64,000 bases of DNA from Candidatus Latescibacterota bacterium (GTDB lineage: Bacteria; Latescibacterota; UBA2968; SICM01). The notes beneath the pieces were generated by a model that saw only the letters and a program-made list of their open reading frames with translations, had not been told where the DNA came from and did not search any database. Both the position numbers and the translations under genes were made by a program. Location of the stretch: assembly GCA_965217865.1 (NCBI GenBank), contig CBDCJO010000002.1:5600001-5664000 (forward strand), in the 5' to 3' direction. This document shows, piece by piece, positions 1 through 64,000 of the stretch. Each line of letters opens with the position of its first letter. Position 1 is the first letter of the stretch.

Positions 1-2
1 GA

Positions 3-1493
3 ATGCCCCGGACACCGGAAGAGCGGTATCAGAAGGGCCGGGTATATCTTCGTCACAAGAAATGGACCAAAGCAATTTCAACTTTCAAATCCTTGATCTC
101 GAAGCACCCAGGTGATAAGCTTGTGGGAATGGCCCACTATCTGACGGGAAGGGCTTATTTCGGCTCAAGACGATATACCAAGGCGTCATCAACTTTTTCC
201 AAAGCCTACCGGAAGTACGGCATTCGAGAAGCCCTTTACTATTTTGGTCGCTGTGCAATCAGGAGAAATAAAGACCCCCTTGGGGCCGATCGTCTCCTGA
301 AATTTGTCGCGAGGTACCCCAGGCATAGACACGCCCACAATGCCCTCTGGTACGCCGCCTGGGCGTTCGAACGTTTGGGAGAATATCAGAAGGCCCGCCG
401 AACCTACCAACGGATCGCATCCGCATACCGTAAGAGTCCGAACGTGGAACAATCCCGATTCCGGGCGGCATTCGCCCTCTATTCGTCCAGCAAAATAATA
501 AAAGCCGTAAAGGCCTTCTCTTTCCTGGGCAAGTCATCACGTGGTTATTTGCGGGACCAGTCCTTTTTTTGGGTGGGAAAATGTTATGAAAAACTGGGGG
601 ACCCCAACACCGCAAATCGGTGGTTCCGACGGGCTTCCAGCCAATTTCCGACATCCTACTACGCCACTCGCGCAGCGATGACCTTGTCATCCCACGATCG
701 GAAATCCCTGGTCGGTTATGCGTCGGCAGATTCTGAATCCGAACCCGATCAAAAGGACGTGGCGATTCCCCCGACGTCTCAGTTGAGAAAAGCCGACTTC
801 TTGATTCTCCTCGGCCTTTACGTGGAGGCCGGCCTCGAACTCCGCCCCATACAGCGAGCCCACAGGAACAAACCGAAAGTCCTCCTGGCCCTCCTTCGTC
901 GATATGAGCGAATCGGTTCCTACCACCGGGCTTTGCGGGTTGGCCGTCTTATTGTTGATCTCGATCACAAAAAAGACGGACCCCTCAACCGGATCCAACT
1001 CAGAACGCTCTATCCAGACTATTACAGGGATCTCATTCGGAAAGCGGCGGCTGAAAACCGGCTCAACCCGGCTCTCGTTTTGGCCATCATCCGACAGGAA
1101 AGCGCCTTCGACCACGCCGCCATATCCCGTTCGGGGGCTCGGGGTTTGATGCAGATTATGCCGGCCACAGGCCGCGGGTGGGCTTCAAAAATGGGGATTC
1201 GGAACTTTAAGGTTGAGCACCTGATGAACCCGACCACATCAATCCAGATGGGATGCCGGGAGATTGCTTCCTACCTGGGGAGGTTCCCCGACGATTTTCG
1301 GGGCCGGGTGCTTTCCATGGCTTCATACAACGCAGGCTTTCGTGCCGCTCAGCGATGGAACAGAACCCTTCCCCCAGACATCGACGAATTCGTTGAAAAC
1401 ATCCCTTTCCACGAGACGCGCACCTATATCAAACTGGTCGTGCGCAATCAAGAGATCTACAACTTTCTCGAATCCGTACGAATGGACAACTGA
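3..1493 (+). CDS. TPR-repeat soluble lytic murein transglycosylase (Slt family); probably 5'-truncated by the window edge
   Basis: N-terminal TPR/BamD-like helical repeats; C-terminal SLT motifs IIRQESAF, GARGLMQIMP, ASYNAG, IPFHETRTY. Confidence 0.88.
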   Translation: MPRTPEERYQKGRVYLRHKKWTKAISTFKSLISKHPGDKLVGMAHYLTGRAYFGSRRYTKASSTFSKAYRKYGIREALYYFGRCAIRRNKDPLGADRLLKFVARYPRHRHAHNALWYAAWAFERLGEYQKARRTYQRIASAYRKSPNVEQSRFRAAFALYSSSKIIKAVKAFSFLGKSSRGYLRDQSFFWVGKCYEKLGDPNTANRWFRRASSQFPTSYYATRAAMTLSSHDRKSLVGYASADSESEPDQKDVAIPPTSQLRKADFLILLGLYVEAGLELRPIQRAHRNKPKVLLALLRRYERIGSYHRALRVGRLIVDLDHKKDGPLNRIQLRTLYPDYYRDLIRKAAAENRLNPALVLAIIRQESAFDHAAISRSGARGLMQIMPATGRGWASKMGIRNFKVEHLMNPTTSIQMGCREIASYLGRFPDDFRGRVLSMASYNAGFRAAQRWNRTLPPDIDEFVENIPFHETRTYIKLVVRNQEIYNFLESVRMDN

Positions 1494-1527
1494 AGATCAA
1501 GAAGGAAGGACATATAAACATAATAAG

Positions 1528-2847
1528 ATGCCCAAAAGATCGCAATTTGCCCGGTCGATTTTGCCGTTTGCACTTCTCCCTGTGCATTTCTCCATCCTTT
1601 TGCCGACCCCTCTTCTGGGTGACGTTGACGAGTCCTTCCCCACCACCCTCGTACGACACTTCCGGGTGAGTGAGAAACACGTGATGCGGTTCCTCGGAGA
1701 TCGGGGAAAAATCGATAACTTGCAGGGGGTAGCCGTCGTCCGTTTAAAGGAACAGGACGATCCCGGCACTGAGGAAGACGACCCGGTGGTCACCGTCTAC
1801 GGTGTGAACTCGGGTACGGGAGATATTCTATATACCCGATCTCTTTCGAGCGTGTTTGCGTACGGAGGACCTGAAGATGAACGGGCAGAGCTTTCTGGAC
1901 CGCACGGGATCGCGGCGGATGATGACGGGAACATATTCGTAGCGGATACTGCAAACGACCGCATCGTCCATCTCTGGGACAGAGCGGGCAAAATAGCGTT
2001 CACGGGAAGTTTTGGGCCTCCCGTGATGAAGGCCCCGTTCGATGTTTCCCTGGACCGGAACGGGCGGGTCTATATCACGGAACCTAAGGAGAACCGGATA
2101 CTCATAACGGATTATGATGGTGAACTTTTGGGGCCCCCTCTGAGCGTCCCTTCACCCACCGGTATCGCCGTCAACGACTCAACAGAGCGATGGTCCTTTT
2201 TCAAAGAGCGGGCGATCTATGTCGCCTGCAGGGACAGTTCGGAGATCTGGCGTTTAACCGACCTCGGTCATGTCGATTCGCGGATCCGATCCGGTGACAT
2301 CCCGGACCATCCGGAGAGCAGGTTCACCTACCTGGCCATCGATTACTACGACAACATATACGCAACGGATCCGAGGACCCACGCGATTCACAAGTTCGAC
2401 AGACACCTGGTCTACCTGACTACTTTCGGGGGACGGGGAAAGGGAAAGGCGCAGTTCATCCATCCGCGGGGAATTGGAATATACCGGCGTTTCGGACAGA
2501 CTTTTGTCTTGGAGGGAGGCAGTGCGCAGTATTACTGGGTGGGGACGGACCTCCGTTCTCTTGATGCAAGGTTCGACGAGCACAAGGAACAGGTCCTGGT
2601 CTCGTTCTTCCCGACGGAGCGTGCTTTCGTCAAATCGGGCGTCTACTTCGACGGGAAACTCATTCGACCCCTAACTTCCGGTTGGACTGTGGAAACCGGG
2701 CACAACCGCATCCATTGGGACCTGAAGGATCGCTGGAACGAACGGATACCGGCTGGACGTTATACCATCCGAATCGAAATCGAACCCACCTATTCATCCT
2801 ACACCAAATTCAAAAAAAGATTCGAGCGCGACGTTGACGTAAAATAG
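1528..2847 (+). CDS. Secreted NHL-repeat beta-propeller protein with C-terminal FlgD Ig-like domain
   Basis: Signal-peptide-like N-terminus from ATG 1528; NHL motifs (GPHGIAADDDGNIFVADTANDRI, HPRGIGI); C-terminal 'GHNRIHWDLKD...PAGRYTIRIE'. Confidence 0.75.
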   Translation: MPKRSQFARSILPFALLPVHFSILLPTPLLGDVDESFPTTLVRHFRVSEKHVMRFLGDRGKIDNLQGVAVVRLKEQDDPGTEEDDPVVTVYGVNSGTGDILYTRSLSSVFAYGGPEDERAELSGPHGIAADDDGNIFVADTANDRIVHLWDRAGKIAFTGSFGPPVMKAPFDVSLDRNGRVYITEPKENRILITDYDGELLGPPLSVPSPTGIAVNDSTERWSFFKERAIYVACRDSSEIWRLTDLGHVDSRIRSGDIPDHPESRFTYLAIDYYDNIYATDPRTHAIHKFDRHLVYLTTFGGRGKGKAQFIHPRGIGIYRRFGQTFVLEGGSAQYYWVGTDLRSLDARFDEHKEQVLVSFFPTERAFVKSGVYFDGKLIRPLTSGWTVETGHNRIHWDLKDRWNERIPAGRYTIRIEIEPTYSSYTKFKKRFERDVDVK

Positions 2848-2870
2848 TTCATGTACCCTCAGGAGTATTC

Positions 2871-3125
2871 TTGGAAAACCGCACCGAAAGACGCCAGATC
2901 ATCGTAGAGGATATCTTCATTATCCTCTCCATCCTGGCACTCTGGCCGTTGATCCTCGGTTGGGATGAAGCCGTCTTTCAAGCCCTGAAATATATTGCCC
3001 TCGCCGGCCTGGTCTACATTTTCATCCGGCGGCTCAGGCGATACAAGTGTCGGAATCGTTCTGGCGGAACCGGCGCTGGATATTCTGGCGGCGATGGCCA
3101 AAGCATAAGCGGGGACGATAAATGA
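2871..3125 (+). CDS. Small hypothetical membrane protein (2 TM)
   Basis: TTG start preceded by AGGAG; two hydrophobic segments followed by an RRLRR positive-inside patch. Confidence 0.6.
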   Translation: MENRTERRQIIVEDIFIILSILALWPLILGWDEAVFQALKYIALAGLVYIFIRRLRRYKCRNRSGGTGAGYSGGDGQSISGDDK

Positions 3126-3154
3126 GTGTGATGGAATTTTCCGGTTATATCTCC

Positions 3155-3829
3155 TTAAACCGGCCAGCCCTCCCGCCGGTATCCCATGTCCCAGAACATC
3201 CATTCATAGCGGCTCGTCGCCACGAAGTGTTCGATCATAGCCTCCCGTTCTTCTTCAGACAACCCTCCGGCGACCCGATCGGTTAGAGAAACCACCGCCC
3301 GAACCACCTCCCCGAACTCCTCCGCACCGTAGGTATCTATCCACCGACGATACAGTTCATCGGGGGATCCCCGTTTCGCAAGGGTTTTTCCGACCTCCCC
3401 GTATATCCAGTAACACGGCAGGAGGGCCGCTAACCCTTCGTGAAAGGGGCGGCCGTAGGAGACGGACAGCAGGTAGCTCGTGTAGGCCAGGGTGGTCGGC
3501 GCCATCGGCGTATCGCGGACGCCCCTTGGGGAGAGCCTGAAGGCCTTGAAAAATCCCTCGTGGAGTTGACGCTCAACCTGAATGGCCTCCGCGGCGTGGG
3601 CGTTAAACATGGCGATGTCGCCATCCTCCGGTGCCTTAGCGGCAGCGATGCTCAGAGCCCGTGCAAACTCACGGAGATAGAGGGCATCCTGAACCACGTA
3701 AAATCGAAAGGACGTCCGGGGAAGGCTGCCGTCTGTAAGCCCCTGAATAAACGGATGCGCCAGGATGGCTTCGAAGATCCCTCCGATGTGCTTCCAGAGT
3801 TCCCTCGTGAACCGGGGAGATCGAGTCAT
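3155..3829 (-). CDS. tenA: Thiaminase II / aminopyrimidine aminohydrolase
   Basis: HPF, FYVVQDALYL, catalytic LLPCYWIY, WIDTY, EWMFW motifs; ATG 3829 with AAGGTG RBS (the ORF extends to 3892). Confidence 0.9.
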   Translation of the reverse strand: MTRSPRFTRELWKHIGGIFEAILAHPFIQGLTDGSLPRTSFRFYVVQDALYLREFARALSIAAAKAPEDGDIAMFNAHAAEAIQVERQLHEGFFKAFRLSPRGVRDTPMAPTTLAYTSYLLSVSYGRPFHEGLAALLPCYWIYGEVGKTLAKRGSPDELYRRWIDTYGAEEFGEVVRAVVSLTDRVAGGLSEEEREAMIEHFVATSRYEWMFWDMGYRREGWPV

Positions 3830-3888
3830 TCGATTCACCTTCCGAAAGGTTTCGGTCGTTGCCGTGAAAGGGATGCGATTTTTCCGGA

Positions 3889-4749
3889 TCAATCCGTCTT
3901 GATCTTATAACTGTAACGCGCCATCATCTCGTGGTCGGATTCGCGAGCAATTTTCCGGTTGAAATCGGACAGCGGGAGATAGTAGTGGGTCTCCGCATTG
4001 CAGCTGATAAAGCCCTCGGCGTATGCCACCCGACAGGCCGTGCCGAACGCCCCGTCGGAGGCCTCGATTCGCTTGCGGGCATACTTACCCCCGTATCCCT
4101 GGCTGACGAGGGAGTCCAGGGCGGCCAGCTTCTTCTCGACCACGTCGGTAATATCGATGAAGACGTCGTTATAATGTGATCCCATTGCGTCCCAAACCTT
4201 ATTGGGAATCGAGGCCGCACCGCATCCCCAGTAGAAGATCTGCGCAACCCGATGGGGCTTGTTGCGATCCCCCGGATCCACGGAACCTGCGAATCCTACC
4301 GCCATCATCACGATCTGACCTGCAGCGGCGTGAGGATTCCACACGCCCCCTTCCATCGGGAAATGCGTGAGGATGATTTCCGGTCTGAGCTCACGCAGAA
4401 GCCTCGCCAACTTGCGGGCTGTTTCCCGATTCGGGAGCAGGAGCGCATCGTCTTCGCCGAAGAAGAAAACATCCTCCACCCCCAATGTCCGGCAGGAAGA
4501 CCGAACCTCCTCGGCCTTCACCTCGACCCGCTCATCCATCATCCCTTTCAAGGTATCGGCATCAGGTACCTCATCGACATGATACATCTTCTCGCTGATC
4601 ACCTCGTCGTGGACGCGCGCTCCGTGTGTCAGCACAACACACCCAACCCAGTCTCCCCGGGACGTGTGATGGGCCATGGTACCTCCCGACTGATCGAAGA
4701 TGTCTGCCGGATGGGCGCCGATGGACAGGATGCGAAGGGGTTCGGCCAT
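3889..4749 (-). CDS. PIG-L/LmbE-family metalloenzyme with variant motif (HPAD)
   Basis: SIGAHPADI, LTHG, RELRPEIILTH, VFIDITDVVEKK, YAEGF; AAGGAG RBS. Confidence 0.8.
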   Translation of the reverse strand: MAEPLRILSIGAHPADIFDQSGGTMAHHTSRGDWVGCVVLTHGARVHDEVISEKMYHVDEVPDADTLKGMMDERVEVKAEEVRSSCRTLGVEDVFFFGEDDALLLPNRETARKLARLLRELRPEIILTHFPMEGGVWNPHAAAGQIVMMAVGFAGSVDPGDRNKPHRVAQIFYWGCGAASIPNKVWDAMGSHYNDVFIDITDVVEKKLAALDSLVSQGYGGKYARKRIEASDGAFGTACRVAYAEGFISCNAETHYYLPLSDFNRKIARESDHEMMARYSYKIKTD

Positions 4750-4923
4750 TGGGAGTCTCCTTTCGGTTAAGCAGTTAAGTGGGCACGACGAGGCCGGAGG
4801 GATTTTGAATTCTCTTTGCCAAGTTAGATCCTGGCATTATATTCGACCTATTAATATCGATATTTGACTGAAAATTAAAAACCCCCACCCTCAAACCAAC
4901 ACCTACGAACCCGGGAGGATGAT

Positions 4924-5073
4924 ATGAAACAGCTGGTGGGAGGTCTGGTTCTGCTGCTGGTGGTTGCGGGAGTTGCATCCGCATCGGGATTTGGAACGGT
5001 GCTCATCCTTCTGCTTGGCGTCGTGATCGGATTTTTTATCGGGATGTGGTACGCAAACAAAGGATCGGACTGA
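4924..5073 (+). CDS. Small (49 aa) two-helix membrane protein, missing from the ORF track
   Basis: GGAGG at 4914-4918, 5 nt before ATG; translates to MKQLVGGLVLLLVVAGVASASGFGTVLILLLGVVIGFFIGMWYANKGSD. Confidence 0.65.
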   Translation: MKQLVGGLVLLLVVAGVASASGFGTVLILLLGVVIGFFIGMWYANKGSD

Positions 5074-5205
5074 TGCCTTTATACAACTGTGACGTCTCAG
5101 GGAAGGAGATCCTAATTGGACACATTAAGAGATACTGTCATCAACGTCACGGGCATATCGGAGGGCGGTTTCCCCAGCTTCCATATCTGACCCGGTTCCC
5201 TTCGC

Positions 5206-7176
5206 TTAGGTTTTCCCCGTCAGAATCGTGAGGATCGTTCCCACGCTCGATATAACGGCCTGACCAAGGATCAAACCCAGGAAGAATGGCCTCGTCCGGC
5301 CGTAAAGCGAAGCCCCCCCGTATTTCAGGACATTCCGCTTGATCAGCCAGGCGATTAATACATTAACCCACCACGAAGGCAGCGTCGTCCCGATCAAATA
5401 GCCGATGGGGTGGAACGGCCACCAGAAAAACCGCTTCCTTGCAAGGATCAGGAGTCCCATCGCCAACATCCCCATTCCGGACCAGATGAACCGAACGGAT
5501 TCGCCCACACTACCGCCGCCTCCCCAAAAACCCGTTGCCGTCGCTGGATCCTTGATCGCCCCTCCGTAATATTGGAGGTGATAATTCAATGCCTTGATCA
5601 TATACCAGCTGTTGGCAAAACCATAGGCTCCCAGCTTGTAGGCGAAATGAAGAAGCGTCACACCGGCGACGCCCCCGCCCACGATCAACGCCAGGATCAG
5701 CACATAGAAGAGCGGACGGGATCGCAAACCGAGACGGTGCGTCAGCTTTAACGACGTCGATGTGCTCGCCATGACGTGAGTTCTGCTGGGAAACGCCCAG
5801 GGCTGACCCAGGAAAAACCCCGCCGATGTTCCCCTGCTCAGCTTCTCAGTTCCCAGAGAATTCAGAAATACCTGCATAGGGCTCAAAGGCGCCTGCATCA
5901 CCACGCCGGTTTCGGCCAGGATTCTCGTAACACCCACGAAAGTCACAAGCATCAAAACCACGAAGATGGGGACGATCCACGTGGAGATGCCTGTCATCGA
6001 GAGCCAGTAACAGATGAAGGCCACGCCTGCTATGGTTCCCACGAGGGAAGCCCTGTAGGAGATCAATTCATCCGAGTCGTCCACCTGGGGGGCTGTCCCC
6101 ATCGCCTTCCGAAACACATCCCTCAGATGGTGACGGGCTTCATACAGACCGAACCCCACCATGGCGACGATGGCACCGAAGGACTCCTGCTTCAGCTGTC
6201 CGTAATTTCCACCCGGGACATAGGGTCCCCATCCCAGGATGGGGCTTCCGGATAGCACGACCAGGAAGATTTGAACGTAACCGAAAAAGGTAAACAGGAG
6301 GACGCTGCTTAAAATATCCAGCGACACCAGGTAACTGATTCCCAGGACAAAAAAATGGGCATAGATCAGCAGACCCATCGAGTTTCGATAAAATCGCGTG
6401 TAGAAATACAGATTGATGGTGGGCATGAACGGAAGGAACCTGTGGGCGATTCCGGACAGACCCACGAGGCCAGGCACCGCAAATCCGGACCATAAAAGGC
6501 CGTTTCTCAACAGGGGCCCCTCGCCGGGATCCGCCTCCACCATCGCCATCGGGAGTTGCGCCAGCGGAAACGGCAATCGCTCCTCTTCCATCCATCGCTT
6601 CCGAAGGATGACCATCAGAGAGATCATCGTGAGGTAAATCGCGCCAAGCATAACCATCCAGGAAAGCAAAGGACCGATCCAGGAACCGTAAGGGACCGCT
6701 TCCCCGGGCCCCAGCCCCTCAAAGAATCCCTTTGAGGCAGCAAGATCTTTGACCGTGATGCCGTCGGGCAGGAGGGGCAGCACCATGCTGCCCCATTCGT
6801 TCTCCGGGGTGGCATAGTGGGAGAATCCCACTATGTGAGGAATAAGAAACATCGTGACCCCGCTTGTGGAAACCGCGGAGACCATCAACAACATCGAGAA
6901 GATGACGAGGAATTCCTGTGGTTTCAGGCTCGATCGGATCAAACCCAGGCGTTCCAGATACCCAGCCCCACAGATCAGGAGGAACAGCAGAAAGAGCGGT
7001 CCCGATCCGAACCCGTTTGACGTCAACGAGCCCCCACCCAGGGCCTGTGCGCAGATATCGAGGAAGGCCAGGGTCGCGCTCAGTCCAACCCCGATCAACA
7101 CCCCCCTTTTCGTCACACCGGAGGAGAAGGGGGCTGGATCCTTCAGGGTTTCAACCGCCGGTTTTGTTTGTTCCAT
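5206..7176 (-). CDS. DUF6785/DUF6784-type polytopic membrane protein (putative peptide transporter)
   Basis: 656 aa with many TM segments; motifs RKRWMEEERLPFPLAQLP and FFWWPFHPIGY; C-terminal PFFLGLILG. Confidence 0.75.
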   Translation of the reverse strand: MEQTKPAVETLKDPAPFSSGVTKRGVLIGVGLSATLAFLDICAQALGGGSLTSNGFGSGPLFLLFLLICGAGYLERLGLIRSSLKPQEFLVIFSMLLMVSAVSTSGVTMFLIPHIVGFSHYATPENEWGSMVLPLLPDGITVKDLAASKGFFEGLGPGEAVPYGSWIGPLLSWMVMLGAIYLTMISLMVILRKRWMEEERLPFPLAQLPMAMVEADPGEGPLLRNGLLWSGFAVPGLVGLSGIAHRFLPFMPTINLYFYTRFYRNSMGLLIYAHFFVLGISYLVSLDILSSVLLFTFFGYVQIFLVVLSGSPILGWGPYVPGGNYGQLKQESFGAIVAMVGFGLYEARHHLRDVFRKAMGTAPQVDDSDELISYRASLVGTIAGVAFICYWLSMTGISTWIVPIFVVLMLVTFVGVTRILAETGVVMQAPLSPMQVFLNSLGTEKLSRGTSAGFFLGQPWAFPSRTHVMASTSTSLKLTHRLGLRSRPLFYVLILALIVGGGVAGVTLLHFAYKLGAYGFANSWYMIKALNYHLQYYGGAIKDPATATGFWGGGGSVGESVRFIWSGMGMLAMGLLILARKRFFWWPFHPIGYLIGTTLPSWWVNVLIAWLIKRNVLKYGGASLYGRTRPFFLGLILGQAVISSVGTILTILTGKT

Positions 7177-7225
7177 ACGAGGAACCTTTTTTTGCAGATA
7201 TCAATTATGATTCAGGACCCGGGAT

Positions 7226-7918
7226 CTATACGGAATGGGGGGAATTCAGCTTGCGAAGGGTGACCAGGATTTCGGTCGGGTCCAGGCGGCGGGTGTAGTC
7301 CGGATCGATAAAGGCCAGTCGAATCGTTCCCGTCTGGTCGATCACAAAGGTCGCGGGTATCGGAAGCTCGAAGCTATCGTCACCGTTGTATTCTGCCAGG
7401 TCAAGACCGAATTCCTCGTAGATCGACATCATCTCGTCCTGGAGCCGGTAGACGATACCGAACGATCGGGCGACCCGGTTCCCGACATCGCTCAGCACCT
7501 CGTAGGTCAGCCGATTTTTCCGCGAGGTGGATAAAGAGTTCTCCTGCGTCTGAGGCGAAATCGCGACCAGGGTCGTCCGGAATGAATCGAATTCTGACAG
7601 GGATTCCTGCAACGCCTGAAGCTCCAGGGAGCAGAAAGAACACCAGCTGCCCCGATAGAAGCTCACGACAACGGGCCCTTTGCCCAGAAGGTCGTCTAAA
7701 CGCACGATGGTTCCGGACCCGTTCGGCAGGGAAAAAACCGGAGCCTTATCCCCCACCTTCAGACTACGGTCGACAATTCCGGAACGGGAGAGGTTATCGA
7801 CCGCGTCCCTCATGGTCTTGAGGGTATCCTGCGGGATCTCCTGGGTTGACCGCATTCGCAGATCCGAAAGCCGAGCCGGCAAAGCCTTTTTCGATTCTTC
7901 TTTTACGATTTCGCCCAT
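7226..7918 (-). CDS. AhpC/TSA-family peroxiredoxin-like protein
   Basis: LKVGDKAPVFSLP, FYRGSWCSFC (CxxC), LPIPATFVID. Confidence 0.85.
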   Translation of the reverse strand: MGEIVKEESKKALPARLSDLRMRSTQEIPQDTLKTMRDAVDNLSRSGIVDRSLKVGDKAPVFSLPNGSGTIVRLDDLLGKGPVVVSFYRGSWCSFCSLELQALQESLSEFDSFRTTLVAISPQTQENSLSTSRKNRLTYEVLSDVGNRVARSFGIVYRLQDEMMSIYEEFGLDLAEYNGDDSFELPIPATFVIDQTGTIRLAFIDPDYTRRLDPTEILVTLRKLNSPHSV

Positions 7919-8553
7919 TACAGTTCCCGGGCTGTCTGTTGGGTCAAGTCCACCGAATCGTCTCGTAAAACCCGCCGAATCGTCTCTCCGATCTTTCGCA
8001 GGGCCCGTGCCCTATGGCTGATCCGGTTCTTGATGTCGGATTTCAAAACCGAAAATGAATCGGAGTAACCGGAAGGCACAAACAGCGGGTCATACCCAAA
8101 TCCACCCGTTCCCCGCGCTCTATTCAGAATCGTGCCTTCACATACGCCCTCTCCGGTGTGACAGGTTCCGTCCGGGAGGATAAAAGCCATCACGCAACGA
8201 AAACGGGCGGTTCGACTTTCCGGCGGGATCCCTTCCATTAAGCGCAGAAGTTTTTCATTATTCTCTCGATCCGCAGACCCGTCCCCGGCAAAACGCGCAG
8301 AGCGAACCCCCGGCTCGCCGTTCAACGCATCCACCTCCAACCCGGAATCGTCCGCCAAGGCGGCAAATTTGAGCTGGCTGGCAACCAGGGAGGCCTTGTG
8401 GATCGCATTGGATTCAAAGGTGTCCCCTTTCTCATCGATCTCCGGCACATCCGGAAAATCATTCAGGGTTCTCACCCAAGCCACATCCCCCAGGATCTCT
8501 CGGATCTCGCGCGCCTTGTGCGCGTTTCGCGTTGCAATCACGAGAGGGTTCAC
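7918..8553 (-). CDS. rdgB: Non-canonical purine NTP pyrophosphatase (XTP/dITP)
   Basis: [33 protein letters not shown]; lies directly downstream of rph. Confidence 0.95.
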
Positions 8554-9272
8554 GGTCGAAGCGCCTCCTGCTGAACGAGGAGGATCTCCCGGATCCCTGA
8601 CTCAGCCAGTTCCAGCATGGCGTCCATCTGTTTTCGATCGAATGGGGAACGCTCCGCCGTCCCTTGTACATCCACAAATGTTCCGGATCCGGTCATCACC
8701 ACGTTCATATCGACCTCGGCGGAAGAATCCTCTTCATAACAGAGATCGAGCATGGGGACGCCATCGACAATGCCCACGCTGACTGCCGCAACGGCATCTC
8801 TCATCGGATCCTCTTGGAGTTTGCCGTCTTCCAGCATCTTTTTCACGGCCTCTGACAGGGCCACATAGGCCCCGCTTACCGAGGCCGTTCGGGTGCCCCC
8901 ATCCGCCTGGATCACGTCGCAGTCGATCGTGATAGTCCGCTCGCCAATCTTTTCCAGGTCAACGACCGCCCGCAGGGATCGACCGATGATTCTTTGGACC
9001 TCCTGCGTCCTTCCCTTTGGCCTTCCGCTCCGGGCTTCACGGAAAACACGGGTTTTAGTCGATCGAGGCAGCATTCCATATTCCGCCGTCAACCATCCAG
9101 ATCTGGAACCGATCAAGAAGGGCGGAACCCTGTTCTCCAAAGTAGCCGTACAGATCACCTTGGTGATCCCGGTTTCGATCAAGGCGGAACCATCCGCGTG
9201 CAGCATGTAAGATGGCGTGATTCGAACAGGCCTGATCTGATCGAGGCTTCTTCCATCAAGTCGAGGGGACAC
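8550..9272 (-). CDS. rph: Ribonuclease PH
   Basis: [46 protein letters not shown]. Confidence 0.97.
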
Positions 9273-9335
9273 ACGGCCTCCCAGAAAAAGAAATCATATA
9301 CCGCTACCGCTCCCTGGAATTAAAAAAAAATACAA

Positions 9336-10241
9336 TCAAGCTTTCATTCTGGATTCTGACTCCTGACTCCTGTATTCTGCCTTTCGACTCCGGACTTTCA
9401 TCCTTCTGGTTATAGGGTCGAAATGCTCACGATAATCGGGGGCTTCAACGTGAATGACACGACACATCTCCTGAAGTCGGGAATAGATCCGTCCCCCGTG
9501 AAGCCCTTTGATCTCCTCATAAGGCCGGTTGGTGGTCACCAGAGTCAACCTTTCATGTTCATATCGCGTGTCAACAAGGTTGTAGAGCATCTCCTGCTCC
9601 CACTCGGTGTTTCGCTGAACGCCGAAGTCGTCGATCACCAGGCATGGCACGGTGCTCAACTCTTCAAGGATGGTCCATGTCTGGCCATAGCGGCCGCTCT
9701 CTTCATTGTATGTGCTCCGCAGTTTCTCAAAATATTGGAGGGAGAGGTCCAGGAACTTGCTCGGGGTTGCAAAGCGGAAGATAAGCTCGTTTAACATCAC
9801 ACAACTCAACATCGTCTTTCCATTTCCCGGCAGTCCATGCAGCAGGATACCCCTTGGACTTTCTCCACGTTGACGCGTTTCAATCAGGCTCATCACCATG
9901 GCCTTTAAATCTTGAGCCCCAACGATCTCTGCGCCGTCCGGCCCCACCTGATGGAAATCATCCAGGAACTTCCATTGATACTTTCTCGGGACGTTCGATT
10001 TCGCGAAAAGCCGCTGGACCTTAATAAGACGCAGGCGGAACGGCCGACAGGGGCACCAATGCGCCTCGAATTGCGCATCAAAATACTGGAAGGGGGTCTT
10101 TCCCCCGCATCGGCAGGCCTCATTCACACAGGAACAGAGATTTGTCTCCCCGAATTGTCCGACGACGACCTGGTTGTCGTAAAGATATCCGAGTCCGTCA
10201 CAAAGTCGGCATGCTCCCACACGATCCCTTAAGCCTTGCAT
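9336..10241 (-). CDS. DnaC/IstB-like AAA+ ATPase with Cys-rich N-terminal Zn-binding region
   Basis: CxxC, CxC and CxC/CPC motifs; Walker A GLPGNGKT; Walker B LVIDD; TTN; RIYSRL; DYR. Confidence 0.85.
   Translation of the reverse strand: MQGLRDRVGACRLCDGLGYLYDNQVVVGQFGETNLCSCVNEACRCGGKTPFQYFDAQFEAHWCPCRPFRLRLIKVQRLFAKSNVPRKYQWKFLDDFHQVGPDGAEIVGAQDLKAMVMSLIETRQRGESPRGILLHGLPGNGKTMLSCVMLNELIFRFATPSKFLDLSLQYFEKLRSTYNEESGRYGQTWTILEELSTVPCLVIDDFGVQRNTEWEQEMLYNLVDTRYEHERLTLVTTNRPYEEIKGLHGGRIYSRLQEMCRVIHVEAPDYREHFDPITRRMKVRSRKAEYRSQESESRMKA
9346..9397. repeat. Degenerate heptamer tandem repeat (TTCTGGA/TTCTGAC/TCCTGAC...) in the 3' end of the ATPase gene
   Basis: ttctgga ttctgac tcctgac tcctgta ttctgcc tttcgac tccggac. 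Confidence 0.6.
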
Positions 10242-11611
10242 CAGTTGGTTGCCACCTCCCGCTCCATCTTACCCTTGAACGTGCGGATACCTTCGAAAAT
10301 CGCTTTTGCGATCTGCCGCAGAAACGGATCCCGTCGAAGGAGACGCTCCTCCTGGGGGTTTGAGATAAAAGCCATCTCTACGAGCACGCTCGGCATTCGG
10401 GCTTGAGTGCCCTTCATCACATAGAATCCGGCTTGCTTCACCCCCCGGCTCTTCAACCTCCCACCCGCTCCAATCACGGCGCTTCTTATCTCAGCGGCCA
10501 GGTTTTGACTCTCTTTGAGATACTGATCCGAGGACATCCCTTCAAAGATCTGACGCAGGACTGAATCATCCGAGGTCAGATCCTTCCCCTCAAATGCCAG
10601 AGCCGCATTCTCACGTCGGGCTACTTCCCTCGCCTCCTCCGTCTGAGCCTCCGAAAGGAAGTAGATTTCAGTCCCTCGAACGATCCCCCTGGCGGTTGAA
10701 TTGCAGTGGAGACTGATAAACATGCGGCCATCGTTTTCAAGGGCAATCCTTGCCCTTTCATCCAGTGGAACAAACTCGTCCGTAGATCGCGTCAGAACCG
10801 CCCGAAGGTGGAGCCGACGCTCGATAAGCTTCTTGAGGTGATGGGCAACAATCAGAGCGACCTTCTTCTCCTGGAGCCCAGTCGGACCCGTGGCACCCAC
10901 ATCCTTACCCCCGTGTCCGGGGTCGATGATGACGGTGTGAATGATCCACGGTTCGCGACCGTCGGCCATCTCCGATTCCACCCCTTTCCTGGGTTTAGGG
11001 GGCCCGGTTTTCCCCTTTGTCGAACGCTGCTCCCCCCTGCTAACTTGCCGGCCCTCCTCTCTGACCTCCGGTCGATCCGTCTTATCGACGGGTTCCTTTT
11101 CGTTTTTAACCCTTCCTGAGTCCCTGGCTTTTTCGCGCCCCCTCCCGGCCTGGACGACTTTATCCGCTCCCTTCGGCTTTCCTTCCGAATCCCGCTTGCC
11201 CATCCACCCCGGCACATCGACTCGAATCTCACACCCGCAAAGCGGTTTGACGATCGGAAGAAACCACTTCACGGGAACGAAAACCGATCCCTCGAACCAC
11301 CTCGGTGCGACGGGCATACGGACGGAGGACCGACCCACTGCGATCACAGCCGCACCGGGTGTGACCACGATACGTTCCTCCGACAATTGCAATATCAGCT
11401 TCTGAGACCCCGGCAGCCACGCAATCGTCGCACCGATAACGCGGGCAAGGGAAAGGAGGGAAACAAATGGCTTGCCTTCCACCCATACGGCGTTAAGCGT
11501 TCTTCCTCCAGACCCTTCTCCGCGGGCGACTCCCGGAAATACGAGACAGAAGGCGACCAAAAGGATCGCTGAGATCATCTCCGTGGGTAATTTTTTCCTT
11601 GGCACCTTCAT
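10241..11611 (-). CDS. N-acetylmuramoyl-L-alanine amidase (Amidase_3, AmiC-like)
   Basis: Signal peptide; IDPGHGGKD, LQEK, ISLHCN, LVEMAFISNPQE. Confidence 0.92.
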   Translation of the reverse strand: MKVPRKKLPTEMISAILLVAFCLVFPGVARGEGSGGRTLNAVWVEGKPFVSLLSLARVIGATIAWLPGSQKLILQLSEERIVVTPGAAVIAVGRSSVRMPVAPRWFEGSVFVPVKWFLPIVKPLCGCEIRVDVPGWMGKRDSEGKPKGADKVVQAGRGREKARDSGRVKNEKEPVDKTDRPEVREEGRQVSRGEQRSTKGKTGPPKPRKGVESEMADGREPWIIHTVIIDPGHGGKDVGATGPTGLQEKKVALIVAHHLKKLIERRLHLRAVLTRSTDEFVPLDERARIALENDGRMFISLHCNSTARGIVRGTEIYFLSEAQTEEAREVARRENAALAFEGKDLTSDDSVLRQIFEGMSSDQYLKESQNLAAEIRSAVIGAGGRLKSRGVKQAGFYVMKGTQARMPSVLVEMAFISNPQEERLLRRDPFLRQIAKAIFEGIRTFKGKMEREVATN

Positions 11612-11617
11612 GGATAT

Positions 11618-12082
11618 CTAAATCTTTCCCCTGGCCCTCAACGCCGCTTTGACTTCCCTTTCAGCCTCCCGGCGGGCGAGCTCCTCTCGACGATCGTGAT
11701 GCTTTTTTCCTCTTGCAAGGGCCAGCTCCACCTTGGCCTTTCCACTTCGGAAATATAGCTTCAGGGGAACCAGCGTTAAACCCCGACCATCCACCCGCCC
11801 GATCAAACGGTCGATCTCCCTACGATGCATCAGCAGCTTCCGCCGCCTGGTCGGGTCATGGTTGAAGCGATTCCCCGCTTCGTATTCCTCGATGTGGGCG
11901 TTAATCAGGTACGCCTCACCACCATCAACCCTCGCGTAGCTCTCCTGCAGGCTTGCCCGACCCCTCCTGAGTGACTTGACCTCCGTCCCCCGCAACACCA
12001 GCCCGGCTTCAAATTGCTCCACGATGTGGTAATTGTGCCTTGCCCGACGATTCTGGGCGATAATTTTGATAGAATCTTCCAT
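11618..12082 (-). CDS. smpB: SsrA-binding protein
   Basis: [44 protein letters not shown]. Confidence 0.97.
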
Positions 12083-12192
12083 AAGTATACAATAAACAAA
12101 TTATTAAACATCAATAATCCGGGATGAACCTAAACGCACGCCAAAAACCCTTTCAGAATATAGAGGATTGACCCCGCAAAGTCAATTTAGTC

Positions 12193-12221
12193 TTGCGACC
12201 AACAGGCCACTATGGTATATT
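12193..12221 (+). promoter_or_regulatory. Sigma70-type promoter of groEL
   Basis: TTGCGA-N17-TATATT with TGn extension, immediately upstream of CIRCE. Confidence 0.65.
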
Positions 12222-12233
12222 TAATCCTTCGGA

Positions 12234-12260
12234 TTAGCACTCTATCCCGGAGAGTGCTAA
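12234..12260 (+). promoter_or_regulatory. CIRCE element (HrcA operator)
   Basis: Perfect TTAGCACTC-N9-GAGTGCTAA upstream of groEL. Confidence 0.97.
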
Positions 12261-12284
12261 TAATTCTGCATTTCATTCGATTAA

Positions 12285-13967
<1,683 letters not shown>

Positions 13968-14003
13968 GCTCCGAAGCGGGAAACCCCTCAAATCCTAACG
14001 ATC

Positions 14004-14037
14004 AGGCCCCCATCGACGAAGTTGGTGGGGGCCTGTT
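14004..14037 (+). terminator. Stem-loop after groEL
   Basis: CAGGCCCCCATC...GGTGGGGGCCTG inverted repeat. Confidence 0.65.
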
Positions 14038-14108
14038 GCGTCTTCCTCCCGCTCAAAATCCCCGGTTTCCGTTCAAGGCCGATTCAAGACGCAAGCACAA
14101 AACGGCGC

Positions 14109-14138
14109 TTGACATCTTTTCCCGAGAATGCCTATATT
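14109..14138 (+). promoter_or_regulatory. Sigma70-type promoter of the fol/pan operon
   Basis: TTGACA-N18-TATATT ending 9 nt before the folB ATG. Confidence 0.55.
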
Positions 14139-14147
14139 GGACCGCAT

Positions 14148-14522
14148 ATGGGAGTTTCCCGATGCGTCGACATCCTGCGCCTTAAGAAAATGACCTTCCA
14201 CGGGTATCACGGCCTTTTTCCCGAGGAACGAAAACTGGGCCAGAAATATGAAATCGATGTCGAGATACGTGCGGACAACCTCACGCCCTCGGGCGAGCAG
14301 CCTGTCTTCGACTACACGCAGATCTACGACCATATCGAAGCCATCGTCACCAAGGAATCCTACAGATTAATCGAATCCCTGGCCGATCGGATCGCTACCT
14401 CCCTTGTCGAAACCTTTCGGATTCCCGAAATTTTCTTGCGCGTTTTCAAACCCGCCCCCCCTTTTCGAGGGCACTTTGATGGTGTTGAGGTCGAAATGGT
14501 CCGCAAGGACATCCGACGATGA
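14148..14522 (+). CDS. folB: Dihydroneopterin aldolase
   Basis: FHGYHG.FPEER.LGQ, DY, LIESLA, KP.PP; overlaps the folK start (ATGA). Confidence 0.9.
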   Translation: MGVSRCVDILRLKKMTFHGYHGLFPEERKLGQKYEIDVEIRADNLTPSGEQPVFDYTQIYDHIEAIVTKESYRLIESLADRIATSLVETFRIPEIFLRVFKPAPPFRGHFDGVEVEMVRKDIRR

Positions 14523-15043
14523 ACACGGCCTACATCGGCCTGGGATCGAACCTCGGAAATAGAAAACGGATGTTGGAGGAGGCGCTCCGCCTTCTCGATG
14601 GCCGTCCGGACATCTGCGTGACCGACGTCTCACCCGTCTATGAAACTGACCCGATCGGGATCCTCGACCAACCCCGCTTCCTGAATGCCGCCGCGAGGCT
14701 TTCAACCCCCTTTAGCCCTCAAGATCTCCTGGATTCTCTGCTGGGGGTCGAACTTCAAATGGGCCGAAAAAGGGAACGAAAGTGGGGCCCCCGCACCATC
14801 GATCTTGACCTGCTCCTCTACGAAAGCGCCATTATCCGCCAGAAGGACCTTATCGTTCCGCATCCTTTCCTTGTGGAGAGACCATTCGTCCTGGCCCCCC
14901 TGTGCGACCTGGATGATAAGATAGTCCACCCGATCCTGATGCGGACCCTTCGCGAACTCCTGGGAGATCTTACCCGCCAACCCCTCATCCCCGTGGATGG
15001 GCTGAGATGGAAAAGGGAAAAAAACACAGACGGCAAACAATAG
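14519..15043 (+). CDS. folK: 2-amino-4-hydroxy-6-hydroxymethyldihydropteridine pyrophosphokinase
   Basis: YIGLGSNLG, FLNA, WGPRTIDLDLL, VPHP, RPFVLAPL. Confidence 0.96.
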   Translation: MNTAYIGLGSNLGNRKRMLEEALRLLDGRPDICVTDVSPVYETDPIGILDQPRFLNAAARLSTPFSPQDLLDSLLGVELQMGRKRERKWGPRTIDLDLLLYESAIIRQKDLIVPHPFLVERPFVLAPLCDLDDKIVHPILMRTLRELLGDLTRQPLIPVDGLRWKREKNTDGKQ

Positions 15044-15142
15044 GAAAGGGACGGGGGGAAGAAAAAGAAGGTCCTGTTGCAAGTTGCACATTGCAGGGAA
15101 AAAATGGCTGTTTTCTGCTCCTGATCCTTCCCGTGTCACAAT

Positions 15143-15793
15143 ATGGCTCAACCTAAATACATTGCTGTCGAAGGGGTCATCGGGGCTGGAAAGACCTCGC
15201 TTGCGAGAGTACTTGGTGAAAGGTTGGACGCCAGCCTTATCCTGGAAGAGGCGGAGGAAAACCCGTTCCTCCCCCTCTTCTATGAAGATCCCGCTCACTA
15301 TGCTTTTCAAACCCAGGTATTTTTTCTTCTGAGCCGGTTCCGACAGCAGGAGTCCCTGGTCCAGACAGACTTGTTTCTTTCCACCGTAATCATCGATTAT
15401 CTCTTCGCCAAAGACAGCATCTTCGCCCACCTGACCCTTAACGACGATGAGATCGCCCTCTACAACGCGATTGCACGCCAGCTGGTCCACCGGGTGACCC
15501 GTCCGGATCTTGTGATCTATCTGCAGAACCACACGGACAGGTTGATGCAGCATATCAGGTCTCGGGGGAGGGCTTATGAAAGGGACATCGAACACGATTA
15601 CATCCAGAAGTTAAACGAGGCGTACAACCAATTTTTCTTCCACTATACCGAGGCCCCCCTTCTCGTCATCAACGCATCCGAGATCGACTTTGTGAGAAAC
15701 CAGTCGGATCTGGACGAACTTCTCCACGCCATCGAAAACCCGCCTGTGGGCACGAGGTATCTTCACCCGGTCAGTCCTGAAGACCGGACTTAA
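15143..15793 (+). CDS. Deoxynucleoside kinase
   Basis: IAVEGVIGAGKT, NPFLPLFY, PDLVIYL, RGRAYE; typical folK-dNK-panB context. Confidence 0.92.
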   Translation: MAQPKYIAVEGVIGAGKTSLARVLGERLDASLILEEAEENPFLPLFYEDPAHYAFQTQVFFLLSRFRQQESLVQTDLFLSTVIIDYLFAKDSIFAHLTLNDDEIALYNAIARQLVHRVTRPDLVIYLQNHTDRLMQHIRSRGRAYERDIEHDYIQKLNEAYNQFFFHYTEAPLLVINASEIDFVRNQSDLDELLHAIENPPVGTRYLHPVSPEDRT

Positions 15794-15817
15794 ATCCCGA
15801 TCCCGGGGATATCGAAC

Positions 15818-16714
15818 ATGCTGAACACCAAAGCCGTTGGAAAGAAAAATAACAGCGGATTTTTGATCGCGAAGAAAAAGGCCAACAAAAAAATTACAAT
15901 CTTGACCTGTTACGACTATCCGACGGCCGTCCTGGAAGACAAGGCCGGAATCGATATCGTCTTTGTCGGCGACAGCGTGGGGACGAATGTCCTGGGTTAT
16001 GAAAGCGAAACCGACGTAACCCTTGAGGATATGATCCACCATCTCAAAGCGGTCCAGAGGGGGGTGACCCATGCCTATCTCCTGGTCGACATGCCTTACG
16101 GGACCCACGATACCCCCGATGACGCATTGAAGAACGCAAATACCTTGATTTCCCACGGAGCGAACGGGGTCAAGTTGGAAGGGGGCCAAGAAAAGGAAGC
16201 GGTTGTCCAGCATCTGGCGGAGAGTGGCATTGAGGTCTGTTGCCATCTCGGCCTCAACCCTCAAATCCACGGAACCAGGAGGCGGGTACAGGGAAAAACC
16301 TTTCACGCCGCTAAAACCTTAATTCAAAGCGCCCTGGCCTTACAGGATGCCGGGGCGAGGATGATCGTTTTTGAACTGATCCCAGAAGAACTTGGGAGGC
16401 TTTTAACTCAAAAATTGAGAATCCCAACGATCGGGATCGGGGCGGGCAGATACTGCGACGGCCAGGTCCTCATCATTAACGATCTCCTTGGAATTACCCC
16501 ATTCGATCTGATACACGCAAAGAAGTATCAGAACTATCAGGAGAAGACCTTTCAAGCGATCTCCAATTATAAAGGGGATGTGGAAAATCATCGTTTTCCG
16601 GTAGAAGCCAACGTGATAAAGATGGACCAAGTCGAATTAACAAAATTGGAGGAATGGGGCCAAAATACACCGGATATTCACGAACGGGAACCAGGGCATC
16701 CCCATAAAGCATAA
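15818..16714 (+). CDS. panB: 3-methyl-2-oxobutanoate hydroxymethyltransferase
   Basis: LTCYD, VGDSVG, VDMPYG, VKLEGG, HLGLNPQ, PTIGIGAG, DGQVL. Confidence 0.95.
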   Translation: MLNTKAVGKKNNSGFLIAKKKANKKITILTCYDYPTAVLEDKAGIDIVFVGDSVGTNVLGYESETDVTLEDMIHHLKAVQRGVTHAYLLVDMPYGTHDTPDDALKNANTLISHGANGVKLEGGQEKEAVVQHLAESGIEVCCHLGLNPQIHGTRRRVQGKTFHAAKTLIQSALALQDAGARMIVFELIPEELGRLLTQKLRIPTIGIGAGRYCDGQVLIINDLLGITPFDLIHAKKYQNYQEKTFQAISNYKGDVENHRFPVEANVIKMDQVELTKLEEWGQNTPDIHEREPGHPHKA

Positions 16715-16746
16715 AATTATATAAATGCTTTAACACCCTGTGCCGC

Positions 16747-17592
16747 ATGAGATTGATCAGTTCTATCTCCGACATGCAAGACGCCGCGGACTGCCACCGT
16801 TCCGAGGGTCGCGTCATCGGCCTCGTCCCCACGATGGGCTTTCTCCACGAGGGGCACACGAGCCTGATTCGGTTGGCCAAAGATCGCTCTGATCTCGCAG
16901 TCGTAAGCCTTTTCGTTAATCCACTCCAATTCGGACCGAATGAGGACTACCAGACCTATCCTCGAAACCTCGAAGTGGACCTCAGGCTTATTGAAGAAAC
17001 AGGTGGGGAGATCGTCTTCATCCCTCCGACCGACGAGATGTACCCCGATGATTTTTCGACTCACGTCCACGTCGAAGGGTTGGCGGATAACCTTTGTGGG
17101 GCATCAAGGCCCGGTCATTTTCGAGGTGTGACCACAGTGGTCACAAAGCTCCTGGCGATTGTCAAGCCCCACCTTGCCGTCTTCGGCCAAAAAGACGCCC
17201 AACAGGCCCTTATCATCCGCCGGATGGTAAGGGATTTAAATTTCGATACCGAGATCCTCATTGGGCCAACGATACGCGAACCTGATGGATTGGCGATAAG
17301 TTCCCGAAACGTATACCTCGATCCGGAGCAGAGGCAGGAAGCAGCGTTGCTCTACCGCGCCCTCCAGGTTGCGCATGATCTCATCCAAGCCGGCGAAAGA
17401 GACGCGGAAAAAATCGTTCAAGGCATTCGAAATCTCATCTCCGAGAGTCCCAGCGCACGGATAGACTACGTCTCGATCGTGGATACGGATCGGCTGAAAC
17501 CACGAGATCGAATTTCAGGCGAAGTACTCATTGCCGTCGCGGTCCGTTTCGGACGCGGTAGGTTGATCGACAACATCATCATGAAGACCTAA
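16747..17592 (+). CDS. panC: Pantoate--beta-alanine ligase
   Basis: PTMGFLHEGH, FVNPLQF, RPGHFRGV, FGQKDAQQ, SSRN, RLIDN. Confidence 0.97.
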   Translation: MRLISSISDMQDAADCHRSEGRVIGLVPTMGFLHEGHTSLIRLAKDRSDLAVVSLFVNPLQFGPNEDYQTYPRNLEVDLRLIEETGGEIVFIPPTDEMYPDDFSTHVHVEGLADNLCGASRPGHFRGVTTVVTKLLAIVKPHLAVFGQKDAQQALIIRRMVRDLNFDTEILIGPTIREPDGLAISSRNVYLDPEQRQEAALLYRALQVAHDLIQAGERDAEKIVQGIRNLISESPSARIDYVSIVDTDRLKPRDRISGEVLIAVAVRFGRGRLIDNIIMKT

Positions 17593-17746
17593 AGACTCAA
17601 AATGGAGTGTATTTACATATACCTTGCCACCCATGCGAAGTTTTGTTATCTTTATGTTCTACAATGCAGTAGATCGTCATTTATCGTTTATTACCCGTGG
17701 CTTATCCCCTTATTCCCTATAAGTCTTTCTTGAAAGGAGCGGCAAT

Positions 17747-18361
17747 ATGGCCCATTCACTCCCCGATCTCCCCTATCCTCACGATGCCTTGGAACCCCAT
17801 ATCGACTCCAGAACTATGGAGATCCATCACGGGAAACACCACAACACCTATGTGACGAACCTGAATAAAGCCCTTGCAGCCCACCCGGAACTTCAAGCCA
17901 AGAGCGTTGAGGACCTGATTTCAGACCTGAACAGCGTGCCCGAGGCGATCCGAACCGCCGTCAGGAACAACGGAGGCGGTCACGCAAACCACAGCATGTT
18001 CTGGCCGAGTATGAAAAAAGGCGGTGGAGGGAAACCTTCCGGTGACCTGGCTGCCGCCATCGATAAAGCTCTGGGGAGCTTTTCCGCCTTCAAAGAGCAA
18101 TTTTCAAACGCGGCTACAACTCGCTTCGGAAGCGGTTGGGCGTGGCTCTCCATGGATTCGGGGGGGTCCCTTGTTGTGGAATCAACGCCGAATCAGGATA
18201 ACCCTTTGACGGAGGGCCGGGTGCCCATCCTCGGCCTGGACGTCTGGGAGCACGCCTATTACCTGAACTATCAAAATCGCCGTCCTGACTACATCGCCGC
18301 GTTTTGGAATGTGGTCAACTGGGATGCGGTCGCGGATCGGTACAACAAAGCCCGTGGTTAA
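17747..18361 (+). CDS. sodA: Superoxide dismutase, Mn-type signature
   Basis: [15 protein letters not shown] (Mn-type), [19 protein letters not shown]. Confidence 0.93.
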
Positions 18362-18394
18362 AATCAGGCCTAATCCACCAGGGAGATTGACTCG

Positions 18395-18874
18395 ATGAGC
18401 GTTCTTGTGGGGAACAAGGCCCCCGATTTTACCCTGAAGAACAAGAACGATGAGGGGATAATAGACGTAAGCCTCTCGTCATTTCAAGGAGAGCAGAACG
18501 TTGTCCTCCTCTTTTTTCCGCTTGCCTACACAGGCGTCTGTACAGAAGAGATGTGTAAGGTGAGGGATGGGATCGGGGACTATCAAAATCTCAATGCTCA
18601 GGTCCTGGGCATCAGCGTGGATAGCCCCTTCGCACAGGAGGCCTGGGCGAAGGCGGAGAATCTGAATTTTCCCCTGCTGAGCGATTTTAACAAGGAGGTC
18701 TGCTCGGCCTACGGATCCCAATATGAAGATCTGCTCGGGTTCAAGGGGGTTGCGAAAAGATCCGCATTTGTCATCGACAAAGAGGGGGTCGTTCATTATG
18801 CATCCATATCCGACGATGCCAAGAAAATCCCCGACTTCAACGCCATTAAGGCGTGTTTGGAATCCCTGAGCTGA
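18395..18874 (+). CDS. Peroxiredoxin (AhpE/BCP-like)
   Basis: FFPLAYTGVCTEEMC (PxxxTxxC), ISVDS, LLSDF, KRSAFVID. Confidence 0.9.
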   Translation: MSVLVGNKAPDFTLKNKNDEGIIDVSLSSFQGEQNVVLLFFPLAYTGVCTEEMCKVRDGIGDYQNLNAQVLGISVDSPFAQEAWAKAENLNFPLLSDFNKEVCSAYGSQYEDLLGFKGVAKRSAFVIDKEGVVHYASISDDAKKIPDFNAIKACLESLS

Positions 18875-18929
18875 ACACGAGCTCCGATTTTCTTCTCCCC
18901 AGTGAAAGTTCAGGAGGTTACTTAATAGG

Positions 18930-19253
18930 ATGATCAACGTTACCGAAACCGCTGCTCAAAAAATCAAGTCCCTTCTGAATGAGCAGGGAAAATCCGGTTA
19001 CGGTCTCCGAATGAAGGTAGTTGGAGGGGGCTGTTCTGGGCTCTCTTATAAGCTCGATTTCGACAAAGATCCTACAAACCAGGATACCGTCATCGAAGAG
19101 CACGGTGTGAAGGTCTTTGTGGACATGAAGAGCGCCCTCTATCTCGCCGGCACCGAATTGGACTATAAGGACCAGCTGATGGACGCGGGGTTCAAAATCA
19201 ACAACCCCAACGCCAAGTCCACCTGCGGCTGCGGTGAATCCTTTAGCGCCTGA
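18930..19253 (+). CDS. iscA: A-type Fe-S carrier (IscA/HesB family)
   Basis: GGGCSGLSY and TCGCGESF. Confidence 0.88.
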   Translation: MINVTETAAQKIKSLLNEQGKSGYGLRMKVVGGGCSGLSYKLDFDKDPTNQDTVIEEHGVKVFVDMKSALYLAGTELDYKDQLMDAGFKINNPNAKSTCGCGESFSA

Positions 19254-19372
19254 GCGCCAGCCCGATAATTTTTCAGTGAGCGGTTGTCTCTTACCCGCTC
19301 ACTTCTATTGCACCGCCGGAATGCGCGGATTTTCCGGTCAGGACTGAGCTTCTTTCACCCTGTGAGGTTGCT

Positions 19373-19801
19373 ATGCGTCTCCGGGTCTTTACGGTCCCCG
19401 AGGCAAACAGGTTGATTCCGAGGTTGGAGAAGATTGTGTCAATGATCGAAGAGGCACAAGCCCGGCTCCACGATGCCAAAGAGCATTTCTCTGCGACCTC
19501 GGAAAAAAGCCCGACAGACCATCCGGAGCGCATCCGTCTTAGCCATAATGTGGAGATTGCCGAACACGAAATCCTCACTGCCCTTGATAAGATTATTGAA
19601 ATGGGTTGTTCCATGAAGGCCGGAGGGCTCGTCGATTTTTACACCGTAAAAGACGGTGTACTTTACGAACTCTGCTGGCAAAAAGGTGAGGAAGAGATCC
19701 GCTTCTACCACGAATACATGGCGGGCTTCATCGGCCGACGACCCATCATACCGGAGGATATCGCGGTGATGGGTGTCCCGAATGCTGTTCGAACGCTGTG
19801 A
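19373..19801 (+). CDS. DUF2203 family protein
   Basis: FTVPEANRLIP, GLVDF, LCWQKGEEEIRFYH, GFIGRRPI. Confidence 0.8.
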   Translation: MRLRVFTVPEANRLIPRLEKIVSMIEEAQARLHDAKEHFSATSEKSPTDHPERIRLSHNVEIAEHEILTALDKIIEMGCSMKAGGLVDFYTVKDGVLYELCWQKGEEEIRFYHEYMAGFIGRRPIIPEDIAVMGVPNAVRTL

Positions 19802-19851
19802 ATCTAAACGTGTGAGCGTTGAAGCCTTTAAACGCTCAAGGCGGATTATGT

Positions 19852-19890
19852 ACCGGTGCCCTTCGCATCCCGAAGTGTGCCGGTTTTTTT
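19852..19890 (+). terminator. Rho-independent terminator
   Basis: ACCGGTGC.CTTCG...CGAAG.GTGCCGG hairpin followed by T7. Confidence 0.65.
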
Positions 19891-19966
19891 ATACGGAAAA
19901 TTGTCATTGTCGGCCGGGCCTCAACTACCGGTCACTCTATCTCCCCAAAGGTTGTTCATCGCAACG

Positions 19967-21394
19967 ATGATTCGAGACGAATTCATAAAGGCCCTTTCGG
20001 AAATCGTCGGGCCGCAGGCAATCATATCCTCCCCGGATGAACTCCGGGTCTATGAATGCGATGCTTACACCATCGAGAAATCATCCCCTGTGGCAGTCGT
20101 ACTCCCGACCTCCACAGAAGAGGTTTCAAAAATTGTCCGCCTTTGCGACGCGCAGCATATCCCCTTTGTCCCCCGGGGAGCCGGCACCGGATTGAGCGGA
20201 GGTTGCCTCCCCCCAGAAGGCGGTCTTATGATCAGCCTCAGCAGGATGAACCACATCCTCGATGTGGATCTGGACAACCTATCGGCCCGAGTCGAGGCCG
20301 GTCTGGTCAATCTCTGGTTGACCAATGAGGTGGCTCATATGGGCTACCACTATGCACCTGACCCCTCAAGTCAGGGGGCGTGCACCATCGGGGGAAACGT
20401 TGCGGAGAACTCAGGGGGCCCGCATACCATGAAATATGGGGTGACGACCAATCACGTCCTGGGATTCCGTATGGTTCTTCCGGACGGAGAGGTGCTTGAT
20501 TTGGGAGGCCTCGCGCTCGATCACCCCGGTTACGACCTCCGGGGCGTGATCATCGGGTCTGAAGGAACGATGGGCATCGTTACGGAGGTCATCGTACGGC
20601 TCACCCACAATCCACAAACCACCCGTACCATGCTGGCGATCTTCGATTCAGTGGATGATGCCAGCCAGGCGGTATCCGACATCATCAAAAAGGGAATCGT
20701 CCCCGCGGCCCTCGAGATGATGGATAGGATGATCATCTCCGCTGTGGAGGACGCCTATCACTTCGGTTTTCCTGAAGGTGCGGAAGCGGCCCTTATCGTG
20801 GAACTGGACGGAATGGCCGCGGGCATCGACGGCTCCGTCGAACAGGTCATGGAGGTGTTTCAGAAAACCCGGGCTCGATCGGTCCGCCTCGCCCAGACCG
20901 AGGATGAGCGGAAACTCCTTTGGGCGAGCAGAAAAGGGGCTTTCGGGGCCATCGGTCGCCTGAGTCCCTCTTATGTCACGCAGGACGGTGTGGTTCCCCG
21001 AACCCGCCTACCGGAAGTCTTATCCCGGATATCGGAAATCGGCAATCGCCACGAAATCGCGATCGCCAATGTTTTTCACGCCGGAGACGGCAATCTTCAT
21101 CCCATCCTCCTTTTTGACGAACGGGACCAGGAGCAACTCGCTCGGGTCCTCAAAGCCAGTGAGGAGATTTTGAAACTGTGTGTGGAAGTCGGGGGTACCA
21201 TCACAGGAGAACACGGCATTGGCGTGGAGAAGATGAACATGATGCCACTCCTTTTTTCCCGGGAAGACCTCGCGATCATGAAAAAGGTCCGTGACGTCTT
21301 CAATCCAAACGGTCTTTGCAACCCGGGGAAAATCTTCCCCACATCAAAATCGTGCGTTGAGTTGCAGGGTACTCGTAGGGCGGCTGCATGTTAG
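19967..21394 (+). CDS. FAD-linked oxidase, glycolate oxidase GlcD-like subunit
   Basis: PRGAGTGLSGG, PDPSSQ.ACTIGGNVAENSGG, GSEGTMG, FHAGDGNLHP, GEHGIG.EK, NPGK. Confidence 0.9.
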   Translation: MIRDEFIKALSEIVGPQAIISSPDELRVYECDAYTIEKSSPVAVVLPTSTEEVSKIVRLCDAQHIPFVPRGAGTGLSGGCLPPEGGLMISLSRMNHILDVDLDNLSARVEAGLVNLWLTNEVAHMGYHYAPDPSSQGACTIGGNVAENSGGPHTMKYGVTTNHVLGFRMVLPDGEVLDLGGLALDHPGYDLRGVIIGSEGTMGIVTEVIVRLTHNPQTTRTMLAIFDSVDDASQAVSDIIKKGIVPAALEMMDRMIISAVEDAYHFGFPEGAEAALIVELDGMAAGIDGSVEQVMEVFQKTRARSVRLAQTEDERKLLWASRKGAFGAIGRLSPSYVTQDGVVPRTRLPEVLSRISEIGNRHEIAIANVFHAGDGNLHPILLFDERDQEQLARVLKASEEILKLCVEVGGTITGEHGIGVEKMNMMPLLFSREDLAIMKKVRDVFNPNGLCNPGKIFPTSKSCVELQGTRRAAAC

Positions 21395-21454
21395 CCCCCC
21401 TGTGAATTTTTCCGAAATGCCATCCCTTAGGTCAAAAATTTTTCGGAGGAACCG

Positions 21455-23245
21455 ATGAGTTACGAGCTTGTCAGCTGGTCAGTCGGCGTGTTCCTCCTCC
21501 TGGTCCTTGGAATTGTCTGCGGTTGGCTGCTATGCGCTCGCATCAAAGCGCGAAAACTCTTCGAAATGGAGAGTCAGAGCGAAAAGCGAACGACCAGATT
21601 GGTCGAAAAGGCCAACCGGGACCGAAAGGCATCTTTTTTGGAAGAAAAGAACGCCTGGTACGTGCTTAAAACCAAGATGGAACGGGAGGTTGAGCAACGC
21701 AAGCGGGAGGCTGAAAGGCTCCTGCAAAAAAATCACGAACTGGAAGAGGGCCTGAATGAAAAGTCGGACTCGATCCGTCAACGCGAAGAGAAAGTCGCGA
21801 AACGCGATCGTTACATAACGAAGTATTCGGGGGAACTCCAGACGAAGGAAGGGGAACTCAAAGAACTTCTGTCTGAACAGCGTGTGAAACTGGAGCGGAT
21901 TTCCGGGTTGAACGCCGAATCCGCCCGAGAAATTCTCCTGGAAGAGTTGCGAGAAGAAACCAAGCGTCAAGCGACGGTGATGATGAAGAAAGTCATCGAT
22001 CACGCAAAGGAACATTCGGAGAGGGAGGCCAAGAAGATCGTCGCTTTGGCCATTGAACGTTGCTCTGCCGATCAGTGCGTGCAATCCTCAATCTCGGTCG
22101 TCCCCCTGCCCGATGACGATATCAAAGGTAGAATCGTCGGAAAAGAGGGCAGAAATATCATCTCTTTCGAAGCCGCGACAGGCGTGAAAGTGATCGTAAA
22201 CGACACCCCGGAGGCCGTGGTTTTATCCAGTTTCGACCCGGTAAAACGGGATATCGCCCGTATCGCGATGGAGCGGCTGATCAAGGAAGGCAGAATTAAC
22301 CCGAGCCGTGTGGAGGAAGTCGTTGCAGTGGCGGGCGAGAAGGTGAATGAGAGTATCATTGAGGAAGGAAAAAAGGCGTCCAGGGATGTCCGGATCGATA
22401 ATCTTCACCCAGACATGATCCAACTCCTTGGGAAGTTGAAGTACCGGATGAGCTTTGGTCAGAGTGTCCTGGAACATTCCAAGGAGGTGGCTTTCCTTAC
22501 AGGGGCCATGGCCGCCGAGCTTAAACTCAATGAAAAACTCGCAAGGAGGGCGGGTCTTCTCCACGATATCGGCAAAGCCGTCGACCACGAAATTGAGGGC
22601 ACGCACGTGGATATCGGAGTGAACCTTGCCAGGAAATACCGGGAACCGATGGAGGTGGAGAACGCCATCGTCGCGCACCACGAAGAAGGGGAGGTTCTCT
22701 CCCCGATTTCGTTTCTCGTAACCGCCGCCGATCGAATTTCCGGAGCGCGACCAGGCGCCAGGCGGGACGATGCGGAGGGATACATCAAGCGCGTCAGGGA
22801 TCTGGAGGAGATCGCCCGATCCTTCGACGGAGTCGATGATGCATACGCGATAAACGCGGGCAGGGAAGTCCGCGTCATGGTCAGTGCCCGCAAGATACCC
22901 GACGATGAAGCCACTGTCCTTGCTTTCGAAATCGCTCAGCGGGTTCGATCCGAATTGGTCTACCCGGGGGAGATCAAAGTGACCGTCATCAGGCAGACGG
23001 TCGGGGTGGAATGGGCGGGCAGGTCAAATCGCAAAAAGCGGTCCCGATATCAAAAACCCGAGAAAGGAGACGGAAGACATGGCCATCAAGGTCGGCCACG
23101 AAATGACGGTGTCAGAAAAGTTGTATCTTCCGGCGATCAGAAAGGGGTTGTCGCTAACCTTCAAGCAGATGTTCGGCAAAAAGTTCACCATGCAATATCC
23201 CGAGGAGAAGTGGAAATCACCTCCGGGGTACCGGGGCCTGCATAA
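21455..23245 (+). CDS. rny: Ribonuclease Y with an extended C-terminus overlapping nuoI
   Basis: N-terminal TM, coiled coil, KH domain (KGRIVGKEGRNI), HD domain (LLHDIGK), AGREVRV, YPGEIKVTVIR. Confidence 0.92.
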   Translation: MSYELVSWSVGVFLLLVLGIVCGWLLCARIKARKLFEMESQSEKRTTRLVEKANRDRKASFLEEKNAWYVLKTKMEREVEQRKREAERLLQKNHELEEGLNEKSDSIRQREEKVAKRDRYITKYSGELQTKEGELKELLSEQRVKLERISGLNAESAREILLEELREETKRQATVMMKKVIDHAKEHSEREAKKIVALAIERCSADQCVQSSISVVPLPDDDIKGRIVGKEGRNIISFEAATGVKVIVNDTPEAVVLSSFDPVKRDIARIAMERLIKEGRINPSRVEEVVAVAGEKVNESIIEEGKKASRDVRIDNLHPDMIQLLGKLKYRMSFGQSVLEHSKEVAFLTGAMAAELKLNEKLARRAGLLHDIGKAVDHEIEGTHVDIGVNLARKYREPMEVENAIVAHHEEGEVLSPISFLVTAADRISGARPGARRDDAEGYIKRVRDLEEIARSFDGVDDAYAINAGREVRVMVSARKIPDDEATVLAFEIAQRVRSELVYPGEIKVTVIRQTVGVEWAGRSNRKKRSRYQKPEKGDGRHGHQGRPRNDGVRKVVSSGDQKGVVANLQADVRQKVHHAISRGEVEITSGVPGPA

Positions 23246-23657
23246 ACTAACGAAGGATGAAAAAGACCGGATCAAATGCGTGGCATGCTACATGTGCGCC
23301 ACGGCTTGTCCCGCCGAGTGCATCACGATCGAAGCGGCTCCCGCCCCCTGGGAGGACAGGGAAAAAGTACCCGAGCGATTCGACATCGACATGCTCCGCT
23401 GCATATTTTGCGGTTATTGTGTTGAGGCTTGTCCTGAAGAAGCGATTGTGATGACTGAAACACACGAACTGGCGGCCGAAAGCCGGCAGGAATTGATTTT
23501 TACGAAAGAAAGGCTCCTGGCCAACGAAGCCCGGGTGACCTACACGGCAAAACCCGATGTTGACGGAAAGGTGACCGACGAAAAGACCCGGAGCAGCGAA
23601 GTCCATCCGCATCGTTTGGGCGCAAAGGAACTCGATCCTACGCATCGTCTCGTTTAA
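23079..23657 (+). CDS. nuoI: NADH-quinone oxidoreductase subunit I (2x[4Fe-4S])
   Basis: TMQYPEE, YRGLH, CVACYMCATACP, CIFCGYCVEACP; AAGGAG upstream. Confidence 0.88.
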   Translation: MAIKVGHEMTVSEKLYLPAIRKGLSLTFKQMFGKKFTMQYPEEKWKSPPGYRGLHKLTKDEKDRIKCVACYMCATACPAECITIEAAPAPWEDREKVPERFDIDMLRCIFCGYCVEACPEEAIVMTETHELAAESRQELIFTKERLLANEARVTYTAKPDVDGKVTDEKTRSSEVHPHRLGAKELDPTHRLV

Positions 23658-23687
23658 TCCTAAACCGCAGCACCATGAGCAGACGCG

Positions 23688-24059
23688 ATGTATAATCCTA
23701 CGGTCATAGACCATTTCAAGAATCCGCGGAATGTGGGGAGCCTTCCGGATCCGGATGCCAAAGGCTACGCCGAAAACTCGGTTTGCGGCGATGTGATGAC
23801 CCTCTATATGCGCGTGACGGAAAGTCGGATCGTCGAAGCAAAATTCAAGACATTCGGCTGTGCCGCGGCAATCGCTGCAAGCTCGGCACTCACTGAAATG
23901 CTCAAAGGACTTACCCTGGACGAGGCGCTTAAGATCAGCAAAACCGATGTGTCCGATGCCCTAGGGGGGCTCCCGTCGACTAAAATCCACTGCTCCGTTC
24001 TGGCCGAGGATGCCGTGCGGGCAGCGGTTGCCGACAACCGGACTAAGTCAGGGAAATGA
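23688..24059 (+). CDS. iscU: Fe-S cluster scaffold (IscU/NifU-N)
   Basis: DHFKNPRNVG, CGD, KTFGC, LP..KIHCS.LAEDA. Confidence 0.92.
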   Translation: MYNPTVIDHFKNPRNVGSLPDPDAKGYAENSVCGDVMTLYMRVTESRIVEAKFKTFGCAAAIAASSALTEMLKGLTLDEALKISKTDVSDALGGLPSTKIHCSVLAEDAVRAAVADNRTKSGK

Positions 24060-24919
24060 ACCAGTTAGACCTTCTGGTTGGAGCCCATACCTCCATCTCC
24101 GGGGGCCTGGACAGCGGATTGATCGAGGGGCGTAGGATCGGTGGAACCACGGTCCAGATATTCACGAAAAACGCTTCCAGATGGAAGGCCCCCGAAATTT
24201 CCAAAGAGATGGTGAGTGGCTTTCTGAAAGCCAAGGCGGAGACCGGACTCGACCCGATCGTCGCCCACGACTCGTATCTGATCAATCTCGCATCTCCGGA
24301 TCCCATCCTTACGAAAAAGTCCATCAATGCCTTCTTGACAGAGCTGAATAGGGCAGAAGCGCTGGGCATCGACTACCTCGTCACGCACCCAGGGGCCCAT
24401 AAAGGGCAGGGGGAACCCGAGGGAATCCGTCGGTTCGTCGAAAACGTCAACCGGATACACGATCAGACGGAGGGCTTCTCGGTCCGTATTTCACTCGAGA
24501 CGACGGCGGGACAGGGTACCTACCTGGGCCACCGGTTCGAGCATCTGGCCGAGATGATTCGTGGTATCGAACAATCGGAACGTGTGGGGGTCTGCTTCGA
24601 CACGTGCCACGTATTCGCTGCCGGTTATGACCTTCGTGACGAGAATGCCTATCACAGGACCATTGAGGAATTCGACAGGGTCGTCGGTCTCGATCGCGTT
24701 GAAGTCATTCACGCAAACGATTCCAAACGCGAACTCGGCAGCCGCGTCGATCGCCACGAACATATCGGCGAAGGGCAGATCGGATCAAACGGGTTTAGGA
24801 TCCTGATGAACGACCCCCGGTTTCATCGCATTCCGAAAATCCTGGAAACGCCCGAGAGCGAAACCCAACACGAAGTCAATCTGGTGCGACTGAAAAGTTT
24901 CGTGAAATTAGAGGAGTGA
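24056..24919 (+). CDS. nfo: Endonuclease IV
   Basis: GAHTSISGG, HDSYLINL, HPG, LETTAGQG, CFDTCH, HANDSK, DRHEHIG, ILETP. Confidence 0.96.
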   Translation: MNQLDLLVGAHTSISGGLDSGLIEGRRIGGTTVQIFTKNASRWKAPEISKEMVSGFLKAKAETGLDPIVAHDSYLINLASPDPILTKKSINAFLTELNRAEALGIDYLVTHPGAHKGQGEPEGIRRFVENVNRIHDQTEGFSVRISLETTAGQGTYLGHRFEHLAEMIRGIEQSERVGVCFDTCHVFAAGYDLRDENAYHRTIEEFDRVVGLDRVEVIHANDSKRELGSRVDRHEHIGEGQIGSNGFRILMNDPRFHRIPKILETPESETQHEVNLVRLKSFVKLEE

Positions 24920-24955
24920 GTTAAAAGCCAATCACCACGTCTGGGAGATCTTGAA

Positions 24956-27211
24956 ATGCCAAAATTTACAACCGTTGGAAAGGGATTGCCTCGCGTCGAT
25001 GGCCTTGAAAAGGCCACCGGTTCGGCCAAATATGGTGCGGATGTCCATCTTCCAGGGATGCTTTGGGGTCGTTTTCTTCGCAGTCCGCATTCCCACGCCC
25101 GCATCAAGCGGATCGATACCCACCGGGCGGAAAAGATCCCCGGCGTCAAGGCGGTTCTCACCCACAAAAGCCTGGCCGCAGGTCAATCCCTGATGACCGA
25201 AGACTCGGTCCACGCCATGAAGTCGGGCCAGAGTCTATTTGCCTTCGACAAGGTCCGTTATCAGGGCGAGAAGATCGCCGTCGTCGCAGCAACCGACCCG
25301 GACATCGCGGAAGATGCCCTTGAGGCCATCGATGTGAAATACGAAGTACTCCAGAGCGTACACTACGTCCTGGAGTCCATCAAGCCCGGTTCGCCGATCC
25401 TCTTCGAGGAAAGTCCATCCGTCCAGACGCCCGATGGTCAGACCCTCAATAACATCTGCACGGAGAGCCACAGCAGCTTTGGTGACGTTGAAAAGGGGTT
25501 TCGTGAATCCGACATCATTCTTGAAGATACTTACAACATTCCACGCGTTCACCAAACTTACATGGAACCCCACGCCGTCGTGGCCGATGTGGATGGCCAC
25601 GGAAACGTCACCGTCTGGACCAGCACCCAGGGAATATTCGCGATAAGGTCCGGCATCGCTTCCTCCCTCGGAATCCCGATCTCGAAAATCAATGTCATCG
25701 GGATGACCATCGGCGGTGGTTTCGGGGCCAAGTTCGGCATGCTGGTCCATCCCTACGCCGTACTCCTGGCTCAGAAGACGAGAAAACCGGTGAAGATCGT
25801 CATGGACCGTTACGAAGAGTTCGTCGACGGGCGCCCGGCGCCGGGCTGCTGGATCTGGCTGAAAACCGGTGCGAAGCGGGACGGCACGGTCATCGCCCGT
25901 CAGGCCGTCGCATACTGGAACACGGGCACGACATCCGGTGCCTCCCTGGGCCAGACGTCGCGAATTAGAGGGGTCTATAAAATTCAGAATATCCACTATG
26001 ACGCATATGCCGTCTATACCAACGAACCCGGGCCCGCTGCCTATCGTGCCCCGGGCGCGCCCCAGACCACTTTCGCCTCCGAAGCCCAGCTCGACCGCCT
26101 CGCAACTTCGCTCGGAATGGACCCCGTTTCCCTCCGCCTTAAGAACATGGCGGCCGACGGGGATTCCGTTGCCGGGGGTCAGCCGCTTTCCCACGTAGCC
26201 TTCAAGGAAACCCTGAACGCAGTCGCAAAAAAGGTCAACTGGCGAAACCGGAAGAAGAAAAAGAATCGGGGCTGGGGAGTGGCTGTCGGGGAATGGACTA
26301 ACGGCGCCGGTCCGGCCGGGGCCTATGTCTCGGTTCAGGAAGATGGCAGTGTGAAGGTCTTCAGCGGTCTGATGGACATTACCGGGACCGACACGGCAAT
26401 GGCACAAATTGCATCAGAGGTGCTGGGGGTGCCCTATGAAAGGGTCAATGTCGTCCGGGGTGACACAGACAGCGCACCATACACCACCGGCAGCGGAGGA
26501 AGCGTTGTCACGTTCAGCGTGGGAAATGCGGTCAAACGGGCGGCCGAGGATGCCCGTGACCGGATCATAAAACTCGCCGCGGAACAACTCGAAGCCCGTC
26601 CCGAGGATCTGGTCCTCTCGGATGGCAAAGTGTCCGTAAAGGGGAGCGGCAGGGACTCCCTCACCATGTCCGAAGTGGCGCAATCGAGCCTTTCGACCAT
26701 CGGAGGACCGATCGTCGGCAAGGGATCCTTCGCCAGGGAACCCTCGCACACGGTCATTTCCGCCCAGATCGCCGAAGTGGAAGTGGACCCGGGCACAGGA
26801 CAGGTCAGGCTCCATCGCCTTGCTGGCGCTCTCGACTGCGGAAAGGCGATTAACCCAGTCCAGGTCGAAGGCCAAATGGAAGGCGCCGCGGTCCAGGGCG
26901 CTTCATGGGGTTTGATGGAAGAGGTGAAGTACAGTCCGGACAGGGGAAACCTGAACCCCCATCTTCTGGACTATCAGATTCCGACAGCACTCGACATGCC
27001 TTCGGTGGAGTCGGTGCTGGTCGAGAAGGCATCCGCCCACGGCCCCTTCGGGGTGAAAGGTGTTGGAGAACCCCCAATCACCCCAACGATGGCCGCTATC
27101 GCCAATGCCGTCTACGATGCGGTTGGAGTACGGGTGAATGAACTCCCGATCAACCCCGAGCACCTCCTGGGGGAACTGAAGAAGAAACGAAGGGGGAATA
27201 ACGGAAAATAA
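24956..27211 (+). CDS. Xanthine dehydrogenase-family molybdopterin-binding (large) subunit
   Basis: RVDG..K.TG, RSPHSHARI, IGGGFGAK, AYRAPG, AINP..VEGQ, KGVGE. Confidence 0.92.
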   Translation: MPKFTTVGKGLPRVDGLEKATGSAKYGADVHLPGMLWGRFLRSPHSHARIKRIDTHRAEKIPGVKAVLTHKSLAAGQSLMTEDSVHAMKSGQSLFAFDKVRYQGEKIAVVAATDPDIAEDALEAIDVKYEVLQSVHYVLESIKPGSPILFEESPSVQTPDGQTLNNICTESHSSFGDVEKGFRESDIILEDTYNIPRVHQTYMEPHAVVADVDGHGNVTVWTSTQGIFAIRSGIASSLGIPISKINVIGMTIGGGFGAKFGMLVHPYAVLLAQKTRKPVKIVMDRYEEFVDGRPAPGCWIWLKTGAKRDGTVIARQAVAYWNTGTTSGASLGQTSRIRGVYKIQNIHYDAYAVYTNEPGPAAYRAPGAPQTTFASEAQLDRLATSLGMDPVSLRLKNMAADGDSVAGGQPLSHVAFKETLNAVAKKVNWRNRKKKKNRGWGVAVGEWTNGAGPAGAYVSVQEDGSVKVFSGLMDITGTDTAMAQIASEVLGVPYERVNVVRGDTDSAPYTTGSGGSVVTFSVGNAVKRAAEDARDRIIKLAAEQLEARPEDLVLSDGKVSVKGSGRDSLTMSEVAQSSLSTIGGPIVGKGSFAREPSHTVISAQIAEVEVDPGTGQVRLHRLAGALDCGKAINPVQVEGQMEGAAVQGASWGLMEEVKYSPDRGNLNPHLLDYQIPTALDMPSVESVLVEKASAHGPFGVKGVGEPPITPTMAAIANAVYDAVGVRVNELPINPEHLLGELKKKRRGNNGK

Positions 27212-27238
27212 CCTTCAAGGCTGGGGTTGACGGTAACA

Positions 27239-27271
27239 AAATAGGGGGCGCAGCGATTGCGCCCCCTATTT
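27239..27271. repeat. Perfect inverted repeat between convergent genes (REP-like / bidirectional terminator)
   Basis: AAATAGGGGGCGCA-GCGAT-TGCGCCCCCTATTT. Confidence 0.75.
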
Positions 27272-27285
27272 GATCTCCCCCCCGT

Positions 27286-27720
27286 CTACCTCACATCCTC
27301 TTCCCCCTCGCCCCCTTCGGGTATTTGCCCTTGACCTTCGAGCATGTTGCTGGCGTGGTGATGGGTCAGTTTCCAACCGCCTTCCGTTCGATAATAGATG
27401 TTCGTCGCCACCGCCCGTCCGCTATTCATCCCCTGATCGTACACCGTTGTGATGTGTTCCACACACACAACCCATCCCACACCGCCTTCCACACTCACCG
27501 CCACATCGGACAGATCTACTTTCATCATCTTCGTACCATTGAAGATACCCAACCAACTTTCCCATATCGCCTCCCAACCGCTTAGCGTGGTCCAACCCGG
27601 ATGGATACATTTCACCCAGGGAGCGTGCAACCAGACCTCCTCCATCTCCTCGATGCTTAACTGCTCCAGGGCCCGATAGAACTGAGCATTGACCTCTTGA
27701 ACCATCTCACGGTCTTCCAT
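27286..27720 (-). CDS. NTF2/SnoaL-like domain protein
   Basis: N..FY.A, CIHPGW..L.G...I..SW, ATNIY, WKLTHHHAS. Confidence 0.85.
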   Translation of the reverse strand: MEDREMVQEVNAQFYRALEQLSIEEMEEVWLHAPWVKCIHPGWTTLSGWEAIWESWLGIFNGTKMMKVDLSDVAVSVEGGVGWVVCVEHITTVYDQGMNSGRAVATNIYYRTEGGWKLTHHHASNMLEGQGQIPEGGEGEEDVR

Positions 27721-27867
27721 AAGACCTCTAAGAACTCATAAGCTTATTGACACCGCCCTTTGGGGGCCATAGATTGTCCCGCTTTCATATCCACACCCTC
27801 CGATCGCGGAAAAACCCGAATATCTTCCTCAAGTCCACTATATATCGTCACTTTCAGGCCGAGTCGT

Positions 27868-28323
27868 ATGAAAGTCAGCGCGAGCACCCGGGGTTGGGCT
27901 TTGTTCATTGACCTAGTGGTCTTTGGTTTTCCCCAGGTGGTGGTCTTTACCATGCTGAAAGGGGTCTGGATCCTTTTCCTTGATCTGGTCATCTGGATTG
28001 CTTACTGTGTGTACTTTGATGGACGACGCGGGGCCACGCCAGGTAAAATTCTCCTCGGCATCAGGATCGTCCGGTCGGACGGTTCGGCCATTGGCTATTG
28101 GGAGGCCCTGGCACGAAGTCTTGGAAAAACTCTGCCCATGCTTCCACTCTTTTTATCAGGGGCCATTGCGCTCTGGACGCAATGGCCCATTTTTTATAAG
28201 AGCGCCGCCGTTTTGATCGGTCTTATCATTCCACTACTCTGGGCGCTTCCCATCCGGCGAAACGATCGGGGCCGATCCCTGCACGATCGCATCGTGGATA
28301 CCCGTGTCATCAGGCTTTTTTGA
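27868..28323 (+). CDS. RDD family membrane protein
   Basis: R..A.FID, GATPGK..LGIRIV, LHDRIVDTRV. Confidence 0.85.
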   Translation: MKVSASTRGWALFIDLVVFGFPQVVVFTMLKGVWILFLDLVIWIAYCVYFDGRRGATPGKILLGIRIVRSDGSAIGYWEALARSLGKTLPMLPLFLSGAIALWTQWPIFYKSAAVLIGLIIPLLWALPIRRNDRGRSLHDRIVDTRVIRLF

Positions 28324-28414
28324 ATGCATCAACCCTTCACTCTTGAGCCCGGAATTTACGAATAAAAGCTAAGGTTCTTGTCCTGTCAAGGGAATTCAGG
28401 AGTCCGGATTTCGC

Positions 28415-28443
28415 TTGACAACCACCGCGAATTGATCTATCAT
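28415..28443 (+). promoter_or_regulatory. Sigma70-type promoter upstream of the FliL-like gene
   Basis: TTGACA-N17-TATCAT. Confidence 0.65.
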
Positions 28444-28501
28444 TTCGAAAATCCATCACGATCGTGGGATCCCTTACGGACCCCTGGAATTCCGGACTTA
28501 A

Positions 28502-29029
28502 ATGGCTGAAGAACAACAACAAACGCCTGGTGGGCAAAGTGCCCTGGACGTCGTACGAAGTTATGCGGCGCTGGTCATTCTGGTGATCATCGTACAGGTC
28601 ATTCTGGCGTTCGTCATTATCCGGACATTGGTTATCGGGCGGCTTGGTACTGCCGAAGAGGATTCGGAGGTGGTCGCTGAGCAACTGAGCGAAACGCCAG
28701 GGGAAGAGGTGCATTCCGACAAACCGGTGATTCTCTACGACATCCCTGAAGACTTCCTCACGAACCCCAACAATGTCGACCGACTTCGTTTTGTAAAAGC
28801 CCACGTTCAGCTCGGCCTATCATCCGAACCTGTCCTTCAAGAGATCCATGGGATCGAACCCAAACTAATCGATATCATCATAAGTATCCTGATGTCAAAG
28901 TCCGTTTCCGAGATGGATGACCCTCCGGACCGCGAGGTCATCAAGGATGAAATAAAAATCTCCTTGAACAAACTCCTCACCCAGGGAGAGATCACAAATG
29001 TTTACCTCACTGGTTTTTTGATTCAATAG
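28502..29029 (+). CDS. FliL-family single-pass membrane protein
   Basis: One TM, acidic linker, FLTNP, RFVK, D.II..L.SK, C-terminal VYLTGFLIQ. Confidence 0.8.
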   Translation: MAEEQQQTPGGQSALDVVRSYAALVILVIIVQVILAFVIIRTLVIGRLGTAEEDSEVVAEQLSETPGEEVHSDKPVILYDIPEDFLTNPNNVDRLRFVKAHVQLGLSSEPVLQEIHGIEPKLIDIIISILMSKSVSEMDDPPDREVIKDEIKISLNKLLTQGEITNVYLTGFLIQ

Positions 29030-30505
29030 ATGCTAGGGATTCCGGAAGTGAAGGGCGCTAAAATTCGGCATATCCGTGCGGTTCGTGAGCCGGCGGTCGC
29101 GGGTCAATTCTATCCGTCGGACCCCGAGGATCTCAAGGCCACGGTGAACGACCTGCTCAAGAGAAGGCCGGAAAACCCGGTTGAAGGAAAAGTCGACGCC
29201 ATTGTTGCTCCTCACGCGGGTTATTCCTTTTCGGGGTCCACCGCAGGAGCAGCCTACCGCCAGATTGCTAATCGGTCGTATGACGCGGTCATCGTCCTGT
29301 GTCCAAGCCACAGGGATGAATTTGAAGGGGCATCGGTATATGCGCGGGGAAGCTACCGGACTCCCCTCGGTGACGTCCCTGTGGAGGAAGAATTGGCTCA
29401 GGATCTCATCGATCGAGAGCCCGCCTTACACGAATCCCAGGCGGGACACCGGGTCGATCCTCCTTCTCCCTTCGGTGGTTCTGCCATTCGAGGCGAACAT
29501 GCCATAGAGGTTCAGATTCCCTTTCTCCAGGAGTCGGTTGGAGATCTCCGGATCGTACCTATTGTGATGGCCGGCAGAGAAATCGACTTCTGCCGACGGC
29601 TGGGCCGTGCGATCGTGGAGGCATCCGGGAGGAAACGGATTCTAACCGTCGCCAGTTCAGACCTCTATCACGGTTACTCCTATCAGGATTGCGTTGAATC
29701 GGACGCATCTACGCTTGCCGAGATCCAGGCCTTCGACCCCGAGCGGTTCGCCCGGGGTATCGATAACCGTAACATACAGGCGTGCGGGAGCGGACCGATC
29801 GCTACGGCCATGGTCGTTGCTCGGGGGGCAGGGGCGGATCAGGCTGCAGTGGTCGGGAGGACGAATTCCGGAGATGTGACAGGAAGGAAGGATGGTTATG
29901 TGGTGGGGTATGGGGCAGTCGTTTTTTATCACGGCCCCCCGGATCAATCTCGAAAAAACAAGGAACTCAGCACCGAAAACCGAGAACGCCTGTTGGCGAT
30001 CGCGAAGGGGGCAATTCGAGAGGCGGTATTCGGAAGGCCTTCTCCAATCCTTCAAGATATCCCCGAGTCACTCCGTAAATCAAGGGGTGCCTTCGTAACC
30101 CTAAAAAGGCAAGGGGCCCTCAGGGGTTGCATCGGTCAGGTCCATCCCGTGGAACCGCTCGCAACGACGGTCCAGGAGATGGCCGTATCCGCAGCACTCC
30201 GGGACCCCCGCTTCACCCCTTTGGCCTCCGAAGAACTCCCAGAGATTAAACTCGAGATATCCATTCTGGGTCCTCTGAGAACGATCCATGACGTCGACGA
30301 CATCCTAACTGGAGAACACGGCTTGTTGATCCAACACCCAGATGGACAGGGCTTGCTGCTTCCTCAGGTCGCAGCAGAACGGGGCTGGGACCGGAAAACC
30401 TTGCTTGCTCAGACTTGCAGCAAAGCGGGACTTCCCTCGGACGCTTGGATGGCCTCTGATTGCAAGATACGGGTATTTACGGCAGAGGTTTTCGGGGAGC
30501 ATTAG
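29030..30505 (+). CDS. AmmeMemoRadiSam protein B (MEMO1) - protein A (AMMECR1) fusion
   Basis: R.PAVAGQFYP, APHAGY..SG, EHAIEVQIPFLQ, SSDL.H, ACG; then GAFVTL, LRGCIG, AALRDPRF, GLLLPQVA. Confidence 0.92.
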   Translation: MLGIPEVKGAKIRHIRAVREPAVAGQFYPSDPEDLKATVNDLLKRRPENPVEGKVDAIVAPHAGYSFSGSTAGAAYRQIANRSYDAVIVLCPSHRDEFEGASVYARGSYRTPLGDVPVEEELAQDLIDREPALHESQAGHRVDPPSPFGGSAIRGEHAIEVQIPFLQESVGDLRIVPIVMAGREIDFCRRLGRAIVEASGRKRILTVASSDLYHGYSYQDCVESDASTLAEIQAFDPERFARGIDNRNIQACGSGPIATAMVVARGAGADQAAVVGRTNSGDVTGRKDGYVVGYGAVVFYHGPPDQSRKNKELSTENRERLLAIAKGAIREAVFGRPSPILQDIPESLRKSRGAFVTLKRQGALRGCIGQVHPVEPLATTVQEMAVSAALRDPRFTPLASEELPEIKLEISILGPLRTIHDVDDILTGEHGLLIQHPDGQGLLLPQVAAERGWDRKTLLAQTCSKAGLPSDAWMASDCKIRVFTAEVFGEH

Positions 30506-30533
30506 AGGCACCACTTCTTCAAGGAGATCTAAT

Positions 30534-31193
30534 TTGAAAATCCATCTTCGCATGGGGGTGGCCGTCGCAGCCTTATCATCCACCCTAATCGTCCCAATGT
30601 TTAACACGTGTCTTGCACAAACCAGATTGGATGCTATCCTGGCCAGGGCGGATACAGCCAACCGCATATTGAATCCCAGGGAGATGAAAAAGATCGCTGA
30701 TTCCCTCGGGGCGAAATGTACTCACTGTCACACCGGAAAAAAGCCCGACGGGAAACCGGATTACAAAGCTCCCTCTCACCTGAAAGAAACCGCAAAGTAC
30801 ATGAAAACCCACTTTGTGGATCGTCTGGTAACCAGGGAAGGGAAGCCTTTAACCTGCGCCACGTGTCACGCCGGGAAGGTTAAGTTTCTTCCCATGGTCC
30901 TCTCGCCTGACGCTCCCAATTCGGATGTCCAGGAGGACCGCAAGAAAACCATGAAACGGATGGGGGTCATCGCAAAGTCGTTGGGCGTTAAGTGCGATTT
31001 CTGTCACAAGAAAGGGCCGGAAGGCAAATTCGCCTTCGAATTGCCTTCAAAACACAAACAGGTTGCGAAGTTTATGATGACGGAGATCGTGGAAAAATAT
31101 CGGTTGAAAGACGGGGGGGAATTGGCATGCGCCACGTGTCACGGAGGAAAGACACATTTTCTGCCTCGTCATGTCGGGGAGGAGGGTCACTAA
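30534..31193 (+). CDS. Secreted tetraheme c-type cytochrome (PufC/reaction-centre cytochrome-like diheme module x2)
   Basis: TTG start after AAGGAG; signal peptide; CTHCH, CATCH, CDFCH, CATCH; repeated M-x5-SLG-x2-CxxCH...K-x2-A-x2-M pattern. Confidence 0.8.
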   Translation: MKIHLRMGVAVAALSSTLIVPMFNTCLAQTRLDAILARADTANRILNPREMKKIADSLGAKCTHCHTGKKPDGKPDYKAPSHLKETAKYMKTHFVDRLVTREGKPLTCATCHAGKVKFLPMVLSPDAPNSDVQEDRKKTMKRMGVIAKSLGVKCDFCHKKGPEGKFAFELPSKHKQVAKFMMTEIVEKYRLKDGGELACATCHGGKTHFLPRHVGEEGH

Positions 31194-31269
31194 GGCCCCG
31201 TCAGGGGAGGTGGAGTCGGGGGCGGAAGTTGGAGGCCATATTAACAATAAACCTGAAGTCAGCAAACCA

Positions 31270-31304
31270 AAAGGGCCCTCCGGAATCTTTTCCGAGGGCC
31301 CTTT
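31270..31304. terminator. Bidirectional terminator between convergent genes
   Basis: AAAGGGCCCTC.GGAA...TTCCGAGGGCCCTTT. Confidence 0.75.
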
Positions 31305-31333
31305 CTTCTATCCGTATCTTTTCGATTTCACTT

Positions 31334-32299
31334 TTATTTCACTTTGGCAGCCAAAGCCCTGTTTGATTCGAGCCTTTCTCTGTCCAGGATATACGGGAAG
31401 GGATTGACCCAGCGTCCATTCTTTTTAAGCCCGTAGTGAACGTGTGGGGCTGTCGCCCGCCCCGTCATTCCGACATATCCGATGATCTGGCCTCGCCTGA
31501 CCTTTTGTCCACGCTTGACCTCAAAACCATTCAAGTGGCCGTATAGGGTCTTCAAACCGTATTTATGATCGATTTCGATAAATTTACCGAGCTCTTGATC
31601 CCGTTTCCGCTTGGACACGATACCGTCTGCGGCTGCAAAAATGTGGGTTCCCCTCCTGCATGAGATGTCGACGCCCCTATGCGAATGCATCTTTCCCGTG
31701 AAGGGATGGCGGCGGCGGCCGAACCGGGAAGATATCCACGCCTTCGCATTCGACAGAAGCACCGGAGAGATTGACGGCGTATGATCTCTGATATCGATGT
31801 CTTTACTCAATTTGGTGGCGACCTCATCGAAACTTCCTTTGACCAGATCCGCTTCCCGCAGGAGACTCTCAAGGTCCAGACTTACTTTTCTGGCCATCAA
31901 CTTCGGACCTGTTGCGACAGCAGGTAGGTGATTCCCATTGGTTCCATTCCCATTCGTACCGTTTGTACCCGGGACTTCATCGACAGGCAGAAGGTTCGCC
32001 ATCTGACGAAGTCGCATATCGCTCGAAACCAATTCGGTCATCTGCTGCCGAAGCTCGAGGAGCTCATGATCCACTTCTTTCATCTGCGTGGCAAGGGATC
32101 GGTTTTCTGCCTCCAGCATCGCGAATTCGGATTCCTGATTTAATCGAATATAATATCCGATGCCAAAGTAGAGCATGGCCGCGAAACAGAGGATCAAGAT
32201 CCCACACATTCCCCGAATCGATCTTAAGGAAAGGCCATACTCCTTTACCCGGTTCTCGTCGTGCGGAATTACCATCAAGGTTAGATGCCTCTTTTTCAT
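31334..32299 (-). CDS. M23-family metallopeptidase with N-terminal TM and coiled coil
   Basis: ISSRFG.R.HPF, HRGVD (HxxxD), TLYGHL, TAPHVHY (HxH). Confidence 0.92.
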   Translation of the reverse strand: MKKRHLTLMVIPHDENRVKEYGLSLRSIRGMCGILILCFAAMLYFGIGYYIRLNQESEFAMLEAENRSLATQMKEVDHELLELRQQMTELVSSDMRLRQMANLLPVDEVPGTNGTNGNGTNGNHLPAVATGPKLMARKVSLDLESLLREADLVKGSFDEVATKLSKDIDIRDHTPSISPVLLSNAKAWISSRFGRRRHPFTGKMHSHRGVDISCRRGTHIFAAADGIVSKRKRDQELGKFIEIDHKYGLKTLYGHLNGFEVKRGQKVRRGQIIGYVGMTGRATAPHVHYGLKKNGRWVNPFPYILDRERLESNRALAAKVK

Positions 32300-32699
32300 C
32301 TTCCATCCTCATATAGGTGGGGACAGGGGCCGGGGGTTGGCCTTTTAACGCGTAATTCGAATCATTCAGGAAAGGGAGAAATATAGGAATGGCGACACAA
32401 ACTCCGCCAATTTAAGATTTTTCAATAATTTTGTCAACTAAAAATTGATGTAAAATTCAATTTTACAGAGACATATGGGCACTATGGGGGACGTTGTCAG
32501 GGAATTATTGCGGGTGGATGGACCTCTTAACCACAACCTGTAGTGCCTTTCACCCTACTCCCATCAAGACTCGGCAATTAGAGTTAATTCAATTTTTTCC
32601 GGCGGATCCCTCCCAAATTCACTTCCGATCAACAACTGAATTGATCCCAAGAGTGTCTTGAATGTCCTAAAACCCCTTTGTTTCCCCTTTTATTTCCCC

Positions 32700-32728
32700 T
32701 TGACACCCCCAATACCCCCGAGTAAATT
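32700..32728 (+). promoter_or_regulatory. Sigma70-type promoter upstream of the PhyH gene
   Basis: TTGACA-N17-TAAATT. Confidence 0.55.
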
Positions 32729-32766
32729 GCCCGACCCCTTTATTTTCGGATCATTCGGGTGGGCCG

Positions 32767-33549
32767 ATGCGAACGCCTATGGAGAACCTTACTATCGACC
32801 AAGCCCTGGTCGAGTTCGGGGTGACGCCGGAAACCCTAACCGCCACACAGCGGGATGAGCTCGATACCCTGGGTTACACCATCTTCCAGAACATGATCGA
32901 CACCACATGGTTGGACGAACTGCGAGAGGCCTTCGAGCACATCCACGACGAAGAAGGGGATCTTGCGGGCATCGAGGTCGCCCGGCTTCCCGGCGTTCGC
33001 AGGCTGGCGGATCTGGTCAATAAATCAACGGCCTTCGACGGTGTTTGGCAGAACCCCCAGGTCCTGGCCGCGGCCCGCCACGTGATCGGTCGCCCGTTCA
33101 AGCTGCATTCTCTTAACGGCCACGATCCGCTGCCGGGGAACGGCGCTCAGAACCTCCACACCGACACTAAAGAAACGCGGGAGACCACGACGCAGTGCCA
33201 CGTGGTCAATTCAATGTGGATGCTCGACGACCTGACGCGGGAAAACGGCGCTACCCGTGTCGTGCCCGGAACTCATCGGAATTCGAACCCCCCCGAGGAG
33301 GTTCTCGACGACCCTGGAGCCCCGCACCCCGAAGAAACCTACCTGACTGGAAAGGCGGGTGACGTCGCCGTGTTCAACGCCCATCTCTGGCACGGTTGCT
33401 CCCGGAACCACACCGCGCGCACCCGACGCCTCCTCCACTGTGCGTTCATCGGCCGTGAATTGCAGCAGCAGACCGATCAGCGCCAATACCTGCGCGAACA
33501 AACCGCAAAACGCCTCGCACCCAAAGCGCGGGTTATCCTCGACGTCTAA
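32767..33549 (+). CDS. Phytanoyl-CoA dioxygenase (PhyH) family Fe(II)/2OG oxygenase
   Basis: LHTD (HxD), ENGATRVVPGTH, AGDVAVFN..LWH, N.T...R. Confidence 0.88.
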   Translation: MRTPMENLTIDQALVEFGVTPETLTATQRDELDTLGYTIFQNMIDTTWLDELREAFEHIHDEEGDLAGIEVARLPGVRRLADLVNKSTAFDGVWQNPQVLAAARHVIGRPFKLHSLNGHDPLPGNGAQNLHTDTKETRETTTQCHVVNSMWMLDDLTRENGATRVVPGTHRNSNPPEEVLDDPGAPHPEETYLTGKAGDVAVFNAHLWHGCSRNHTARTRRLLHCAFIGRELQQQTDQRQYLREQTAKRLAPKARVILDV

Positions 33550-33674
33550 GTGATCTTCCAAAAACCGGATGGGTTGTACATTGCGGCCCCCAGGAAATGG
33601 TGTCTGAGAGGAACGACAAGGCACCTCCGATTAAGAATATAAACCGTCGATTCGGGAAGTATCCACGACCAAAC

Positions 33675-35618
33675 ATGGAATTTACGTCTAAAAAAAGGAC
33701 CGAAGCAAACCCTCGACTTTCTTCGGGGTTGACGGGACGGGCGGTCCTTATCGGCCTTGCGATGTGCAGCCTCCTGGTCTATCTGGACATCTCCATCCAG
33801 AGCCTGGGCAGGGCGGGGACATCCAGTCTGACGATAGACGGATTTGGCAACGGCGCGCTGTTCCTGCTGTTCAACCTGATCCTTGCCGTCGGATTGTTGA
33901 AACGTTTGGGAATCATTCGGTCGGGATTAAAACCGAGAGAACTGATGATCATCTTCTCCATGTTGCTCATCTCCTCGGTCATCCCGTCCATAACCTTCGT
34001 ACTGCTCCCGCATCTGGCGGGGTTTTCCACCTTCAGCGCCGACCCGTACCAAACGGGGAAACTCGTGGCCCCACTGCTCCCCGGGGGTCTGACCGTAACA
34101 GACTACGGGGCAGGAAAAGGCTTCTTCCAAGGCCTGGGATCCGCAGAGAGTGTCCCGTATAGGGCCTGGGCCGGACCCCTGGCCGCGTGGGGGGTGCTTT
34201 TCGGGGTACTCTATTTCACGATGATGGCGTTGATGGTGATCGTTCGGAAGCGATGGCTGGAACAGGAGCGGCTCTCGTTTCCGATGGCTCAGTTACCCTT
34301 GTCCCTGATCGAGGGAGAACCCGGGAGACGGCCTCTCCTGCGCAACGGGATATTCTGGTTCGGTTTTTCGCTACCGGCCTCTGTCGGATTGAACCGAATA
34401 CTCTCCTCGCTTCTTCCCTCCATCCCCCCAATCAACCTCTCCACCTACACCCGTTTATACCGCAATTCAGTCACGGTGTCGTTCTCGACAAATTTCCTCG
34501 TCTTGGGTATCAGTTATCTGGTCTCCCTGGAGATCCTGGGGAGCATCCTCCTCTTCAACCTGGTCGCGCACCTGCAACTATTCCTGATCATGTTCACGGG
34601 CAGCCCCATCCTTGACAGTCGGCCACGCCCTCCCCACGCCTATTATGCCCGCCTGCATCAGCAATCGATGGGAGCCCTTCTGGTGATGGTCGGATTCGGG
34701 CTGTTTGAGGCACGGGACCACCTGAGAGATGTGTTGCGAAAGGCCTTCGGATCGGCCGAGGAGGTGGACGACGGGGACGAGATGCTTTCTTACCGCACAG
34801 CGTTTTTCGGAACAATCGCGGGGATGGCCTTCACCTGCTGGTGGCTCGGGATGACAGGGATCTCCTGGTGGGTCGTGCCGATCTTCGTCGTCTTGATGCT
34901 GGTGACTTTCCTGGGCGCCACGCGTGTCCTGGCCGAGGCCGGGGTCGTATTATGGGCACCCATGAGTTCGGTACAGATTCTCCTCAATTCGGTGGGGGCA
35001 CAGTTACTCGGGGGATCCACTTTGGCCGGATTTCTCCTTGCCCATTCCTGGGCTTATCCCACACGGGCGAATATCATGGCCAGCGGATCCACGGCCATGA
35101 GGCTGATTAACCGGCGGGGCCAGCGATCCCGGCCTCTCCTCTATGTGTTCCTTGGGGCTCTTTTGATATCCGGTGCGACCGCTGTGGCCACGATGTTCTA
35201 TTTTTCCTACACCTTCGGAACCTATGGGTTGTACGGCAACACCGGCCATTCTGTGGTGATCAAGAAGCTCCTGAATTTCTACGGGGCGCTCCTCGGTGAT
35301 CCTTCCGAGGGGGAGCCCGTTCGTCTCGTATGGTCGGGGATCGGGGCCGCCGTCATGGGCTTCCTGATCTTTGCCAGGAGATATTTTTTCTGGTGGCCAT
35401 TTTTTCCGGTCGGTTATGTTGTTGGCAACCTGACCCAGACCTGGCCCTGGTGGCTCAACGTCTTCCTGGCGTGGATTGTCAAGCGTAACGTGTTGAGATA
35501 CGGTGGGCCGGCCCTCCACGGAAAGGCGCAAGCTTTCTTTCTGGGATTGATTATGGGAGAGGCGGTGATCAGGAGCGTGGATGATGTCCTGTATTTTCTC
35601 CAGTATCTTTTGAGTTGA
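33675..35618 (+). CDS. DUF6785/DUF6784-type polytopic membrane protein, paralog of 5206-7176
   Basis: RKRWLEQERLSFPMAQLP, FFWWPFFPVGY, FFLGLIMG; start chosen by alignment to the paralog (ORF opens at 33597). Confidence 0.75.
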   Translation: MEFTSKKRTEANPRLSSGLTGRAVLIGLAMCSLLVYLDISIQSLGRAGTSSLTIDGFGNGALFLLFNLILAVGLLKRLGIIRSGLKPRELMIIFSMLLISSVIPSITFVLLPHLAGFSTFSADPYQTGKLVAPLLPGGLTVTDYGAGKGFFQGLGSAESVPYRAWAGPLAAWGVLFGVLYFTMMALMVIVRKRWLEQERLSFPMAQLPLSLIEGEPGRRPLLRNGIFWFGFSLPASVGLNRILSSLLPSIPPINLSTYTRLYRNSVTVSFSTNFLVLGISYLVSLEILGSILLFNLVAHLQLFLIMFTGSPILDSRPRPPHAYYARLHQQSMGALLVMVGFGLFEARDHLRDVLRKAFGSAEEVDDGDEMLSYRTAFFGTIAGMAFTCWWLGMTGISWWVVPIFVVLMLVTFLGATRVLAEAGVVLWAPMSSVQILLNSVGAQLLGGSTLAGFLLAHSWAYPTRANIMASGSTAMRLINRRGQRSRPLLYVFLGALLISGATAVATMFYFSYTFGTYGLYGNTGHSVVIKKLLNFYGALLGDPSEGEPVRLVWSGIGAAVMGFLIFARRYFFWWPFFPVGYVVGNLTQTWPWWLNVFLAWIVKRNVLRYGGPALHGKAQAFFLGLIMGEAVIRSVDDVLYFLQYLLS

Positions 35619-35696
35619 TGTTAGTCACGGATCCCATCGTGTCGCTCCAACCATTCGGAAACCATAGGTGAGGGTGCTGGATCATTTCGTGATCAC

Positions 35697-35725
35697 AAAA
35701 AAAAAGCCCGGGGCGATCCCCGGGC
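35697..35725 (-). terminator. Rho-independent terminator of the cNMP-domain gene
   Basis: Minus strand GCCCGGGG-ATCG-CCCCGGGC followed by a long T run. Confidence 0.8.
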
Positions 35726-35762
35726 CAGCTAGGTAAATTATCGTAAGGCGTCCGGGTCAAAT

Positions 35763-36423
35763 TTATGCCTCGGCTTGCTCGGGTTTATCCTCAGCCCCTT
35801 TCCCTTCAGACTCCATACTTTCCATCTTTGGCACAGAACTCACACTTCCCATCTCCGGTACGGAACCCACGCTTTCCTGTTCAGCCTCGCTGCTTTGTTC
35901 TTCCGGGTCAGATCGTTGAGGGGTTTCCGAGGATTCGGCTTGTTTGAGGGAATCGAACTTTCGTTTAAAATCAGCGATCTGTCTGTTGTTTTCGCTGATC
36001 CGGTCCGTGAGCGTCCCGATTAGATTCTTAAAGATGATCAGTCCCGCGTCCGGCCATTTCTTCAGATAAAGATCGAACTTTAATTTCGAGAGCACCAGGG
36101 TGTTCGACTGTTATCGCCACCACCGTGGCCGTGCGTTGAAGCCCCGTGATGATTCCCATCTCACCAACCGTTACAATCGGGTCTATCGTTGCAAGCAGCA
36201 TGCCATCTCGTGTTTGAACGGCGAGTTGTCCAGTGAGGAGGATATACATCTCCGTGCTTTTGGACCCGGACTCACAAACCACCTGCTTAGGGGTGAAGAC
36301 CCTTGGTTCGATGGTTTTCAGGACTTCCATCACGTGAGCTGTCTGAAGCCCTTGGAACATCGGGATCTTTCCGATGATCCTTATAAATTTGTTTGAATGC
36401 GTATGCCTCATACGTGGGCTCAA
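35763..36423 (-). pseudogene. Cyclic-nucleotide-binding domain protein, frameshifted near 36110
   Basis: ORF1 has IPMFQGL, MYILLTGQL, VGEMG, RTATVVA; the domain continues in another frame (SNTLVLSK..F...L...P); may be a sequencing error. Confidence 0.7.
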
Positions 36424-36527
36424 TTCCCCGTTGTTAAAACTGAGGTGGGGAAAACTCGTATAACGCCCCTTGATAAGTATCGTCCGTTCTATACGAAACT
36501 GAAATCAGACCGGGGCCGTTCGGAGAT

Positions 36528-37601
36528 CTAACCCAGATCTCCAACCCGGATCTCCTTCCCCGTTCGCGCGGACTCATAGACCGCCAGATTGATCGCGACA
36601 GCGTTCCGAGCGCTCTCGCCCGTTATCTTTGGCGGCCTATCCTCCAGGATAGCGGAAACCATATCTTCCACCTGGATCTTGTGGCCCCGCCAGTTAAGCG
36701 CCATCGGGTCTGCCGAAATTCCTTTAACATTCTCCTTCTTCCCAAACTCTGCGAGAATATCGGCTTCTTCTGCATCCTCCGCCTCTTTGGAGTCCCCCTG
36801 GATCCGCCAGGTTCGAATGTTATCGTCCGTTTTTTCGATCGACCCGGTTTCTCCGTGCACGAACAGCTCCGTGGCCAGGCCCGGATAGGCGCAGGTCATC
36901 GTATTGATCGAACCGATGGCTCCGCTTTCGAACTTCAAAACCGCAGCCAATTTGTCCTCTGTTTCGATCCGGTGGGTGAAAACGGCCATGGTTCCAAAGA
37001 CCGATTCCACAGGCCCCATAAACCACTGGATGAGATCCACCGTATGTACACCTTGGTTCATCAGCGACCCCCCGCCGTCCCACTGCCAAGTCCCCCGCCA
37101 TTTATCCGCCGAATCATCGTAGTAGGATTGCGCACGCCACCATCGAAGGTCTCCGTGGCAGCCGATCATCCGTCCCAGCCGTCCATTGTCGATAGCTTCC
37201 TTGATCTTAAGGTTAACGGGATGAACGCGCGCCTGGAAAATCACCTGGAGCTTTTTTTTCGTTTGATGCGACGCGGCGATCATCGCGTCGATCCTGGAAA
37301 GTTTTATATCGGCTGGTTTCTCCGTGATGACGTGCTTTCCGGCCTCCATTGCAGAGATGGCCATATCCGCGTGCATCCCGCTGTAGGTACAGACGTTTAT
37401 GACCTCAACATCCCTGTCATTCAACATCTCTTCATATCGGGTATATCCTTTGACATGAAACTTTTCTGCGATCGGATTCAGCAGATTTTCATTCACGTCG
37501 CAGACGGCAACCAGCCTTGCACCTTTTGCATCCGAAATATCCGGACAGTGAAGCGCCCCCATTCCAAGACCGACAACCCCAAATCCGACCTCCTTACCCA
37601 T
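36528..37601 (-). CDS. Gfo/Idh/MocA family oxidoreductase
   Basis: GVVGLG, GKHVITEKP, WRGTW..DGGG.LMNQGVH.VD, ETED. Confidence 0.93.
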   Translation of the reverse strand: MGKEVGFGVVGLGMGALHCPDISDAKGARLVAVCDVNENLLNPIAEKFHVKGYTRYEEMLNDRDVEVINVCTYSGMHADMAISAMEAGKHVITEKPADIKLSRIDAMIAASHQTKKKLQVIFQARVHPVNLKIKEAIDNGRLGRMIGCHGDLRWWRAQSYYDDSADKWRGTWQWDGGGSLMNQGVHTVDLIQWFMGPVESVFGTMAVFTHRIETEDKLAAVLKFESGAIGSINTMTCAYPGLATELFVHGETGSIEKTDDNIRTWRIQGDSKEAEDAEEADILAEFGKKENVKGISADPMALNWRGHKIQVEDMVSAILEDRPPKITGESARNAVAINLAVYESARTGKEIRVGDLG

Positions 37602-37691
37602 ACCCAGCTCCTCCTTTAAAAAGGACCATCGCTATTGAAACCAAGGGGTTATAATAAGGGTTCGCTCTGAGCAAGTCAAGGCTAAAAGAAA

Positions 37692-37750
37692 ATCCGGAGG
37701 TCGGAAACCGGAGTCAGACGGACTTGCGGCTCCGGACTCCGGACCCCGGA
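37692..37750. repeat. Degenerate heptamer repeat arms in inverted arrangement
   Basis: tccggag gtcggaa accggag tcagac ... ctccgga ctccgga ccccgga. Confidence 0.5.
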
Positions 37751-37837
37751 AATCTTGAAGACATTTCCCTTGCTTTCATACGATCTGGGGCCTAAGTTTT
37801 TAGCCCTCAACCAAAGCAAGAATACCAAGGAGCAGGC

Positions 37838-40801
37838 ATGTCACGATACGATATCCCCCCCCCAACCCACAAACCTGGGGATGAAGACCACGGTTTCCGG
37901 GTCGAGGGAGTCAAAGTGCTGACCGACATTCGGGCACTATGTTATGAATGTACCCACCTGAAGACGGGAGCGAAGCTCCTCCATCTCCACTGTAACGACG
38001 AAGAGAACCTATACGGAATCGCCTTCCGGACTCCGCCTTCCGATTCTACTGGGGTGCCGCATATCCTGGAGCATTCGGTCCTGATGGGCTCGACGAAATA
38101 CCCGGTAAAAGACGCCTTCAACGAATTGAGCAAATCCACGCTGAATACCTTCCTAAATGCGATGACTTGGCCGGACAAGACCATTTATCCGATCTGCTCG
38201 GCGGTTCACTTGGATTACTTCAACCTGGCGGATGTGTACACCGATCTGGTCCTGAATCCCCTCATCACGGAGCAGACATTCCGTCAGGAAGGGCACCACA
38301 TCGAACTCGCTGATCCGAACGACCTGAATTCGGATCTGATCATATCAGGGGTGGTCTATAACGAGATGAAGGGGGTCTACTCCTCTCCTGAAAGTATCGT
38401 CTTCAAGGCCATTCAGGAACAACTGTACCCCGACAATACCTATGGGGTAGACTCCGGCGGAGATCCCGAAGTTATCCCTTCATTGACCTATGAACAATTT
38501 TGCGAGTTTCACCGGTCCTATTATTCCCCCGGAAACGCTCACTGGTACCTTTACGGCGATATACCCCTCGAACAACATCTGGCTTTCATAGGGGGAAGGC
38601 TAAAGGGATTTGAGCCGATCAAGATAAACTCCGCCATCCAGGAGCAGCCTCGCTGGAACCGACCAAGGAGATTTGAGGCCACTTATCCGATTGCAACCGA
38701 GGACGATCCCGGGCATAAAACCTTTATCAATGTATCCTGGATGCTCGATTCGATGAAAAAGCCAGAAAACGTAATTCTCTTCGACGTCCTCGAAGAAGCC
38801 CTTGTTGGAAACGCCGCCGGCCCTTTGCGAAAGGCCTTGATCGACTCAGGCCTGGGCCAGGACCTCAGCCCGATCACAGGCCACGACACGGATTTTCTTC
38901 AGCCCCTTTTTTCCGTGGGGTTGCGCGGGAGCGAACCGGATCACAGGGAGAAGGTAGAAAAATTGATCCTGGGAACCCTTGAGGAGATCGCCGACGTTGG
39001 ACTCGATCCCGAACTGCTGAATGCGGCATTTCACCAGATCGAGTTCGCGGGGAAAGAAATCCGGCCCCCTTTTCCCGTGATGCTTCTCGTACGGGCGGCT
39101 GGCCCGGCAAACTACGGGGGGGATCCCAAGTCCTGGCTGGAGTTCGGCCGGTTGATCGAAAATGTCCGGGGCAGCTACAAAGGCAATCCAAATCTTTTTT
39201 CCGGGCTGATACGCAAGTGGCTCATCGAAAATCCTCACCGTTTGCAGAGTGTAGTATCACCCAGCAAGACCCATTCTTCCGAACAGGAAACCGCCTTCAG
39301 GGAGAAAATGGCAAACCGCAGGGCATCGATGAGCGACCGGGATCTGAAACGCGTCCAGGTCGAAGCGGTTGCGCTGAAAAAAGCCCAGGAGACCCCGGAT
39401 CCCCCGGAGAACCTGGCTAAACTCCCAAAGCTGGACCTCGACGAAGTCCCCCGGCGTGTCAGGACCGTTCCCACAAACCGCCGTGAACACCAGGGGGTCT
39501 CCATCCTGGAACACGAAGTCTTTTCGAACGGGGTCGTTTATGTAGACCTAGCTTTCGATATCTCTGACCTCGACGATGAAGAGAGCCTGTATGTTCCCTT
39601 CCTGGGCAAGGCCACTACGGGGCTGGGGGCCTCCGGGTTGGATTACGTTCGTATGGCAACCCGCATCTCCGGCGCCACGGGCGGGATCGGAAGCGAACCT
39701 ATAGCCGGCCGGCATCTCAGGGGCGGTGGTATTTTTCAACTCCTGACCTTCAAGGGGAAGTCGTTGTTCAGGAACCTTGAGGAACTCACGGCTATCCTGC
39801 GAGACCTTTTGACCAGTTCCGATACCACGGACGAAAAACGGATCCGAGATCTCATCCTTGAGGCCCGAAACAACATATTCAGCGCAATCATTCCATGGGG
39901 TCATCTATTCGCTTTCTATCGCGCCGGGGCTTCCCTTAGCCTCTCCCGTTATCGCCTCGAACAGTGGAACGGTTCATCACAAATCCGCTTCCTAACAGAT
40001 CTGGTTCATAAAACAGAGGACGAAATTACCTGGATTGCCGAGAAAGTCGGTGCGCTCCAGAGGCGCCTGTTTAACCAGGGCAGGCTTCTGATCAACGCGA
40101 CGGGGGACCCTGAACTCCTCGAGGGGATCCGCCCCTATCTCGATGAGCTCATCGGGGCCTTCCCTGAGGGAAGCAAAGGCCCGCGAAAAAATGAGGTTCC
40201 CGATGTCCCGAAGTCCGTCGGTGTCTCAATCCCGTCTCAGGTGAATTACGTGGGCAGGGTCCTGTCCGTGGGAGACATCCTATCACCAACCGCTCCTGCG
40301 ATGGAAATGCTCGCCTCCATTCTCAGTTCGGATTTCCTCTATCAGAAGCTTCGGGTTCAGGGGGGTGCTTACGGAGGTTTCAGCTTCTACGGACCCTATG
40401 ACGGTCTGCTCCCGATGTTGAGTTATCGAGATCCCCGTCTGTTTGAGACCCTGTCTGTCTACGATCAAGTCTCGGAATTCATACGATCGGACTCGGTCAC
40501 CGAAGCACTCCTCGAACGGTCAAAACTGGGTGCGATCGGAAGCTTCGACAGGATCCTCTCCCCCGCCCAGCAGGGATCCACGGCCCTTAGCCATCACCTC
40601 CTCGGCGTGGAGGACGACGACCGCAAGGCTTTCCGCGATGGTCTGTTCGATGTCACGGTGGAAAGCATCCGGAACCAGGCCCTCCCGGTTGTCGAAGCTG
40701 CCTTGAAAAGGTCACCGAAGGCCGTTATCGCTTCAAAGGAGGCCATCGAAGGGGCAAACGAAATGCTCGATGAGCCTTTCCTGATTACTTCGCTGGAGTA
40801 G
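37838..40801 (+). CDS. M16C (presequence protease-like) metallopeptidase
   Basis: TGVPHILEHSVL.GS.KYPVKD.F, TFLNAMT.PD, GVVYNEMKG, R.QGGAYG, SYRDP; 987 aa. Confidence 0.93.
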   Translation: MSRYDIPPPTHKPGDEDHGFRVEGVKVLTDIRALCYECTHLKTGAKLLHLHCNDEENLYGIAFRTPPSDSTGVPHILEHSVLMGSTKYPVKDAFNELSKSTLNTFLNAMTWPDKTIYPICSAVHLDYFNLADVYTDLVLNPLITEQTFRQEGHHIELADPNDLNSDLIISGVVYNEMKGVYSSPESIVFKAIQEQLYPDNTYGVDSGGDPEVIPSLTYEQFCEFHRSYYSPGNAHWYLYGDIPLEQHLAFIGGRLKGFEPIKINSAIQEQPRWNRPRRFEATYPIATEDDPGHKTFINVSWMLDSMKKPENVILFDVLEEALVGNAAGPLRKALIDSGLGQDLSPITGHDTDFLQPLFSVGLRGSEPDHREKVEKLILGTLEEIADVGLDPELLNAAFHQIEFAGKEIRPPFPVMLLVRAAGPANYGGDPKSWLEFGRLIENVRGSYKGNPNLFSGLIRKWLIENPHRLQSVVSPSKTHSSEQETAFREKMANRRASMSDRDLKRVQVEAVALKKAQETPDPPENLAKLPKLDLDEVPRRVRTVPTNRREHQGVSILEHEVFSNGVVYVDLAFDISDLDDEESLYVPFLGKATTGLGASGLDYVRMATRISGATGGIGSEPIAGRHLRGGGIFQLLTFKGKSLFRNLEELTAILRDLLTSSDTTDEKRIRDLILEARNNIFSAIIPWGHLFAFYRAGASLSLSRYRLEQWNGSSQIRFLTDLVHKTEDEITWIAEKVGALQRRLFNQGRLLINATGDPELLEGIRPYLDELIGAFPEGSKGPRKNEVPDVPKSVGVSIPSQVNYVGRVLSVGDILSPTAPAMEMLASILSSDFLYQKLRVQGGAYGGFSFYGPYDGLLPMLSYRDPRLFETLSVYDQVSEFIRSDSVTEALLERSKLGAIGSFDRILSPAQQGSTALSHHLLGVEDDDRKAFRDGLFDVTVESIRNQALPVVEAALKRSPKAVIASKEAIEGANEMLDEPFLITSLE

Positions 40802-41120
40802 GTAACAGCGCGTTGATCTTTGCGGCCAGGATGAAGTCGTTTTCAGAAAGGCCTTCGATGGCGTGCGTCCAAAGGGTCATTTCAACCCGGTTGTAGTGGA
40901 CACAGAAATCCGGGTGATGGCCTTCGGATTCGGCGATTTCGGCCACTCGATTAATGAACCGCATCGCTCGCTTGAAGTTTTTAAACTTGATAACCCTCTT
41001 AAGCCTGTCCTGTCGAACCTCCCACTTCACGACCTCCTTGCACAGTTCGGAAATCCTTCCGGAATCCAGTTTTGGCACGCCCCTCTCGCAGGGCACGCAG
41101 GTTTTGCTTTTTAAATCCAC
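40785..41120 (-). CDS. phhB: Pterin-4-alpha-carbinolamine dehydratase
   Basis: CVPC, FKNF, AE.EGHHPD, THAI.GLSENDFILAAKI; GTG start with AAGGAG. Confidence 0.92.
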   Translation of the reverse strand: MDLKSKTCVPCERGVPKLDSGRISELCKEVVKWEVRQDRLKRVIKFKNFKRAMRFINRVAEIAESEGHHPDFCVHYNRVEMTLWTHAIEGLSENDFILAAKINALLPTPAK

Positions 41121-41341
41121 CTAAATCTCCTTTTGCCCGAGTAGGGTTGAACCACCTTGAGGGCTGCGGTTAAGCCTTTCCCGATCCATGTGGGAAGGAC
41201 CTGACAGGAAATGACAGGTAAGCGGGTACTCCTAAACCTGTGGGGACATCTGCGGGAATGACCCAATTTGCCTTTTGCAAGACTTATTGAATGAGGAAAT
41301 GTCGGATGGCGTAGAGTAATGGGGAAAAACTTTCGAGGGCT

Positions 41342-42385
41342 TCAACGCTCACCATCAGCTCCGGCTTCTCGTAAAAACTTGGCTGCGGCCTCAGGAGGGG
41401 TTGGATTGATGTAGAATCCCGTGCCCCACTCGAAACCCGCAACACGGGTCAACCTGGGGATGATTTCCAGATGCCAGTGAAAATCATAGGCCAGAGTCGC
41501 CCAGTAGCCAACTCGCCGGGGTTCCACCGAAGTGTTGGGCGCGGTGTGGAGGACAAAATTGTAAGGGGGGTCATTCAGGGTCAATTTCAACCGACCGAGG
41601 ACATCTCGAAGCGCGCTGGCAAGACTTTGAATCTGATCCTCTGAAATATGACTAAAATCGTGTGCGTGGTTCCGTGGTGACAGGACGATTTCGAAGGGGA
41701 ACCTTGAGGCATAGGGGGTGATCGCCACAAACTGACCATCATCATAAACGATACGCTCTCCCGAATCTATCTCCTGGCGGATCACGTCGCAGAAGAGGCA
41801 ACGCTCTTTCAGGATGTAGTGTTCCCGTGCCGCATCGAGTTCCTGGGCCACGATCTTTGGCGTGACCGGAGTAGCGATCACCTGGGTATGAGGATGGGAC
41901 AAAGATGCCCCAGCAGTAACTCCGTAATTCTTAAAAATCAAGACATAACGGAACCTCTGGTCCTTCATCAGGTCGATGAGTCTCTGCCGGTAGGCATGGA
42001 TCAGCTTTTCCAGGTGAGTCTGCTCCAGGTCCGAAAAGTTCAGATCATGCTTGGGGGTCTCGATCACCACCTCGTGCGCTCCGATCCCGTTCATACGATC
42101 GAACATACCGACCCCTTCCCGGCCTAGCTCACCTTCGATCCGTAGGGCCGCAAATTTATTGGAGACGACCCGAATGGTCCAACCCGGTCCGTTGGCCAGG
42201 CTGCCCGGGAGCCGGTCTGCAAGTATCTCGGGGGGGGTCTTATCTTCGTTCCCTTCACAGAAGGGGCAGAAACCCACTGGTGCATCCGATTCGCCGTCCT
42301 GGCTGTAATCGGAAGGTCTCCGTGCCCTTTCGGTTGCGATGATTACCCATCGCCTCTGGATCGGATCGTGCCGCAGTTCAGGCAT
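41342..42385 (-). CDS. galT: GalT-family hexose-1-phosphate nucleotidylyltransferase
   Basis: MPELR.DP, CPFCEGNE, GAHEVVIETP.H, GASLSHPHTQ, HWHLEIIPR, AGFE.GTG. Confidence 0.88.
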   Translation of the reverse strand: MPELRHDPIQRRWVIIATERARRPSDYSQDGESDAPVGFCPFCEGNEDKTPPEILADRLPGSLANGPGWTIRVVSNKFAALRIEGELGREGVGMFDRMNGIGAHEVVIETPKHDLNFSDLEQTHLEKLIHAYRQRLIDLMKDQRFRYVLIFKNYGVTAGASLSHPHTQVIATPVTPKIVAQELDAAREHYILKERCLFCDVIRQEIDSGERIVYDDGQFVAITPYASRFPFEIVLSPRNHAHDFSHISEDQIQSLASALRDVLGRLKLTLNDPPYNFVLHTAPNTSVEPRRVGYWATLAYDFHWHLEIIPRLTRVAGFEWGTGFYINPTPPEAAAKFLREAGADGER

Positions 42386-42504
42386 GAGCCCTCCCAAAAG
42401 AACAAGGACGGGAGACTTGGTGTTGAAGGCTGGCTTCACAGCCCCAAATCCACAATCCCTGACCCGGTTTTCCTATCCCTTCCCCCGTCCCCAATCCCCT
42501 TTTT

Positions 42505-43689
42505 CTATTTAGCCCATCCTACGATCGAAAAGGTCTGCCGGAAGAAAACTTCCTGAGCCCCATTCTTTTCCACGCTGCCCCGTTTCCCCACTTCAAAGGA
42601 TAATTCGAAAATACCCCAATTCCTCTGGAATGGGATCCCGGCCCCCAGACTCACTCCGGTCTCACCTACCGCATCTTTTCCGCCGGGTAATCCCGCGTAC
42701 TGAAGGACTTTCCGTTTTACTCCAAACCGGAGAGGAATTCGAAAGGACTTGCCCAGGGGATCTTCTTCGCCTGTGATATAACTGATCCCAGCCGCAAAAC
42801 CGTACGCGTTTCGATAACGATTGGGATCGATATCCTCCCAGAGCGAAAATCTCATATCCGCCGCAGCCATCCACTTACCCTCGGGGTCACTGTAGGCTGC
42901 CCCCAAACCGAATGATGCAGGCAGGTCGACATCTATAGAGGACTTTTGGATAAGACCGAACCGTGTCTCCAGGACTTGGGTCTGTTCGAGAGTTGTCCTT
43001 GGGGTCAAAAAAGCCCCAAAACTGTAATGTTTCTTCGTATTATAGGCCATTCCCACGGTCCAGCGATTCCCTCTATTTTGACGGTCGACGACATCCACCG
43101 AAGGGAAGATACTGGGGTCCTCAAAAATCCGGGTCCAGGTCTCCTGAATCGTCCCGGTGATGATCGCGTCGAGATTTGCTCCTAAGAAAAGACGGTCCTC
43201 TTTGAGTCTGGCCCCCAATCCAAAAGAAATCGCATGGATCCCTCCACGCATCTGAAGTTTCACCGTATCCGGTGCTCCCCCCCCCAAATCCAACTCAGAG
43301 AAGTCGAAGTTGACAGCCGTCACCGGCTCGACCCCAAATCTGAAGACAATCCCCTTGGGATGAGGCAAGACAATCCGGAAATAGCCCAGGTCTCCTTCTG
43401 TAAGCCGATTTTCAGCGAAGCGGTCCTTTGCCTTGCGCACTTCGGTGCGGAAAAGGACCGACATCCCAACATTTCGGAAGGACCCGAGCACCGCGGGATT
43501 CTCACGAACGAAGTTGCGGCCGTCAAGAACTGCTATCCCCACACCGCCCATGCCACTCGAACGGCCATCGGGACCCCACACTTCATCACCCTGTCCGATT
43601 CCAGAGAAGATCGTGGCCGAACATCCTTCCCGAACATTGAATAGGATGAGCATCGCCATCAAGCCTGCGATGACCGTTATCTTCCACAT
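42505..43689 (-). CDS. Outer-membrane beta-barrel, FadL/OmpP1/PorV-like
   Basis: Signal peptide; RSSGMGG..IA and NPA.L motifs; amphipathic beta-strands. Confidence 0.7.
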   Translation of the reverse strand: MWKITVIAGLMAMLILFNVREGCSATIFSGIGQGDEVWGPDGRSSGMGGVGIAVLDGRNFVRENPAVLGSFRNVGMSVLFRTEVRKAKDRFAENRLTEGDLGYFRIVLPHPKGIVFRFGVEPVTAVNFDFSELDLGGGAPDTVKLQMRGGIHAISFGLGARLKEDRLFLGANLDAIITGTIQETWTRIFEDPSIFPSVDVVDRQNRGNRWTVGMAYNTKKHYSFGAFLTPRTTLEQTQVLETRFGLIQKSSIDVDLPASFGLGAAYSDPEGKWMAAADMRFSLWEDIDPNRYRNAYGFAAGISYITGEEDPLGKSFRIPLRFGVKRKVLQYAGLPGGKDAVGETGVSLGAGIPFQRNWGIFELSFEVGKRGSVEKNGAQEVFFRQTFSIVGWAK

Positions 43690-43732
43690 AGAATCCTCTT
43701 ATAAAAGGCTCGAAGCCGGGATACCTGCGCCC

Positions 43733-44920
43733 TCACTCTCTTCCCGGCGGAAGAGAGTAGACGATCGTTAATTTCGGATTTTTAAATACCAACCATGTCA
43801 GGAGATCCTCTGTTCCGACGGAGCGGAGAACCAATCCATCATTGGGAACCCGTTCCGAGGTCCAATCCTGGACAATGAAAGGCCCCATTTCAAACCGGGT
43901 TCCAGTCTCCCCTACCAGGATCGTTATCCCCAGCCCGGGCACAAGGAGAGAATCTCCGGTTGTCGAATCGATAAGAAGGCGATCCACCTGCATGGAAAAC
44001 GTAATGGGAAAAGACTCAACCCGTGCAATATCCATCTCCAATAACGCTGAATTGATAGTCGCCTCAACGGGAAGGCTCTCAGGAAAAGAAAATACCATGT
44101 GTGTCCAGAATCGGATTCCAGATCCTACGATAAGTGCCGAGGGTTCCGGTCCCGAAGCCACTAGGGAACCGTAGTATGTGTCCGTAGTCGAAATAAAGGA
44201 AAATTTTTGAGGCACGTTATCGGGCCCGGGTACGGTCAGTTCGATAGAGGGGCGTCTTTCTAAATCATCTCCAAAAGCATTTGAGGAAACCCAGGAGGTC
44301 AAAAACTGTCCGCCGGATGCAGCCTGGAGGGCGATGGACACGGTATCCGGATCCCCTGCCCCCTCTGCCAAACCGAGCTTGGAAAGTACAAAAGACGGTG
44401 CCAGATCGATGACCGTGGTATCCCCACTCTGGATCACATCGGAGGGATCAATTCTGGCGAGAGATGGAGGGGTCTGGAGGGTTCCAGTCGTATCGGTGAA
44501 TGATGACAGGTCATCCCAAGGGGAAAGTGTCTCCCATAAGGTGAGGGTACCCTCCCCCGAGCTCTCCTCCACCCTCCTGTAAAGCAGGATCCTGGCCTGC
44601 TCAATCGTAAGATCAACCCCGCCTGTGAACGCAACCAACGAATCGGTTGGGATGGTAAATTGGACCAACGTCGTTACGCCGATCCCGTTTAATTCACCCG
44701 CCCTTATACTCGGCCTGAACCCGTTCTGGGTCGGTTCAAAACCTTGAAACTCTGAGAACTGCCGGACGGGCGTGATTCCCTCTATACGGACAACCGATCC
44801 GGCATCCCTACGGTTTACCAGTCCAGTTCCTACGGGGTTTCCGCCCCCCCCTCCGCAACCCAAAAAGAGGGCCATAACACCCAGGATGATGTATTTAGCG
44901 GAGAAAGTTAATCGCTGCAC
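43733..44920 (-). CDS. Lipoprotein of unknown function (DUF4270-like position and architecture)
   Basis: GTG start; lipobox FLGC; beta-rich; INSA.L and C-terminal PKLTIVYS. Confidence 0.6.
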   Translation of the reverse strand: MQRLTFSAKYIILGVMALFLGCGGGGGNPVGTGLVNRRDAGSVVRIEGITPVRQFSEFQGFEPTQNGFRPSIRAGELNGIGVTTLVQFTIPTDSLVAFTGGVDLTIEQARILLYRRVEESSGEGTLTLWETLSPWDDLSSFTDTTGTLQTPPSLARIDPSDVIQSGDTTVIDLAPSFVLSKLGLAEGAGDPDTVSIALQAASGGQFLTSWVSSNAFGDDLERRPSIELTVPGPDNVPQKFSFISTTDTYYGSLVASGPEPSALIVGSGIRFWTHMVFSFPESLPVEATINSALLEMDIARVESFPITFSMQVDRLLIDSTTGDSLLVPGLGITILVGETGTRFEMGPFIVQDWTSERVPNDGLVLRSVGTEDLLTWLVFKNPKLTIVYSLPPGRE

Positions 44921-44980
44921 GATTTCTCTCCAAAGGGAACAACCGTGATTTGTCGCAAAGAACCCTTATGGTCTTCATGG

Positions 44981-46720
44981 TTACTCTGCCCGTTCAAGTC
45001 CGGGAAGAAAGTATTCCTCGGCCACAACATCCCAGCTCATCTTGGAAGCGATACGGAAACCTTCAGCAAGGACTCTTTCGAGATCCTTCTTCGAGCGGGG
45101 AAGGCGTTCAAACACCATCTCTGCCACCTCCCGGCTATTCTGCGCCTCGATCCCGTCGCGAACGTACTGACCCAGTACCTTCAGATCTTCGAAGGACAGT
45201 TCGATCCCTCTCGGAAGTTGAGTATAATCGGCTACTATCGTGCGATCGGTTGATTCCTTACCTGCTGCCCGTTCCAGAAATCCGACGCATCCGCAGACAT
45301 TGCTCACCACACAGATCCCCCCGAAGCTGAGCGGTTCCACCTGGGCAATTCCAAAAGGCTCGTAGATCGACTGCCCGAATTCGAGGTCCGACCCCTTTCG
45401 GAGATCCATAAATACCATCCCCTCGGGCATCCGTTCACCGCATCTTTCCCTGTCCCATCCGAACTGGTTGACAAATATCACCTGAATGGCCTTTGCCCGC
45501 TTGTTGAAATCTTCCGCGCCAGCGTTGAAATCAGCCTCGTAACCGACCAGGTCCGGAAAACCGTCCCGGTGATTGACCGGCCAACCGTATTCAGATTCCA
45601 TCTTCCGGACATCTTTTTGATCGCGAGGGCCGACAATCGTGGACAAAATGAACAGGACCGCCGTTTCACCCGAATTCGCAAATTTTTCATCAAGGTGTTC
45701 CAGGACCCGGATGTCGCGCCAGAGGGCCTTGCTCGGGACCAGCCGGGTAACGTGTGTGAACACGAAATCGGGCCGATGGCCCAATAATCTTTCGGCATAC
45801 TCTTGAAGTTTCTGCTTTGAGTCGACCTTCTCTTCCATGGTAATCCGGAACGCAGGAACCCCGTTGTAGACAAGATCAACCTGGACACCGTCAAAAGATT
45901 TACCCATAAAGCCCAGTTCCTTCACGATGTAATCCCCAACCGCAAACCGATTATCGCAGAGGGTGGATCTTTCAATCAGGGCATGTTTATAAAAATGAGT
46001 CTGATCTCCGAATACATCCTCGACGTACTTTCCGTCTTCCAACGCTCGATCCATCAAGTTGTAGAACCGCGTGTCGTGCCCGATGTGCCCTTCCACAAGC
46101 GGCCGCATAGTGGCAACTTCGTGAGCGTAAAAGATGGTACGGAAATTTTCGTCCCCCGCAAGAATGGCTTTCAACGCAAGGGGCATCCCCATGTATTCGT
46201 GGGAGATGATGAAGCGCTTCCCTTCCTCATCCTTCGTCAAGGACTTAAGGGCCGCATAGCCCGGTTCGGCCAGACAAACATAAAGCTGATAATCATCAGA
46301 GGAATCATATCGGTCCGACTCGATTCCAAACTTTCGGTAGAGGTTATATTTGAAATTTGCCTCGATCCTGGGTTCCAGTTCAGAGGGATCGATCAACAAT
46401 ATCTCGGGATGGACCGTAACTCCCGCACCCGCATCAGATAAATTTCGGATTCCATAGACCAGGTTTACATTATATCGATCCTCCAATGCGGACATCTGAT
46501 CGTGAATACCACGCCGATCCACGCCCGTTATGGAAGAATACCATACCTCTCCGTTCTTTTCGATCGCTTTCTCGTCGTCGAAAGAAAAGAGGGGACCAAG
46601 CAAGATCGTTCGTCCAACCGATTCCTGATACCGCCTCGAAGTAAGGAGCCCCTGCAACACGGCCCCGATCCCACCAACCTTGTGAAGTGCCTCGTGCGTA
46701 ACGTGAATGACGGTTTTCAT
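44981..46720 (-). CDS. GT-B glycosyltransferase resembling GT3 (eukaryote-type) glycogen synthase
   Basis: HEA.HKVGGIG.V (KVGGI motif), HEYM, YNG, SIYEPFGIAQVE (ExxxxxxxE), W......Y C-terminus. Confidence 0.72.
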   Translation of the reverse strand: MKTVIHVTHEALHKVGGIGAVLQGLLTSRRYQESVGRTILLGPLFSFDDEKAIEKNGEVWYSSITGVDRRGIHDQMSALEDRYNVNLVYGIRNLSDAGAGVTVHPEILLIDPSELEPRIEANFKYNLYRKFGIESDRYDSSDDYQLYVCLAEPGYAALKSLTKDEEGKRFIISHEYMGMPLALKAILAGDENFRTIFYAHEVATMRPLVEGHIGHDTRFYNLMDRALEDGKYVEDVFGDQTHFYKHALIERSTLCDNRFAVGDYIVKELGFMGKSFDGVQVDLVYNGVPAFRITMEEKVDSKQKLQEYAERLLGHRPDFVFTHVTRLVPSKALWRDIRVLEHLDEKFANSGETAVLFILSTIVGPRDQKDVRKMESEYGWPVNHRDGFPDLVGYEADFNAGAEDFNKRAKAIQVIFVNQFGWDRERCGERMPEGMVFMDLRKGSDLEFGQSIYEPFGIAQVEPLSFGGICVVSNVCGCVGFLERAAGKESTDRTIVADYTQLPRGIELSFEDLKVLGQYVRDGIEAQNSREVAEMVFERLPRSKKDLERVLAEGFRIASKMSWDVVAEEYFLPGLERAE

Positions 46721-46762
46721 AATCTCACTTGTGGGTTCCGGATCTCCAACCTCGATATTCAC

Positions 46763-47101
46763 TCAACTCACAAACATATTGATGACCCAGCTCACCAGGC
46801 TGATCATGAACGCGCCCTTCACGGCAGTCCAGAGCCCGTCGATATAGAACCCATCCACAAAATACGCGACACTCCACAGAATCAGACCGTTTATGAGAAA
46901 TGTGATCAATCCCAACGAAAGGATAAAAAAGGGAAGTGTAACGATAAACAGGACCGGCTTGACGAAGGAATTGACGATCCCGAGCATAAATGCGACAACC
47001 AAGATCGTAACCGTCGATTCGTACCGGATCCCGGAAAAAAGATAGGAAGCGACCAACACAGCAAGAGCTGTGACTGCCCAGCGAATGAGAAAACTAACCA
47101 T
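46763..47101 (-). CDS. YvlD / 4-TM 'phage holin 4' family membrane protein
   Basis: LGIVN.FVKPVL...TLP..ILSLGL..FLING, GF.IDG. Confidence 0.85.
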   Translation of the reverse strand: MVSFLIRWAVTALAVLVASYLFSGIRYESTVTILVVAFMLGIVNSFVKPVLFIVTLPFFILSLGLITFLINGLILWSVAYFVDGFYIDGLWTAVKGAFMISLVSWVINMFVS

Positions 47102-47102
47102 G

Positions 47103-47181
47103 ATTTCGGATTGTGGATTGCAGAATGTGGATTGAAGCAAAACCCAACCTTCCAAAACCCGCAATCCCTGATCCGCAAATG
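47103..47181. repeat. Degenerate heptamer repeats (ATTGTGG/ATTGCAG) with an inverted arm
   Basis: atttcgg attgtgg attgcag aatgtgg attgaag ... ccgcaat ccctgat ccgcaaa. Confidence 0.55.
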
Positions 47182-47184
47182 CTT

Positions 47185-47805
47185 TTAATAGAGCTTGTCG
47201 ATAACCACATTCACATCCTTCTGCCCGGGTTTCACCAGGTCCTTGAACACACCGTCCATATCCCCCTTCATAGGGGGCCCCGCGAGTCCGTCCTGGTCGA
47301 TTCGCACCACGATGTACATCTCGTCGATATCCGCGAATACAAGCCCTTCCCCGAACATCGGTAACACATCCGGTTGACCTAAACTGTACCTGTGAGGAAA
47401 ATTGTGTATGTGCAACCGTTGAACGGCGTAAGGCGGGGGCCCACCCTGTTTACGCTCTCTCGCCATGAGAAAGATCACTGCGTGGGAAGGAATTCGATCT
47501 GCAAGCTGGGGGGAAACGGTAATAATCCCAGATACCGACGCTTCCGAGGAGGAAGCCGCCAAACCGACTGAACCCTGACCTCCTTCCGATCTCCGTTGGC
47601 CCATCGGGGTCATTGCCCTTGGCGAACGATTCCTGGGGGAAATATTCTTCCCCGACCCGCCCGTCTTTGCCATTGCGGACCGAGGGGGAGAATCCGCCTT
47701 ACCCCTCTCGAAGTTCTGGCTACAACCAACCCCGCAGGTCAGTACAATAAGACACAAATTCCCAAATTTCCTCACCAGGACTCCCAATGACTCTGAATCA
47801 CCCAT
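47185..47805 (-). CDS. Lipoprotein with a CcmI/CycH C-terminal-like Ig domain
   Basis: Lipobox-like GVGC; VSG.I.V, IFL.AR, GPPPYAV.R, FP..Y.L, RIDQDG, GD..G, V.ID. Confidence 0.65.
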   Translation of the reverse strand: MGDSESLGVLVRKFGNLCLIVLTCGVGCSQNFERGKADSPPRSAMAKTGGSGKNISPRNRSPRAMTPMGQRRSEGGQGSVGLAASSSEASVSGIITVSPQLADRIPSHAVIFLMARERKQGGPPPYAVQRLHIHNFPHRYSLGQPDVLPMFGEGLVFADIDEMYIVVRIDQDGLAGPPMKGDMDGVFKDLVKPGQKDVNVVIDKLY

Positions 47806-48142
47806 AAAAACCGGGTCGCGTCGAACGTCGCGACCCTAAGAATCCAAGAAACCGGTATTTAGTTGAATATATCCAGATCGTATGATGATGTCAAGACCTC
47901 AGGTCCATCGGGGAAATCATCTTTTAACTGACCGATTTGCGATAAAATCAAATTTTTAACGCCCGGACTCCTGATCGGTTCAGTCAGGATCAACGATGCC
48001 CTTAAAAAGAGCACACAAAGTGTCTAATCTAGACCCAATAGCGGAGGTCGCTGATGTCCTTAACACGGAAAAAGAAGCGATGGGTCGTTTACCTTACACA
48101 AAAAAACGGGCGACCAAAAGGGTCGCCCTGATCGCTGTGGCT

Positions 48143-48172
48143 GTAGGGGCGCACCTGCGTGTGCGCCCCTGC
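48143..48172. repeat. GTAG-type REP-like palindrome
   Basis: GTAGGGGCGCAC-CTGCGT-GTGCGCCCCTGC. Confidence 0.75.
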
Positions 48173-51100
48173 GTGTCCCGCCCGTCCCAGGCGATTGTGT
48201 AGAAACCTGTGGGCTGGAGTTCGTTCACAAGCTGCGCCACCTGCTGACCCAGGATGTTGTAGACCAGGATCGAGACCCGGGCATCCTCCGGGATCCCATA
48301 GCGGATCGTGGTGATCGGGTTGAACGGATTTGGATAGTTATGCTTCAGGAGGACCTGATTCGGAAGCAGGGACAGTCTTGCGGACGAAAGGTCGCCTGGT
48401 ATCCGCATCTCTCCCTCTGAATCCAGCAAAACCATCTCCGACACCTCTGCGTGCGGCTCCAGAGAGGAGACTTTCACCCGGAACCGCAGGTCGGCCAGGT
48501 TTGTTTCTTCCGAGGCTTCCCCTTCCGCCCCTTCCGACTCCTCCGCTTCGCTCACAATTCCCTCCCCGTAGTTCAAGATCACCGCTTCATTGATATCGGG
48601 CCTGATGACCTTTGCCAACAAGAAGATCGTCTCGTTGCCCGAACTGTCCTCCGAGATTACACGGTACTCGTAGGTCGTCCCGGACAACAGCCCCTCAAGA
48701 TCGATCCGTTGATCCAGGCCGGGATCCCCCGGGTCCGAGCCCATAAAGTCCGTTTCCCCGCTCTCTCGGTACTCCACCCGGGGCGTGCTCTCTTCGTCCA
48801 CGGACCAGAGCACCGTGACCGCGGTCTCCCCGATCCCCTCGACCCTTGGAACCCCCAGGACAACCGGGCTCTGCGTATCTCCCTCTGTCGTAAAACTCCG
48901 GACCGCCCCCTCCGCTCTCCCGCCCCTTCCGTCACCCGCGACCACGTGCCAGGTATAGACGGTGCTCTCTGAAAGGGGTCCGATCGAAAACACGTTTTCG
49001 ATCGTGCTCCCCACCTGCAACCGTTCACAAACAGGTCGTACGTGGTCGAGTCCCCCTCCGGGTCCGTCGCAGCCTCCCAGGTCAGGGTTGGATTCAGCGA
49101 AACGCCTGTCTCCCCCTCCCCGGGTGCGAGAGAAACCGGAGCCGTGGGGGAAAGGTTCGGGTCAACGACGATCAGGTCGTCGACCGTATGGGTGTCCGTA
49201 CCGGCCGGACCCGTGACCACAAGGGACACCGTAAAGCTTCCATCAGCCGTATAGGTGTGGGCCGGACTCTGATCCTCCGAACCGGTCCCGCTTAGCGCCA
49301 CGATCGCAGGAGTTTCCGCCCTGTGAACGATCGACAGCGATGCGGATTTCTCCCCCTCCGAATCGGGGGTGAAGCTCACCACGACAGGGACACTTTCGCC
49401 CGGCTGCACGGTGAACGTGGTCGCACTGACCGTGAACGCATCCCCATCGTCTCCGGTAACCGCGATATCCGAGACCACCAGCTCAGCGTCCCCGGAATTC
49501 CCGATCGTAAACGTTATCTCCGAGGCCCCCCCCACCTTCGTGTCCTCCATCTCCAGGACCGTCACCGAAAGGTTGATGATCGGGGCCGGCTCGGGCGGCT
49601 GTTCTGTCCCGGTCCCGGTCAACGCGAGCTCCAGCGGACTCCCTGCCGCGTCGTGGGAGATCGAGAGCGTCGCGGACTTCTCTCCCTCGTCAACCGGAGA
49701 GAACGTCACCGTCACCGTGGCGTTGTCCCCCGGGGCAATCGTGATCGTGACCTGGCTAACCGAGAATGCCTCGGAATCCGGGCCCGATACCGTCACCGCA
49801 GAGACATCCAGCGGGGCTGTCCGCGAGTTGCTCAGAATGAGCGAGAGAGACTTATCCCCACCGACCTGCACGTCCCCGAACGGGAGCGCCGCTGCGGAGG
49901 CCGTGATCGCCGGTGCGGCCGCGATCCCGGTGCCGGTCAGCGACACGGTCGTCGGACTCCCCGGGGCATTGTGCGAGATCGAAAGACTGGCGGATTTCCC
50001 GCCCGCGGTTGAGGGTGTAAATGTCACCGCAAAAACCGCAGCCGGCGCCCCTGCAGCGATTGTGGCCGTGATCGGAGAAACGGAGAAATGCGCCTGATCC
50101 GTCCCACCCACCGTGATCCCCGTGATGGAAAGATCCGCGTTGCCCGTGTTGGAAACCGAGAGAGAAAGCGCATTGCTCTGGGCCACCTGTACGTTCCCGA
50201 ATGCAAGATTCGTAGTGGAAAGAGATATGACTGGTACAGGAGGAGGTGGAGCGGTCGTCCCGTTGCCGGACAAGGCAATCGATGAGGGGCTCCCCGCGGC
50301 GTTGTGGGCTATCGACAGAGAAGCCGACTTCGCGCCAGCAGAGGTCGGTATAAACGTAACCGTAAAAACCGCAGCCGACGGCCCTGCAGCGATTGTGGCC
50401 GTGGTCGAAGAAACCGAGAACTGCGCCGCATCCGTCCCAGTCACTGTGATGCCCGTAACCGATAGCGTATCTGTCCCTGTGTTGGAAATCGATAAGGAGA
50501 GTGGCTTGCTCTGGCCGATTTGCACGTCCCCGAAAGGCAGAGGGGACGGAGAGATGGATATGACCGGTGCGATGGACCCCGCGGCCTCGCCCGAGGCCCC
50601 GCTCAGGTTCCCGGTGCTGTCAACAGCCGCAATCTTGAAGTAGAAGCTCCCGGCGGTCAATCCAATGTTTGTATATGATGTCCCGGGTTGGTCCACGCGA
50701 GCGATCGAATCCGGCGACGCGGGTGTAAATCCCGCAGTATTGCTTCGGTAGATGATGTAGTGGGAGAGATCAAGGTCCGTATTGGCCGTCCAGGTAAGGG
50801 CCATCTGGTTGTTCCCGACAGCAGCCGTCAGACCCGAGGGTGCGGCCGGCGGGGTCGTGTCGATCCCCGTCCCGGACAAGGAGACGGTTTTCGTCGGGGC
50901 CGTCGCGTCGTTGCTGGTGATCGTAAGGGTCCCCGTCTTCGAGCCCGTCGAAGTCGGCGCGAAAGTCACGGTCACCGTCGAGCTGTCCCCGCCGTTGATG
51001 TTGAAGCTCGGGGGCACCACAGGCGAGACGCTAAACTGATCCGAATCGTCCGTAAGACCCGATACGGTGAGCGTAAGGTCCCCGTCGTTCTTGATCTGAA

Positions 51101-54100
51101 ACGTTGCCTGTGCGGACCCTCCCTTCTCAACGTTCCCGAACGAAAGGGTTGACTCGGAAAGGGAGATTGTGGGTTCGGCAACCTGGTTCAGATAGACCAC
51201 GTTTGGAGAGCTGTTCCCCACCGCGATGTCCAGGTCTCCATCTCCGTCCACATCTCCTAACGCCAAGGATTTCGTATTGTCGTTGGTGGGTCCGAAGGTG
51301 GCGGACGTGGGGAAGCTTCCCGTTCCATCGTTCAGATAAGCCACATTCTGTTCGTTACCGTTCCCCACTGCGATATCCAGATCGCCGTCGTTATCCGCGT
51401 CTCCAATCGCAAAGGCATACGTGTTGTCCCCGCTTCCGAAGTTTTGAGATGTGCCGAATCCAGGCGTGCTGTTCCCGTCATTCAGATAAACCACGTTCTG
51501 TCCGCCGGTGCTGTTTCCCACGACGATATCCAGATCCCCATCCCCTTCAACGTCTCCTAATGCAACAGTCTGCGTTGCATCGTTCGTCGGACCGAAGTTC
51601 GTTCCCGTGGCAGGGAAGCTCCCCCCTCCGTCGATATACACCACATTCTGTTCGCCGTTGTTCCCCACCACAAGGTCCGGGTCCCCGTCCCCATCAACGT
51701 CCCCAACGATCACAGCTGTCGTCGCATCATTGGTTGGGCCAAAGTCGTCGGATGTGGGGAAAGCCCCATTCCCATCGTTGAAGTAGGCCACGTTCTGGGC
51801 GCTGCTGTTCCCCACGGCCAGATCGATATCCCCATCGTTGTCCAGGTCCCCGGATGCAACCGAAGACGACAAGTCGGACCCTGTCCCGAAGGCGTTGGAG
51901 AACCTGGAGAAGTCGGCCGGACCAATCCCTGCGGCAACGAGGAACTTCCACACGTAAGGGGCGATGGCCTCCCCGCCTGTTGATTGGACCCCGGAAGTCA
52001 GTGAGGCCTGGACTTCCTCGCCCGGCTTGAAATCCGCGGCCGGATCGAAGCTGATCACGGTCGTCCCCCCACCCCCATATGTCCCCGATCGCTCTCCGGT
52101 CAAGGTCCCGTGCACAACAAACGTGCTCGCGGTTCCGGCGTTCATGGCCTGGTTGAAAGTCGCGGTCACATTCGCCCCCACTAAGGCATCGATGTCGTTC
52201 TTCGGAGGGGCCACCGGACTCGGCGGAGGGATGGTGGTGGTTAAATTGTGGAACACCGAGAGGGTGCTGGATGAAAAATTTAGAACCCCCAGGTCGGGTT
52301 TTCCGTCTCCGTCCAGATCTCCAATTGCCACGCCATAAGGGCTAGTTCCAGTTGTGAAGTCGACTTTGCTGGCGAATGAGATCGTGCCGGAACTGCCCGT
52401 GTTGCGAAATATCGACACGGTGTTTGTACCGGAGTTGGGGGCCGCCATATCCAGCTTGTTGTCTCCATCCAGATCTCCAATTATAAGATAAGACGGATTG
52501 GTTCCGGTTGTGAAGTCGATTTTTGCAGCAAAAGAACTGGCGTCGATGGTACCGGCGGTGCTGGTGTTTCTTATGACCGATATGTTGTTCCCATCGAAGT
52601 TTGTGACGGCCAGATCGGATTTGCCGTCGCCGTCGAGATCGCCAATCGCAATCCGGTCGGGCCCTGTTCCGGCTGTGAAGTCGACTTTTGTAGCGAATGA
52701 GGAGGTTGTAATGGAACCCGACGTACTGGTATTGCGGAGCACCGATATCGTCGTTCCAGCGCCGCTACCATAATTTGTGAGAGCGATATCCCGTTTTCCA
52801 TCTCCGTCCAAGTCGCCAATGGCCAGACCACTGGGATCGGTTCCGGTTGTGAAGTCGACTTTTGCGGCAAAAGAGATGGTTCCGGACGTGCTGGTGTTGT
52901 GGAAAACCGAGACTGTATTTGAGACGGCATTCGTAGCGGCCAGATCGGGTTTTCCATCGCCGTCGAGGTCGCCGAGGACCAGAATACGCGGCGTTGTTCC
53001 CGGGGTGAGATCGACTTTTGTAGCAAAAGAAGAACCATTGATTGCCCCGCTCGCACTCGTATTGCGGAAGACAGAGAGGGTGTTGGCACTGAGGTTCGTG
53101 GTGGCGATGTCGGGTTTTCCATCGCCGTCAATATCCCCGATGATCGGTTCTATAGGTCCATTATCTGTTGTAAAGTCGACTTTCGCAGCCAGGGTGGTGG
53201 GATCGATCGCGGAGACGGAGGCCGTGAAAGTGGGCAGGAAGAACTGTGTGGAGATGGCCGTCCGGTTGTTCACCGTCACACTGATCGGACCGAACGTGGC
53301 GCCGGTCGGCACCGTGACCGTCAGGGAGGTCGCCGAAGCCGCCGTGACCGTGCCTTTGATCCCACCGATAAACACGGTGTTGTTGGCAGGTGTGGCATCG
53401 AAGTTCGTGCCGGTGATGGTCACCGAGGCGCCCGCAGCGGCTGACGTGGGCGTAAACGATGTGATCGTGGGCAATGCGGTGGTGAGGGTAAGGTTGTGGA
53501 AGATGGATACGGTGTTCGAATTCCCATTCGTCGCGACCAATTCGGGTTTTCCATCGCCATCCAGATCAGCAATGGCTACAAACCGCGGAGAGGTTCCAGT
53601 GGTGAAGTCGACTTTTGTGGCAAAGGAATTGGCATCAATGGTTCCGCTTGTGCTCGTGTTGCGAAACACAGACAGCGTATTTGCACTCTGATTCGTCACT
53701 GCCAGGTCGGGTTTTCCATCGCCATCGAGGTCACCAATGGCCACAGTCGATGAACCCGTTCCAGCAGTGAGGTCAACTTTTGTGGCAAAGGAATTGGCAT
53801 CAATGGTTCCGCTTGTGCTCGTGTTGCGATAGATTGATACGGTGTTTGAACTGAAGTTGGCCACGGCCAATTCGGGTTTTCCATCGCCATCGAGATCACC
53901 AATGGCCACGAACGATGGAAAGGTTCCTGCGGTGAAGTCAACTTTTGTGGCAAGGGAATTGGCATCAATGGTTCCGCTTGTGCTCGTATTGCGATAGATC
54001 GATATGTTGTTCGCAGTTCCATTTGCCGTGACCACATCTGGTTTTCCATCCCCATCGAGATCGCCAATCGCCACCGCCCGTCGATCAGTTCCCGTTGTAA

Positions 54101-55169
54101 AATCGATTTTTGTGGCAAAAGAGTTTGCATCGATGGTTCCCGATGTGCTCGTGTTGCGATATACAGACATGGTATTCGAGTTGTTATTGGCCAAGATCAA
54201 ATCGGATTTTCCATCGCCATCTATATCGCCTATTGCCGCGCTTCGTGGAGAAGTTCCAGTGGTGAAGTCTACTTTGGCAGATAGGGTCAATGCGTCGATG
54301 CCTGAGACTGTGGCTGTGAAAGTGGGCAGGAAGAAAGCATCCGAGATAGCGGTACGATTGTTGACTTGAACAGTGATTGGGGCGAACGTCGCGCCTGTCG
54401 GAACGGTGACGGTGAGCTGCGTTGTTGTAGCCGCAGTGACGGTGGCTTTTGTTGCGCCGAAGAAGACGGTGTTGTTGGCCGGGGTGGTATCGAAGTTGGT
54501 TCCGGTGATGGTGACGGAGGAGCCGACGACCCCCGAGGTGGGGGTGAAAGAGGTAATGGTGGGTGGATTCATCGCTGCTTCGAGCCCCATCATTCCGGCG
54601 GAATAGCTCTTATAGAAAAACTCACTGGCGCTGATGGTTAGTCCGTTGTTTGTCGCGAAATCGCCGCTACTGGACGCAAAGGTGATCGCGTCGAACCGGT
54701 CACCGTCGGACGGCGTGAAGCTGTTGATCAGAGTGACATTAAGCGTGCCGTCGAGTGTGGCTGTTCCACTGACCGCAAGCTGGTCGTACTCGGTGCTCAC
54801 AGTCGTACCGCCGATCTCGGAGTTCAGCGTTCCCGCGGAGGTCTGCGTGTAGTTTGCCCCCCCCGCCGACCGTAAAGCCGCTTCCCGATCCCACGGTCAG
54901 TGTTCCGGCATTGCTGATCGCACCCGCGCTCGTGAAGTTCGCGCCGTTCTTGATCTCGAAGCTGCCCCCGGATGCGTTGGTGGCGAAGTTGGCCAGGCCG
55001 GTTCCGCTCTGGATCTGGGCGCTCGCACCGTCAAGGATGATGGTCGCGGCGTTTGTGACTATGTCGGCCCCAGTGAAATTGAAAGTGGACTGGATGTCGT
55101 AGGTGCCGCCTGTCAGGGTCTGGGCGGAGAAGTTGGAGAAGCTTCCCGTAATGTCGATCGTGCCGGTCT

Positions 55170-58100
55170 GTACGTCCACCGTACCTGTATTGTTGAACGG
55201 ATTAGCGATGGTGGAAGTCCCCGTGCCCGCAGACTTGCGAAACGTGCCGCTGTTGTTGAAGGTCCCAGCTGTGCCGGCATTCCAGTTCAGGAGGTTATTG
55301 CTCGTGAGATTGAACAGCGCACCGCTCTGGTTGTTCAGAACGGATGAGTTGTTCATGTAGAAAGTCCCCGCGGTCCAGGTCATCGTGCCGTTGTTGTTCA
55401 GCGTGGCCGTGTCGAGGAAGTCGCTGCTCGTAGATAGGGTGAGGATCCCGTCGTTCGTGAAAGTCGTGCCGTTGAGGGTGTTACCCGACAAAGTAAGTCC
55501 GTTCCCGGTGAAGTTGAACGTCGCACCACCCCCGGTCGCCGTGAAGGTGCCTGTGTTTTCCAATGTCCCGCTGATCGTGCCGGAAAAAGATCCCGAGAAC
55601 GAGTGGACCCCACTGTGGGTGACTGTCGCGCCGGAGGAGACCGTATAGGTCCCCCCCCCGTGTGGGTCCCACCCCCCGTGAAAGAGAGCGTCCCGGACTG
55701 GCCTTCGATCGCTCCACCGGTGTTGTTGAATATATCAACGATAGTGGAAATGCCTGCGCCCGCAGACTTGCGGAAGGTTCCTGTGTTGTTGAAAGTCCCT
55801 GTTCCAGTGGCACTCCAGCTCATGGTGTTATCGCTTTGCATATCGAAAAGCGCCCCACTCAGGTTATTCAGAACCGCAGGGCTGTTGATATAGAAGGTAC
55901 CCCCCGTCCAGGTGATCGTCCCGCTGTTATCGAGCGTACGGGTGTCCAGGGTACTGGTGCCGGTGGGAACGGTGAGGGTCGCTCCGGATTGAATCGTGGT
56001 GACACCTGAGCCCGACATCGTGCCTGCAGACCAGTTCATACTCCCTGTCACCGTAATGGTGTCCCCCCCCGTGACCGTGCCCCCGGTGACCTCGAAGTTC
56101 GAGGTGGAAAGACCACTGTTTACCGTCAGGGTGGCCCCGCCCACACGAACCGGACCCGCCCCGGGAAGCGTGACTCCCGCATTGAAAGTATGAGAACCCG
56201 TACTGAAATTGAGAAGCGCCCCGGAGGACACGTCGAAGGCCCCGGTGCTGGTCCCTCCCGAACTCATCACCACGGTCCCCGTCTGGACTTCTACCGTACC
56301 TGTATTGTTGAACGGATCGTCGATGCTCGAAGTCCCCGTGCCCGCTGACTTGCGGAACGTGCCGCTGTTGTTGAAGGTCCCTGCTGTACCGGCACTGACC
56401 GACATGGTGTGGTTGCCCGTGAGGTCGAACAGCGCACCGCTCTGGTTATTCAGAACCGCGGAGTTATTCATGTAGAAAGTCGCGGCTATCCAGGTCATCG
56501 TCCCGTTGTTGTTCAACGTGGCCGTGTCGAGGATGTTGGTGCCCGCAGACAGGGTGATAATCCCATCGTTCGTGAAGGTCGTGCCGTTGAGGGTGTTACC
56601 GGGCAAGCTGAGTCCATTCCCAATGAAGTTGAACGTCGCACCTCCTCCGGTGGCCGTAAATGTGCCCGTGTTTTCCAATGTCCCGCTGATCGTGCCGGAA
56701 AATGATCCCGAGAACGAGTGGACCGCACTGTGGGTGACTGTCGCACCGGAGGAGACCGTATAGGTCCCCCCCGTGTGTGTCCCACCCCCCGTGAACGAGA
56801 GCGTCCCGGACTGGCCTTCGATCGTGCCACCCGTGTTGTTGAATATATCAACGATGGTGGAAGTGCCTGCGCCCGCAGACTTGCGGAAGGTTCCTGTGTT
56901 GTTGAAAGTCCCTGTTCCAGTGGCACTCCAGCTCATGGTGCTATTGCTTTGCATATCGAAAAGCGCACCGCTCAGGTTGTTCAGAACCGCAGGGCTGTTG
57001 ATATAGAAGGTGCCCCCAGTCCAGGTGATCGTCCCGCTGTTATCGAGCGTACGGGTGTCCAGGGTACTCGTGCCCGTGGGAACGGTGAGGGTCGCTCCGG
57101 ATTGGATCGTGGTGACACCCGACCCCGACATCGTGCCTGCAGACCAGTTCATACTCCCTGTCACCGTAATGGTGTCCCCCCCCGTGACCGTGCCCCCGGT
57201 GAGCTCGAAGTTCGAGGTGGAAAGCCCACTGTTTACCGTCAGGGTGGCCCCACCCACACGAACCGGACCCACCCCGGGAAGCGTGACGCCCGCGTTGAAA
57301 GTATGAGAACCCGCGCTGAAATTGAGAAGCGCCCCGGAGGACACGTCGAAGGAGCCTGTGCTGGTACCCGATGAGGTGAACAACATCGTACCGGATTGCA
57401 CCTGGACGCTGTCCGTGTTATTGAACGGGTTACTGATGGTGGAAGTCCCCGTGCCCGCAGACTTGCGGAACGTGCCGCTGTTGTTGAAGGTCCCTGCTGT
57501 ACCGGCACTGACCGACATGAGGTGGTCGCCCGTGAGGTCGAACAGCGCACCGCTCTGGTTGTTCAGAACTGATGAGTTGTTCATGTAGAAAGTCGCGGCT
57601 ATCCAGGTCATCGTGCCGTTGTTGTTCAGCGTGGCCGTGTCGAGGATGTTGGTACCCGCAGACAGGGTGATAATCCCATCGTTTGTGAAAGTCGTGCCGT
57701 TGAGGGTGTTACCGGGTAAGGTAAGTCCATTTCCAATGAAGTTGAACGTGGCACCCCCCCCCGGTCGCCGTGAATGTGCCCGTGTTTTCCAATGTCCCGC
57801 TGATCGTGCCGGAAAATGATCCCGAGAAGGAGTGGACCGCACTGTGGGTGACTGTCGCGCCGGAGGAGACCGTATAGGTGCCACCCGTGTGGGTCCCACC
57901 CCCCGTGAACGAGAGCGTCCCGGACTGGCCTTCGATCGTTCCACCGGTGTTGTTGAATATATCAACGATGGTGGAAGTGCCTGCGCCCGCAGACTTGCGG
58001 AAGGTTCCTGTGTTGTTGAAAGTCCCTGTTCCAGTGGCACTCCAGCTCATGGTGTTATTGCTTTGCATATCGAAAAGAGCACCACTCAGGTTGTTCAGAA

Positions 58101-59310
58101 CCGCAGGGCTGTTGATATAGAAGGTACCCCCGGTCCAGGTGATCGTCCCGTTGTTGTCGAGCGTACGGGTGTCCAGGGTACTGGTGCCGGTGGGCACGGT
58201 GAGGATCGCTCCGGATTGGATCGTGGTGACACCCGACCCCGACATCGTGCCTTGCAGACCAGTTCATACTCGAGGTGGAAAGCCCACTGTTTACCGTCAG
58301 AGTGGCCCCGCCCACACGAACCGGACCCGCCCCGGGAAGCGTGACTCCCGCGTTGAAAGTATGAGAACCCCCGGTATAGTTGAGAAGCGCCCCGGAGGAC
58401 ACGTCAAAGACGCCAGTGCTGGTCCCTCCCGAACTCATCACCACGGTCCCCGTCTGGACTTCTACCGTACCTGTATTGTTGAACGGATCGTCGATGCTGG
58501 AAGTCCCCGTACCCGCAGACTTGCGGAACGTGCCGCTGTTGTTGATGGTCCCTGCTGTACCGGCACTCCAGCTCAGGGTGTTGTCGCTCGTGAGATCGAA
58601 CAGCGAACCGCTCTGGTTGTTCAGAACTGCGGAGTTGTTCAGGTAGAAAGTCCCTGCTGTCCAGGTCATCGTGCCGTTGTTGTTCAGCGTGGCCGTGTCG
58701 AGGATGTGGGTGCCCGTAGACAGGGTGATGATCCCGTCGTTGGTGAAGGTCGTGCCGTTGAGGGTGCTACCGGGCAAAGTAAGTCCATTTCCAATGAAGT
58801 TGAACGTCGCACCACCCCCGGTGGCCGTGAAGGTCCCCGTGGTTTGCAAAGTGCCGCTGATCGTGCCGGAAAAAGATCCCGAGAACGAGTGAACCGCACT
58901 GTGGGTGACTGTCGCGCCGGAGGAGACCGTATAGGTACCCCCAGTGTGGGTCCCATCCCCCGTGAACGAGAGCGTCCCGGACTGACCTTCGATCGTTCCA
59001 CCGGTGTTGTTGAAGGTATCAGCGACGGTGGACGTGGTCCCCCCCGCGGACTTGCGGATCGTGCCCGTGTTGTTGAAGGTCCCTGCTAAACCGACACTCC
59101 AACTCAGGAGGTTATTGCTTTGCATATCGAACAGCGCACCGCTCAGGTTGTTCAGAACTGCAGAGTTGTTCAGGTAGAAGGTCCCACCGGTCCAGGTGAT
59201 CGTCCCGCTGTTATCGAGCGTACGGGTATCCAGGGTACTGGTGCCGGCGGACAGGGTAAGGGTAGCGCCGGACTGAATAATGGTGCTATCTGACCCCGAC
59301 ATCGTGCCGC
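55170..59310 (-). repeat. Intragenic tandem repeat, 1113-bp (371 aa) unit, about 3.7 copies
   Basis: Anchor TTGCGGA... recurs at 55768, 56881, 57995 and 59052 (spacings 1113, 1114, 1057). Confidence 0.9.
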
Positions 59311-59649
59311 TCGACCATACCATGATGCTTGTCACAGTCAGGGTCCCGGCTCCCGTCAGTGTACCACCCGAAACCGTAAAGGAGTCGTTGACCGTGGAAG
59401 CAGCCGCGATGGAGATGCTGCCGCCTGAAAGGACCAATTTTTCGTCGCTGGTCAGGCTGTTGATCGTGGTGGTGCCCGAGGCGTGAGTTATTGTGGGCGT
59501 CCCGCCAACGCTGATCGTGACATCGTCGGATACGCCCGGGAGGACATCCCCGCTCCAGTTGATCGCGTCGCTCCAGGAGACACCGTCGCCCCCGCCGTCC
59601 CAGGAGATGGCCGCTGCAGCGGCTAAGGTGGGGAGGAGGAGGGAGAAGC

Positions 59650-59673
59650 AGATTGAAGATTGAAGATTGAAGA
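59650..59673. repeat. (AGATTGA)3 heptamer repeat in the signal-peptide region of the giant gene
   Basis: agattga agattga agattga aga. Confidence 0.85.
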
Positions 59674-59801
59674 CCGGACAGACTTAGGCGAGATAAGAAT
59701 TGGTTTGGAAGGCGGTTTTTGTGGAGAAGGGTGTTCATGTGACCAACGTATTCATGAAATGAAGGCCTTAGGTAGTCAAATAACGCCTTCTCTTACATAA
59801 T

Positions 59802-59825
59802 ATTATGTGACGAATGTCACATAAT
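59802..59825. promoter_or_regulatory. CRP/FNR-family-type binding site
   Basis: ATTATGTGAC-GAAT-GTCACATAAT, containing an exact TGTGA-N6-TCACA. Confidence 0.65.
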
Positions 59826-60173
59826 GGAATACATAAAAGACATACCAATCCAATAAACAAAAAGACCCATCCCAACCGCCTGTGATCTTACCAGGGAGGC
59901 CTTTAGATGGGCAAAACAATCATTGAAAACATCCGGTCTGGTGAAATTCATCTCGGGTTCCGCCGAACTTTCCTAATGCTTGTACCTACAGGGCTTATCT
60001 ACAAAAGACAAGGTACCTTCACTTAGGAATCAGGTCAAGTATATTCTGTGGACATGGACAGGAATTGAAGATCGAGATTCGGCGGCAATGGCATACCTAT
60101 ATGCGCACCCTTCACCCCTGTTCGCCATCGGGTCTGAGAAAGATCCTCAGATAGACCTATTACCTTAGAGATT

Positions 60174-60275
60174 AGGTTGGAGAGGCTCGGTTTTCGGGTG
60201 CTGCGATTTACTGACGGTGATGTCAAGCAGATCTCGAAGGCGACCTGCATGGGGATAGATGAGAATGGGATATGA
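60174..60275 (+). pseudogene. DUF559 (Vsr-like endonuclease) C-terminal remnant
   Basis: Translates to RLERLGFRVLRFTDGDV; followed by CCCCTCC-N-GAGGGG palindromes. Confidence 0.55.
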
Positions 60276-60276
60276 C

Positions 60277-60398
60277 CCACCCCGCCCCGGCTTAAGTCAC
60301 GCCGGGGCACCCCTCCCAAGAGGGGATTTTGGTTGGCGTTTCTTGGAATACGCCATGAAAATGAAAATCCCCTCCTTGGAGGGGATTTAGGGGTGGGT
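60277..60398. repeat. Inverted pair of CCCCTCC...GAGGGG palindromic repeats of the kind seen beside DUF559 genes
   Basis: acccacccc...cccctcccaagaggggatttt and aaaatcccctccttggaggggatttaggggtgggt. Confidence 0.6.
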
Positions 60399-60536
60399 CT
60401 GATGAGGATGGAGTCCGGAATTGGAAAGATGAGAATGGGATATTGGTTGCGGCTGAGTGAAACGAAGCCCGCGATAGGTCTGACCCTAAATCGAATTCTG
60501 GTTATTCGTCACGATCATACTGAAAAGGATGGCCTC

Positions 60537-60564
60537 GTAGGGGGACGGCATGCCGTGCCCCTAC
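60537..60564. repeat. GTAG-type REP-like palindrome
   Basis: GTAGGGGGACGGCA-TGCCGTGCCCCTAC. Confidence 0.75.
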
Positions 60565-60586
60565 CTAACAGAATTCAAAATTCTTC

Positions 60587-60630
60587 TTGACATTCATATC
60601 CTTCTATTTTTATATTTAGCCTCACCAAAA
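60587..60630 (+). promoter_or_regulatory. Sigma70-type promoter overlapped by a DtxR/MntR-like operator
   Basis: TTGACA-N18-TATATT; TTTAGCCTCACCAAAA (60615-60630) resembles TTTAGGTTAACCTAAA. Confidence 0.5.
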
Positions 60631-60948
60631 CATTTAATGGGATATTTCTAACTCATTTTTATCAGAAAGAACTAATTCTGATTTCATTCCCTGAAATAAT
60701 CAAACTAGAAGGAAACCCAGTAAATCACCCCGCCCAAAGGGCGGGGCATTAACCACTCCCCTCCCCAAACAGATCCAACTGTAGGGGCCCTTTCTGCTCT
60801 TGAAGATGAAACCGAATATATCCTCTGATCACTTTAGAAGTTACCTTTTCGACTACGGTACGGACAAAACAGCCTTTTAGCTTACCCTCAGCAAGCTAAA
60901 CTTTTCCTCCCCTTCCAAAGGAAGGGGTATCCAAGTTCAAATACTTTC

Positions 60949-62169
60949 ATGAACAAATCCATGTTGCTCAAATATTTTAATCTGGGATGCCTCCTGTTAT
61001 TCATCTCTCTTTCAGGATGTGGCCTTCTTACCAAGGCCCCGCTGGACCCGGACACACTGGAGGCTCCCTTCGAGGGAATGACAAATACCCTTAACGCAGC
61101 ATTTGGCAGGGGAGACGAAAATTTCGATCACGTCTTCACGATTAATGAGGGCCTCGGCCCCATCTTCAACCAGGCGGCTTGTTCCTCCTGTCACCCCGGG
61201 GATGGGAGAGGAAACCCGGAAGTCGGGCTGCTGATTCGTTTCAGCCGGGGAAGTGACCTGATTCCGCTCCTGGGAGGCCAGCAGCTTCAGAACCGGGCAA
61301 TCCCGGGGGTTAGTCCCGAGACACTCCCTCCCGGCGTGGACACCTCCCCTCGACTGCCCCCACCGGTGTTCGGTGTGGGTTTGATCGAGACCATTCCTGA
61401 GCAGACTATCCTCCAATTGGCAGACCCGGACGACCTGGATGGAGACGGCATATCCGGCCGACCCAACATGGTCTTTTCCCCTGACTGGGTCCCTTCAACC
61501 GAAGTTGGTAGCGGCCCGGGTCCACAACTGGGCCGCTTTAGCAGAAAAGCCCAGGTGTCCTCGCTGCTCCAACAGATCGCGGAGGCGTATCACCAGGATA
61601 TGGGGATCACAAACGACTTTCTGCCGGTCGAGAACTACAACCCCCAGACCGCGGGTGCGGTCTCTTCCGGAGACAAGGTCCCGGACCCCGAGATACCAGC
61701 CAGCGTTGTGTTCGAAACCGTCACATACGTCAGACTCCTGGCCCCACCGCGTCGAGGTGAGATCACCGAAGAGGTCCGGAGGGGAGAGACACTGTTTACG
61801 AGCATGGCGTGTCACCTGTGCCACGTCCCAACGCTCCGCACCGGACCCAGCACCGTCCCGCAGCTCAACAATGTCGAAATCAATCCCTACTCGGACTTCC
61901 TGATTCACGATATGGGTCCGGAACTAGCCGACCACCGCCCCGATGGAGATGCCGACGGATTCGAATGGAGAACCGCCCCCCTATGGGGCACCAGGCTTGT
62001 CGCAGAAAATCTGGGTGGAAAGCCCTTTTACCTCCACGACGGCCGAACCTCCGACCTTTCAGAGGCCATAAGGCTCCACGGCGGGGAGGCGAAAAATGCC
62101 AGGAACGCATTTATAGCGCTTACTCAGGGTGACCAGCAGGCCGTTCTGGCCTTCCTCGGCTCCTTGTGA
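60949..62169 (+). CDS. Di-heme oxidoreductase (DHOR/DUF1111) family lipoprotein
   Basis: Lipobox LSGC; GLGPIFN..ACSSCH..DGRG, DGDGISGR.N, GRFSRKA, CHLCHVP, YSD.LIHDMG, WRTAPLWG, LHDGR, AIRLHGGEA. Confidence 0.9.
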   Translation: MNKSMLLKYFNLGCLLLFISLSGCGLLTKAPLDPDTLEAPFEGMTNTLNAAFGRGDENFDHVFTINEGLGPIFNQAACSSCHPGDGRGNPEVGLLIRFSRGSDLIPLLGGQQLQNRAIPGVSPETLPPGVDTSPRLPPPVFGVGLIETIPEQTILQLADPDDLDGDGISGRPNMVFSPDWVPSTEVGSGPGPQLGRFSRKAQVSSLLQQIAEAYHQDMGITNDFLPVENYNPQTAGAVSSGDKVPDPEIPASVVFETVTYVRLLAPPRRGEITEEVRRGETLFTSMACHLCHVPTLRTGPSTVPQLNNVEINPYSDFLIHDMGPELADHRPDGDADGFEWRTAPLWGTRLVAENLGGKPFYLHDGRTSDLSEAIRLHGGEAKNARNAFIALTQGDQQAVLAFLGSL

Positions 62170-62176
62170 GAGGCGA

Positions 62177-62599
62177 GTGAACCTTTCACGTCGATCATTC
62201 CTGATACAGGCCGGGGTTGCGGCCATCCCCCTGGTTCCCGGGTGCGCCACGATTGGACTCGCCACGCATAGGGTCCCCCTCGAGGAGGGCAAGGCCACGA
62301 TTCAGATCAAGGATTTCCCCGAGCTATCGGTGATGGGAGGTGGGATCAAGATTAGGGCAGGGGGATTGGCGGACCCGATCTTCCTGGTCCATCTTGATCA
62401 TGCTCGATATATCGCCCTCTCAGCAGTTTGCACCCACCTGGGGTGTCTTGTTCGAAAACAAAATACCTCCTTCCGTTGCCCGTGCCACGGTTCGACTTAT
62501 GACCTGGAGGGAAACGTCTTGCGGGGGCCGGCTCAAGAGCCTATGACGCCTTTGAGGACGGAGGTCGATGAAACTAAGGTGACCATATTTTTTGGTTGA
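62177..62599 (+). CDS. Tat-exported Rieske [2Fe-2S] protein
   Basis: GTG start; SRRSFL Tat motif; VPGC lipobox-like; CTHLGC and CPCHGS.Y...G. Confidence 0.9.
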   Translation: MNLSRRSFLIQAGVAAIPLVPGCATIGLATHRVPLEEGKATIQIKDFPELSVMGGGIKIRAGGLADPIFLVHLDHARYIALSAVCTHLGCLVRKQNTSFRCPCHGSTYDLEGNVLRGPAQEPMTPLRTEVDETKVTIFFG

Positions 62600-62644
62600 A
62601 TATCCTCAGGAAATCAGGAGGATTTAATAAAAAAAGGAATTCCC

Positions 62645-63901
62645 ATGATTTCAAGGAATCTAAAAACAGGCATACTCCTCTTTTATACGGCGGTTTTCGC
62701 AGGATGGGGAACCCCCGCTGAGAGTCAGGAAGTGAATACCGCGGACGATGCCCAGGCCGGAGCAACCCGATCGGTGGAAGGAATCTCGTCCGCCGACACT
62801 GTGTTTTCTTCCCGTCGCGGAAAGCCCGTCATTCGGGGCGGGTACGCGGACAAACCCTTCATCACCCGACTGGGCGGCCGAACGACGATCGGTGGCTATG
62901 CGGAAGCCGAATTTCGCTACGATCAGGTGGCAGGGATCACAGAGGAGGCGACCTTCGTGCCCCGTCGATTCAACCTCTTCACCTATTCCGCGGTATCCGA
63001 CAGGGTGAGCATTGGGTCGGAGCTTGAAATCGAGGAGATGGGGGAGGAGATCAAGCTGGAATATGCCACCATCGACTTCATCGTCCACGAAGCCGTGAGT
63101 TTCAGGGGCGGGGTGATCCTCTCCCCCCTCGGGAAATTTAACCTTGCCCACGACGCCCCATTTAACGATCTTGTCGATCGTCCTCTTGTCTCGACGGAGA
63201 TCATCCCGACGGCACTGTCCGAGCCCGGAATGGGACTGTTCGGGGCGCTCTATCCTTCCGAAGCGTCACGGATCACCTACGAAATCTATGGCGTAAACGG
63301 TTTCAATGAGGGACTTCTCGAAGACAGCGACAGGACCACGCTCCCAAACGGCAAGGGGACGGTCGAGGATAACAACAACCACCCTTCATTTGTGGGACGC
63401 GTCTCCATCAGTCCCAGAGAGGGGATCGAACTGGGGGGATCCTTCCACGCAGGACCCTATAACGTCTATGAAGTGGAGGGATTGAAAGTGGCAGAGCGCC
63501 AAAACCTCTCGATCTTCGCGATCGATTACGAACTCCGTCACGATCGCTGGGAGCTTCTCGGGGAATACGCACGGGCTCACGTGGATATTCCGAACGCCAT
63601 ATCCGACCTGTTCGCAAGGCGCCAGCAGGGCATCTATGCCCAGGTCAACAGTCACTTCGGGAGAGGGTTTTTTCCTGATCTGCCCCATTCCTTGTTTACG
63701 GGAACCTTCCGTTACGATTTTGTCGATTTCGATTCCGAGGCCACGGGTGATTCACAATGGAAACTCACCTTCGGCCTGAACTTCAGGCCCACCGAGGATA
63801 CCGTCTTCAAACTGAACTATATCCGGGGCCGGGAGACGGATGCGGTGCCGCTCTCCGTGGATAGTGCGGCCTTTCTATTCGGGGTCGCAACATATTTTTA
63901 A
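62645..63901 (+). CDS. Outer-membrane porin-like beta-barrel
   Basis: Signal peptide; GGYAE, RFNLF, SELEIE, G.FN..H, V.RP, IIPT; alternating beta-strands; C-terminal YF. Confidence 0.8.
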   Translation: MISRNLKTGILLFYTAVFAGWGTPAESQEVNTADDAQAGATRSVEGISSADTVFSSRRGKPVIRGGYADKPFITRLGGRTTIGGYAEAEFRYDQVAGITEEATFVPRRFNLFTYSAVSDRVSIGSELEIEEMGEEIKLEYATIDFIVHEAVSFRGGVILSPLGKFNLAHDAPFNDLVDRPLVSTEIIPTALSEPGMGLFGALYPSEASRITYEIYGVNGFNEGLLEDSDRTTLPNGKGTVEDNNNHPSFVGRVSISPREGIELGGSFHAGPYNVYEVEGLKVAERQNLSIFAIDYELRHDRWELLGEYARAHVDIPNAISDLFARRQQGIYAQVNSHFGRGFFPDLPHSLFTGTFRYDFVDFDSEATGDSQWKLTFGLNFRPTEDTVFKLNYIRGRETDAVPLSVDSAAFLFGVATYF

Positions 63902-64000
63902 CCCCGTGAGGTCGGCAGTCGTGAAACCGAAAGGACGACGCTCCGTATCACGTTTTACTTTTCACGTTTGAAGTATGGAGTCCTTAGATGATGGAGCAGG

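Follow-up and report, generated by a model that had tools for sequence, protein, structure and literature searches.

Bacterial manganese uptake has been described mainly at the inner membrane, through MntH, MntABC/TroABC and some FeoB proteins. On the iron side, DUF1111 (DHOR) proteins are reported from Fur-regulated iron operons (PMC3143127; PMC9080828). Pseudomonas aeruginosa PA4370-PA4373 and Synechococcus SomB1-IrpAB-Ftr1 are described as metal-regulated envelope operons centred on a DUF1111 di-heme protein, the latter with a co-regulated porin and permease, as in the operon analysed here. On the manganese side, Deinococcus DR2539 has a solved operator, ATTTTAGTCGCGCCTAAAAT, that controls a Mn transporter, and any of Mn, Zn, Fe, Cd or Ni supports its DNA binding in vitro (bioRxiv 2024.02.12.579695); in Porphyromonas gingivalis, an MntR-linked FeoB transports Mn (PMC4805248). 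Our locus resembles the DR2539 regulon and the P. gingivalis MntR-FB2 operon in operator core, primary metal ligands and kinds of target (a Mn transporter; an FeoB used for Mn), but neither is described with a porin or redox proteins in the sections consulted.

The locus lies at the end of a 64,000-nucleotide window (the whole stretch of DNA analysed) from a Candidatus Latescibacterota bacterium. Three genes, all on the + strand and separated by gaps of 7 and 45 nt, as a preliminary description had reported, encode a DHOR/DUF1111 di-heme c lipoprotein of 406 aa (60949..62169), a small Tat-type Rieske [2Fe-2S] protein of 140 aa (62177..62599, GTG start) and, judged from a structural model and Foldseek, a 16-strand OprP/OprO-like outer-membrane porin of 418 aa belonging to an unnamed family (62645..63901). 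The same description had suspected that the operon runs past the window edge, and four more co-oriented genes were indeed found there: mntR, of the DtxR family with a FeoA-like domain by profile and alignment (63988..64000 in the window, extrapolated end 64674), and, outside the window at extrapolated positions on the + strand, a two-domain multicopper oxidase (MCO; 64802-66004), a ZIP transporter (66027-67274) and a cupredoxin-like protein (67306-67719; E 1e-4, under the family cut-off). A 55-codon feoB 3' remnant on the same strand (extrapolated 68029-68193) is followed by a terminator-like hairpin. Compared with the imelysin-DUF1111 iron operons, the trio has a Tat Rieske lipoprotein in imelysin's place, a predicted DtxR/MntR box over the promoter where those operons have Fur control, a DHOR of a distinct short subfamily, and FeoB, MntH or ZIP as importers. 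A search of largely open-access literature found no paper on the trio.

With slightly better than even confidence, we read the trio under a predicted Mn-sensing MntR as the envelope front end of manganese acquisition, feeding an exchangeable inner-membrane importer. When Mn is scarce, MntR would dissociate from its box at the -10/+1 region, allowing transcription of the operon; the porin would admit the metal or a metal complex, and DHOR and the Rieske protein would reduce Mn(III/IV) to Mn2+ by one-electron transfer, Mn2+ being presumably the form taken by these importers (FeoB, MntH, ZIP). It is not evident why a redox step would be needed, since Mn2+ is soluble, and the oxidase of the ZIP cassette would oxidise M2+, contrary to the reductive scheme. 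No quinol-oxidising subunit is encoded in the operon.

The DHOR protein is placed in PF06537 (E 8e-64; 216 bits against a cut-off of 22) and carries a lipobox cysteine (Cys24) and CxxCH motifs at 78 and 288; both motifs and His320/363/377 are invariant in 116 sequences. The short (~400 aa) subfamily to which it belongs splits from the long DHORs with support of 100/100. Its structural model, built from 16 sequences, is weak (pLDDT 51), and Foldseek returned nothing for it at E <= 0.001 (best E 0.02). The Pfam label of the family is that of a putative peroxidase, and there is a weak likeness in sequence and fold to bacterial cytochrome c peroxidase (CcP) and MauG (all E > 1e-4). Di-heme peroxidases of that group have two domains, one peroxidatic heme, and a second heme with His/Met or His/Tyr ligands. 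The Pfam label and the weak likeness, and a cell that appears to rely on a Mn-type superoxide dismutase (the only SOD found in the genome is closest to Mn-SODs), would fit a redox pair that is switched on by Mn shortage and serves as a periplasmic oxidase or as a peroxide defence that spares Mn; DHOR would then be the peroxidase and the Rieske protein its electron donor, and the porin would only share their regulation. We consider this distinctly unlikely. His377 aligns, weakly, with the CcP methionine that we take to be a heme ligand, so DHOR has probably not retained CcP's high-potential heme; moreover, DHOR keeps its porin neighbour more constantly than it keeps Rieske, and the imelysin-type DHOR, too, is found with a distant homolog of the porin, both of which argue for a transport-linked role.

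The Rieske domain was recognised by PF00355 (E 1e-11), and the Tat signal and lipobox-like VPGC first noted for this protein were borne out as RRxFL and Cys23. Across 51 sequences the twin arginine is nearly invariant and the lipobox cysteine invariant, TatC is encoded in the genome, and by its sequence (twin-arginine, then lipobox Cys) the protein is a putative Tat lipoprotein. Both disulfide-type cysteines are present, and with its compact domain the protein resembles the small b6f-type Rieske proteins (PDB 8hn2 and 5cxm, the latter presumably cyanobacterial PetC3). It differs from these in lying within a metal regulon, in its invariant lipobox cysteine and in having no cytochrome b: as noted earlier, none stands beside it, the flanking genes being those for DHOR and the porin, and the bc-type Rieske/cytochrome b pair of the genome is located elsewhere (C2:4.136 Mb).

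The third protein, previously described as a beta-barrel ending in YF, was modelled with 16 strands and an in-folded L3-type segment (pLDDT 71), and the best Foldseek match of the model is OprP (2o4v, E 7e-13). The likeness to OprP/OprO, which rests on this modelled fold, is accompanied by only 10-11% identity, a phosphate-selective porin O/P score below threshold (PF07396, 12.9 bits against 20.9) and, in the present porin, a conserved acidic patch. A sequence search against solved structures gave no meaningful match, and the Atlas cluster holding the protein is labelled 'Porin family protein'. Invariant residues comprise 20 acidic and 11 basic positions overall; a cation-selective pore was considered and set aside, as the invariants on polar strand faces number 9 acidic and 8 basic. 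Members of the family also occur outside the trio: paralogs at 42-43% identity accompany FMN-binding and PepSY-TM genes.

An operon that combines a porin, a c-type cytochrome and an Fe-S carrier is broadly similar to PioABC, and the preliminary description had entertained a conduit for extracellular electron transfer. Mtr/Mto/Pio conduits consist of a large barrel, of about 26 strands in MtrB, around a decaheme cytochrome. The present operon offers a 16-strand OprP/OprO-like channel with an L3-type segment, two hemes only and no quinol dehydrogenase, together with predicted metal-dependent repression and a linkage to nutrient importers; a respiratory conduit of the Mtr/Mto/Pio kind is thus very improbable. 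Geobacter ExtI is likewise described as a porin-like protein clustered with cytochromes.

A further comparison is available within the same bacterial class. Thirteen loci (L040, L041, L122-L132) carry a sister module of a related porin, imelysin and a longer DHOR, which has the same three-gene layout of porin, lipoprotein and DHOR, with imelysin where the trio has Rieske. The two porins are distant homologs (21% identity, hhalign probability 72%). The trio is imelysin-free, as first described: none of 98 trio loci has imelysin (one query), and PF09375 was not found in the present genome. The sister module coexists with the trio in six genomes, and the MntR box is found upstream of it in 0 of 12 evaluable regions. 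Another palindrome, TGTTTTA-N4-TAAAACA, is present at 7 of the 13 loci, and a Fur-box scan of the imelysin-type loci only found none. Genomes that carry both modules thus offer a direct comparison of metal specificity and redox direction between a Rieske and an imelysin partner, each with its own operator.

Ahead of the trio, a sigma70-like promoter (TTGACA-18-TATATT, 60587..60616, + strand) matches 11 of 12 consensus positions; the scan count of 3 promoters is on a par with the shuffle mean of 2.7. The palindrome reported to overlap it was recovered at 60615..60630 as TTTAGCCTCACCAAAA, a predicted MntR (DR2539-type) operator with one mismatch from TTTAG-N6-CTAAA that covers the -10/+1 region. 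Of the 116 strand-counted sites with <=1 mismatch in this genome, no other overlaps a sigma70-like promoter. Its matrix score of 14.9 (rank 16) is not exceptional within its own genome, where the best site scores 17.0 (training sites 14.9-26.2); a genome-wide regulon was rejected as the scan yielded no strong site, and the single perfect box of the genome (C2:51394) precedes no evident metal gene. Upstream of orthologs the box is conserved, occurring in 18 of 18 regions (shuffle mean 0.375), a count to be read with the motif having been first taken from those very regions and the genomes being related; a -35-like motif stands 25-28 nt ahead of it in 10 of the 18, the present one among them. 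At porin-selected trio loci the box is found upstream in 43 of 62 (background 6/990 windows), and at 13 of the 19 box-less loci an mntR or MCO gene of the same orientation lies upstream. Per-genome box counts were discarded as evidence, the reversed control pattern occurring at least as often in the genomes examined.

Control by a DtxR-family repressor, proposed from the palindrome, gains support from mntR as the next open reading frame, at 63988. Alignment to 8pvt and 5zr4 gives its primary site as D19/E111/E114/H115, a Mn-type Asp/Glu set and not the Fe-type Met/Cys; two positions of the ancillary site differ (His98 to Asp107 and Asp130 to Ser139). The box shares its core with the DR2539 operator. 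Perfect boxes precede a TroA-like binding protein at 10 of 30 loci and, at 6-7, a membrane DtxR gene like those standing first in feoB operons; ferritin genes adjoin 2, and nothing metal-related follows 10. The RNA evidence is a single run, with a small share and as contigs only; run X1 covers four short pieces at 90-99% identity.

The first suggestion of Fe or Mn uptake can therefore be narrowed: metal uptake stands as likely, and Mn is favoured over Fe because the box also stands in front of troA-like, feoB and mntH operons. FeoB, NRAMP and ZIP also transport Fe2+. The same architecture might instead serve Fe(II), or Fe with Mn, as an IrpAB/SomB1-like iron front end under an Fe-responsive DtxR. 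The iron operons cited at the outset agree with such a cargo, as do FeoB as the commonest importer neighbour, the box beside ferritin in two genomes, the MCO with a permease, which recalls ferroxidase-permease uptake, and the failure to find FeoB and FTR1 in this genome. Against it stand the Mn-type ligands and DR2539-type operator, the troA-like and mntH targets of the box, the two Fur-family proteins of this genome, and the box-less imelysin-type module coexisting in six genomes. We regard a cargo of iron, alone or with Mn, as unlikely, and the operator, the ligands and the troA, mntH and MntR-linked feoB targets together as favouring manganese.

The trio itself is syntenic well beyond this genome. 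DHOR and Rieske accompany 62 of 64 evaluable porin-selected loci (from the closest 80 of 276 relatives), 60 of them under a strict distance test and two more, L096 and L105, with genes wider apart. Its spread covers Latescibacterota, Poribacteria, Gemmatimonadota, Bacteroidota and Ignavibacteria. Among the evaluable loci of the class the porin is found in 17/17 and Rieske in 15/17. Some of the loci surveyed have no Rieske gene (L028, L030, L079), and L104 has neither Rieske nor DHOR. Neighbours in the closest 80 of 276 porin loci include DtxR (21), FeoB (16), MntH (5) and MCO (4).

The inner-membrane importer behind the trio is swappable (FeoB, MntH, ZIP), and the present genome bears the scars of a feoB-to-MCO/ZIP exchange: the feoB remnant is 72% (aa) and 79% (nt) identical to its closest relatives, and the N-terminal ~37 residues of the MCO derive from a membrane-anchored DtxR-like gene of relatives. 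FeoB, ZnuA/TroA, FTR1 and imelysin were not found in this 96%-complete genome; for NRAMP, a family search gave three distant members and tblastn none.

A bolder and rather unlikely proposal is an uptake system dedicated to the assimilatory reduction of Mn(III/IV), the Mn counterpart of the imelysin-DUF1111 iron system with any of several inner-membrane importers behind it, in which a surface or periplasmic di-heme/Rieske relay would convert oxidised manganese to Mn2+ at the entrance of a porin selective for Mn. If true, a Mn-specific outer-membrane uptake machine would be present across at least six mostly uncultured phyla. The cassette bears on how diderms acquire Mn that is bound in oxides or in Mn(III) complexes and on the question of outer-membrane channels dedicated to the metal, offers three candidate proteins, an operator and a regulator, and is a way into the long-unsolved function of DUF1111.

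The long leader of the operon is due to the insertion of a 230-bp non-autonomous IS200-derived element (60719..60948, + strand) directly 5' of ATGAA, which holds the DHOR start codon. The element boundaries point to AGAAGG plus 6 nt (60707..60718, + strand) as the likely original DHOR ribosome-binding site, now 230 bp from the ATG, and the displacement may weaken expression in this genome. A riboswitch in the leader was dismissed, an Rfam scan of 8.7 kb giving only a chance snoRNA match (E 0.55). The element is absent from a strain contig in run X3. Copies number 15 in the 230-bp class and 12 in a ~605-bp class, of which the one scanned encodes a Y1 transposase, and ATGA stands directly after 32 of 32 paired copies.

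The three genes are co-oriented on the forward strand, with intergenic gaps of 7 and 45 nt, and encode a di-heme lipoprotein of the DHOR/DUF1111 type (60949-62169; PF06537, E 8e-64; lipobox Cys24; CxxCH at 78 and 288), a Rieske protein (62177-62599; PF00355) and a beta-barrel porin ending in YF (62645-63901), so that ORF and Pfam analysis reproduced the arrangement set out in the preliminary description. A sequence scan placed the promoter TTGACA-18-TATATT at 60587-60616 (+), and the palindrome said to lie over it, the predicted operator, occupies 60615-60630 and overlaps the -10 element. The suspicion that the operon continues past the window edge was also correct: directly 3' of the porin, on the same strand, lies a DtxR-family regulator gene, mntR (63988-64674), which settles whether the genome has such a regulator, followed by a two-domain multicopper oxidase (MCO; 64802-66004), a ZIP transporter (66027-67274), a cupredoxin-like protein (67306-67719) and a terminator-like hairpin, all positions past 64000 being extrapolated. 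A single contig from sequencing run X2 extends from the DHOR gene to past the cupredoxin gene with zero differences from the assembly, and is no independent support because X2 may have supplied the assembly reads. 5' of the promoter, several short multi-copy palindromic repeats (4-18 genome copies each) occupy 60130-60570, and a very large repeat-rich surface-protein region, split into several frames by frameshifts, occupies 48657-59738 of the minus strand.

The trio is a real, conserved cassette. Eighteen loci of the ~400-aa DHOR type were taken from 40 relatives, one locus stopping at a contig edge; the porin was present in 17/17 evaluable loci and the Rieske gene in 15/17. A GTDB scan with the porin alignment gave 276 relatives, and the best 80 of these were examined; they fall within Latescibacterota, Poribacteria, Gemmatimonadota, Bacteroidota, Ignavibacteria, KSB1 and Zixibacteria, with one Planctomycetota and one Acidobacteriaceae record, the nearest named record being the Candidatus Latescibacterota MAG L042 (porin identity 71%). 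Within this porin set, 64 loci had enough upstream DNA; DHOR and Rieske genes were both found in 60 by a strict distance rule and in 62 once the wider-spaced L096 and L105 were counted, the exceptions being L079 (no Rieske gene) and L104 (neither gene). The synteny anticipated for other genomes is therefore observed, in two sets of counts that are not independent because loci overlap and genomes are partly related. In the closest relative (L022 8318-9560), ~1.27 kb of extra DNA lies between the Rieske and porin genes and holds a long ORF with no Pfam match. No published account of the trio was found in the literature listings and text passages searched.

Conservation of the palindrome upstream of orthologs was likewise found. 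TTTAG-N6-CTAAA, allowing up to one mismatch, occurs in 18/18 upstream regions of the DHOR set, the same regions from which it was derived (200 shuffles: mean 0.375, maximum 3); there the 6-nt spacer gave 21 sites and any other spacer between 2 and 12 nt at most two. In the porin set (best 80 of 276) the box lies within 330 nt of 43 of 62 DHOR genes, against a background of 6/990 windows, and of the 19 genes without it, 13 sit 3' of an mntR or MCO gene in the same orientation. The own-genome site is weak, ranking 16 by score, and is the sole one among 116 strand-counted sites to overlap a sigma70-like promoter. The core of the box is identical to that of the crystallised operator ATTTTAGTCGCGCCTAAAAT of DR2539, a Deinococcus Mn sensor that controls a manganese transporter (bioRxiv 10.1101/2024.02.12.579695).

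The best solved matches of the regulator are 5zr4 (E 4e-46) and DR2539 (8pvt, E 4e-38), both above IdeR/DtxR. By alignment its primary site D19/E111/E114/H115 equals DR2539 Asp11/Glu102/Glu105/His106, which fits the Mn-type set rather than Met10/Cys102 (PMC4805248); an MntR-linked FeoB is described in that paper as the Mn transporter of P. gingivalis. Manganese is favoured over iron. Uptake of iron, or of both metals, appears rather unlikely; it keeps some weight because DR2539 is reported to bind DNA in vitro with Fe as well (bioRxiv 10.1101/2024.02.12.579695).

A survey of perfect boxes (30 loci listed, one per genome) placed a TroA-like binding protein downstream in 10 of the 30, three of which were scanned; a membrane-anchored DtxR-like gene of the type heading feoB operons in 6 or 7; ferritin in two; the DHOR gene in one; and nothing metal-related in 10. 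The TroA-like protein of locus L145 has TroA as its best solved match (E 3e-81). In the 80 loci (best 80 of 276), genes lying no more than 8 kb from the porin include DtxR genes (21), FeoB (16), P1B ATPases (8-9), NRAMP (5, the single one scanned exceeding the NCBIfam MntH cut-off) and MCO (4, three of these with ZIP). The own genome (96% complete) holds two Fur-family genes, three distant NRAMP-family genes, a second ZIP and one SOD found, nearest to Mn-SODs; searches of it turned up no FeoB, ZnuA/TroA, FTR1 or imelysin. At 17747-18874 of the window an Mn-type superoxide dismutase is followed by a peroxiredoxin-like gene, the latter named by eye. At L042 (2553-3581) and ~13 other loci, a DtxR-like protein that is anchored in the membrane and bears two FeoA domains precedes, under an MntR box, a split FeoB whose G domain and membrane part are separate genes.

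In the two closest relatives the gene order is trio-mntR-membrane DtxR-feoB. In the oxidase of this genome, the N-terminal ~37 residues share homology with the start of the membrane DtxR protein (42% to L042), and 55 codons of the 3' part of feoB (72% aa / 79% nt) persist 3' of the cupredoxin gene. We infer that an MCO-ZIP-cupredoxin cassette took the place of feoB in situ while trio and regulator were kept, and this replacement suggests that the trio may act upstream of whatever importer is present. Between cupredoxin gene and feoB remnant, a short ORF (own locus L001 9764-9976; window-extrapolated 67763-67975) resembles by eye a decayed DtxR helix-turn-helix, for which Pfam gave no support. 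Another genome (L088 1-830) also encodes this chimeric oxidase (82% aa, 88% nt); there it lies close to the trio, on the other strand, and has a box to itself.

Longer DHORs of the same class form a porin-imelysin-DHOR operon in 13/13 loci fetched; in an unrooted tree built from 39 selected rows the two DHOR types split at 100/100, the porins are distant homologs (21% identity), and six genomes carry both modules. The MntR box was absent from all 12 evaluable regions upstream of these operons, while TGTTTTA-N4-TAAAACA occurs in 7/13 of the loci. One imelysin query found none in 98 trio loci, in agreement with the imelysin-free composition first described. Imelysin-DUF1111 is a known system (PMC3143127, PMC9080828, bioRxiv 072470), from which the trio differs in having a Rieske protein in the place of imelysin and MntR as predicted controller; it is best seen as a variant of that system. 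The TGTTTTA-N4-TAAAACA palindrome lies upstream of the imelysin-type operons of one family (L123-L125, L128-L130, L132, L164). A porin paralog (42-43% identity) with FMN-binding and PepSY-TM proteins lies directly upstream of the imelysin-type operon at L124 (1637-4140), L123 and L125, and in two genomes a perfect MntR-type box adjoins ferritin genes beside such an operon (L144, L146, L164).

The porin model has 16 strands and an L3-type segment (pLDDT 71), with OprP/OprO as the best structural matches (E 7e-13, 11% identity); MtrB is a much larger barrel. The model thus describes a probable solute channel and not a sheath of MtrB dimensions, the electron-conduit role proposed for the trio was not upheld, and we regard respiratory electron transfer as very improbable. 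The conserved acidic patch (E87, E126, E128, E130, E135, E139) is balanced, conserved acidic and basic residues on the polar faces numbering 9 and 8. Across 51 Rieske sequences Cys23 is invariant, and both the twin arginines and the disulfide-type cysteines are kept; among solved structures, the Rieske protein of this operon comes nearest to small Rieske domains of the b6f type. DHOR His320, His363 and His377 are kept in 116 sequences; His377 aligns weakly with the Met of cytochrome c peroxidases that serves as ligand of their second heme, which suggests a bis-His heme of lower potential. For DHOR the model is poor (pLDDT 51), with weak CcP/MauG fold matches.

The case for metal regulation and for coupling to M2+ importers is drawn from sequence. 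That the trio serves Mn acquisition, including a reductive conditioning step, has in our judgement slightly better than an even chance; in this scheme the redox step and the way it runs, the source of its electrons and the porin cargo are all conjectural. The potential of a disulfide-type Rieske protein would be enough for Mn(III/IV) and poor for Fe(III) oxides, and so fits reduction of Mn. Three points count against this reading: Mn2+ is soluble, some loci have lost the Rieske gene, and the expected activity of the MCO is oxidation of M2+. A peroxide defence that spares Mn seems to us quite unlikely. Expression in this genome may be lowered by a 230-bp IS200-derived element (60719-60948), whose insertion parts the DHOR ATG from a good ribosome site (60707-60718); a strain contig from sequencing run X3 is without it. 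The genome has 15 copies of the 230-bp class and 12 of the ~605-bp class, one scanned copy of the latter encoding a Y1 transposase of the IS200 type. Each of the 32 paired copies sits before ATGA, and since insertion is always just before this motif, usually ATGAA, start codons can be hit. Many of the copies do not differ in sequence, which suggests that they spread recently. The family comprises sizes of 230, 317, 531 and ~605 bp, with 33 left-end matches in the genome besides that at 60719-60948.
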